DNA from: Macrostomum lignano
Lineage: Eukaryota
Direction: 5' to 3'
Assembly: GCA_002269645.1 (NCBI GenBank)
Contig: NIVC01002530.1
Coordinates: 1 to 41,196 of the forward strand
Length of the DNA: 41,196 bases
Shown: positions 1 through 41,196 of the stretch, piece by piece
How positions within the stretch are numbered: position 1 is the stretch's first letter
How the letters are laid out: each line of letters begins with the position of its first letter
Notes under the pieces: model-generated
The model's database searches: none
What the model was told of the DNA's origin: nothing
What the model saw: the letters and a program-made list of their open reading frames with translations, nothing else
Program-made: the position numbers and the translations under genes

Positions 1-510
1 CAGCGGCAGGACAAAGAAGGCTGAAGATTGGCTGTGGCGGCCGGTTGGACCGGACAAGCTGGTGCCGCAGCTGTCCGCCAAACAGCTCGGACACAATGGT
101 ACCAGTGGCCGACTGGCAGGTTCGAGTCACGGCTGACCGATTCTTCGGGCCCGACGCATTGCCATTCGTCAGCGACGTCTGTCTCAGCATCGGCCTCAGC
201 TTGAGCAGTTTTATCACCGTTGGCCTGGCCGTTGCTATGCGAGCTGCCATCGCCAGTGGCTTTGGCCAGCTCGTCGTGCAGACTGTTCAACAGGTGGCTG
301 AGGAACTCCTCCGCGTCCTCCTCGCGACCTGCCCGAAGCTCCGTGCCACGGCTAGGCATAGCGGCGGATTCTGCCGACACCAGTTGGTAGGCCTGATGGG
401 GAGTGTACGGCTGACCGGAAGTCAACTTCCGGGGATTGGCGGCCTGGCTGTAGTAGGAGAGCAGCTCCACCATGCAGTCCAGAGCTGGCGTTGAGCTGGG
501 GCCGCGGTTT
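1..510 (-). CDS. USP10: Ubiquitin C-terminal hydrolase 10-like, second coding exon (continues off the window; about three apparent 1-bp frameshifts in 1-150)
   Basis: Acceptor CTCCAG at 512-511 joins in phase 2 to the upstream exon. Translation RNRGPSSTPALDCMVELL...GREEDAEEFLSHLLNSLHDEL...DEWQCVGP matches the USP10 GRQEDAEE box and DEWEQVGP motif. Shifted frames give KNRSAVTR...SELFGGQLR and ANLQP/FFVLPL, as in the USP10 family. Confidence 0.88.
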
Positions 511-526
511 CTGGAGGGGGGATAGG

Positions 527-985
527 GTGCTCAATTGTATATGTAATGTGCTCAATTGTATATGTAATGTGCTCAATTGTATATGTAATGTGCTCAATTG
601 TATATGTAATGTGCTCAATTGTATATGTAATGTGCTCAATTGTATATGTAATGTGCTCAATTGTATATGTAATGTGCTCAATTGTATACGTAATGTGCTC
701 AATTGTATACGTAATGTGCTCAATTGTATACGTAATGTGCTCAATTGTATATGTAATGTGCTCAATTGTATATGTAATGTGCTCAATTGTATATGTAATG
801 TGCTCAATTGTATATGTAGTGTGCTCAGTTGTGCATGTACAGTGTGCTCAGTTGTATATGCACAGTGTGCTCAGTTGTATATGCACAGTGTGCTCAGTTG
901 TAAATGTACAGTGTGCTCAATTGTATGTGTACATTGTACAGTGTGCTCAGAGGTACATATAGTGTGCTCAATTGTATATGAACAG
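527..985. repeat. 21-bp minisatellite (GTGCTCAATTGTATATGTAAT)n filling the USP10 intron, degenerating at its right end
   Basis: About 21 tandem units read directly; explains ORFs 352-807, 491-988 and 546-962. Confidence 0.97.
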
Positions 986-1024
986 TAGTCAGAAACAATG
1001 TTAAAAAAGATTAAAAGTCCCAAC

Positions 1025-1641
1025 CTAAAGCTCTGGCACTGCTGTCCAAGAGCGCGGAAAAAGGCGTGAAACGGCGGACAGAGGAACAGCATCTGCAGGA
1101 TGGCGTTGATGTAGCAAAAATTTCCGGAATTATTCAGACCGCGCGGCTGTAGAGGGGCCGGCGCCTTAGCGACGCCTAGCTGAGCGGCCACGCGCCGTAG
1201 AGCGTCGCCAATAGCAGCCAGTTCGCGGTCCTGCTCCGGCGGCACCGGCCTCTGTTGCGACTTCCAGGCGGCGGTCGCTGGCGGCGAAGTCTCAGAAGAA
1301 TTAGTTGTCGGAGGCAGCGACACCACGACGGCTTTCTGAGCTGCAGCGGTGCCGCGAAACAGGCCCGCCCAGCCTGTTGCTGCCGGCTTTGTCTCCGGCT
1401 TCGTCACAGCGGCCGGCGCCTCCTCGATGCCAGAGTCGTTCTCGCCGACGGCGGAGGCAGCGGCAGCAACCGGGGCGGAGACGCAGCAGCGACAGGCCGC
1501 CTGCCGGCAGCTGAAGCAGCAATCGTCGAAGCCAACAACGGGTAGAGCATTAGGCGACGGGCAGCTGAATAATTCGGCGCGTTTTCTGCTATAGTCGTCA
1601 AAGTAGCCGAATTCCAGCTGGTACGACCCGGCGGAGTCCAT
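1025..1641 (-). CDS. USP10: USP10-like first coding exon (N-terminal FGxF motif through the catalytic Cys box)
   Basis: MDSAGSYQLEFGYFDD resembles the USP10 N-terminus (QYIFGDF). LQPRGLNNSGNFCYINAILQMLFLCPP is the USP10 Cys box. Donor GT at 1024-1023; 617 nt, phase 2. Confidence 0.9.
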
Positions 1642-1830
1642 TCCGGGCGCGGGGCTTTGAGTAACTGTGGCTATTCACAATAGATTGCCTTGAGGATAAA
1701 CTGGCCTGCGTGTCTCTGCAGCAGTTGTGGAATGTATGAGCTTTAGTGATTTGCTTATACAGGAGCTTTTAGTTTGACTAACTAGCTTAGATTTGGTATC
1801 GGCTTGCATGATTTTAGAGAAGGATCGGTT

Positions 1831-2390
1831 CCTAGGAATTAGGGACCTGATTCTAGGAAATGGATTGTTTTCTAGGAATTAGGGACCTGATTCTAGGAAA
1901 TGGATTGTTTTCTAGGAATTAGGGACCTGATTCTAGGAAATGGATTGTTTTCTAGGAATTAGGGACCTGATTCTAGGAAATGGATTGTTTTCTAGGAATT
2001 AGGGACCTGATTCTAGGAAATGGATTGTTTTCTAGGAATTAGGGACCTGATTCTAGGAAAAGGATTTTTTTCTAGGAATTAGGGACCTGATTCTAGGAAA
2101 AGGATCGTTTTCTAGGAATTAGGGACCTGATTCTAGGAAACGGAAGGATCGGTTTCTAGGAATTAGGAATCTGATTCTAGGAAATGGAAGATCGGTTTCT
2201 AGGAATTAGGAATCTGATTCTAGGAAACGGAAGGATCGGTTTCTAAGAATTAGGAATCTGATTCTAGGAAACGGAAGGATCGGTTTCTAGGAATTAGGAA
2301 TCTGATTCTAGGAAATCGAAGAATCGGTTTCTAGGAATTAGGAATCTGATTCTAGGAAACGGAAGGATCGGTTTCTAGGAATTAGGAACA
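1831..2390. repeat. 40/44-bp minisatellite with two TTCTAGGAA cores per unit
   Basis: Unit TTCTAGGAAATGGATTGTTTTCTAGGAATTAGGGACCTGA (40 bp) changes to a 44-bp variant rightwards; about 13 units. Confidence 0.95.
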
Positions 2391-3540
2391 TCAAATTGTA
2401 GGAATGAACCTTTAAAATCAGAGATCTGGTTGAAATAAAAATTCTAGCGCTTACATAATAGTACGCTCGTACTCACAATATATTCCAGCTTATACCCATA
2501 CTCTAATTACTTAAAATATCAGGAAATTAAAAGTGCAAATTGCAACCAGAGTTCTGGCTCAGCCATAAAGATCGCAGCAGCAGTGAGAGAGTGGGCAGTG
2601 TATTTTGAGAACAGATTAGAAAGTTAATAGAAGAGTATAGGAATAGATAATCAGGGCGCGGAGAGTTTTACTGTTGAATATTTTATTTTCAGGATTAGAA
2701 GATCAAGCATACATTGTAATCAGCTTGTATAGTATTTATTAATACAGACAGAATTACAGAATTTATAAACCCAATCTCCCGGGAGTGAAGCAAAAGAAAA
2801 CAAAAATATCAAGATGGCCTGAGCAGCATATACTACTGTGTATTTTAGTACTATTAGTAGGCAAAGAATAATGGAATATTGTTATTTTATTGCGCGTAGC
2901 TTTGCAAAAAAAACAATCTAAAAATGATTAATTAATGGCATACTTGAGTAATAAAATCCAACTAAACTATGCGATACAAATAAATAGACAAATTGGCATC
3001 AGAATTTTGATACACTGGGAATACAACAAACCTAAGATACTACTTAATCCGCGCTAGTAAGTAGCATGTTGGAAACTGCCTACCATATTTGGGAATTTTA
3101 TTGAATTGTTTTAAAACGTAGGCATAGAAAAGGAACTAAAATTTGGTACTAATGAAAATGGCAACAAAAAACGAATATTTATCAAAACTAAGCACTTGGC
3201 AACCACAGCCGCGGGAATGGGGCAGGACAGGGGTAGTTAGACAGGTAGCGTGCTTCTGAGGAATCAATATAGAAATCAATATAGGTAAATTATAATGAAT
3301 AATAAATTAATAACAATATATGAGGCAGCTAGCGGCGGCGACTTGGGAGTGCGAAACTCGAGTACAAACTAGACATGTTTCTGTGCAATAGACATGTATT
3401 GCCCTTAATAAAGTGGGCCAATACACGCACAGACGCACGGGGTTTTAAACAGCAATTGTTGAAAGTTTAAGCAACTAATAGCAGTTTGTGCGCTGGACAA
3501 ATTACAACTCGTGTTTGGGATGCTGGGTTGTTGTTGAATT

Positions 3541-3995
3541 GGTGGGGTAGAGGGGGCACTGACCCCAGTCTGTGGGGTAGAGGGGGCACTGACCTCCAGA
3601 CTGTGGGGTAGAGAGGGCACTGACCCCAGTCTGTGGGGTAGAGAGGGCACTGACCCCAGTCTGTGGGGTAGAGGGGGCACTGACCCCAGTCTGTGGGGTA
3701 GAGAGGGCACTAATCCCCAGTCTGTGGGGTAGAGAGGGCACTGACCCCCAGACTGTGGGGTAGAGAGGGCACTGACCCCCAGACTGTGGGGTAGAGAGGG
3801 CACTGACCCCCAGACTGTGGGGTAGAGAGGGCACTGACCCCCAGACTGTGGGGTAGAGAGGGCACAGACCTCAGACTGTGGGGTAGAGAGGGCACTGACC
3901 CCCAGACTGTGAGGTAGAGAGGGCACTGACCCCCAGACTGTGGGGTAGAGGGCACTGACCTCAGACTGTGGGGTAGAGAGGGCACTGACCGCAGA
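3541..3995. repeat. 30/31-bp G-rich minisatellite (GTGGGGTAGAGAGGGCACTGACCCC(C)AG..)n
   Basis: About 15 tandem units seen directly. Confidence 0.95.
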
Positions 3996-4170
3996 CTGCA
4001 TGGTAGGGTTTATAAAGAAGCGGAACTTCCGCATATACAAATCCTTGGCAGCAGAAGAATACTACTAAAAACAGAACACAGCATATTGATAATATAAGCA
4101 GTGCAGTGTTCACTCTATTCAATTGATCAACAGAATCAAAAATCTCAACGATCAGCAAACCTCAGGCGGC

Positions 4171-4347
4171 TCACAGAAGCTCTTCAACATAATTGGAAGG
4201 CAGCATACCGAACTGGCCAGTCCGCTCCACTATGCCGTACATCCAGCCTTCGTCAATGGGGTCGCCGTTCGTGACAACGTCACCTTCGTTGAAGGTCACT
4301 TCGTCATCGTCCTGGGCTGTGTAGTCATACAGAGCCCTGAAGCAGCG
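4171..4347 (-). CDS. LASP1: LASP1/nebulette-like last coding exon: SH3 domain
   Basis: [58 protein letters not shown] is a nebulin/LASP-type SH3. Acceptor CTGCAG at 4349-4348; stop at 4173-4171. Confidence 0.92.
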
Positions 4348-4400
4348 CTGCAGGATGACGGAAGTGAGGGGATGGGGAATACTGCTGTTCGGCCCGGGTA

Positions 4401-5021
4401 CGATCCCCTACCTGCATACTGATCCCCTACCTGCATACTGATCCCCTACCTGCATACTGATCCCCTACCTGCATACTGATCCCCTACCTGCATACTGATC
4501 CCCTACCTGCATACTGATCCCTACCTGCATACTGATCCCCTACCTGCATACTGATCCCCTACCTGCATACTGATCCCCTACCTGCATACTGATCCCTACC
4601 TGCATACTGATACCCTACCTGCATACTGATCCCCTACCTGCATACTGATCCCCTACCTGCATACTGATCCCCTACCTGCATACTGATCCCCTACCTGCAT
4701 ACTGATCCCCTACCTGCATACTGATACCCTACCTGCATACTGATCCCCTACCTGCATACTGATCCCCTACCTGCATACTGATCCCCTACCTGCATACTGA
4801 TCCCCTACCTGCATACTGATCCCCTACCTGCATACTGATCCCCTACCTGCATACTGATCCCCTACCTGCATACTGATCCCCTACCTGCATACTGATCCCC
4901 TACCTGCATACTGATCCCCTACCTGCATACTGATCCCCTACCTGCATACTGATCCCCTACCTGCATACTGATCCCCTACCTGCATACTGATCCCCTACCT
5001 GCATACTGATCCCCTACCTGC
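4401..5021. repeat. 19-bp minisatellite (GATCCCCTACCTGCATACT)n in the last LASP intron
   Basis: About 33 near-identical units. Confidence 0.97.
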
Positions 5022-5509
5022 AGCTCTGGCTCTGCATGCCTGCTTCAATTCGTTTTAGCTTAAGAAGTTCAATATGACTCCAATGACGAGATCATTAACT
5101 GCATGTTACTTAAGAAAAGAATCTTTTTAAACTAAAACAGATAGTAAATACTTTTTGTAAAACTTCTATATACAAAAGGTGTACCTCTAAAGCTTGTGTT
5201 AGACTTTGTACTAAGTTTTGTTAATTAATCGTAATAAAGTTATAAAGTGATTCTACTTGTAAACGTATCGCAGAACTTTGATGACCAACATTGACTTTGG
5301 TAGACCAGCTGTTAATTAACAGAAAAAAATTAATATGTATTCAAATGATGCCCTATTTTGAAGCTATGTAACAAATTAAAAAATGAAAGATAATATTTTA
5401 ACGACACTACTAACAACTTCCTCAGTAGCAGCTAAGGAATTTTTTGTCTTTTTCCTAAAAAATATTAGGAAATTTGAAATTAAATACGGTATAAATCCGG
5501 TATTCTTAC

Positions 5510-5712
5510 CCCGCGATCACTAGCTTCAGCGGTGGGGGCCGCAGCCGGAGCCGCCTGAGCTGGAGTTGGCGGCGGCGAAGGCTCCTTTGGCTGGTACTGC
5601 TGAACCGGGGCTGGCGGCGGCTGGTACTGCTGAACCGGTGCTGGCGGCGGCTGGTACTGCTGAACCGGTGCTGGCGGCGGCTGGTACTGCTGAACTGGGG
5701 CTGGCGGTGGCA
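5510..5712 (-). CDS. LASP1: LASP-like linker exon with (PPPAPVQQYQ)x4
   Basis: TTTAG acceptor and GTAAGA donor; 203 nt, phase 1 to 0; joins the SH3 exon in frame. Confidence 0.82.
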
Positions 5713-6328
5713 CTAAACAGTTGTCAACCAAGATCATGCGAACTTATTACGCGTAAGCAAAAAACATTAGGTCTTGATTCTCTAAGAGCATAATGACATT
5801 AGACAGGTACGTACATGTGAATATAAAAGTTGCTTATGAATTATATCACCAAAACATGTTGCGAATAAGAGAGAACCCCGCATGTAGATTTTCTGTTTCT
5901 TTTAATTTAAACAAGAAAAAAACAAGTGAAGTAATGACCACTGGGTTGTTAGCGCACGCCCCCCTATGCCCCTAAATATGCGCAATGTTTGCCGGCTAGA
6001 ATACAAGAATTCGTTGCATTGCAGAGACTAAAGAGCGAGTGAGAGAGTAAGAGAAAGACAGATAGGTTTACACAGGGCTGAGCTAAATATAAAATCATTT
6101 CGCATTCAAAAGACAAGTTGCCTTAAGTTCAAAGCGCTGTTATCTGTTATACAAGGCTGAGAATTGCTTTTGCCTGGCGAGCTCCAGTAGGTGACTGGCT
6201 GGCTAGAGAGGGATCTGCGATGCTTTTTAAAGGCAAGGTCGAAACTGAACTTTTAATTAATAAATAATGCCTACTAGGTATGAGCAGGGCATGAGAACTG
6301 TGCAATATTAGCAAGTCGAAATATTACC

Positions 6329-6332
6329 TGTC

Positions 6333-6363
<31 letters not shown>

Positions 6364-6438
6364 CTATCTATCCATCTATCTATCTATCCATCTATCTATC
6401 TATCTATGTATCTATCTATCTATGTATCTATCTATCTG

Positions 6439-6481
<43 letters not shown>

Positions 6482-6482
6482 G

Positions 6483-6521
<39 letters not shown>

Positions 6522-6522
6522 G

Positions 6523-6571
<49 letters not shown>

Positions 6572-6588
6572 GTATCTATCTATCTATG

Positions 6589-6633
<45 letters not shown>

Positions 6634-6634
6634 G

Positions 6635-6689
<55 letters not shown>

Positions 6690-6710
6690 GTCTATCTATC
6701 TATCTATCTG

Positions 6711-6757
<47 letters not shown>

Positions 6758-6763
6758 GTCTTT

Positions 6764-6825
<62 letters not shown>

Positions 6826-6875
6826 GTCTATCTATCTATCTGTCTATTTATCTATCTATCTATCTATCCATCTAC
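6329..6875. repeat. (TATC)n microsatellite
   Basis: About 135 tetranucleotide units with TGTC interruptions. Confidence 0.98.
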
Positions 6876-7064
6876 CTAATATCTACCAACTACCCACCTT
6901 TAAATAAAAATGGTTAAGCATATTTTCGTGGTCTAAAATACAGTAAAAAACTGAACTTAAATAATGTTAAAAGTATTTACCAGACCCTTTAACTCTAAAG
7001 TACAACTTAAAATAAATAATAGACAAGGAAATCAACGCACCAGGCTCAGCGGCAGCGGGCTCAC

Positions 7065-7250
7065 CGTAGCCGCTATTCCTGGACACGCCGCCGTAGTCGG
7101 AGTTGCGGCTGTAGCGGGCCTGGTGATGGCTGTCAGCAACCGGGGGCTGGTGCGGCTCCGGCGCGGCCGGCTGATGCGGTTGCTGCCGCCTGCCAATAGC
7201 CGATGTGGTGTACACGGTGGACTGGCCGGTGTAGGACGAGTTGACCGGAG
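7065..7250 (-). CDS. LASP1: LASP-like linker exon (PVNSSYTGQSTVYTTSAIGRRQQPHQPAAPEP...)
   Basis: CCGCAG acceptor and GTGAGC donor; 186 nt, phase 1 to 1; GC-rich coding island. Confidence 0.78.
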
Positions 7251-8554
7251 CTGCGGTAATTATTTGTTATAACTAATTAATCAAACATCAAAGATGCCGC
7301 CGCTACACAGTTTTTTTTAAAAAGGTTTAGCGCGGCCAACTCTTAATTTTTCTAATCAGCTAAGCGCAAAATAATTTTGATTACGCAACTGTTTATTCAC
7401 AAGTCTGGAATTAGCCAATTAGTTAATAATACCCCCTACCCACTGCCTGTTCTTTCTATCCCACTCTCATCGCTGATTGGCTGGTTCGGTTGGAGCTTGT
7501 TATTTAAGTAATAAAACTCTTTTCGCAAAGCTAATGTTACTCCAACCCGTAACTAGCGCTGATTGGCTGATAAATTACCCCCCCTTACCCCCTATTGCTG
7601 CTCTTTCCCGCTCTTGTCGCTGATTGGCTGGCGCCAGCCTCTTACCCTCCTCGGAGCCCGAATAGAGGATGTGAGTCAGATTGTTACTTAAAATCATACA
7701 AAATGCAGATGATATTGCATTCTGGTGACAAAAACAAGACAAAACTGGGGATGTGGCGCTTGTCTCTCAGCAAGCATAGTAGAAAACATAGCCATTTGCC
7801 TTTCTTTTAAAAGCGAAAACACTAGCAACAAATACTGGCATACACTATATAAACTAACTGAGCATGCTGATGCGTACACTACAAACTGAGGCACAATGGA
7901 TGAAAAATTCGTCCATTCTTAGGATTCAAACAGCCCTTACGGGCTTCTGCATGGCACTAATGCTAGAATTTCCTGCTTCAAACGTGCAAGCATGCAAATG
8001 AAATGCGGCTCTTACACAGAATCAATAAAATGCATTTTACTTTTCAAAGACTGTTTTTTCAACTCGCAACAGCGGTCAAGTGGAAGGCAGCTGAAGTTGT
8101 TGGTTTGTTTGTTTGATTGATTTTCAATTTATTGTGCCAGCACTTGACGGAATAAAGTTATTGCTTAAAGTACAAGTTGAGTTCAAGGTTTAAAAAAGAT
8201 TTTTTTGTATATTGGATCAGAAGCTTAGCTTAGAATCTTAGATTAAGGGATTGGGGAATCCCAGCTTAAGATCGGAAAATCCCAGCTTAGGGGATTGGGG
8301 AATTCCAGCTTAGGCAATTTTCAACATGGCTGGAATCTCTAAAAGAAACCGCCAAGTGTTCGGTGGTTTTTTCAGTTGGAAAATCTTCTCTTGGTGGTTT
8401 TTTGGGTGGTTTCTTACTGGGCGGGTTTTTTGGCAGTTTCTTGCGCCTAGAATCGTCTAATTGGGAGGGTTTTGTGTGTGGGCGGGATTTTTGTGTGTAA
8501 ACATCGGTGTTTCCGCTTGTAATCAGCCAAAAAACAGCCATATTTTGTAGCGGG

Positions 8555-9600
8555 GGGAATTCCAGCTAAGGGGATTGGGGAATCCCAGCTAAGGGGATTG
8601 GAGAATCCCAGCTAAGGGGACTGGGGAATCCCAGCTAAGGGGATTGGGGAATCCCAGCTAAGGGGATTTGGGAATCCCAGCTAAGGGGACTGGGGAATCC
8701 CAGCTAAGGGGATTGGGGAATCCCAGCTAAGGGGATTTGGGAATTCCAGTTAAGGGGATTGGGTAATCCCAGATAAGGGGATTGGGGAATTCCAGCTTAG
8801 GGGATTGGGGAATCCCAGCTAAGGGGATTGGGGAATTCCAGCTTAGGGGATTGGGCGAATCTCAGCTTAGGGGTAAGGAATCCTAGCTTAGGGGATTGGG
8901 GAATCCCACTTTAGGGGATTAGGGAATCCCAGCTTAGGGGGTTGGGGGACCCCAGCTTAGGGATAAGGAATCCCAGCTTAGGGGTTTGGGGAATCCCAGC
9001 TTAGGGGGTTGGGGAATCCCAGCTTAGGGGGTTGGGGAAATCCTAGATTAGGGGATTGGGGAATCCTAGATTAGGGGATTGGGGAATCCCAGCTTAGAGG
9101 TTTGGGGGACCCCAGCTTAGGGGTAAGGAATCCCAGCTTAGGGGTTTGGGGGACCCCAGCTTAGGGTAAGGAATCCCAGCTTAGGGGTTTGGGGAATTCC
9201 AGCTTAGGGGATTGGGGAATCCCAGCTAAGGGGATTGGGGAATCCCAGCTAAGGGGATTGGGGAATCCCAGCTTAGGGGATTGGGGAATCCCAGCTAAGG
9301 GGATTGGGGAATCCCAGCTTAGGGGATTGGAGAATTCCAGCTTAGGGGATTGGGCGAATCTCAGCTTAGGGGATTAGGGAACCCCAGCTTAGGGGATTGG
9401 GGAACCCCAGCTTAGGGGATTGGGGAATCCCAGCTTAGGGGATTGGGGAATCCCAGCTTAGGGGTAAGGAATCCCAGCTTAGGGGTTTGGGGAATCCCAG
9501 CTTAGGGGGTTGGGGGAATCCTAGATTAGGGGATTGGGGAATCCCAGCTTAGGGAATTGGGGAATCCCGTATGGGAGTGGGGAACCCCAGTTTAGGGGAT
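8555..9600. repeat. 23-bp G-rich minisatellite (CCCAGCT(A/T)AGGGGATTGGGGAAT)n, with outlier copies at about 8245-8310
   Basis: About 44 units with internal variants. Confidence 0.95.
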
Positions 9601-9858
9601 TAGAGTCTAACCTTACGGGAGTGGAGGGGAATAAAACCGGGCCACAGAAAATGCAGCCTAAACATTGGATTTGACTTTCCGTTTGGAAAAATTTCCGAAA
9701 TGTTTGGCCAGCAAGGAATTAGAAGCTAAGTACGACTGAATTGATTTTGGCGAATTCATTTTCTTGGGCGCTTCTTAATTAGCGGCATTGATAATATATG
9801 CACTATATAATAAATAAATAATTATTGTGCCGTGTTGCTAATAACAAGCAGCCCCTAC

Positions 9859-10092
9859 AATGATTCTGCTGAGCCTGCTGATCTTCGCTAGAATAAATAG
9901 TGGAGCCGCGCTTTGCCGCATGGGGATCAAACGCGGCTCTATTTGGGGCCTCGGAGGAGGTGGCAGCGGCCGCGGCAGCGGAAGCCGCCTCGGCCTCGCG
10001 TCCCATCGGATCGTAGGCAAAAATTGAGCCGGGAGCGGCGCCGATAGACGAGGACGCCGATGAGGCGCCAGTGGAGCCTCGGCGATTTGCGA
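9859..10092 (-). CDS. LASP1: LASP-like linker exon (…GAAPGSIFAYDPMGRE…)
   Basis: TCTCAG acceptor and GTAGGG donor; 234 nt, phase 1 to 1; in frame with neighbouring exons. Confidence 0.75.
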
Positions 10093-10394
10093 CTGAGACG
10101 AATAATTCATTATAGTAGTAATAATAATATTATTGCTTGGATAGTAAGCCATGACAAAGCACACACATAATAGAAATATAGTAATAAAAGGACAGCCGTT
10201 TAATGATATTATCGACTGTTTAGCAGCTTAACTAAAATATTTTACAACAAAAATTGATTTTTAGCGCAGTCCAGTGAAAGCTTACAATGTGCATGTGTAT
10301 AGACAGAAAAGCATTTTGTGCGCCATAAGCAAGCTTCAAATACGCGTCTTTTACGGGTTTACTGGTTTGTAAGAGTGCTCTGGGATAAACAGCT

Positions 10395-10785
10395 GAGGGA
10401 CCGGGAAATTCGTGGGAAATCCAATTATTTGACTGGGGAATTCGTGAGAATTGAGAAAGTCAATAATTTTACTGGGGAATTTGCGAGAAACCCATTGATT
10501 GGACTGGGGAATTTGTGAGAAAGTCAATAATTTTACTGGGGAATTTGTGAGAAACTCATTGATTGGACTGGGGAATTTGTGAGAAAGTCAATAATTTTAC
10601 TGGGGAATTTGTGAGAAACTCATTGTTTGGACTGGGGAATTTGTGAGAAAGTCAATAATTTTACTGGGGAATTCATGAGAAACTCAATGATTTGACTGGG
10701 GAATTCATGATAAACTCAATGCTTTGACTGGGGAATTCGTGAGAAACTTAATTATTTGACTGGGGAATTCGTGAGAAACTCAATG
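10395..10785. repeat. 32-bp minisatellite (64-bp higher-order dimer) with core ACTGGGGAATT(C/T)GTGAGAAA
   Basis: About 12 units alternating between two spacer types. Confidence 0.9.
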
Positions 10786-10939
10786 AGGAACCTCTGGACC
10801 CAATGACAGAAGTACAAAAATGAAGGACTTGAAAGTGGTTTAAATGGAGAAAAATGTGATTTAAACGATTCGTACCTTGCACCATAACAAATGAAGGTTA
10901 TAATAATTAGCATAATTATATAAAAATTCAGCAACTCAC

Positions 10940-11000
10940 CAACTGCCGCATTAGAGGACTGAGCAGTGGCGGCCACAGGTGGCGGGGCCGGCTTCCTTGC
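10940..11000 (-). CDS. LASP1: LASP-like small exon ARKPAPPPVAATAQSSNAAV
   Basis: GTCCAG acceptor and GTGAGT donor; 61 nt, phase 0 to 1. Confidence 0.75.
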
Positions 11001-11078
11001 CTGGACAATTTAGTAAGTATAATTGAAGCATTTTAAAAACCAAGATTTTACATATCTTTACATTTTTTATGCACTTAC

Positions 11079-11165
11079 AGCCGCGCCAGCCGATGGCGTC
11101 ATCATATCTTCCGTGACAGCCATTCTAGTGCCCTTTGACTTCTCGAATTCTTCGTGGTATTTCAC
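11079..11165 (-). CDS. LASP1: LASP-like exon, nebulin repeat C-half VKYHEEFEKSKG…
   Basis: KYHEEFEKS is the LASP/nebulin signature. CTGCAG acceptor and GTAAGT donor; 87 nt. Confidence 0.9.
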
Positions 11166-11496
11166 CTGCAGCAAATTTGAGTTTGTTAACACCGTGCAAT
11201 GATGCAATAGTTTAGTATTGTAGAAAGTTGCCACTACAACAATAAATTTACTGTAATGTGACAATGTAAAACTGCGGATCGAAGGTCAAAGTGACCTTAA
11301 CCCGAATTTGACCGCGTGAGCACGTGACTCAATTTGCGACCCAATTTTTACCTGATCCATAATAATATTATTTGGTTCTGCGTGAAAATTAAAGGGGCAT
11401 GACCTGCCAATGTTACGACTTATTCTGGCAGACGGAATCCCAATTCCGCATTCCGGAAAAGGGTGGGATTGGATTGGATTATGATCGGGGTTAGAC

Positions 11497-12940
11497 AGTT
11501 TGGTATGGGGATTTAGGAAGTTAGGATCGAGATCCCACAGTTTAGCATGGGAATTTAGGAAATTAGAATTGAGATCCCACAGTTTAGCATGGGGATTTAG
11601 GAAACTAGGATCGAGATCCCACAGTTTAGCATGGGGATTTAGGAAACTAGGATCGAGATCCCACAGTTTAGCATGGGGATTTAGGAAACTAGGATCGAGA
11701 TCCCACAGTTTAGCATGGGGATTTAGGAAACTAGGATCGAGATCCCACAGTTTAGCATGGGGATTTAGGAAACTAGGATCGAGATCCCACAGTTTAGCAT
11801 GGGGATTCAGGAAATTAGAATCGAGATCCCACAGTTTAGCATGGGGATTCAGGAAATTAGAATTGAGATCCCACAGTTTAGCATGGGGATTCAGGAAATT
11901 AGAATTGAGATCCCACTGCACAGTTTAGCATGGAGATTCAGGAAACTAGGATCGAGATCCCACTGCACAGTTTAGCATGGAGATTCAGGAAACTAGGATC
12001 GAGATCCCACTGCACAGTTTAGCATGGAGATTCAGGAAACTAGGATCGAGATCCCACTGCACAGTTTAGCATGGGGATTTAGGAAACTAGGATCGAGATC
12101 CCACAGTTTAGCATGGGGATTTAGGAAACTAGGATCGAGATCCCACAGTTTAGCATGGGGATTCAGGAAATTAGAATCGAGATCCCACAGTTTAGCATGG
12201 GGATTCAGGAAATTAGGATCGAGATCCCACTGCACAGTTTAGCATGGAGATTCAGGAAACTAGGATCGAGATCCCACTGCACAGTTTAGCATGGAGATTC
12301 AGGAAACTAGGATCGAGATCCCACTGCACAGTTTAGCATGGGGATTTAGGAAACTAGGATCGAGATCCCACTGCACAGTTTAGCATGGGGATTTAGGAAA
12401 CTAGGATCGAGATCCCACTGCACAGTTTAGCATGGAGATTCAGGAAACTAGGATCGAGACCCCACAGTTTAGCATGGGGATTTAGGAAATTAGAATCGAG
12501 ATCCCACAGTTTAGCATGGGGATTTAGGAAACTAGGATCGAGATCCCACTGCACAGTTTAGCATGGGGATTTAGGAAACTAGGATCGAGATCCCACAGTT
12601 TAGCATGGGAATTTAGGAAACTAGGATCGAGATCCCACAGTTTAGCATGGGGATTTAGGAAATTAGGATCGAGACCCCACAATTTAGCATGGGGATTTAG
12701 GAAATTAGGATCGAGATCCCACAGTTTAGCATGGGAATTTAGGAAACTAGGATCGAGATCCCACAGTTTAGCATGGGGATTTAGGAAATTAGGATCGAGA
12801 TCCCACAGTTTAGCATGGGGATTTAGGAAACTAGGATCGAGATCCCACAGTTTAGCATGGGGATTTAGGAAATTAGAATTGAGATCCCACAGTTTAGCAT
12901 GGGGATTTAGGAAATTAGGATCGAGACCCCACAATTTAGG
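11497..12940. repeat. 42-bp minisatellite with a 47-bp (+TGCAC) variant
   Basis: Unit TTTAGCATGGGGATTTAGGAAACTAGGATCGAGATCCCACAG, about 33 copies with blocks of variants; explains the LWDLDPSFLNPHAK ORFs. Confidence 0.97.
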
Positions 12941-12984
12941 AGGGAAAATGGTTTGCAAAATTAAAGTTGGCTTGCACAACTTAC

Positions 12985-13072
12985 ATTGCTAATTACAGCC
13001 GTGTTCTGTTTCACTCTCTGCATCTCAGGATTGTCGCTCACAAAGGTGTAAGCCTTCGGCTGCGGGTAGTGG
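12985..13072 (-). CDS. LASP1: LASP-like exon: end of LIM plus nebulin repeat (HYPQPKAYTFVSDNPEMQRVKQNTAVISN)
   Basis: TTTCAG-type acceptor (TTATTCAG) and GTAAGT donor; 88 nt, phase 2 to 0; resembles LASP1 HYPKQSFTMVADTPE. Confidence 0.9.
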
Positions 13073-13154
13073 CTGAATAAAAAATATGGCAGAGTTAAGA
13101 GTGCATTTTGTATTATTTAATAATGAAAATTCTTGAATTTCAATAAACACTCAC

Positions 13155-13249
13155 GCAGAACAGTATGGCTTCTTTTCCAGCCCCTTGTAGTTCTTCATGT
13201 TGAGGGTCATGCCACACACCTCGCATTTGAAGCATTGCTTGTGCCAAAT
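13155..13249 (-). CDS. LASP1: LASP-like LIM-domain exon 2 ([31 protein letters not shown])
   Basis: Near-identical to LASP1 [37 protein letters not shown] acceptor and GTGAGT donor; 95 nt. Confidence 0.93.
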
Positions 13250-13734
13250 CTGTGGTTATTAACATACAAACCAAGCATTTATAGAAACAATTGTATGCAT
13301 TTATTTAGTAAATGAAATAATTTCAGTTAATAAAGCTAAATGTAAAAGCTAAATGGAAAAATTATGCTTCTTATTTGGACACAAGTTTAACATGAATAAA
13401 TCACAGAAAAACCAATTCATCCAGTTTATACATTTATTTTACTAAGAAATAGTATAACTCCTCTTTCTCACTCTACTTATAGGTGCATTCAATATGTCAA
13501 TCCCTGATGCCCATAGACCCCAATCTATTAGCATAAGTCAAAGAATCAAACCTCTTTAATAAATATTTGCTATTAGCAGAAATCATTTACATTTAGTCTC
13601 ATTAATTAAACTAAATGACTTGCTTGAGCTATACTACATCGTTATCTTAACAATTACTCAATAGCCTAATACTCTCCCTAACAATCCTACACAAATTTAT
13701 ATTAGCCAGACTTTGCCAATTTAAATCTCAATAA

Positions 13735-14119
13735 AATTTTTGACATTTCAGCAATTCTCCCTTAATCTCCCATAACCTTTAACATCTTAGCAATTCCCAT
13801 GACTTTGACATCTCAGTAATTCTCCCTGAATCTCCCATAACCTTTAACATCTTAGCAATTCCCATGACTTTGACATCTCAGTAATTCTCCCTTAATCTCC
13901 CATAACCTTTAACATCTTAGCAATTCCCATGACTTGTGATATCTTAGCAATTCTCTCTTAATCTCCCATAACCTTTAACATCTTAGCAATTCCCATGACT
14001 TGTGATATCTCAGCAATTCTCCCTTAATCTCCCATAACCTTTAACATCTTAGCAATTCCCATGACTTGTGACATCTCAGTAATTCTCCCTTAATCTCCCA
14101 TAACCTTTAACATCTTAGC
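13735..14119. repeat. 66-bp minisatellite, left part (interrupted by a Gypsy element)
   Basis: Unit CTCAGTAATTCTCCCTTAATCTCCCATAACCTTTAACATCTTAGCAATTCCCATGACTTGTGACAT. Confidence 0.93.
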
Positions 14120-14396
14120 TGTTGGGCCTGGTGCGTGGGGTTGGGGTGCGCTTTTACTCCGTGTATTGTTTGTGTTCTTAACTCTGTGCGTGTACTCTTG
14201 GTCCGTGGCTCACGCTCTTTGCACGTCTCTGCTCTATCGTGATTTTAATGTACATTGTTGGTGTTTTAGCCCTGGGGTGGGGGTGGCTACTATTGAACCT
14301 CGCTTGTAATAAATCGTATCGTTGGCGGTCGGTGCACTTGGCACTTTTGTCTTGTCTCGCATACTCTCAGCTCATGACTTGTTCATTTCAACATTT

Positions 14397-14414
14397 TGGC
14401 GTCGCGAGCAGGAT
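14397..14414 (+). promoter_or_regulatory. Primer-binding site, probably tRNA-Ser
   Basis: TGGCGTCGCGAGCAGGAT lies 3 nt after the 5' LTR. Its complement ATCCTGCTCGCGACGCCA resembles the 3' ends of eukaryotic tRNA-Ser(CGA/UGA). Confidence 0.7.
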
Positions 14415-14420
14415 CTACTG

Positions 14421-17400
14421 ATGTCTATAAAGCTACGAGACCCACTGCCTCTAAACAACATTGAAGAGTTGCGGGCATGGATCGAGGTCTTTGACGCCCA
14501 GGCGCGATCAAAAGGAGTGAAGGACACCGATCGCACTGATGACACAGCTGCACATCTGGCGTTGACCGATGCCTTCCTTGGCTGCCTTGGCGTGGCACAG
14601 CTCATCAAAGTGAAGCAGCTGGTCGCGCCCAAACCGCTCTCGCAGATGAAGTGGGCGGAAATCAAGGAGTGCCTCGTGAGGTTTCTGGAGCCCAAGAAGA
14701 GGCTGCTGATTGCCGAGAGAGCGGCTTTCATGTCCATGCGCCAAGGAGACGGCGAGACGGTTGCCGGCTTCGCTGCCCGACTTCAAGAGCAGGCGGTGGT
14801 GTGCGAATTCGAGAAGCTGAAGGGTGAGAATGTTGATCCAGCTGAGCAGCTGATCAAAATGCGCCTCATCGCCGGTCTCAGCAACCAGGAGGTCCGTAGC
14901 AAGGTTCTCGAGCGCGAAGTCTCCGCAGAGCTCTCGGTGAGCCAGATCACCGAGTACGTGCAGCAACTTCAGATGGTGAGCAAATTTTCGTTCGGGCCAC
15001 TGACTGCCTCCGGCCAAGCTGAAGGAGACTCGGCGGTGCATCAGGCATCGCCCGCTAGCCAGGAGGTGCCAGAAGAGGATTCTGCTGGTGCCAACAGCAT
15101 CAACGCGGCTGAGATGGTGAGGCCCAGAGCCGGTGGAGGCCAGAGCTGCCAGCGCTGCGGCCAGGCGCAACATTGCAGACCGACAGACTGCCGGGCCCTG
15201 AAGGTCACCTGTCACAAGTGCGGGAAGACTGGCCATTTCGCGAAGGTCTGCCGGAGTGCCAGGACCCACTTTGTCGCACCCAACGAATCCAAGCACTCTG
15301 ACTCAGCCGTGACCAGAGACGAGCCGGTTTTCTACTGCGGTGCGGGCACCCCTGCTGCATTCTGCGATGTGAAAATCAACAGAAGGCAGGTCAAAATGGA
15401 AAAGGACAGCGGCGCCTCGTGCTCACTAATCTCGAGAAAGATCTGGGAAGAACTCGGCAGGCCGCCACTGAAGTCGCCCAAGTCTCGGATGCTGGCCTAC
15501 GACGGGCACGTGATGAAGCAGCTCGGCATCCTGGAGTGCCTGGTGGAGACTGGCGGCCCTGATGGCCGCTTTGCTGCGGCGGAGCTGCCTGTCATCGAAT
15601 GCGAGCAGAAGTTCGGGTTGCTCGGCCGGGATCTGCTCAGCTTGCTGCCAGCTCACCACTCAGATGAGGCCAAGCCGCCCAGCAACAACAGGTACGAGAG
15701 CTTGTTGGGCATCAAGGGAGCAGTTGGCGAGATCCTGTTGAAGGCGGGAGCCAGGCCGATTTTCCAACCAGCCAGAGAGCTGGCGCTGGCGCTGCATCCA
15801 CTGGTGAAGAAGGAGCTGGACCTGATGGAGAAGGCGGGCATAGTTGAGAAGGTGACGTCCTCAGAGTGGGGCAGCCCCATAGTGGTGACGGTGAAATCCG
15901 ACAAGATGTCTGTGAGGATCTGCGGAGACTACACTGCTGTCAATCAGTGGGTGCAGGACCAGACGTACTTGACTCCATCCATCGAGACAGCCTTCTCAAA
16001 GATGGCAAACAAGAAGTTGTTCTGCCGACTGGATTTATCTGACGCTTATTATCAGGTTCCGCTGGAAAACGAGTCAAAAGACATCACCACGATCAACACC
16101 CCTTTCGGCTGCTACCGCTTTAACAGGCTGCCGTACGGCATCAAGGTTTCTCCGTCTGTGTTCCAGCGCGAGATGGAGAAGCTGCTGGGTGAGCACCCAA
16201 GTGTCATCGTGTACCAGGATGATGTGCTCATGGGAGCAGTGTCAAAGGCAGAGCTGCAGAATATCAGAGAGAAGGTGCTGGACAAGCTGAGGGCGGCTAA
16301 TGTGAAAATCAACAAAGCGAAGTGCATTTTGGAGGCCAGAAGCCTAAAGTTCCTGGGCCACATCATCGATGAAGAGGGGATCAAGCCGGATCCGGGAATG
16401 GTGCAGAAGATTCAGGATGTGGAGGCTCCGAAAAGCAAGAAGGATCTAGAGCGGTTTCTGGGCTTGGCGCAGTTCTATGGTCGGTTGGTTCCCAACTTTG
16501 CTGAGAAGTGTCGGCCTCTGCAAGAACTTCGTCGAGCGGACCGTGTGTTTGACTGGAGTGCGGCTGCCGAGGCAGCGTTCACCAATGTGAAGCAGAGCCT
16601 GAGCTCGAATCCGTGTGTGAAACCGTTTGACGTCAACTCGCCGGTGTGTCTGCGGGTGGATGCCAGCGAGCAGTCTCTGGGCGCTGTGCTGGTGCAGTCA
16701 GGGCACCCAGTCATGTACCTCTCTCGGGCGCTGACCAAGTCTGAGGCCAACTACTCCAACATTGAGCGGGAGGCTCTGGCCATTGTCTGGGCAGTGGAGC
16801 GAGCCCGCAAGATGCTCCTGGGGAAGAGGTTCACACTCCAGACTGACCACGAGCCACTGAAGTACATCTTCAATCCCAGCAAGAACCTTCCTAAAACAGT
16901 GTCGGCAAGACTAACTCGCTGGGCCCTGCGACTATCTGCTTTTGACTACGAAGTTGAGTATGTGCCAGGAAGACTGATGGTGGATGCGGATGCCTTGTCT
17001 CGTTTGAGTTTTGCTGCCCAAGACCCTCCAAGTGACGCCATGCACCAGTTGGAGCATGAAAAGGTCGTGTCAGAAGGAGCTCTTGTGACTCTGCAGGATC
17101 TTCGTGAGGGAACCAGGATGTGCGCGTTGATGAAGCGGCTGCAGCAGAGGATCAGAACAGGCCGGTGGGGCCAGGTGTCGCAGGTGGAGAGGCCGTACAA
17201 AGCGTGCCGGGAGGCGCTGTCGGTGGAAGATGGTCTGGTGATCCACGGAACCAGAATTGTGCCCCCACCTGTTCTCCGCAGGCGCATTCTGGAGGTGGCG
17301 CACGACGAGGTGCATCCGAGCGCCGACAACACCAAGGCGCACATCTCCAAGGAGTTCTGGTGGCCGGGTCTTGATCGCGATGTTCGCAGCTTTGTGGAGC

Positions 17401-18095
17401 GCTGCCAGCAGTGTTCAGAAACTCGGCCAGTCCTGCAGCGAAGAATCGACACCTGGCCAGCCGAGAGTGAGCCATGGTCCCGGGTTCACATGGACCATTG
17501 TGAGATTTCTGGTGTCGGCCTGCTACTGTTGCTGTCGGACTCCTACTCCGGGTGGCCTGAGGCGATTCAGGTGCCAGACCGAACTGCGGACAGTGTCCTG
17601 CGGGTTTTGAGAGCGGTATTTGCCAGGAACGGAGTGCTTCGGACGCTGGTGTCGGACAATGCGCCGGAGTTCAAGTCGGAGAAAGTGTCCCAGTGGCTGC
17701 GCAGCATCGGGTGCCAGGAGCTGCACACTCCACCGTACCATCCGGCCTCGAACGGTCAGGCAGAAAGGCTGGTGAGGATCATCAAGGATGGACTCAAGGC
17801 GTGGACGAAGATAGTGCCGTTCGACCACTTCCTGCAGAAACTGCTGCTGACGATCAGGACCAGCCGGCCCAGTGGAAATAGAGCGGCATCTCCGGACGTT
17901 CTGATGTGGGGTCGTCGCCTTCGCCACCCGCTAACCATGACTGAGCAGGTGGGCGATCCAATCTGGCTGAGGATGCGTCCGGGATTTTCGCCGGTTCCGG
18001 GCAAGTTCGTGGTGCAGCACGGCCAGAACACGGCTCTGGTAGCCCCTGCGGACCAATCGGACGGCGGCCTGCGGCTGGCGCACTCAAATCAGTGA
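14421..18095 (+). CDS. Gag-Pol polyprotein (1224 aa): gag with two Zn knuckles, protease, RT, RNase H, integrase
   Basis: CHKCGKTGHFAKVC knuckle; protease DSGAS; RT RICGDY/LDLSDAYYQ/YQDD; RNase H DAS…IEREAL…TDH; integrase H..H/CQQC, HMDH, SDNAPEF, GQAER. First ATG after the PBS is at 14421. Confidence 0.95.
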   Translation: MSIKLRDPLPLNNIEELRAWIEVFDAQARSKGVKDTDRTDDTAAHLALTDAFLGCLGVAQLIKVKQLVAPKPLSQMKWAEIKECLVRFLEPKKRLLIAERAAFMSMRQGDGETVAGFAARLQEQAVVCEFEKLKGENVDPAEQLIKMRLIAGLSNQEVRSKVLEREVSAELSVSQITEYVQQLQMVSKFSFGPLTASGQAEGDSAVHQASPASQEVPEEDSAGANSINAAEMVRPRAGGGQSCQRCGQAQHCRPTDCRALKVTCHKCGKTGHFAKVCRSARTHFVAPNESKHSDSAVTRDEPVFYCGAGTPAAFCDVKINRRQVKMEKDSGASCSLISRKIWEELGRPPLKSPKSRMLAYDGHVMKQLGILECLVETGGPDGRFAAAELPVIECEQKFGLLGRDLLSLLPAHHSDEAKPPSNNRYESLLGIKGAVGEILLKAGARPIFQPARELALALHPLVKKELDLMEKAGIVEKVTSSEWGSPIVVTVKSDKMSVRICGDYTAVNQWVQDQTYLTPSIETAFSKMANKKLFCRLDLSDAYYQVPLENESKDITTINTPFGCYRFNRLPYGIKVSPSVFQREMEKLLGEHPSVIVYQDDVLMGAVSKAELQNIREKVLDKLRAANVKINKAKCILEARSLKFLGHIIDEEGIKPDPGMVQKIQDVEAPKSKKDLERFLGLAQFYGRLVPNFAEKCRPLQELRRADRVFDWSAAAEAAFTNVKQSLSSNPCVKPFDVNSPVCLRVDASEQSLGAVLVQSGHPVMYLSRALTKSEANYSNIEREALAIVWAVERARKMLLGKRFTLQTDHEPLKYIFNPSKNLPKTVSARLTRWALRLSAFDYEVEYVPGRLMVDADALSRLSFAAQDPPSDAMHQLEHEKVVSEGALVTLQDLREGTRMCALMKRLQQRIRTGRWGQVSQVERPYKACREALSVEDGLVIHGTRIVPPPVLRRRILEVAHDEVHPSADNTKAHISKEFWWPGLDRDVRSFVERCQQCSETRPVLQRRIDTWPAESEPWSRVHMDHCEISGVGLLLLLSDSYSGWPEAIQVPDRTADSVLRVLRAVFARNGVLRTLVSDNAPEFKSEKVSQWLRSIGCQELHTPPYHPASNGQAERLVRIIKDGLKAWTKIVPFDHFLQKLLLTIRTSRPSGNRAASPDVLMWGRRLRHPLTMTEQVGDPIWLRMRPGFSPVPGKFVVQHGQNTALVAPADQSDGGLRLAHSNQ

Positions 18096-18346
18096 ACCGG
18101 CCGGCCGAGTGCGCCTGGGTCGCCTGAGGGGGCTGAACCTGAGGCGGAGTTGCCGGAGCAGCTTCCTGGCGCCATGGTTGAGCACCTTCCTGATCCGGAA
18201 CCAACGGTGGCGCCAATGAACAGTGGCCAGCGAGAGCCGTACGAGCTTCGGCCTCGCCAGCCTGTCTGCTATAAAGTCTAGTGACTCTTTGTGACTGTAC
18301 TTGACTCTTTGATTTTGTTCTTGTGGTTTCAGTCTTTGTTTGCTTT

Positions 18347-18358
18347 GGCGGGGGGCAG
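18347..18358 (+). promoter_or_regulatory. Polypurine tract of Gypsy element 1
   Basis: GGCGGGGGGCAG directly precedes the 3' LTR. Confidence 0.75.
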
Positions 18359-18632
18359 TGTTGGGCCTGGTGCGTGGGGTTGGGGTGCGCTTTTACTCCA
18401 TGTATTGTTTGTGTTCTTAACTCTGTGCGTGTACTCTTGGTCCGTGGCTCACGCTCTTTGCACGTCTCTGCTCTATCGTGATTTTAATGTACATTGTTGG
18501 TGTTTTAGCCCTGGGGTGGGGGTGGCTACTATTGAACCTCGCTTGTAATAAATCGTATCGTTGGCGGTCGGTGCACTTGGCACTTTTGTCTTGTCTCGCA
18601 TACTCTCAGCTCATGACTTGTTCATTTCAACA

Positions 18633-19070
18633 TTAGCAATTCCCATGACTTGTGACATCTCAGTAATTCTCCCTTAATCTCCCATAACCTTTAACATCTT
18701 AGCAATTCCCATGACTTGTGATATCTCAGTAATTCTCCCTTAATCTCCCATAACCTTTAACATCTTAGCAATTCCCATGACTTGTGACATCTCAGTAATT
18801 CTCCCTTAATCTCCCATAACCTTTAACATCTTAGCAATTCCCATGACTTGTGACATCTCAGTAATTCTCCCTTAATCTCCCATAACCTTTAACATCTTAG
18901 CAATTCCCATGACTTGTGACATCTCAGTAATTCTCCCTTAATCTCCCACAACTTTTAACATCTTAGCAATTCCCATGACTTGTGATATCTCAGCAATTCT
19001 CCCTTAATCTCCCATAACCTTTAACATCTTAGCAATTCCCATGACTCGTGACATCTTAGTAATTCTCTCA
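18633..19070. repeat. 66-bp minisatellite, right part
   Basis: Same unit as 13735-14119, resuming in register after the TSD; degenerate sub-units continue to about 19500. Confidence 0.93.
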
Positions 19071-20062
19071 TGAATATTTTATTTATAGTTAACATAAATA
19101 TTGTTTTATAATTGAAACAAGCCATTTTCTCCATGAGAAAACTCCATCATTTCTTCCAATGAGCCTTAAAAAAGTTAGCAATTCTTGTATTAATCTTTTT
19201 GGTCAACAAGCAAATTCTTTCAAGTTGAACTTTTATATATTTTAAAAATCCTGACCATAGCTCTTACTATAAACTACCTTATCTAAAATCCTGCTGAAAG
19301 TCAGGATTTTAGCCATTTACCCTTATGAGCCTTGATATCTTAATGATTCTCTTTTTATAAACATTGAGATCTTCGAAATTCCCTTTATAAGCCTTAATAA
19401 CTTAGTAGTTCCTTCCATAAGCTTTGATATCTTAGCCATTTTTCCTATAAACCTTGACATCTTAATAGCTAGTTATCCCTTTGAGCCTTGATATATCACA
19501 GTGAAAGCTTATCTTTCATTTTTGATATGATATTTTCTATTATAAATATGATGCTTTAGCTATTCTTTATTTCTTTTTTGAGTTTTCTTTGCTAAAAAAC
19601 TTTTAATATTAAATATTTTATAGCTAAGATTCAAACCTAAGGCTATGTCACTTATTTATAATTCAGTCTATTTATATCTAAGCTAGCTCAAATCCAACTG
19701 ATCACATGATTCATAAATTATACTTACTTATAATTTAACATTCATATTTACTAAATTACAATAAAAGTTATATGAAACAGTTATTGACATAATTTATATA
19801 TTTTATCATGTATGATTTCTATATTTTATATTATACATAATAAAAAAATAGTCAATGAATCAGTTTATTAAAGCTCATACTATAGTTGCATAATTTTAAT
19901 AAACTTATACTTTGCTTTTATGTTATATTTTTTACCTATTATGATAGGGGGCCTAATAAAATCTTTATTAGTTATATATGGCAATATTAAATATAATATA
20001 TAGGGCTATGCACATCTTATAATAAATTCTCTTAATAGAGCATTTATTAATAAAACTGATAT

Positions 20063-20703
20063 TGAAGTGACACATTTTGGCTCTAGAAAGTTCCTATCCA
20101 GATTGAATGTATTTTAACCAATGAATGCGCTCCAAATAGCAAAAGCTGAGGACACAACCCCAACGTCAACCAATGAAAAGCAGTTTTGTACCATCTAATG
20201 CAATTAAGACTGAAAAGTACTATAAAAGCTCATGTTAACCAAGCAAAAAGCTCGCCTCTCCACGCCCTTGCCTCTCTTTTGCCTTTCTCCTAGCCTACCT
20301 CCTTTGACTATTTTTGATTGACATAATTAGGGTCTCAACCCAAATGCTAAAACTGATAAATTGACTTACTAAAGCTAAACCAACACTAATCCACGTTTTA
20401 CAATAGACTGAACCTTCGGTTCACTCGAACAACTAGAAATACCTTGTGACTTAAATCGAACGAGCTTCTTATTTGGAATCCCATCTTAGACATTATATTT
20501 TGTGAAATAACATCTCAAGATTGTGACCATCAAATACAATGGTCTGTAAGTTAACATCAAGTGTTTGCATCATCAGGAAAAGTCAGTTGAATCCGCCGCC
20601 TCAGTTATTTGGCTCTCACATTGATATTTGAAGTAGAACAAGAGCTATAGAAGTGAGAGACCAGAAAAAGAACAATAACCCACATATATTTTAAAATATT
20701 TAA
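20063..20703 (+). mobile_element. Solo LTR of the Gypsy-2 family
   Basis: About 94% identical by eye to the reverse complement of 33753-34410. Starts TGAA; flanked by ATAT at 20059-20062 and 20704-20707 (4-bp TSD); contains two CCAAT boxes and TATAAAA. Confidence 0.88.
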
Positions 20704-23700
20704 ATATAATCTAATATTATCATTAAAATTAGCTATAGTCTCCTGTTGCATATATGTATGCTAGTAATAAATCTAGATCAGATGCAACATTAGAAGCAAA
20801 GAAATTTTTGGCAAAAAACAAAATGTAAAATGTAGAAATATGAAACAGTCTATTTTAGAGAATATCTAAAGTCTAAGTCTAGAATGAGTTTATTTTCCTT
20901 TTTTCTCTATTATAAATGCTTCAAACAGGTTGATGATTTGCTTTTTTGATTTTTGTTAAGTTACTAAAAAATCTAGAAATTTTAATGTTAATATATCTAA
21001 TCTAAACTCTTAATGAGAAAAAGGTAGAACCTGGAAGGAAGACAAAGACTTAAAGGGATAGAAATGATAGGCCTATATTTAGGCAAAAAGTCCTTTGCAT
21101 CACTCCCTAGATAGAAAGCTATGCTAGTTATAATATGGTTAGGCATAAGGCTAAGGTCTATAGGCCTAGTTATGTTTCAGATAAAAATTCTGACTTGCCT
21201 GATCAAGACATTTCAATTGCTCAAGGGGGTAAACAGTCTTTCCACATGCAGTGCACTTTTTATCCATCTTAGACTTAGGCCTACTTGTAGGTTGTAGTTT
21301 AGTAGTATATTATAGGCCGTTAGATCACAGTCTCAGATGATTATTATTGAAGAAGTTAGATGAAGAAGTTAACAGCAAAAATGATTAACAACAAGCTTTC
21401 TAGAGACTTTTTATTAGACTTAACCTTAGGTTCTTGCGCTGCGTTGGGTACTCTTAACTTGTTTTAATAGCATGGCCTGCACAAGTAGGGCTATTTGGCT
21501 ATATACAGTAACAAATTTTTATTATGTTGATTTCCTTTTACAAATTTTATAAGAATTCTTAGATTATGGCAGGCTGTAAAGTTTTTAATGATAAAAAACT
21601 AATAATTTTTCTGTACAAATATTAAACTTCTTAAGCTAGGAGTTCACACAAACAACATGTTCGTACTATTTTGTTTGCTATAGATGGTTACAAAAAGCGA
21701 TCGTTCTTAATTTGTATTTTTTCTAGAAAACTGAGTATAAAATAGACTAAATAATAAATTACCGAGCTAGTTAACTTAAGTTGAAATGGTAAGAAAGCGT
21801 GTTACGCTGATGTATTATGCATACTTTTAAATAAAGTAGATATTTTAGTATCTGGAGTTGATATTTTCTCAAACACCGTCAATTATATCTTAATAAATGG
21901 GCTGGCTGAAGCCAGTGAAGTGAAGGTTATGTTTCACATGAAGTTGGTCAGCTTGCGCCTTGCAGAAGCAGAGGTGCTATCAAAAGCATCAAATAGAAAT
22001 AGGAGAAATTAATTGTTAATTATGCAAATTAAATGTGTTTCCTAATGGGAACTCGGAACTTTTATGTTTGTTTTTGGGAGTTTAATGATTTATTAGGAAG
22101 GAATGGATAAAAGTTAACAAATCCTAAAATTACTTAATTAAACTTAAAGTTTAGTGCATATTGAACTTAAATTTGATTGTATTCTAAAATTCTTCTTATG
22201 ATATAAAGTTATTTCCTTTGCCTAGCATTAGCAAGGATCAGGATCCCATTTTGTAGAATGTAGAATAAAAATATTATGTTTTATAAAATCTAAAGTTATA
22301 GACTTAAAACTAAGATTGCATTTAATCTCTTCCTAGTAGACTGCTTTTAAATTTTATTATATTGAATTAATATATTGAAATATAATAAGCTAATAGAACA
22401 GGGGTACCTAGTAAAATGTGAAATCTGTAATAGAATGATAAATTATGAAATTGATTGTAGAATCCACTAACTTAAAATAAAATACAAAATATAGGAATCA
22501 AAAAATTATAATTTTAGATACATGCTATGCCTATAGCAATATAAATTATAATATAGCAATTTAACTGTGAAAAATATATAAAGTAGTTTTTTGTATAATT
22601 CTATATTGAGGCAAACTGAACTAGAAATAGCAGCATCTATTAGACCTACTCAAAGTAGTAAATATAGGTTCTCTTATAAATAATATGGCTAATAGGTGTT
22701 GAAAAAATTATCATAATTTTCTTTTTAGCAGTTTGGTCAAAATTTGAAGGCTTCACCACTTCATTATTATAGGCCTAATATTCTATTCGGATTCTGTTAT
22801 AGATTCTATATTTTACTAGGTGCAATTAGTATTCAATTGTATAATGATACAATTTTTTATTCTATCAATTAACATTTTATCAACTGGCATATTATTAAAT
22901 AGTATTTTGTTAATTAGCATTTTATCAACTAGACCCTAGTATTTTGTCAATTAATATTTGTTTCAAGCCAAAATTATGAATATTAACAAGTATTTTTATA
23001 TTATTAAAGCCAATAACAAGCCATTTATGCTTATATAAAAAATGGGCTAAGATATAAAAAAATTTTCTCATATAGTATAGAAAATAGCAATGTATTATTT
23101 CTAATTTAGGGAAGGATAGTGGCTGGGTTGTCACCCCCCTCTTTCAATGAATTGTTAGAGTTAAAGCAATATGTTAAGCTAAACTCTTAAAAAATATATA
23201 TACTAAAACATAGATGCACAATTGCTGGCTGACTTAGCCTCTTTGGCCACTGTAAATTGTGGTAGACTAGGGGTAAGTTGCAAAAATGCCCACCCAAAAG
23301 AATATAGACATAATACTAATTAGATGACAAGGTATTTAGCCTTAATAAGACAGTTATAGTTACACTTGTCATTTATCAAAGTTGTATTACTTTTTGCTTA
23401 AGGGTTTCTTTCATAGGTAAGTTGCATTTTTTGGTATTTTTAGCATGGTATATCCATACTATAAGTCATTAAATCATATAGCATTTAAGACCTTAAATAA
23501 AGACCTTGAATAGCCAATAAGTTGCTATATAAGCCATCAATTTGCTTGCATCAAAAGTAGCATAATAAAGAAGACATTGACATTTTATTGTGATATTAAT
23601 AGAAAGAGGAATTAATTATTAATTTTATATTTCTATTCCTCTAACAGATTTAAAAAGTTTTAATATATTAGATTTCCTTATTTTGATTTTAGATGCTAAA

Positions 23701-24121
23701 GTCCTTAAGTAAATTTTAAACTTTTTGTTTAAGCATTATGATCAAACAAAAATTCTTAGCTATTTGAAGGGCAAAATTTATTTTCATTTTTTCCTTGTAT
23801 TTATTCAACTAAAAATGAAAGAAAATTTCTTGTTTTTTATTTTAAATAGTTTTTATAGGTATAATAGCTTATTAAAAAATTCATATGACAACATGGCACT
23901 TGACATGAAACTAAAGTTATGAAAACCTCTATAAGCCTTACCATAATTCCCCTTTTCTAAATTTGAGCATTGGCATCTCAGCAACCCCATTTGATCATTG
24001 GCATCTCAGCAACCCCATTTGATCACTGGCATAAAACTTATTTTATATACAATGTAATTAAAAAAATACATGCACATCCTCATCAACAATGTTAAATATT
24101 CTACAGCCACAATAGCCCAGC

Positions 24122-25543
24122 ATGTCCAATCTGTGGAAGGCCCAGGCTGGCTACAATGTGAACATGGCCGCCGGTGACAACAATGACGATGATGATTGGG
24201 AGACTGAGGCAGATTTTGAAAACGATGTCAGCGAAAAAGAGCAGCGCTGGGGCTCCAAAACCGTGGCCGGCTCTGGCCGACAGTCCGACGTCAATGTTGC
24301 CCAGCTGCGCGATCAGGTCATTCACGACGACAGCGCCGAGAAGAAACGTCAGCTGGACTCCGGACCGAAGGCCTCCTACGGTTATGGCGGCCAGTTCGGT
24401 GTTGAGAAGGACCGCATGGACAAGAGCGCCGTGACTAACGAGTACCAAGCGCAGCGTCAGCTGCACCAGTCCCAGACTGACGCAGCCAAGGGATTCGGCG
24501 GCAAGTACGGCGTGCAGAGCGACCGGAAGGACAAGAGCGCCGTTGGCTGGGAATATCAGGAGAAGCGACAGTTGCACGAATCCCAAACTGATGCCGCTAA
24601 AGGTTTCGGGGGCAAGTACGGGGTGCAGAGCGACCGGAAGGACAAGAGCGCCGTTGGCTGGGATTACAAAGAAAAACGCGAACTGCATGAATCCCAAACT
24701 GATGCCGCCAAGGGTTTCGGTGGCAAGTACGGGGTGCAGAGCGACCGGAGGGACAAGAGCGCCGTTGGCTGGGATTACAAAGAGAAGAGGGAGCTTCACG
24801 AATCCCAGACTGATTCCGCCAAAGGATTCGGCGGGAAATATGGGGTGCAAAGTGACCGGAAGGACAAGAGCGCCGTTGGCTGGGATCACCAGGAGAAGAG
24901 TAAGCTGCACGAGTCCCAGACTGACGCGGCCAAAGGGTTCGGAGGCAAGTACGGAGTGCAGAGCGACCGGCAGGATAAGAGCGCCGTAGGCTGGGATCAC
25001 CGGGAGCAGTTGCAGCCGCACGCCTCTCAGACGGACGCTTCGAAAGGGTTCGGCGGCAAGTACGGAGTGCAGAGCGACCGGCAGGATAAGAGCGCCGTAG
25101 GCTGGGAAGCTCCCGCTAAGCCCCAGGAGGAGCCTCAGCCGCAGTACGAACCGGAAGTTCCTCAACCTAAATATGAACCGGAAGTTCCCCAGCCTCAACC
25201 CCAATACGAACCGGAAGTTCAGTATGAGGAACCGGAAGTTCGGTATGAGGAACCGGAAGTTCGGTATGAGGAACCGGAAGTTCGGTATGAGGAACCGGAA
25301 GTTCAGTATGGGGAACCGGAACCTGAGCCCGAGCCGCAGTACCAGCAGGAGGAGCAGCAGCAGGCGGCCCCTGCCGGCACCTGCACCGCCCTGTACGACT
25401 ACACCGCTGAAGATGACGACGAATTGTCCTTCGCCGCCGGAGATTTGATTAATTTGGTTCAAAAAATTGACGACGGCTGGTGGCTTGGCACAATTGAGGA
25501 CAGACAGGGCATGTTCCCGGCTAACTATGTACAGGAGAATTAG
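24122..25543 (+). CDS. CTTN: Cortactin (Src substrate), single coding exon, 473 aa
   Basis: NTA domain with DDDDWET (Arp2/3-binding DDW); 6.5 cortactin repeats ([20 protein letters not shown]); Pro/Glu/Tyr-rich linker; C-terminal SH3 [15 protein letters not shown]…GWWLG…GMFPANYV. Putative acceptor TTCTACAG 15 nt upstream of the ATG. Confidence 0.97.
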
Positions 25544-25674
25544 TGACTGGGACATTGTCAAGCCAAGATCTGTGAACGTGTGCAAGCAGTACATTCTGAT
25601 GGAAGTCAGGCTTATTGTTGCAGTATAACTGGATTTTCGATTTAGAAAGTTGATGAAAATTTCTTATATCCTTA

Positions 25675-25825
25675 TTAACCTATCTCACCTGAGACTGATG
25701 AGGTGGATTTCCTTGATAACCTGCCCCACCTGAGACTGATAAGGTGAATCTCCTTAATAACCTGCCCCACCTGAGACTGATGAGGTGAAGATCCTTAATT
25801 ACCTACTCCATTTGAGAATTGATGT
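25675..25825. repeat. 41-bp minisatellite, short block (about 3.5 units)
   Basis: Same unit as 26738-27268. Confidence 0.88.
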
Positions 25826-26737
25826 TTAAAAATGTGCTAATTTATCGCTAATGACGATTTGTCTTCCCTGGTATTTCATACCAACGGCAACTTTAACGTT
25901 AGCACAGACCTGTTTTAACCTCCGACTGCATCATCAATATGAATTCTCTGCGTTACCCAAGCTCTTTATATTTATTCATGATTGTCTGCTTCCCTTGCAT
26001 CAAAATTTAGTTATAAGTCATAGAATCAATTGAAATTTGTGAGCTGGCAAGGGTTCATATTTGTTTGCTGAGTCGTTCGGCTACTATTAGTAGAAATGCA
26101 AGGAAAGCAGTGATATTTAGGGTAATCAAGCCTAAATTGTTCAGTTTTTTATACTCGGTTGTTTTTTGTCGAATTTAGTTATATATATCTTCGATATGCG
26201 TACTTGCAGTAGCAAGAGAAGGATTTTTAAATTTGATCACTAGTATGATTAATCTTGATTGAAAATGCGTTTTGTTTGTTAGTAAGGTACCCTGCTATTT
26301 ATCAAGTAAGTTATAGCAAATATCCCAGTGTCTTGTTCATCATTCCCTGTCACCTTAATCCGCACAGTCTAACAGCGCACCTGATTGCTCATTTTTCTAT
26401 ACAGTTTTGTTGGTTTTTTAAGTTGGACTAGGCTCTTGAACTACTACACTACTTACTGTGTACAGAAAACTGTTTTTGTATTCTAATTTATGATTTCGGC
26501 TGTTATTTAACTATTGATGCCGGACAGTTTTGTTTGGGCAGATAATGTTGACAGTAGTACATTCTCACATGATGATAAATCTTGCTTTACAGTGCAACAT
26601 TAGCACATTTATTATTAAGTACAATAGATACATTTTCCACGCCTTATTAAGCCAATCGATCTGATTAATTGAGCTCAAGTCTTGCTTTATTCAATTGTAT
26701 TTCAATTGCGCTTTACCGGTCCTTGAAGAGAATTAAG

Positions 26738-27268
26738 GATAACCTGCCCCATCTGAAAGTAATAAGGTGGAGATCCTTAATAACCTGCCCCACCTGAGAC
26801 TAATAAGGTGGAGATCCTTAATAACCTGCCCCACCTGAGACTAATAAGGTGGAGATCCTTAATAACCTGCCCCACCTGAGACTAATAAGGTGGAGATCCT
26901 TAATAACCTGCCCCACCTGAGACTAATAAGGTGGAGATCCTTAATAACCTGCCCCACCTGAGACTAATAAGGTGGATATCCTTAATAACCTGCCCCACCT
27001 GAGACTAATAAGGTGGAGATCCTTAATAACCTGCCCCACCTGAGACTAGTAAGGTGGAGATCCTTAATAACCTGCCCCACCTGAGACGGATGAGGTGGAG
27101 ATCCTTAATAACCTGCCCCACCTGAGACGGATGAGGTGGAGATCCTTAATAACCTACCCCACCTGAAACTGATGAGGTGGATATCCTTAATAACCTACCC
27201 CACTTGAGACTGATGAGGTGGATCTCCTTAATAACCTACCCCATTAGAGACTGATGAGGTAGATTTCC
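26738..27268. repeat. 41-bp minisatellite (ATAACCTGCCCCACCTGAGACTAATAAGGTGGAGATCCTTA)n
   Basis: About 13 units, each with a CCACCT-N10-AGGTGG inverted repeat. Confidence 0.95.
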
Positions 27269-27389
27269 CAGGTCAGTAAGGGGATTCGGGCTAAATGAGG
27301 AATCAGTAAAAAAATGCCACTGTTCTGCATGATCCCGCAGCAGCCGGCCCCAGGCACCTGAACGGAATCGCGCGCAAAATCAATCAGGA

Positions 27390-27866
27390 ATGGACGCGGC
27401 TGAGATCCAGGCCCGCAAGCGCCTGAAGCCCATAGACTATGCTGGTCTGCGTCAGCAGGCGGAGGCCCAGAAGCGCAGCTCCGCCGCGGCTGAGGCCAAA
27501 GCCAATAAGCTGGCCGAGCTGCAGTCGCAAGGCAAGGAGCGGCATCTGTTGAAGCAGCACCGACTGGCTTGGAAGAAAGAGTGCCTCCGTTTGCGGAAGC
27601 TTCGCCTGCGACACGCCAAGGAGGCCGAATCGTTTCTACATAGCGCGTTTCCGCCAGGCAGCGAACTGCACTCGGTGGCCTCCGAGCTGGAGAGCTTGGA
27701 CATGGCCATGCAGCAGGATAGGGACATATTCAAGGAGGACACCGTGCAGCCCTACTGGTTGCTCTGTGAGGATTTGAAGTTCTTCTGTCAGCATCGGGGA
27801 GGCGGCGGCGAGGAAGGCTCAGCTGGGGATCCACGCGAGATTCAAAGTCTGGTAGCTGATATGAAG
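27390..27866 (+). CDS. CCDC148: Coiled-coil domain-containing protein 148-like, exon 1
   Basis: RLKPIDYAGLRQQAEAQKRSSAAAEAK…ERHLLKQHRLAW parallels the CCDC148 N-terminus (KYKPVDYQQLRALTEAKK…EQTLIKQHKQVW). Donor AAG|GTGAGA; 477 nt. Confidence 0.82.
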
Positions 27867-28600
27867 GTGAGATTGAGGTAGATTGAAGTTATGAGTTGAT
27901 GAGAAGAAGATTGAGATTATTAGTGAGTTGGTGTGAAGTAGATTGAGATTATGAGTGGATGAGAAGTAGATTGAGATTATGAGTGGCTGAGAAGTAGATT
28001 GAGGAGATTATGAGTGGATGAGAAGTAGATTGAGGTTATGAGTGGGTGAGAAGTAGATTGAGGTTATGAGTGGATGAGAAGTAGATTGAGATTATGAGTG
28101 GATGAGAAGTAGATTGAGGTTATGAGTGGATGAGAAGTAGATTGAGGTTATGAGTGGATGAGAAGTAGATTGAGATTATGAGTGGATGAGAAGTAGATTG
28201 AGTTTATGAGTGGATGAGAAGTAGATTGAGGTTATGAGTGGATGAGAAGTAGATTGAGGTTATGAGTGGATGAGAAGTAGATTGAGGTTATGAGTGGATG
28301 AGAAGTAGATTGAGATTATGAGTGGATGAGAAGTAGATTGAGGTTATGAGTGGATGAGAAGTAGATTGAGATTATGAGTGGATGAGAAGTAGATTGAGGT
28401 TATGAGTGGATGAGAAGTAGATTGAGATTATGAGTGGCTGAGAAGTAGATTGGGATTATTAGTGAGTTGGATGAGAAGTAGATTGAAGCTATGAGTGAGT
28501 TGGATGAGAAGTAGATTGAACTTATTAGTGAGTTGGATAAGTACGAGTAGGTTGAAATTATGTTGGGATAAGAGGCAAGTTGGAATTATAGTTGGATGAG
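27867..28600. repeat. 28-bp purine-rich minisatellite (GTAGATTGAG(A/G)TTATGAGTGGATGAGAA)n in CCDC148 intron 1
   Basis: About 25 units starting at the splice donor. Confidence 0.95.
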
Positions 28601-28723
28601 AATTTTACTGAGATCGTAAGTAGATGCTGAGAAGTAGATTCAGACTGCTCAGTTCACTAAAAAGACACATGTAAGATCTGAGCACATAGTCTGGCACGCC
28701 AATTGTTGAAATCTGTCACTCAG

Positions 28724-28877
28724 GCGAAGCAGTCAGACATCCTGGCCACACTGGATCGCGAGTCGGCCAACTTGGAGCAGGAGCTCGCGAGCTTGGCCGC
28801 CGATTTTGGCATCAGCGTTGGCGGCGCGGACGATGAAGCCTGCTGCTTCGACGAGCTGGAGCCGGGACACCAGACTG
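28724..28877 (+). CDS. CCDC148: CCDC148-like exon 2 (AKQSDILATLDRESANLEQEL…)
   Basis: ACTCAG acceptor, phase 0 in frame with exon 1; probable donor G|GTGAGC at 28878. Later exons not recognised. Confidence 0.7.
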
Positions 28878-29002
28878 GTGAGCAGCTGCGCTGGCTTGCC
28901 ACGGATCAGCCTGATACACTGGATTCTAGGTGGATCTGCGACTTTTGACTGCCACAGATTCACCTCCGATCCCAACCTTATGTCTAACCCTAACCTAGAT
29001 TG

Positions 29003-29405
29003 TCGGCAGTCAAATGTCACTGGCAGTCAAATGTCACTGACAGTCAAATGTCACTGGCTGTCAAATGTCACTGGCAGTCAAATGTCACTGGCAGTCAAAT
29101 GTCACTGGCAGTCAAATGTCACTGGCAGTCAAATGTCACTGGCAGTCAAATGTCACTGGCAGTCAAAAGTCTCTGGCAGTTAAATGTCACTGGCAGTTAA
29201 AAGTCACTGACTGTCAAATGTCACTGAAGTACAAAGTCACTGGCTGTCAAGTGTCACTGAAGTACAAAGTCCCTGGCAATAGAAATTCACTGGAAGTCAA
29301 AAGTCACACAGTCAAATGTCACTGGAAATCAAATGTGACTGTCAGTTAAATGTCACTGGCAGTACGAAATCATTGGAAGTCAAAAGTGACTGGCAGTACA
29401 AAGTC
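29003..29405. repeat. 17-bp minisatellite (GTCAAATGTCACTGGCA)n, degenerating rightwards
   Basis: About 23 units; explains ORFs 29000-29349. Confidence 0.93.
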
Positions 29406-29677
29406 AAAATATTTTACTAATACGCGCGCCAAAAACAAAATCAACTGATTTTCAAGTGTAGACAGGAAACGAGTGAACCTATTGTATTTAATTGACAACA
29501 GAAGTACATACAAATTCATATTATTGCGTGCAAAATGTTTCAATAAGGCGACAACATTAAACTTTCTGTAATACAATAAGGAAGGATAAAGCCGCATACT
29601 GTGAGGTAATTTGACTACAACAGCATGCAGAAGAAACGTGTGAATGTTCTGATAGTATATGAGCGTATTATGGTAAA

Positions 29678-29990
29678 TACAAGGTGTGTCACCAAAGCTC
29701 CAGGACTAAACTCATAAAAAATTTGCAGCAGCAAAAGTCAAGCAGAATCTGAGCTGCCTTTCAAAAGTTCTCCCTTGAGTTTAATGCACTTGTCTCTCCT
29801 GCGCCACGCCTCCATGCGGTACTGGAAGGCTTCTTAAGGAATTCTCCGGGAGTTCCATTGTCCTTGCTCTCCTGATAGCTTCTATGCCGGGGAAACGAGT
29901 TCCTTTGAGCACCTCCTTGAGCTTCTTGGGTAGAAAAAATCGCAGGGAGCCAGCTGGGAGCCAAATATGGAGGCTGGAGGCCATCAGTTA
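29678..29990 (-). mobile_element. Truncated mariner transposon: 3' TIR plus decayed transposase C-terminus
   Basis: TACAAGGTGTGTCACCAAAG is a mariner-type TIR starting with TA. Minus-strand fragments PPY…LAPCDFFL.KKLKEVLKGTRF…EAWRRR.DKCIKLKGE match the mariner YSPDLAP(C/S)DF C-terminal region, with frameshifts and stops. No partner TIR found. Confidence 0.8.
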
Positions 29991-31971
29991 AAAAATCGCG
30001 TTACGATTTCTTGCACTTGCACGTCGCGCCGATTCGTGCAGTGAGTCCTGCAGAGCATCATATCGAGCCTTTTTGCAAGCTCTTTGACACCCAGTTGAAA
30101 AGAGGTGCTCCTGTGGCTAGAAAAGTCCTCCTCTATCAACAGCAAGTTGAAGTCGAAGACTGCAGTGGGAGTTCCCTCGGAGACTCAACTGGTTTTGTTC
30201 ATCCGGACTAAGTAAACGGGGCGTAGAAGCCGCTGGCATGGTATAGGCTGGCCAGGTCACTCTTGTCAGGAAAGCAATCGAATGCTATCTCGCCATGAAT
30301 TCGATCTACCAGTTGCCGCAGTAACACCGGAGTACTTCAGCAGGGAAGTTGCTCTGATGACGTCATTGAGCTGTAAAAACCAGTCAAAGCGAGCCTTGAT
30401 GTTGTCTGATTAGATTGTAATATTTCCTAACATGACATTTTAGATGAAGTCGCAGCAGTCAAAGAGATGATATATTAACGGAACACAATCGTTGTTGTAA
30501 AGCAGGTAGTTGTTTATTTAAATGAAATACGGGAATTGCCGTTATCGTGAACCGAAGTTCCAAATCGCGAGGTAAAGAGAGTCTTCATGTGCCATATAAA
30601 TTCCTAGACGTTAAATTAAGACTAAGCACTTACGAGTCTTAATCATTTTGTTTACCGTGTCTACTGCAGAAGAAAAATTGAGGCTCCGAAAGAGCCGGTC
30701 GCTTCCATATATTTAGCAAGCACCGTACGCAAGCAACAAAGACCATCGCGACAATGCACATCCCTTCCCCACTTCCTTTCAACCTCCCTCACACAACTCA
30801 ACGCAACTACAAATAAAAAAATAACTCACGCAACTGTACGTCATCACAAACCAAGTTTCCATTTTAACGATAAACGAACAGGTTCATCGCGGCTGATTTC
30901 CCTCTTGTGCTTGCCGATTGTCGTTATTCTGACGTTCAGGACATTCTACAACTACAGACATACTTTCACGACTCCTTGCAGTCTCACAATAGCCGTAGTA
31001 CACGGAATTGCGGGCGCTGATAGTGGACTCGTGGAAAAGTGTCAACGGCGAGTGGGTCTTCGATTCTGTTGGGTTGCAGAATGGCGCCAGTTGGTTTGTG
31101 CGCCATCTTCCCAGGCTTGTCAGCTTCAATGTCGATGTGTTTAACGTCGGCAAAAAGTGCCCTCGACAACTCTTGCATAATTGGCAGAAAACTTGGGCAC
31201 ACGAATTCCTTTTGTGAATTAGTGAAATAGTGAATTAGTGACACTAAGTTCAAGACGTCCTTAACATAGAAACAGTGTTTTTGTGTTGTGTTGAGAAAGT
31301 CAGACTGACCGATTTGGGGTAAATACGACCTTTAGCTCAAGTTGGCATTCTGACTTTATACTCCAGCCAGTGACAAATCGATATTGGAAAACAGATGTAC
31401 ATATCTGTTACCTGTATGTACATGTACGGATGCAAACCAACTACACAACAAGTATAGAAGCGTCTGACGACCGAGAAACAAATTTTATGCAGCACTAGCA
31501 TCATCTGTTGGATGCACTGATGTAGAGCCTCTCTGCATTGAGGTCTTGTACAGGGAAGATGCCAACTAAGTCCCGAAACTTTGCTGACCGGCTGACTTAA
31601 TCATGAAGCAAAAAGCGGTCTGAGTAACTTTACCTTCTGTCAGGCCGTGCACTGCTCCACCAGTAATCTCTACTCTTTTGCTTACGTTAGTGCACACCGC
31701 CTCCCCCAAAAGATAAGCACACACGCAGCGAAATAAAGAGGACAACGAGGAAGCGCGATGAAGCAAATGGGAAAGTGGCCCAAGACAAATGAAAATGGAA
31801 AATGAAACTGTGTGGAACACAAGCGCAATTTTAGAAACTAAATATGTCAGTATTATACGTGCTATATAAATTCGCAAATTCAACAACAAGTGCATACAAA
31901 AGTTATTTTGTTATTTTAACCATATAAGCAAAACGACTACAATTACTATAGTACAGATATATTAGGTTATA

Positions 31972-32250
31972 GGGAGTTACTTATGGCCTATAGCGATTAG
32001 CGTGGTGTACTTGTGGCCGTAAGGTTACGGGTTCGAATCCTAGCTCACGCAGGCTAATAATTTGTTGAATTATTCAAGACACTTAATCCCATACTGTTTC
32101 AATTTACCCTGCTTACAAAGGGCAACAGCGTTTACTGGGAAGTAAAGTGGGTGTGACAGACGATGATTCACAAATACTGACCAGCAGTTCAGTCTTTGGA
32201 TAGGAAGCGCCGCTTACTGCATTGGAAATTCAAGTATTTATTATATAAAT
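31972..32250 (+). mobile_element. tRNA-derived SINE
   Basis: A-box-like TGGCCTATAGCGATTAG; B-box GGTTCGAATCC (32030-32040); CORE-like CAAGACACTTAATCCC segment; AT-rich tail; no tRNA cloverleaf. Confidence 0.6.
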
Positions 32251-32429
32251 CACAAGTCATATATAGTCTTCGCTTTGCATCTTAGCCTCATAATTTGTTA
32301 CTTTGTAATTGCAGGCAGCGCATTTTTTAAATTGCGATTAACATTGCGCTAATTAATAATAAGTGACCCTAAACATTTTATAATGAAATTACACAAGAAA
32401 ATTTAGTGACGAAACCACTCTGCACCGTG

Positions 32430-33055
32430 TTCAATTTAACGCAACGCATCAGATAATGTAGTCGCAAGTGCGCTCCATTAAGGACACCACGCCAGACATC
32501 ATCCTGTCGAACAATGCGGACGGGCAGATCGGGTGAAAAAAATGACCAAAGGGTCGCATCACAGGCGTCCAATAAGATAAGAAGGCAAACTGAAGCCTTC
32601 AGCTTTTGGTCGTCGTCGTCTGTATCTTCCAGGCTCTAAAGAAACGGAAGTTTGCGTTAAGAAAAAGCCTGGCCTCCTCGTGCTTCGAAGGATTGTCGTC
32701 GGCCTCGCAGGTGCCCAGATGAACGCTTTTAGCAGCTGGTTCTTCATCTGCACTTAGATCTTAATTTTCATAATTGCCTCCCTCATCATCATCCACAAGT
32801 GCCATGCCATCACTGTTAGCGCTCGTGCCTTCGGTCTTCTTATCTATTTGCTTGCGTTTGCGTGCGAACTTCTCGCGGCTCTTTTGCACGGTAGGACTGC
32901 TACATTCTGATAGGATCTTGCCGCGGAGTTCTTTTAACCGCCGGCTCAATTTTATGCGCCAAAATCGGAGGCCGTCGTCTGAACTGTCGCGAAGGCCCGG
33001 AAGAGTTGTGATGATGGCCGTGCATACATCTCGAATTTCAACACGAGTGTGGTCC
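32430..33055 (-). pseudogene. Decayed ORF resembling DNA-transposon accessory proteins (CACTA/EnSpm-associated, SAMD3-like)
   Basis: One frame reads …EIRDVCTAIITTLPGLRDSSDDGLRFWRIKLSRRLKELRGKIL… and continues through in-frame stops. The P-x-L-R-D…G…W…L…R pattern is recalled from that family, not verified. Confidence 0.35.
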
Positions 33056-33199
33056 TAAATATTTGAAATCATTCAGGCTTGTGCGTGAGACCATTTCCTT
33101 GAGGGTATAATAAGACAAATTGGTCGTCACTAAGCCGTAGATATGCGGTTGGGCCGGGCTAATAATCTGCTAAACGTAATAAAATAAAATCGAATTCCT

Positions 33200-33640
33200 T
33201 CATTGCTTCCTTCATGATCTTCGTCCCTTGCTCAATTTCGTTCGTAGCTCCGACGACGATGGTTCTTGTCGTCGTTTCCTCGTACTTGTCTGCGAGTTGC
33301 GGGGGGGAGGCTATGTCCTGACCTACACGTCCAGCGAATTCCAAAAGTTTGGTCGGTTCCGTCGGCTGCGGCCTTTCTTTGGCACGACGTATAGCGGCTT
33401 GGTGGTATATGTTGAACAGTACCGGCGATGTGGCACATCCTTCTCTCAGTCCCCGCTGTGGGTAGGAGGGTGTGCTTTTTTCTTCGTCAGAGATGACCAC
33501 ATACGCCGTTGCCTCGTGCAGATCTCGTAGCTTGTCGATAGCCGTCGCTGGCATTCCGTAGTGCGTAAGGAGTTGCCACAACGCCGGTTTATTGACGCGC
33601 GGGTAGGCTTTGCGGAGGTCGAGCAACTTGATGCTACAGT
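33200..33640 (-). mobile_element. Non-LTR retrotransposon (RTE-like) reverse transcriptase fragment, decayed
   Basis: LLDLRKAYPRVNKPALWQLLTHYGMP…LHE…GLREGCATSPVLFNIY matches RT motifs 3-4; the YADD region is scrambled. Confidence 0.78.
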
Positions 33641-33752
33641 CGCAGGTCAGGTGGAAAGGGTTTTTGTTCCATGCCATTGCTGTAGTCGCGGATGCAAGCT
33701 ATAACAAGAATGATGACGGATGCCAGGACAATTTCCACTGCCTAAGAGAAAT

Positions 33753-34410
33753 TGAAATATTTTAAAATATATGTTATTGTTCTTCTTCTGGTCTCTCACT
33801 TCTATGGCTCTTGTTCTACTTCAAATATCAATGTGAGAGCCAAATAACTGAGGCGGCGGATTCAACTGACTTTTCCTGATGATGCAAACACTTGATGGTA
33901 ACTTACAGACCGTTGTATTTGATGGTCACAATCTCGAGATGTTTTCTCACAAAATATAATGTCTAAGGTGGAATTCCAAATAAGAAGCTCGTTCGATTTA
34001 AGTCACAAGGTGTTTCTAGTTGTTCGGGTGAACCGAAGGTTCAGTCTATTGTGAAACGTGGATTGGGTGTTGGTTTGGCTTTAGTAAGTCGACTTATAAG
34101 TTTTGGTGTTTGGGTTGAGACCCTAACTGTGTCAATCAAAATAGTCAAACGAGGTAAGCTAGGAGAATGGCGAAGGAGAGGCAAGGGCGTGGAGAGGCGG
34201 AGCGAGCAGAAAAAAGGGCGAGCTTCTTGCTTGGTTAACATGAGCTTTTATAGTACTTTTCAGTCTTGATCGCATTGGATGGTACATAACTGCTTTTCAT
34301 TGGTTGAGGTTGGGGTCGTGTCCTCAGCTTTTGCTATTTGGAGCGCATTCATTGGTTAAAATACATTCAATCTGGATGGGAGCTTTCTAGAGCCAAAATG
34401 TATCACTTCA
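33753..34410 (-). mobile_element. 3' LTR of Gypsy element 2 (658 bp, TGAA…TTCA)
   Basis: Homology to the solo LTR at 20063-20703 defines the ends. Terminal inverted TGAA/TTCA; CCAAT x2 and TATAAAA on the minus strand; purine tract GAAAAATAGAGCGAA (34425-34411) directly upstream, in the same orientation as pol. Confidence 0.8.
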
Positions 34411-35053
34411 TTCGCTCTATTTTTCGGGGAAGCGAGGCCCTCCGAGCGCATAAAAACAGAAAAAGAATAGTAGGGGGTTAAAATTGATAAAATTGCAGAA
34501 AAAGATAACGCATTGTAGTGAACGAGAAAAGTTGTCGCAGAAAAAATAGTGCGCAGTGAATAATGTTAGCAAAAATGTTTGAGTAAAAGGGAACCAATTT
34601 AAGCAAGGTAACATAGGTTAAAGTACAACATCAGTTTAAATAGCGAAAGAAGGGATAGCGCAGAGGGCCTTTAGTTAGGCTAAGCTAAACTAGCTAAGCA
34701 AGGATGGAATAAAACGCAGCGAGGGTAACCAAAAAATCGATAAAATGGGTGTACAGAGCAAAATGGAGGTTTAGCGACGCAAGCTTAAAGTGAAAACGCG
34801 GTGAGTTAAAAGGAGGGTAATAAAAATCATTGTACATCGAAAGTTGGGGGGGGGGTTAGCGAGGAACCGCTCAGCTAATAAATCATGTACAAAGTAGAGG
34901 TTAAAATTTTAACTGGGGAAACGAAAAAGATAAAAATTCTAGGAAAAATTGTACAGTCCAAAGGGGGTATATAACACAAGGCTTTAAAATGGAGCAAGGC
35001 GAGTTAAGCGATTTTTTGACTGACGGTTAATAATCAAGTAAATTCGATTCATC

Positions 35054-35314
35054 ATGAGCACAAGGAAGAACTTGCGGTTTTTGCTAGGCGACTTAGCAAA
35101 GCGGTCCCAAGATGATTGGGACCTTGGCGACAGGCGGTGGGCGATCACGCTCGTCCTTCTCGCTGTGCTGGGAGTGCTGGTGCTGCTGCTGCTGCTGTGC
35201 CAATGTTGCCGTTGCTGTCGTTGTTGTCGGCGCAACTGCTGCAGGTCGGGCGCGCCTGGAGCGTCGACTGCGGTAGCAGATGTGGAGGCGCCGCCAGCGG
35301 AGTCGGTGGTGTAA
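35054..35314 (+). CDS. Putative 86-aa single-pass membrane protein with a Cys/Arg-rich juxtamembrane cluster (antisense to pol)
   Basis: ATCATGA start; TM segment WAITLVLLAVLGVLVLLLLL followed by CQCCRCCRCCRRNCCR; TATATAA at 34968-34974. Competing overlapping minus-strand ORFs exist. Confidence 0.45.
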   Translation: MSTRKNLRFLLGDLAKRSQDDWDLGDRRWAITLVLLAVLGVLVLLLLLCQCCRCCRCCRRNCCRSGAPGASTAVADVEAPPAESVV

Positions 35315-35861
35315 GAGCCGAGCTGCTTTGCTGGTTCGTCCGGCCTTCTGAACGCAACAACGGCCCTTTTCAGGGCCACCACTTGATGTGATGCCGAAGT
35401 TGTCAGATAAGCAGACTGTGCAGTCATGAAGGAACAAACGTTGTTGAGCCGTATGCTTTAGTGCTAGTTGGTTGACTTAGGTGAAAGCAGCGCCAGGGAC
35501 AGAGCGATTTGCAGAGACCAGGCATAGTGTAGGGCGATGGCTGCGTAGATCAAGGTTGTGGCTTGAATCCGGTTGAAGCAGCGCCAGAGACAGCAATTGG
35601 CAGTGACCAGGCACAGAGCAGCAGTCGTGTAGGTCAGGGTTGGGCAGGGTTGAGCAGGGTTGAGCAGGGTTGAGCAGGCTAGCGCGTGATGACTTTTGAA
35701 AAAGCAGTTGACAGAATAACAGAAAAAATAACATAAGCTTTACACAAGTGAGCGCAAAAGAGTGGAGGAGTAATTAATAGGCAGATAAATGAAAAATATT
35801 TTGAGTATTTTTGAACAATTTTTTGTAGTGTTTCAGCGCTCAATATTGAAGAAAAAGCGGA

Positions 35862-36818
35862 TTAAAATAGTGAGCGATGATGGTGAATCAAGTCATAAAA
35901 AAGAGCGTATGCCAGTCGAGCAAAATTAATATTAAGATCAGCAGGAGGAGAATGCTGAATACGCTTGGTGGGGAAGGTATGAAGAGCAGCATACTCTGGC
36001 AAGGTGTTAGGGTAGCCAACATGAGCATTTCGTACACGGTGAATATTGTATAAATATCGATGAAGCGGAGGACAAGAAAAAGGGAAGATAGTATGGGCAA
36101 CTACCGAGCGAGAATAAAAATCGATAATTATAAAGGCAAAGTTTCTTGAACGCGTTGAGAGAATGAAAACAGCGTGGGTGAAGAAAAAATTGTGCGGATA
36201 CAGACGATTTAGCGTGCGTATGATAGCGCTCTTAGTAGCACGAGGAAAAAACGGAGGAAAAATTTGATAAACATAAGGGGCGAGAGAATCGAAAGAGGTT
36301 AAATAATTTTGGAGCGTAGAAGTTAATTTTTGCGCCGAAAGATTAGCAGCATAATGGCGGAATTGTTGCCATGGGTAGCGCAGAGAGGAAAGCAGCAAAG
36401 GCCAAGTGTCTTGGTTAAAGCGCAGGCATGATTGAGGGAGAGTAGAAGCAGAGAGTTGGAAGAAATCGTCGATAGACATATCAGGAGAGAAAAGAAAATG
36501 TATGATTGGTACGAAGCTGCGGCTGAGAACATCATTCATAGTGGGAGAAAAGTTCTGTATACGTGGTCGTGAGTGAGTACGACGCAGCACACCAAATAGA
36601 CTAATTCGCAGAACGCGGAGCATCTTAGGATAAAAACGATGGCAGCGGATAACATAAAAACGCGAGAAGAAAGCGGAGGCCATGCGTAGCCGTTGGGGTT
36701 CACCAATAGTTTCAGAATAAAATATTGCTTCAGTGAACCAAGCAACAACGGTTGCGAGGCAAATAAGATCATGATTTAACTGTGGTCGGATATCCACTGG
36801 TTGCGGAAATGGATCCAT
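35862..36818 (-). CDS. ORF3 of Gypsy 2: unknown 318-aa protein (MDPFPQPVDIRPQ…)
   Basis: Uninterrupted 957-nt frame downstream of integrase (open from 37127). Candidate splice acceptor (polypyrimidine tract plus TTGCAG) at 36881-36880. No recognisable family. Confidence 0.65.
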   Translation of the reverse strand: MDPFPQPVDIRPQLNHDLICLATVVAWFTEAIFYSETIGEPQRLRMASAFFSRFYVIRCHRFYPKMLRVLRISLFGVLRRTHSRPRIQNFSPTMNDVLSRSFVPIIHFLFSPDMSIDDFFQLSASTLPQSCLRFNQDTWPLLLSSLRYPWQQFRHYAANLSAQKLTSTLQNYLTSFDSLAPYVYQIFPPFFPRATKSAIIRTLNRLYPHNFFFTHAVFILSTRSRNFAFIIIDFYSRSVVAHTIFPFSCPPLHRYLYNIHRVRNAHVGYPNTLPEYAALHTFPTKRIQHSPPADLNINFARLAYALFYDLIHHHRSLF

Positions 36819-37123
36819 AAGAGAAAGGAAAAAGGAGAAAAGCAATAGATACACAAAATATTGATTTAGCGTGTGAGCTCTGCAATGTAAAGAGGGAAAA
36901 GAGAGAAATTTTTGTAGCTTTTGTTGATAAAACGGAAAATAAAAGTTCATTTGTGTCAGTTTGTCAATACTCGTAGTCACGTAAAGAGTCGCAATGCAGG
37001 GAGAGAGAGCAAAATTGTTAGAAAAGAAGGAAAAAAGCAGAAGAGAAAGAAAGGAAGAGAAAGCAATATTGTCAGTCAAGGAAAAGAAAGGAGAAAAGAA
37101 ATTTAGAAGATTTTTTTTATCAT

Positions 37124-40100
37124 TCACGACTTCTTGTTCTTCGATCTTAGGTTGTAGCCGTGCGTCTGTGGCTGACCTGGTGGCTCATCAGTGGACGTGG
37201 TTTGCAGCGCGATGGACTTGCTCAATGGCGGCCGATGGTTGTGGTGGACCTGAATGTCATCAGTTGTGAACTCAGGTAGGTGACTAGGTCCAGCGCTGAG
37301 TCCATCTCCAGGCCAAGGTTTGAGCTTGGAGGCATGTACCACGATTGGTCGTTCGCTTGGCCGGTTGACATCAGAAATCAGTGCGTTCTGATCGGAGAGC
37401 CATGCTAATAGACGCATTGGGCCACGATAAGGATTGGAGAATTTTGTCTCCTTTGTTGCTGAGACATCCAAGTAGCATCGTGCACCTGGGCGTATGTAGC
37501 GGCGGTTGATCTTCTTGTCAGAGTTTTCAGCGCGCTGTTCAGCTGAGTTGTGCAGAAGTTCCTTGGCGACTTCTCTGGCAAGCAAAATAGCTGAACAGGT
37601 CAAATTGACTGGTTTAATAACGTCCATGTATGCAGTTGTCTGGTGTTCCATGATCCGTGCGTTGGGTGGCAGAAAGTCTCGAGCGAAGAACAGGTAGAAT
37701 GGTGATTCGTTCATCGTTGAGTGAGCGGCGGTATTGATTGCTAGTGTCACCGCGGGTAGGAAGTCAATCCAGAGATCTGGTTTGTCATGGACAAAGGCCG
37801 TAAGAGTTTGCTTCAGTGTCTTGTGTGCGCGTTCGACGAAGTTGCTAGATGGTTGGTACACCGAGGTGTAGATCAGGTGTATTCCAAGGGCACCCATAAA
37901 CTCTCGAAATTCTTGCGAGATGAATTGGGGTCCATTGTCTGAGATGATGTGTGCTGGTAGTCCTGCGAAAGCGAACACACGGTTGAAGAGGTTGTTGCAG
38001 ATAGTTGCAGAAGTTGTCTCAGTTAGCGGGATAGTGAACAGGAATTTGCTAACGCCGCATTGGGCCGTGAGTATGTACTTGTAGACGTCGCGGCCGTGGG
38101 AAGCTGGTGGCAGTGGTCCTACAAGGTCGATAGCCAAATGAGAAAAAACCTCGTTGAATTTGACGGCTTTGTGCAGCGGTCGCAGTCGAGGTGCTGTTTT
38201 CGCTTTGTGGCAGACTTCGCAGTTGTTAACGAAATTGAAGACGTCTTGCCGTAGTGTAGGCCAGTAATAGAAGTGATTGATTTTGTCAGCTGTCTTTTGG
38301 TGACCTAGATGACCACCAAGGGCTGTCGAGTGGTTACTGGTCAAAAGAGCTTCACGGTAGCGTGTTGGTATCACGAGGCGGCTTCGTCCTTCGTCATCTT
38401 CAAAGTATAGAGTGTTTCCGTCCAGGAAATAACGTGCCAGGTGTCGGCGAACATATTGTTGGTCTTTCTTGGACAGCTCGTGAGTGGGTGATTTTTCCGA
38501 TAGAAGTGCTTTGATTGTTGACAGTAATGGGTCTTGATCAATGGCATCCTGCAGTCCGTTGAATGTTGACAGCGATTGTATCTGACAGACTTTGGGATGC
38601 GTGAAAGGCAGTCCGCTTCTACGTTTGATTTGCCTTTCACATAGTTGAGAGTGAAGTTGTAATCTTGTAGCGCTAGAATCCACTTCTGAAGTCGTTTTGA
38701 GATAGGTTGCTTGTCACTGAATAGACTCTTGAGTGGCTGGTGATCAGTGAAGACGTGGAATTGTTGGTAAGAGGCGTAGAGGAACACGTGTAGCTTCTTT
38801 ATTGCCCAATAGATGGCGTATGCTTCGCGTTCAATCGGTGGATAGCGTTGTTCGGTTGGACTTAACGTCTTAGAAATGTAGGCAACCGGGCGTTGGTGGT
38901 TGCTGTCGTCTAGCTGTGAGAGTACTGCTCCAATGGCGGTATCCGAAGCATCAGTGTGCAGAAAGTACGGTTTTCGCGGATTTGGATGAACCAGTAGTAT
39001 ATCCGTAGAGAGAAGTTGTTTCAGCTTTTCAAAGGCTGCTTGGGCGGCGTTTGTCCAGACGAATTTGTTAGGCTTCGAAGTATTTTTGATGATACTCAGA
39101 AGTGGTTGTACTACTCGTGAGTAGCCAGCAATGTGCGTTCGGTAGAAATTTGCAAGTCCAAGGAAAGATTGTAGTTGTTTAACCGTTTGAGGCACAGGGA
39201 AGGTCTTGATTTTCTCGATGAGGCTGGGTGCGGGTCTAATGCCTTGAGCAGAAACCACAAATCCAAGATATTGTACCTCTGTTTTGGCAAAGATGCATTT
39301 TCGTAGTGAAATTCGCAATCCATGATGTCGTAACTTTTGGAAGAAGCGTTCGATTTCTTTGAGCATGCCGGTGAAGTCTTCGGCGATGAGCATGACGTCA
39401 TCCAAGTAGGCAATCTGATTTGGAGAGTCAGCTGTTAACAATGCTACAAGACGGCACATTAAGCTAGGACTGGACTTGAGTCCTTGAGGTAGTCGATTGA
39501 ATTCCCAAAGTAGGCCGTTGGGTGCAATGAACGCAGTGTATTTTGTGCTTTCTGGATCGATCCGAACTTGGTAGAAAGCATCTGCTAGGTCACAGAGTGT
39601 GTACAGTTTAGCGTTTTTCAATCGATGTAGCAAATCCGGAATCTTAGGAGGTCGGATGCTAGGAGCACGAATTAGCTTGTTCAGTTTTCGGTAATCCGTC
39701 ACGAGTCTTAGTTGTCGGCGACCTTGAGCGTCGAGCGTCTTCTTTTCCACGAGAAGACATGGACTTGAGTATTCCGATTCACTCGGACTGATGATTCCTT
39801 TTTGACGGAAGTTTTCGATGAGCTCATCAAACCGTTCTTGTAGTCCATGAGCGATTGGATAGGGTCTGGACGTGACTGGCTCAGAGTGTGGGTGTAGATG
39901 CAGGTGAGCCGTGTATTGGGTAGAGCAACCCATGTCGGTTGGCAGTAGTGCCAAGACGTCACGGTACTTGTTCATTAGAGTAACTAATTGTTCACTCTGC
40001 TCGGTTGAGAGGTGCTGGTTGGCTTGTTTGAGTTGAGTACGGATCATGTCAGTCGTAGGTGCTTCTTGTTGCAGCGTGCGGAGACTGTTGATTTGAGCTG

Positions 40101-40836
40101 CTGGGCGCACGATGTTGTAGTCAGACATGTTAGCCAGATTCCAATGACTTGTTGAGGATGCAAGGTTTGCGTTGTCAGCGACGGGTTGGCAATTTCCACA
40201 GTGATAGTTTGTCCGTCCGGGTTGACGAAACAAGGCAAGTTGGTATCATCAACTGGTGTTTTCTGGATCGTGTGGTCCTTAGGGACGAACAGGACAGGAA
40301 TCGTTGGCTCATGTCGAGAAGAGAGTTTCAGCGTGACTTGGTGCGTTGTCTGTGGTGGTAACTCTAGCTTGTTTTGCATCACCGCAGAGGTTTCTTGCAA
40401 CTGTTGGATGGAGTTGAGCATCGCAAATTGCTCATTGCCAAGCTTAGCTGTCGCTTTCGAGTAGTCGAATTGTAGTGGTATTCCCAGTGACTTAAAGGTT
40501 TCTACTCCTAAGAGGCAAATCATAGTCAGCGTCGGGGGTGTCGAGCACAAAGGCCGATATCTTGTGGTTGCGTCCATCGATTTCGAGATCAAAAGTAGCC
40601 TTTTTGTTGAGGTTTAGTTGTTGTCCTCCTGCACAAATGGCGTTCATGTTGGTGTCTTGTAATGGTACTCGAAGCTTTTTGGCGAATGCCGGTGAGATGC
40701 AGGAGATCGAGGCGCCGCTGTCAATGAGGGCGGTGCATCTGTGTCGAGTATGCGGTGCGTTGCGGCACCACAGTTGATCATAGTTGCTGTTGTTAGATGC
40801 TTCAAAACAAAGGCGTATGAGTAGTTTGCTGGCCAT
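37124..40836 (-). CDS. Pol of Gypsy 2 (protease, linker, RT, RNase H, integrase with GPY/F), split by three apparent 1-bp frameshifts at about 40518, 40140 and 38593
   Basis: ALIDSGAS; RLVTDYRKLN, CDLADAFYQ, RLPQG, YLDD; TDAS…IEREA…TDHQPL; H..GGH/CEVC, AIDLVGP, SDNGPQF, VERAH; PYRGP; ends GYNLRSKNKKS*. Confidence 0.92.
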
Positions 40837-40941
40837 TTTGGAACTTTAGGTTCTGGCGGTGGTCTCCGTGGTGGCGGAAGGGTGGCACGAAGTTCAATCG
40901 TTTCGATGGTGCCGAGGGTGTTGGCGCTTGTCTCGGTGGTA

Positions 40942-41196
40942 TCAGTTGCTGTTGTTGGGAGTATCGTTTCGTGATTCCACTCGAGTTGGAGTTCGTTGTT
41001 GGCCGCAGCACTTGTATAGTGTGCGTTCTGCCGTACGGATGGTGCTGGCGACGCAGAGTCGGCCAAGATTGCACACGAAGATAATAACGGCAATGTAGAC
41101 GATTACAGCTGCTGTTAAGACGAACTTTTCTTGATAGTTTGCGACTAGTCGATCCCAGTTGAATATCGACGAAGACATAGATTGAAGAGAGCGAGT
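40942..41196 (-). CDS. Transmembrane-segment ORF immediately upstream of protease (frame open to the window edge)
   Basis: …SSSIFNWDRLVANYQEKFVLTAAVIVYIAVIIFVCNLGRLC…KCC…: a 19-residue hydrophobic stretch with downstream Cys; no gag knuckle here. Confidence 0.45.
   Translation of the reverse strand, partial: TRSLQSMSSSIFNWDRLVANYQEKFVLTAAVIVYIAVIIFVCNLGRLCVASTIRTAERTLYKCCGQQRTPTRVESRNDTPNNSN

Follow-up and report, generated by a model that had tools for sequence, protein, structure and literature searches.

In the last 7.4 kb of a contig from Macrostomum lignano (GenBank assembly GCA_002269645.1, contig NIVC01002530.1), the minus strand encodes the terminal part of a membrane protein and a Ty3/gypsy pol, followed by a gap of 2.7 kb and a 658-bp LTR. 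This arrangement raises the question of what kind of element the locus holds, and whether the open reading frames (ORFs) in the gap, some of them on the opposite strand, are genes with a role of their own. The stretch that we examined, hereafter the window, is the whole contig of 41,196 nucleotides, and the genome searched for further copies amounts to 764 Mb. We conclude that the element at 33753-41196 is a young Ty3/gypsy retrotransposon that encodes gag, an envelope of gB type and pol in a single frame.

An envelope between gag and pol

The structural parts of the element, and a related LTR elsewhere on the contig, are located as follows.

33753..34410, minus strand: 3' LTR of 658 bp, TGAAGT...TTTCA (TG..CA), with ends alike in 16/16 copies
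34411..34424, minus strand: purine-rich, PPT-like tract adjoining the LTR, recognized by its sequence, with a putative role suggested by its position
37124..40845, minus strand: pol (protease, RT, RNase H, integrase; Pfam), with six one-base indel sites in the assembly
40942..41196, minus strand: C-terminal end of a gB-type envelope with its membrane anchor (about 41060-41125), assigned from a natural copy, a profile and a fold
20063..~20703, plus strand: solo LTR of the same family, in opposite orientation, 90% identical and with ATAT at both flanks

In agreement with a first-pass annotation made from the letters of this DNA, Pfam identified the domains of a gypsy pol, and the window ORFs showed the PR-RT-RNase H-IN order with an H2C2 integrase that is typical of Ty3/gypsy elements; paired LTRs, a primer-binding site (PBS) and target duplication were seen in other copies. 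The solo LTR and the interval of about 2.7 kb between the integrase stop and the LTR (37124 to 34410), holding a 318-aa ORF, were likewise as annotated.

The region of this ORF (ORF3) matched 18 places in the genome at 91-100% identity, and the flanks of the 17 other copies were taken on both sides, as far as each contig reached. The same LTR recurs upstream of a TGG-initiated PBS, which we take to be of the tRNA-Glu type, and a gag leader in 9 of the 14 upstream stretches checked; the LTR therefore belongs to this element, as had been supposed. One exact pattern for the host gene of the tRNA-Glu primer had no match in the genome. LTR pairs from six copies were 100% identical in three, 98.6-98.8% in two and 95.8% in one, and the 4-bp target-site flanks matched in five of the six copies tested, including the three with 100% LTR pairs, indicating that the family was recently active.

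The remaining envelope, gag, leader and 5' LTR of the window copy lie past the contig end. A contig that overlaps the end of the window (80 nt, 95%) carries a 5' LTR at 99.2% identity, and its flank departs in one of four letters from the AAAT that had been anticipated there, so it may represent another copy. The three 1-bp indels previously counted in pol proved an underestimate: when compared with at least 12 of the 16 other copies, the window has 11 one-base indel sites over 37124-41196, six of them in pol, and contigs from short-read runs disagree with the window at 10 of these 11. Assembly error is their likely cause, because each copy has 10-28 such sites relative to the window, and the non-shared ones are mostly singletons.

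The membrane-anchor ORF had been placed at the C-terminus of gag. It instead anchors an envelope of about 880 aa, located between gag and pol and reaching past the contig end. One natural copy is open for 2,086 codons in a single frame, from Gag into RT, and encodes, in this order, a Gag that has zinc knuckles, a hydrophobic signal internal to the polyprotein, an ectodomain that is rich in Cys and bears furin sites and an insert rich in Thr, the same TM helix that is present in the window, protease and RT. Open frames reach up to 2,866 codons in sister families, and the gag-env-pol layout is common to eight families of the genome; all eight have a signal peptide, a furin site lying 269-295 aa ahead of the anchor and, after the anchor, a protease, whose motif falls outside the open piece in one of them. 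Single-sequence searches with the envelope returned two irrelevant matches and weak ones to CMV gB (E 0.11-0.39), and a profile of the eight natural ectodomains then resolved its identity, matching EBV gB at E 3e-14, with gB in 12/12 matches. PF24664 was matched by 5/8 of these ectodomains, and a model of the window-family ectodomain (pLDDT 58, low within the Thr-rich insert) matched HSV gB in Foldseek with E 4e-14 and probability 1.00. The envelope is a full gB-type class III fusogen, and the earlier idea of a cell-to-cell transmission module lacking a classical env is abandoned. The polyprotein would thread the ER membrane, with Gag in the cytosol, a signal peptide, a lumenal, furin-cut gB ectodomain, the anchor and a cytosolic Pol.

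Accessory genes between pol and the LTR

Two ORFs of the gap, on opposite strands, and a candidate promoter were considered.

35862..36818, minus strand: ORF3, 318 aa, an orphan with no homolog and a pN/pS of 0.33
35054..35314, plus strand: antisense microprotein gene, 86 aa, with an N-terminus of ~29 aa, one TM helix, a Cys/Arg cluster and C-terminal ESVV
34958..34977, plus strand: TATA-like box (TATATAA at 34968-34974), putative antisense-gene promoter located ~80 nt ahead of the ATG

The antisense micro-membrane ORF, Cys-rich and with a single TM, corresponds to the one annotated before. Both ORFs are conserved among the copies: they lack stops and show pN/pS values of 0.33 (ORF3) and 0.32 (antisense ORF), as compared with 0.47-0.96 in non-coding controls and 0.10-0.24 in gag, env and pol. 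Variable sites at codon positions 1/2/3 numbered 30/20/48 in ORF3 and 31/18/65 in the antisense ORF, a third-position excess in both (p=1e-3 and p=2e-7, respectively), and the codon-position bias in control regions was non-significant. Purifying selection acts on the two 3' accessory ORFs, and we are highly confident that they are real protein genes.

Selection in the antisense region might act instead on an overlapping sense ORF (34984-35457, minus strand), leaving the antisense ORF as its shadow, given that third codon positions are common to both frames and that the sense frame has a pN/pS of 0.41 and no stops in the overlap. Yet this frame is frameshifted or truncated in 7/16 copies, whereas the antisense ORF is open in 15/16, its full-length frames varying in length without frameshift. 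Moreover, a TM-Cys-basic design, with a basic tail after the cysteine cluster, recurs on the antisense strand only, in five families. Frame breakage across copies largely refutes the sense-ORF reading, which we deem most improbable, and we retain the antisense ORF as the selected frame.

The TM-Cys-basic design is present in five of seven families (A, which is the window family, B, C, D and E) and absent in F and G, and Markov-shuffled gaps yielded it in 0/300 per family, by criteria fixed after the ORFs had been seen; family H, from which no RT piece was recovered, stands outside this count and outside the RT-RNase H tree. That tree is built of in-genome rows only, and families A, B and C share 75-77% RT-RNase H identity. 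We found no homologs of the microprotein. Look-alikes in an atlas (SMIM22, influenza NB and M2, a geminivirus movement protein and coronavirus E) count as leads only, since all score under 0.9. The microprotein ends in ESVV in family A, with EAAV instead in several copies, in ETAV in B and in ETEV in C; the endings ESVV, ETAV and ETEV presumably represent a class I PDZ-binding pattern (E-S/T-x-V). The TATA-like box follows the strict pattern in 13/16 copies and a close variant in two more, is kept between the window and the divergent lineage L051 amid otherwise dissimilar DNA, and has similar counterparts in families B and C.

Among 16 copies, ORF3 is open to the same end in 10, measures 309 aa in three and is broken in three. 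It had no match in Pfam or in the atlas, and 717 candidates of near length gave none at E<=1; its sole match among 1.84 billion representatives was a tandem-repeat artefact, and its fold model (pLDDT 35) was unusable. The slot of ORF3 is occupied by an unrelated ORF of 253-260 aa in families D and E, and by two RING-finger ORFs each in F and G. A likeness between ORF3 and the D/E ORF, perceived by eye, was discarded with an hhalign probability of 0.4%.

A histone-type stem-loop behind the antisense gene

The strand that encodes the microprotein contains, after its stop codon, a further feature.

35349..35394, plus strand: predicted histone-type 3' end, consisting of TGAACG, a 16-nt stem-loop (35362-35377), ACCA and TGATGC (35389-35394)

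The first-pass annotation had overlooked this stem-loop. Rfam at the gathering threshold gave no match in 11 sources and the hairpin surfaced by E-value only: RF00032 (Histone3) matched 35357-35403 with 33.2 bits (E 4e-7), 0.8 bit below the cut-off of 34, and numerous host histone ends likewise score below it. The hairpin lies 47 nt after the microprotein stop; this distance is 47-88 nt in elements and 63-123 nt in host histone genes. It is identical to the hairpin of host H2A, H2B, H3 and H4 genes and is flanked by TGAACG, ACCAC and, 11 nt on, TGATGC. All 27 distinct host core-histone ends contain GAACG, the 16-mer and ACCA (consensus GAACG-x-TAAAAC, 16-nt hairpin, ACCA), and 15 of them have TGATG(T/C) 11-12 nt after the stem.

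Genome-wide, the hairpin pattern had 114 matches, as compared with 0 for the reversed control. We took 60 stretches around the listed matches, leaving out hairpins known in A and B copies, and obtained 76 hairpins, of which 45 lie behind histone genes, 5 are unclassified in histone clusters and 3 belong to B or C elements; histone genes were presumptively identified by characteristic peptide motifs. The remaining 23 belong to other repeats or to DNA that we left unclassified, suggesting that capture of the hairpin may be easy.

The six-pair stem is present in 16/16 copies, 12 identical to the host, three with a wobble and one (L049) with a loop change. Families B and C also possess the hairpin, and when the 3' gaps of A, B and C are compared by blastn, the sole alignment is a block of 26-48 nt around it; the exact downstream motif occurs in A and C (at 11 nt) and not in B. 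One stem pair is C-G in seven, U-A in one and U-G in one of nine rows, with a compensatory change in family B, a single covariation that is not significant (95/500 shuffles). When family A is taken by itself, conservation of the hairpin (2/20 sites) does not clearly exceed that of other non-coding DNA (82/531 and 72/401). Read-through of the antisense stop as a conserved trait was rejected, because distances of 47, 48 and 50 nt to the hairpin do not keep the frame.

The hairpin could also derive from a single capture in the common ancestor of families A-C, its source being either a histone mRNA or a repeat that bears it, and could now serve as a plain terminator or stability element with no cell-cycle control. 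Its occurrence in other repeats of the genome fits this explanation, as does the failure to find a U7 snRNA by Rfam or by a pattern search (81 matches as compared with 735 in the control). Families D and E, moreover, keep the antisense TM ORF without the hairpin, so the microprotein does not always need it, and one lineage is decaying: in L051 and L053 the stop of the ORF is lost and the frame continues to another stop beyond the expected cut site, with a wobble in the stem, and the third copy, L052, is broken. Nevertheless, although the surrounding DNA of the three families is beyond alignment, the hairpin, the upstream AACG and ACCA remain in register, and in A and C so does the downstream motif, for which a plain terminator would have no need. 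We thus regard a plain terminator as quite unlikely.

Histone-type processing of the antisense transcript is what these sequence signals point to, and we consider it probable; an SLBP gene is encoded in the genome. Among 24 sequencing runs, 19 contain the stretch, 14 of them guessed to be RNA, and contigs of four runs cover it, assembled contigs giving neither strand, transcript ends nor level. Overall, we lean towards an enveloped element with a selected antisense membrane-protein gene, the transcript of which probably terminates at a histone-type stem-loop and not in poly(A).

Proposed mechanism and comparison with known systems

Since the antisense gene ends in a host histone stem-loop, it likely borrows the histone-mRNA pathway, with expression in dividing cells. 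The gene would be transcribed from its own TATA box, and the host machinery for histone 3' ends would cleave the transcript immediately past the hairpin, with SLBP bound to it; handled like a histone message, this RNA would be translated mainly in S-phase cells. The S-phase cells of flatworms are stem and germ cells, and expression would hence coincide with the cells where new insertions become heritable. We see the arguments as evenly balanced on whether a clade of enveloped retrotransposons hijacks the histone mRNA pathway in this way, by means of a self-contained antisense gene that combines a TATA box with a downstream element and a stem-loop identical to that of the host; such a gene would produce a poly(A)-less, SLBP-controlled message and restrict an accessory membrane protein to stem and germ cells in S phase.

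The action of the microprotein is the least certain step. Oriented N-out/C-in and palmitoylated, it might help particles to bud or to pass at cell contacts, in a manner likened to coronavirus E or FAST-type proteins. We only tentatively assign it a role in particle assembly or spread, and it may take part in cell-to-cell spread.

The hairpin might instead be used to limit the element, with the antisense RNA feeding the piRNA pathway or pairing with genomic RNA, and the membrane protein blocking re-entry (superinfection exclusion). Receptor down-regulation by small accessory TM proteins has viral precedents, and piRNAs derived from the antisense RNA would be antisense to the 3' region of the element. 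We considered this explanation because stem-loop histone transcripts yield PIWI-bound piRNAs in a planarian, according to the available part of PMC10954484. It is nonetheless unlikely, as selection acts on the protein sequence, not on the RNA alone, and the family has been recently active, with 100% LTR pairs. 

If use of the histone pathway in favour of the element were true, histone 3'-end processing would have a client that is not a histone gene and is encoded by a parasite, and that escapes poly(A) RNA-seq. In animals, textbooks restrict this stem-loop ending to the replication-dependent histone mRNAs. Its retention on a selected gene in three divergent families would reveal a novel means for a genomic parasite to follow the host cell cycle and to reach stem cells. 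The gag-env-pol elements also prove to be intricate, retrovirus-like genomes, whose accessory cassettes (orphans, RING fingers, small membrane proteins) are exchangeable and occupy both strands.

In the literature searched, with most subscription journals and Repbase reports outside its scope, we found no report of a histone stem-loop on a mobile-element gene. Within that scope, the histone stem-loop on a selected gene of a mobile element is new, whereas the gB-type gag-env-pol order is already published: GAG-ENV-POL Ty3/gypsy 'ancient errantiviruses' with an HSV/gB-type ENV are described from Platyhelminthes, Bryozoa and Nematoda in the available part of PMC13524379. The window element resembles them in its Ty3/gypsy pol, LTRs, multiple copies and gB-type env between gag and pol, and is a member of that group on two features, env position and ENV type. 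Platyhelminthes_Rhabditophora_Mlig_errantivirus_2, with an LTR of ~864 nt and the PBS GCGAGATCACCA (PMC13524379), fits our family G (LTR of 870, same PBS) and not the window family, which has a 658-nt LTR, a different PBS and an RT-RNase H that is 40% identical to that of family G. In the same source, as far as available, 8/9 rhabditophoran rows come without LTR or PBS data, and the terms 'accessory' and 'single ORF' are absent from its main text.

The stem-loop resembles the histone mRNA 3' end (RF00032; bioRxiv 10.64898/2026.10.14.759114, available part) in its 6-bp stem, 4-nt loop, ACCA and position soon after the stop, and differs in terminating a non-histone gene inside a retrotransposon. 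Its downstream motif is the host TGATG(T/C) rather than one of the purine-rich AAGA type; the words 'transpos' and 'non-histone' are absent from the available text of that preprint.

With the sORF2/FAST-like proteins of MDG1-group elements, the microprotein has in common a small size (63-107 aa in those proteins), an N-terminal part of ~30 aa, one TM helix and a juxtamembrane basic region (PMC11952523, available part). The sORF2 proteins carry a myristoyl group and are encoded, without exception, on the sense strand of elements that lack env; the microprotein falls outside their definition, being antisense, Cys-rich, devoid of MGxxxS/T and located beside a full envelope. Sequence comparison between the microprotein and sORF2/FAST proteins revealed no homology, the best match being Orthoreo_P10 with E 0.15, for family D only.

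The accessory ORFs recall two types of cargo between pol and the 3' LTR, namely the family-specific, non-env ORF3 of bdelloid LTR-retrotransposons (PMC5408684, in whose available text 'histone' is absent) and the antisense extra ORFs of plant Retand elements (PMC11963269, PMC7264820, available parts). Unlike these, ORF3 of the window element matches no family, and in sister families the same slot is taken by unrelated ORFs or by RING fingers.

Leader and copy variants of the window family

The 5' leader of the gypsy family represented in the window (family A) lies outside the window and measures either 2.5 kb or ~4.3-4.5 kb (fetched copies L113, L114, L119, L032 and L110). In the long form, a ~2-kb optional cassette carries a sense ORF of 195-269 aa and an antisense ORF of 86-93 aa; the latter is Trp/Arg-rich and is retained across sub-lineages 81% alike, and the sense ORF of L032 has no Pfam match.

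In one copy (L032/L052, G000:C1861), most of env, the protease and some of RT are missing, but gag still leads into pol in frame; the LTRs of this copy are 98.8% identical. Elsewhere, two copies form a tandem pair with one LTR in common (G000:C172:390600-418200). Because the outer flanks of this pair, TTAA/GTAG, look exchanged in other contigs (C2365, C3266 and C1695), recombination or misassembly is suggested.

ORF3 fragments, accessory ORFs and neighbouring retroelements

L057-L059 (G000:C87, C2152, C2121): isolated fragments of ORF3
L105:2773-3799; L107:6102-7260: RING-finger ORF pairs, families F and G
Window 14313-18092 (+): second, unrelated LTR-type element
Window 33159-33698 (-): piece of another reverse transcriptase

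A frameshifted, 82% identical fragment of ORF3, the orphan ORF of family A, spanning residues ~108-300, occurs at three places, none of which has matching element DNA beside it. In each of the sister families F and G, a pair of RING-finger ORFs lies in the interval from integrase to LTR, and the first of the family G pair begins MGNALS, a putative myristoylation-type start.

Within the window, the unrelated LTR-type element has an open frame of 1,260 codons, its RT-RNase H being 33% identical. The reverse transcriptase piece (RVT_1, E 3e-9) adjoins the LTR of the gypsy element, which may have inserted into an older retroelement.

SLBP and the histone stem-loop in other repeats

G000:C130, C732 and six more contigs: SLBP RNA-binding-domain matches
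L153-L155, L174, L178, L184, L187, L189, L190, L192: ~120-170-bp repeat
L158/163/171/179/185 and L160/169: two more hairpin-bearing repeat groups
L139, L143, L180, L183, L186 (e.g. G000:C195:406657; C40:1131735): ~0.65-1.5-kb repeat

The SLBP RNA-binding domain has nine matches in the genome, all with identical score. The histone stem-loop lies at the centre of the dispersed ~120-170-bp repeat, whose copies are 75-98% alike and, at the loci listed, have no histone gene upstream. The ~0.65-1.5-kb repeat has terminal inverted repeats of ~100 bp, and its stem-loop is positioned behind a short Cys-rich ORF, which we take to resemble the N-terminus of Merlin/IS1595 transposases.

Follow-up and report, generated by a model that had tools for sequence, protein, structure and literature searches.

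Small open reading frames (ORFs) resembling reovirus FAST proteins have been reported in env-less Gypsy elements of insects, as the original prediction for this locus noted. The accessible part of the report describing them (10.1101/2025.03.14.642691) places these ORFs, named sORF2, in MDG1-group LTR elements and gives lengths of 63-107 aa, an ectodomain of ~30 aa, and a rule of 3 K/R after the helix. All 105 insect candidates in that report are sense-oriented, a myristoylation motif having been a condition of their selection; MGxxxS/T is present in 4 of 6 D. melanogaster sORF2 and served as a search filter elsewhere, and the paper says that its search excluded the palmitoylated class. Plant Gypsy elements carry extra ORFs in the antisense orientation, the function of which is left open in the portion of PMC7264820 drawn on here; the corresponding portion of PMC12801592 contains nothing on extra ORFs. 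Metazoan histone mRNAs have 25-60 nt between stop codon and stem-loop, as given in the accessible part of 10.64898/2026.10.14.759114, and the planarian stem-loop histone transcripts described in the available sections of PMC10954484 are poor in poly(A), their translation being tied to S phase and SLBP.

We report here an intronless 86-aa ORF that lies antisense to the pol gene of a Gypsy element and is followed by a histone mRNA 3′ stem-loop. It was found in a window of 41,196 nt, which is the whole stretch of DNA analyzed. The locus probably holds a real accessory gene whose histone 3′ end is borrowed.

Host element

The window is animal DNA, with one cortactin-like and one ubiquitin-hydrolase exon among minisatellites. 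The cortactin-like stretch (24116-25543, + strand) is a single open frame of 475 codons that encodes 7 HS1 repeats plus an SH3 domain. A Ty3/Gypsy element occupies the minus strand from the right window end to 33753. Its pol (37124-41102, −) encodes protease, RT, RNase H, and integrase in Ty3/Gypsy order, recognized by Pfam RVT_1, RT_RNaseH, Integrase_H2C2, and rve and by a DSG protease motif, which supports the placement of the ORF in a Gypsy element. In this copy pol is broken over several frames, and its identity to the best 120 relatives listed is only 31-40%; the host element is a divergent Ty3/Gypsy LTR retrotransposon.

The 3′ LTR (33753-34410, −) is 658 nt long, has the ends TGAA...TTCA, and is adjoined by a purine-rich run that forms the polypurine tract (34411-34425, −). 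It matches a solo LTR of the same family (20063-20703, +), which has an ATAT target duplication on its two sides and sits in a very AT-rich block (~19000-24000, GC 24-33%) that differs clearly from the remainder of the window. The window does not reach the 5′ LTR or most of gag. A sense frame at 40942-41196 (−) is open from the window end and finishes just ahead of the protease; it has a hydrophobic helix, basic residues, and a CC pair, counts 78 aa from the ATG at 41178, belongs to no Pfam family, and may be the gag tail or, oriented as sORF2 are, another small membrane ORF of the element. A second Gypsy element (14313-18095, +) has one open gag-pol frame of 1260 codons and a 66-bp minisatellite on both flanks, and no histone stem-loop was found in it.

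A sense-oriented extra ORF of 362 aa (35862-36950, −; 440 codons stop to stop, to 37184) follows pol. It is rich in Phe/Leu/Ser and has no relatives among 2547 candidates, no Pfam family, and no atlas match. Behind it, between pol and the 3′ LTR, is an internal stretch of ~1.4 kb in which the 86-aa ORF lies antisense.

Antisense ORF

The ORF (35054-35314, +) runs from ATG to TAA, and the N-terminal segment, TM helix, and Cys/basic cluster originally claimed for it are all present. Residues 1-28 form a polar N-terminal segment with zero Cys; they are followed by the TM helix (~29-49), a Cys/Arg cluster (49-64), and a 22-residue low-complexity tail. The top 19-residue Kyte-Doolittle window is 31-49, with a mean of 3.29. 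The segment after the helix, CQCCRCCRCCRRNCCR, has 9 Cys and 4 K/R within 15 residues, and the charge is 0 ahead of the helix and +4 behind it. There are four CC pairs, and the MGxxxS/T myristoylation motif is absent. AlphaFold, run without an alignment, returned one helix (pLDDT >90, pTM 0.39).

The expected A at −3 of the ATG is present, as is a TATA box, TATATAA (34968-34974, +), a candidate antisense promoter that had been placed about 80 bp upstream and lies 79 nt ahead of the ATG. An upstream ATG occurs at 34989, 15 nt past the TATA box. A variant contig from run X13, with a nearby change behind 34965, retains TATATAAC; another, from run X3, departs at 34958, and the TATA is absent from its 30 letters given.

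The layout is uncommon in the window. Among 58 ATG ORFs of 50-130 aa, three have TM + basic, and only this ORF has TM + basic + ≥2 Cys. Local Markov resampling of 34407-35860 gave the full layout in 2 of 1000 resamples and TM + basic in 11 of 1000. Since the layout criteria were set after the ORF had been seen and the Markov null ignores triplet repeats, the layout by itself is only moderate evidence for the ORF. No relatives of the 86-aa protein were found among 16 candidates in a protein search. Against 1.84 billion representatives there was a single match, which was rejected as a relative because it is the translation of a tandem repeat.

Predicted histone-type 3′ end

The original prediction overlooked a histone mRNA 3′ stem-loop (35362-35377, +) that shares its strand with the ORF. 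The stem-loop is 16 nt long and has the canonical form, with a 6-bp stem, a 4-nt loop, and conserved flanks. It is followed by ACCAC and lies in a histone 3′ UTR stem-loop region (35357-35403, +) where the RNA would be cut near 35382. The hairpin is present in both the MFE and the centroid fold. Rfam RF00032 (Histone3) matches at full length with 33.2 bits (E = 5.1e-7), which is 0.8 bit below the gathering cut-off of 34, and the match is therefore absent from the list at that threshold; the other 3 matches of the same search have E >4. A degenerate stem-loop pattern has 3 matches in the window versus 1.09 expected (11 of 100 shuffles reach 3), and the match is exact only at 35362.

From the ORF stop, the distance is 47 nt to the stem and 42 nt to the start of the RF00032 model. 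The next + strand poly(A) signals, ATTAAA at 35861 and AATAAA at 36113, lie >500 nt farther along. No histone family was found for the ORF in Pfam or PDB searches; the encoded protein is a non-histone. The TATA box, intronless ORF, and stem-loop make up a histone-style gene arrangement.

The contigs of four public runs were aligned to 34500-35900. In all four runs, the summed contig depth peaks at 35346-35392, at 10-13× that of the 3′ part of the ORF, so many other sequences of the same organism share the stem-loop region. Summed contig depth is not copy number, and histone genes and contig overlaps may contribute to the spike. A GC-rich block behind the stem-loop (35393-35700) has short internal repeats, a contig depth above that of the ORF in most bins, and no stable minus-strand fold.

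The sequence TGATGCCGAAGTTGTC (35389-35404, +) is a candidate histone downstream element, or U7 pairing site. Two contigs of the same organism diverge just past ACCA (behind 35381). The first has 13 of the 16 letters of 35389-35404 at the same offset (binomial P ~1e-5), and the second has 6 of 16, of which the first four are TGAT, both by hand comparison. A motif from a loose contig end has no further occurrence in the window. Downstream sequences reaching 11 of the 16 letters were found for none of the 146 metagenome matches listed (see below). The element is unlike the usual purine-rich AAAGAG type, and it fits a putative lineage-specific U7 site.

Metagenomic matches to the stem-loop

The exact 22 letters of 35360-35381 were scanned against metagenome contigs, with 44 of 64 parts covered, and gave at least 146 matches in at least 128 loci. 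A histone-like ORF, defined by a match to histone references drawn from the same metagenome data, lies upstream in 97 of the 146 matches listed, with the 22-mer a median of 27 nt after the stop (range, 2-52); here the distance is 45 nt. This association argues that the 22-mer, single-stranded flanks included, is a histone signal, found here in the correct orientation and at the correct distance. A working histone-type 3′ end at this locus appears likely.

Among the matches listed, 49 are without a histone match, and 31 of these have an upstream frame of ≥40 aa. After L042 and L044, whose ATG frames are histone-like, were left out, 29 loci were profile-scanned. A Pfam match with E ≤0.01 was obtained in 10 of the 29, and 5 of these are DDE transposase domains, above the curated cut-off in L017 and L027 and below it in L021, L023, and L026. 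In all five, the stem-loop is 15-28 nt past the stop and is enclosed with the gene by inverted repeats, in the stretches 1116-2469 in L017, 37-1219 in L021, 1-1442 in L023, 1-1837 in L026, and 36-2749 in L027; L012 and L018, the other loci tested, have weak repeats only. The C-termini in L094, L096, and L104 are alike by eye to those of the DDE loci and have no Pfam match. Other non-histone ORFs just ahead of the stem-loop are P2RX7_C-like (L012 and L018), GDSL-like (L016), or a RING finger (L056), and L031 and L066 have 261-aa frames without an identified family in this position.

A tblastn search of RT, integrase, and both extra ORFs against the 128 metagenome stem-loop loci listed, which are mostly short, gave no match, and in viral contigs no related elements were found by RT or by the stem-loop pattern. 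Titles and the starts of abstracts were searched for transposon genes that have histone-type ends, largely outside the subscription journals, and no such paper was found.

Coding strand

The original prediction cautioned that the ORF overlaps two minus-strand ORFs. The first (34984-35427, −; 147 aa) is present; the second (35093-35437) is open but lacks an ATG start. The 147-aa frame passes through the reverse complement of the stem-loop. It has third codon positions in common with the + ORF, so neither synonymous change nor codon usage can tell the two frames apart, and in the codon usage comparison they were indeed not separable. Another minus ORF, 35477-35734, was rejected because of 1-nt insertions at 35722-35723 in 4 of 4 runs.

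Among the matches listed, the ORF region is present in identical contigs in 4 of 4 runs and in one diverged copy in 2 of 4 (X12 and X13, from different studies). The diverged copy aligns to 35050-35202 (153 nt) with 30 differences and 0 gaps. The likeness starts 4 nt ahead of the + ATG, and it is from this alignment start that the ATG of the diverged copy is taken. By hand translation, the 30 loose letters downstream read Q-C-S-A-C-R-W-C-C-R in the + frame, compared with Q-C-C-R-C-C-R-C-C-R in the window, and the letters upstream read 8 differing residues and then a stop in the minus frame, where the window has 21 residues. The diverged copy is thus gap-free and keeps Cys/Arg codons in the + frame, and its minus frame ends early, which bears on the earlier question of which frame is conserved across copies.

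Of 40 substitutions listed, 0 are in the ORF (7.5 expected) and 1 is in the minus ORF, with 62 further ones, among them the 30 differences of the diverged copy, outside this count. Of 12 indels listed, 0 are in the ORF (2.2 expected, not significant), with 22 outside the count. The zone of low variation spans the minus ORF too, and more diverged copies may fail to align there.

These data bear on two other readings of the locus. One holds that there is no + strand expression, that the hairpin is either a captured histone fragment or a sense GAAA-loop hairpin of the genomic RNA, and that the ORF exists only as the shadow cast by a minus frame rich in Gln, Ser, and Thr. The common third positions and inseparable codon usage would allow this, and a hairpin forms on the minus strand too. 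We nevertheless regard it as improbable, given that on the + strand the single-stranded flanks agree with the histone pattern, the stop-to-stem spacing fits histone genes, the likeness of the diverged copy starts 4 nt ahead of the + ATG with an early stop in its minus frame, and 99 of 100 shuffles fold better than the minus strand of 35330-35720. In the other reading, the stem-loop functions and the ORF is incidental, the relevant product being a short antisense RNA of S phase with a role in tuning the element or in supplying piRNA production. It draws on the occurrence of the stem-loop in far more contigs than the ORF, on stem-loop histone RNAs as piRNA sources in planarian stem cells (in the available sections of PMC10954484), and on the antisense non-coding RNAs known from micropia (in the portion of PMC7264820 drawn on here). 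A diverged copy that is gap-free over 153 nt from the ATG and retains Cys/Arg codons beyond makes it very unlikely.

Taken together, the boundaries of the diverged copy and the stem-loop favor the + frame as the probable gene, with the 147-aa minus frame probably its shadow. That the + strand carries a real gene we consider very likely.

Proposed function

The reading that we somewhat favor is an accessory gene on the antisense strand of the Gypsy element, with a histone-type message and a membrane-protein product. To our knowledge, SLBP/U7 processing is regarded as exclusive to histone messages, a view with which the accessible part of 10.64898/2026.10.14.759114 is consistent. At this locus, Pol II would start ~30 nt past the TATA box, SLBP would bind the hairpin, and U7 would pair ~12 nt further on, placing the RNA end near 35382. 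The SLBP/U7 machinery of the host would in this way cut the message and leave a tail-less RNA. Since messages of the histone type lack a poly(A) tail, a blank poly(A) RNA-seq result would not count against the gene. If the RNA behaved like histone RNA, it would be stable and translated mainly in S phase, i.e., in stem and germ cells, where insertions become heritable. The cassette would have to be antisense because a sense-oriented signal would cut the genomic RNA ahead of the 3′ LTR; the early cut may also spare pol from antisense RNA.

What can be said of the protein's role comes from its layout only. The protein would insert N-out/C-in without a signal peptide, and its Cys cluster may be S-acylated. 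Such a palmitoylated single-pass protein is predicted to shape membranes or take part in trafficking as an accessory of the viroporin/FAST class, and would likely aid the element's particles at the membrane.

The histone-type end is more surprising than the FAST reading. Whether mobile elements in general couple their own genes to the histone 3′-end pathway for S-phase timing, as the Gypsy antisense gene and the transposases of DNA transposons would suggest, we judge to be evenly balanced. Through a retrotransposon gene with such an end, selfish DNA would gain a ready-made timer for S phase and stem cells. Such RNA would also escape poly(A)-based sequencing, which could explain accessory genes that have gone unseen.

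Comparison with known systems

The likeness to FAST proteins that was originally claimed for the ORF stands as a generic outline, with a short ectodomain, one TM helix, and juxtamembrane Cys/Arg; membership in the family is not supported. In size and topology, the 28-aa N-terminal segment, the single helix, and the N-out/C-in orientation predicted from charge agree with FAST proteins, as does the basic cluster. No fusion peptide was found: there is no Cys in residues 1-29, and the best hydrophobic moment there, 0.558, is equaled by 2250 of 5000 shuffles, which places ectodomain amphipathicity at the shuffle mean. A moment of 0.61 at residues 50-60 comes from the CCR repeat and has no control run; beyond residue 57 it is 0.1-0.3.

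Compared with sORF2 as described in the accessible part of 10.1101/2025.03.14.642691, the product is likewise a small single-pass protein of a Gypsy element with an ectodomain of about 30 aa and a basic patch after the helix, and some lepidopteran sORF2 are also placed after pol. Unlike sORF2, the ORF is antisense to pol (pol on −, ORF on +), has its own TATA and a histone-type end, and is Cys-rich; sORF2 are mostly myristoylated with Tyr after the helix, whereas this ORF starts MSTRKN and has no such Tyr. With reovirus p10 FAST, as covered in part of PMC7412057, it shares an ectodomain of <40 aa, one TM helix, juxtamembrane di-cysteines, a basic cluster, a disordered tail, and no myristoylation. 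It differs from p10 in having no cystine noose, 86 aa rather than ~100-200, 9 Cys in a CCR repeat, and no sequence likeness. Bdelloid LTR elements also have small TM ORFs with cysteines, according to the portion of PMC5408684 drawn on here.

A true cell-cell fusogen of the FAST type, one that takes capsids from cell to cell as the palmitoylated counterpart of sORF2 and is timed by the histone 3′ end, is unlikely. The lengths of protein and ectodomain fall in or near the ranges given for sORF2, and the 4 K/R in 15 post-helix residues exceed its rule of 3, but MGxxxS/T, ectodomain Cys, and post-helix Tyr are all absent and the ORF is antisense. The di-cysteines as in p10 and the uncontrolled moment of 0.61 would suit fusion, while the ectodomain moment is that of shuffles. 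No env-like family was found in the visible part of the element, as this reading would have it, and SMIM, FXYD, NB, M2, and E proteins have the same layout. If the protein did fuse cells, env-independent transfer would extend beyond insects to the palmitoylated class. The boldest form of this idea, a palmitoylated FAST-like fusogen present only in dividing stem and germ cells and moving an env-less element between cells, we regard as quite unlikely. The predicted protein cannot be filed as a FAST protein, resembles SMIM, FXYD, or viroporin proteins just as closely, and would work like a small acylated membrane accessory protein.

The nearest clusters by protein-model features are SMIM22 (0.89), influenza NB and M2, geminivirus movement protein (0.86), and coronavirus E (0.84), all <0.9. 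The best PDB sequences are phospholemman/FXYD (E 0.14-0.6) and the best Pfam E is 0.019, so that no SMIM, FXYD, or viroporin match is significant. SMIM5/18/22, FXYD/phospholemman, NB, M2, and E are alike in size, one helix, and Cys + basic after the helix, a likeness that is compositional. These proteins suggest a further reading in which the gene is real and its product acts as a regulator of a host membrane protein or as a small pore, for example to blunt defense or block re-entry, with no role in particle transfer. The pore reading and the FAST reading alike predict oligomers. The cluster and PDB neighbors point that way, and none of these matches reaches significance, the TM + Cys pattern being what drives them; we consider a host-membrane regulator or pore rather unlikely.

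For the preferred reading, an antisense accessory gene with a histone-type message, the two relevant systems are histone genes and the extra ORFs of plant Gypsy elements. The locus is like the histone mRNA 3′ end (RF00032, SLBP, HDE, and U7 snRNP) in its stem-loop with flanks, 47 nt past the stop of an intronless ORF with a TATA box. It differs in that the ORF is a non-histone inside a retrotransposon and the downstream element is not of the AAAGAG type, and histone-type processing is a prediction here. In the portion of PMC7264820 drawn on here, the one characterized plant antisense-ORF product is nuclear, and neither a small membrane protein nor a histone-type end is mentioned. The plant ORFs described there have the same position and orientation as the ORF reported here, and Grande gene23 has its own upstream promoter. 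If the present reading is correct, it suggests why an extra ORF should lie antisense, a point that the same portion of PMC7264820 leaves open for the plant elements.
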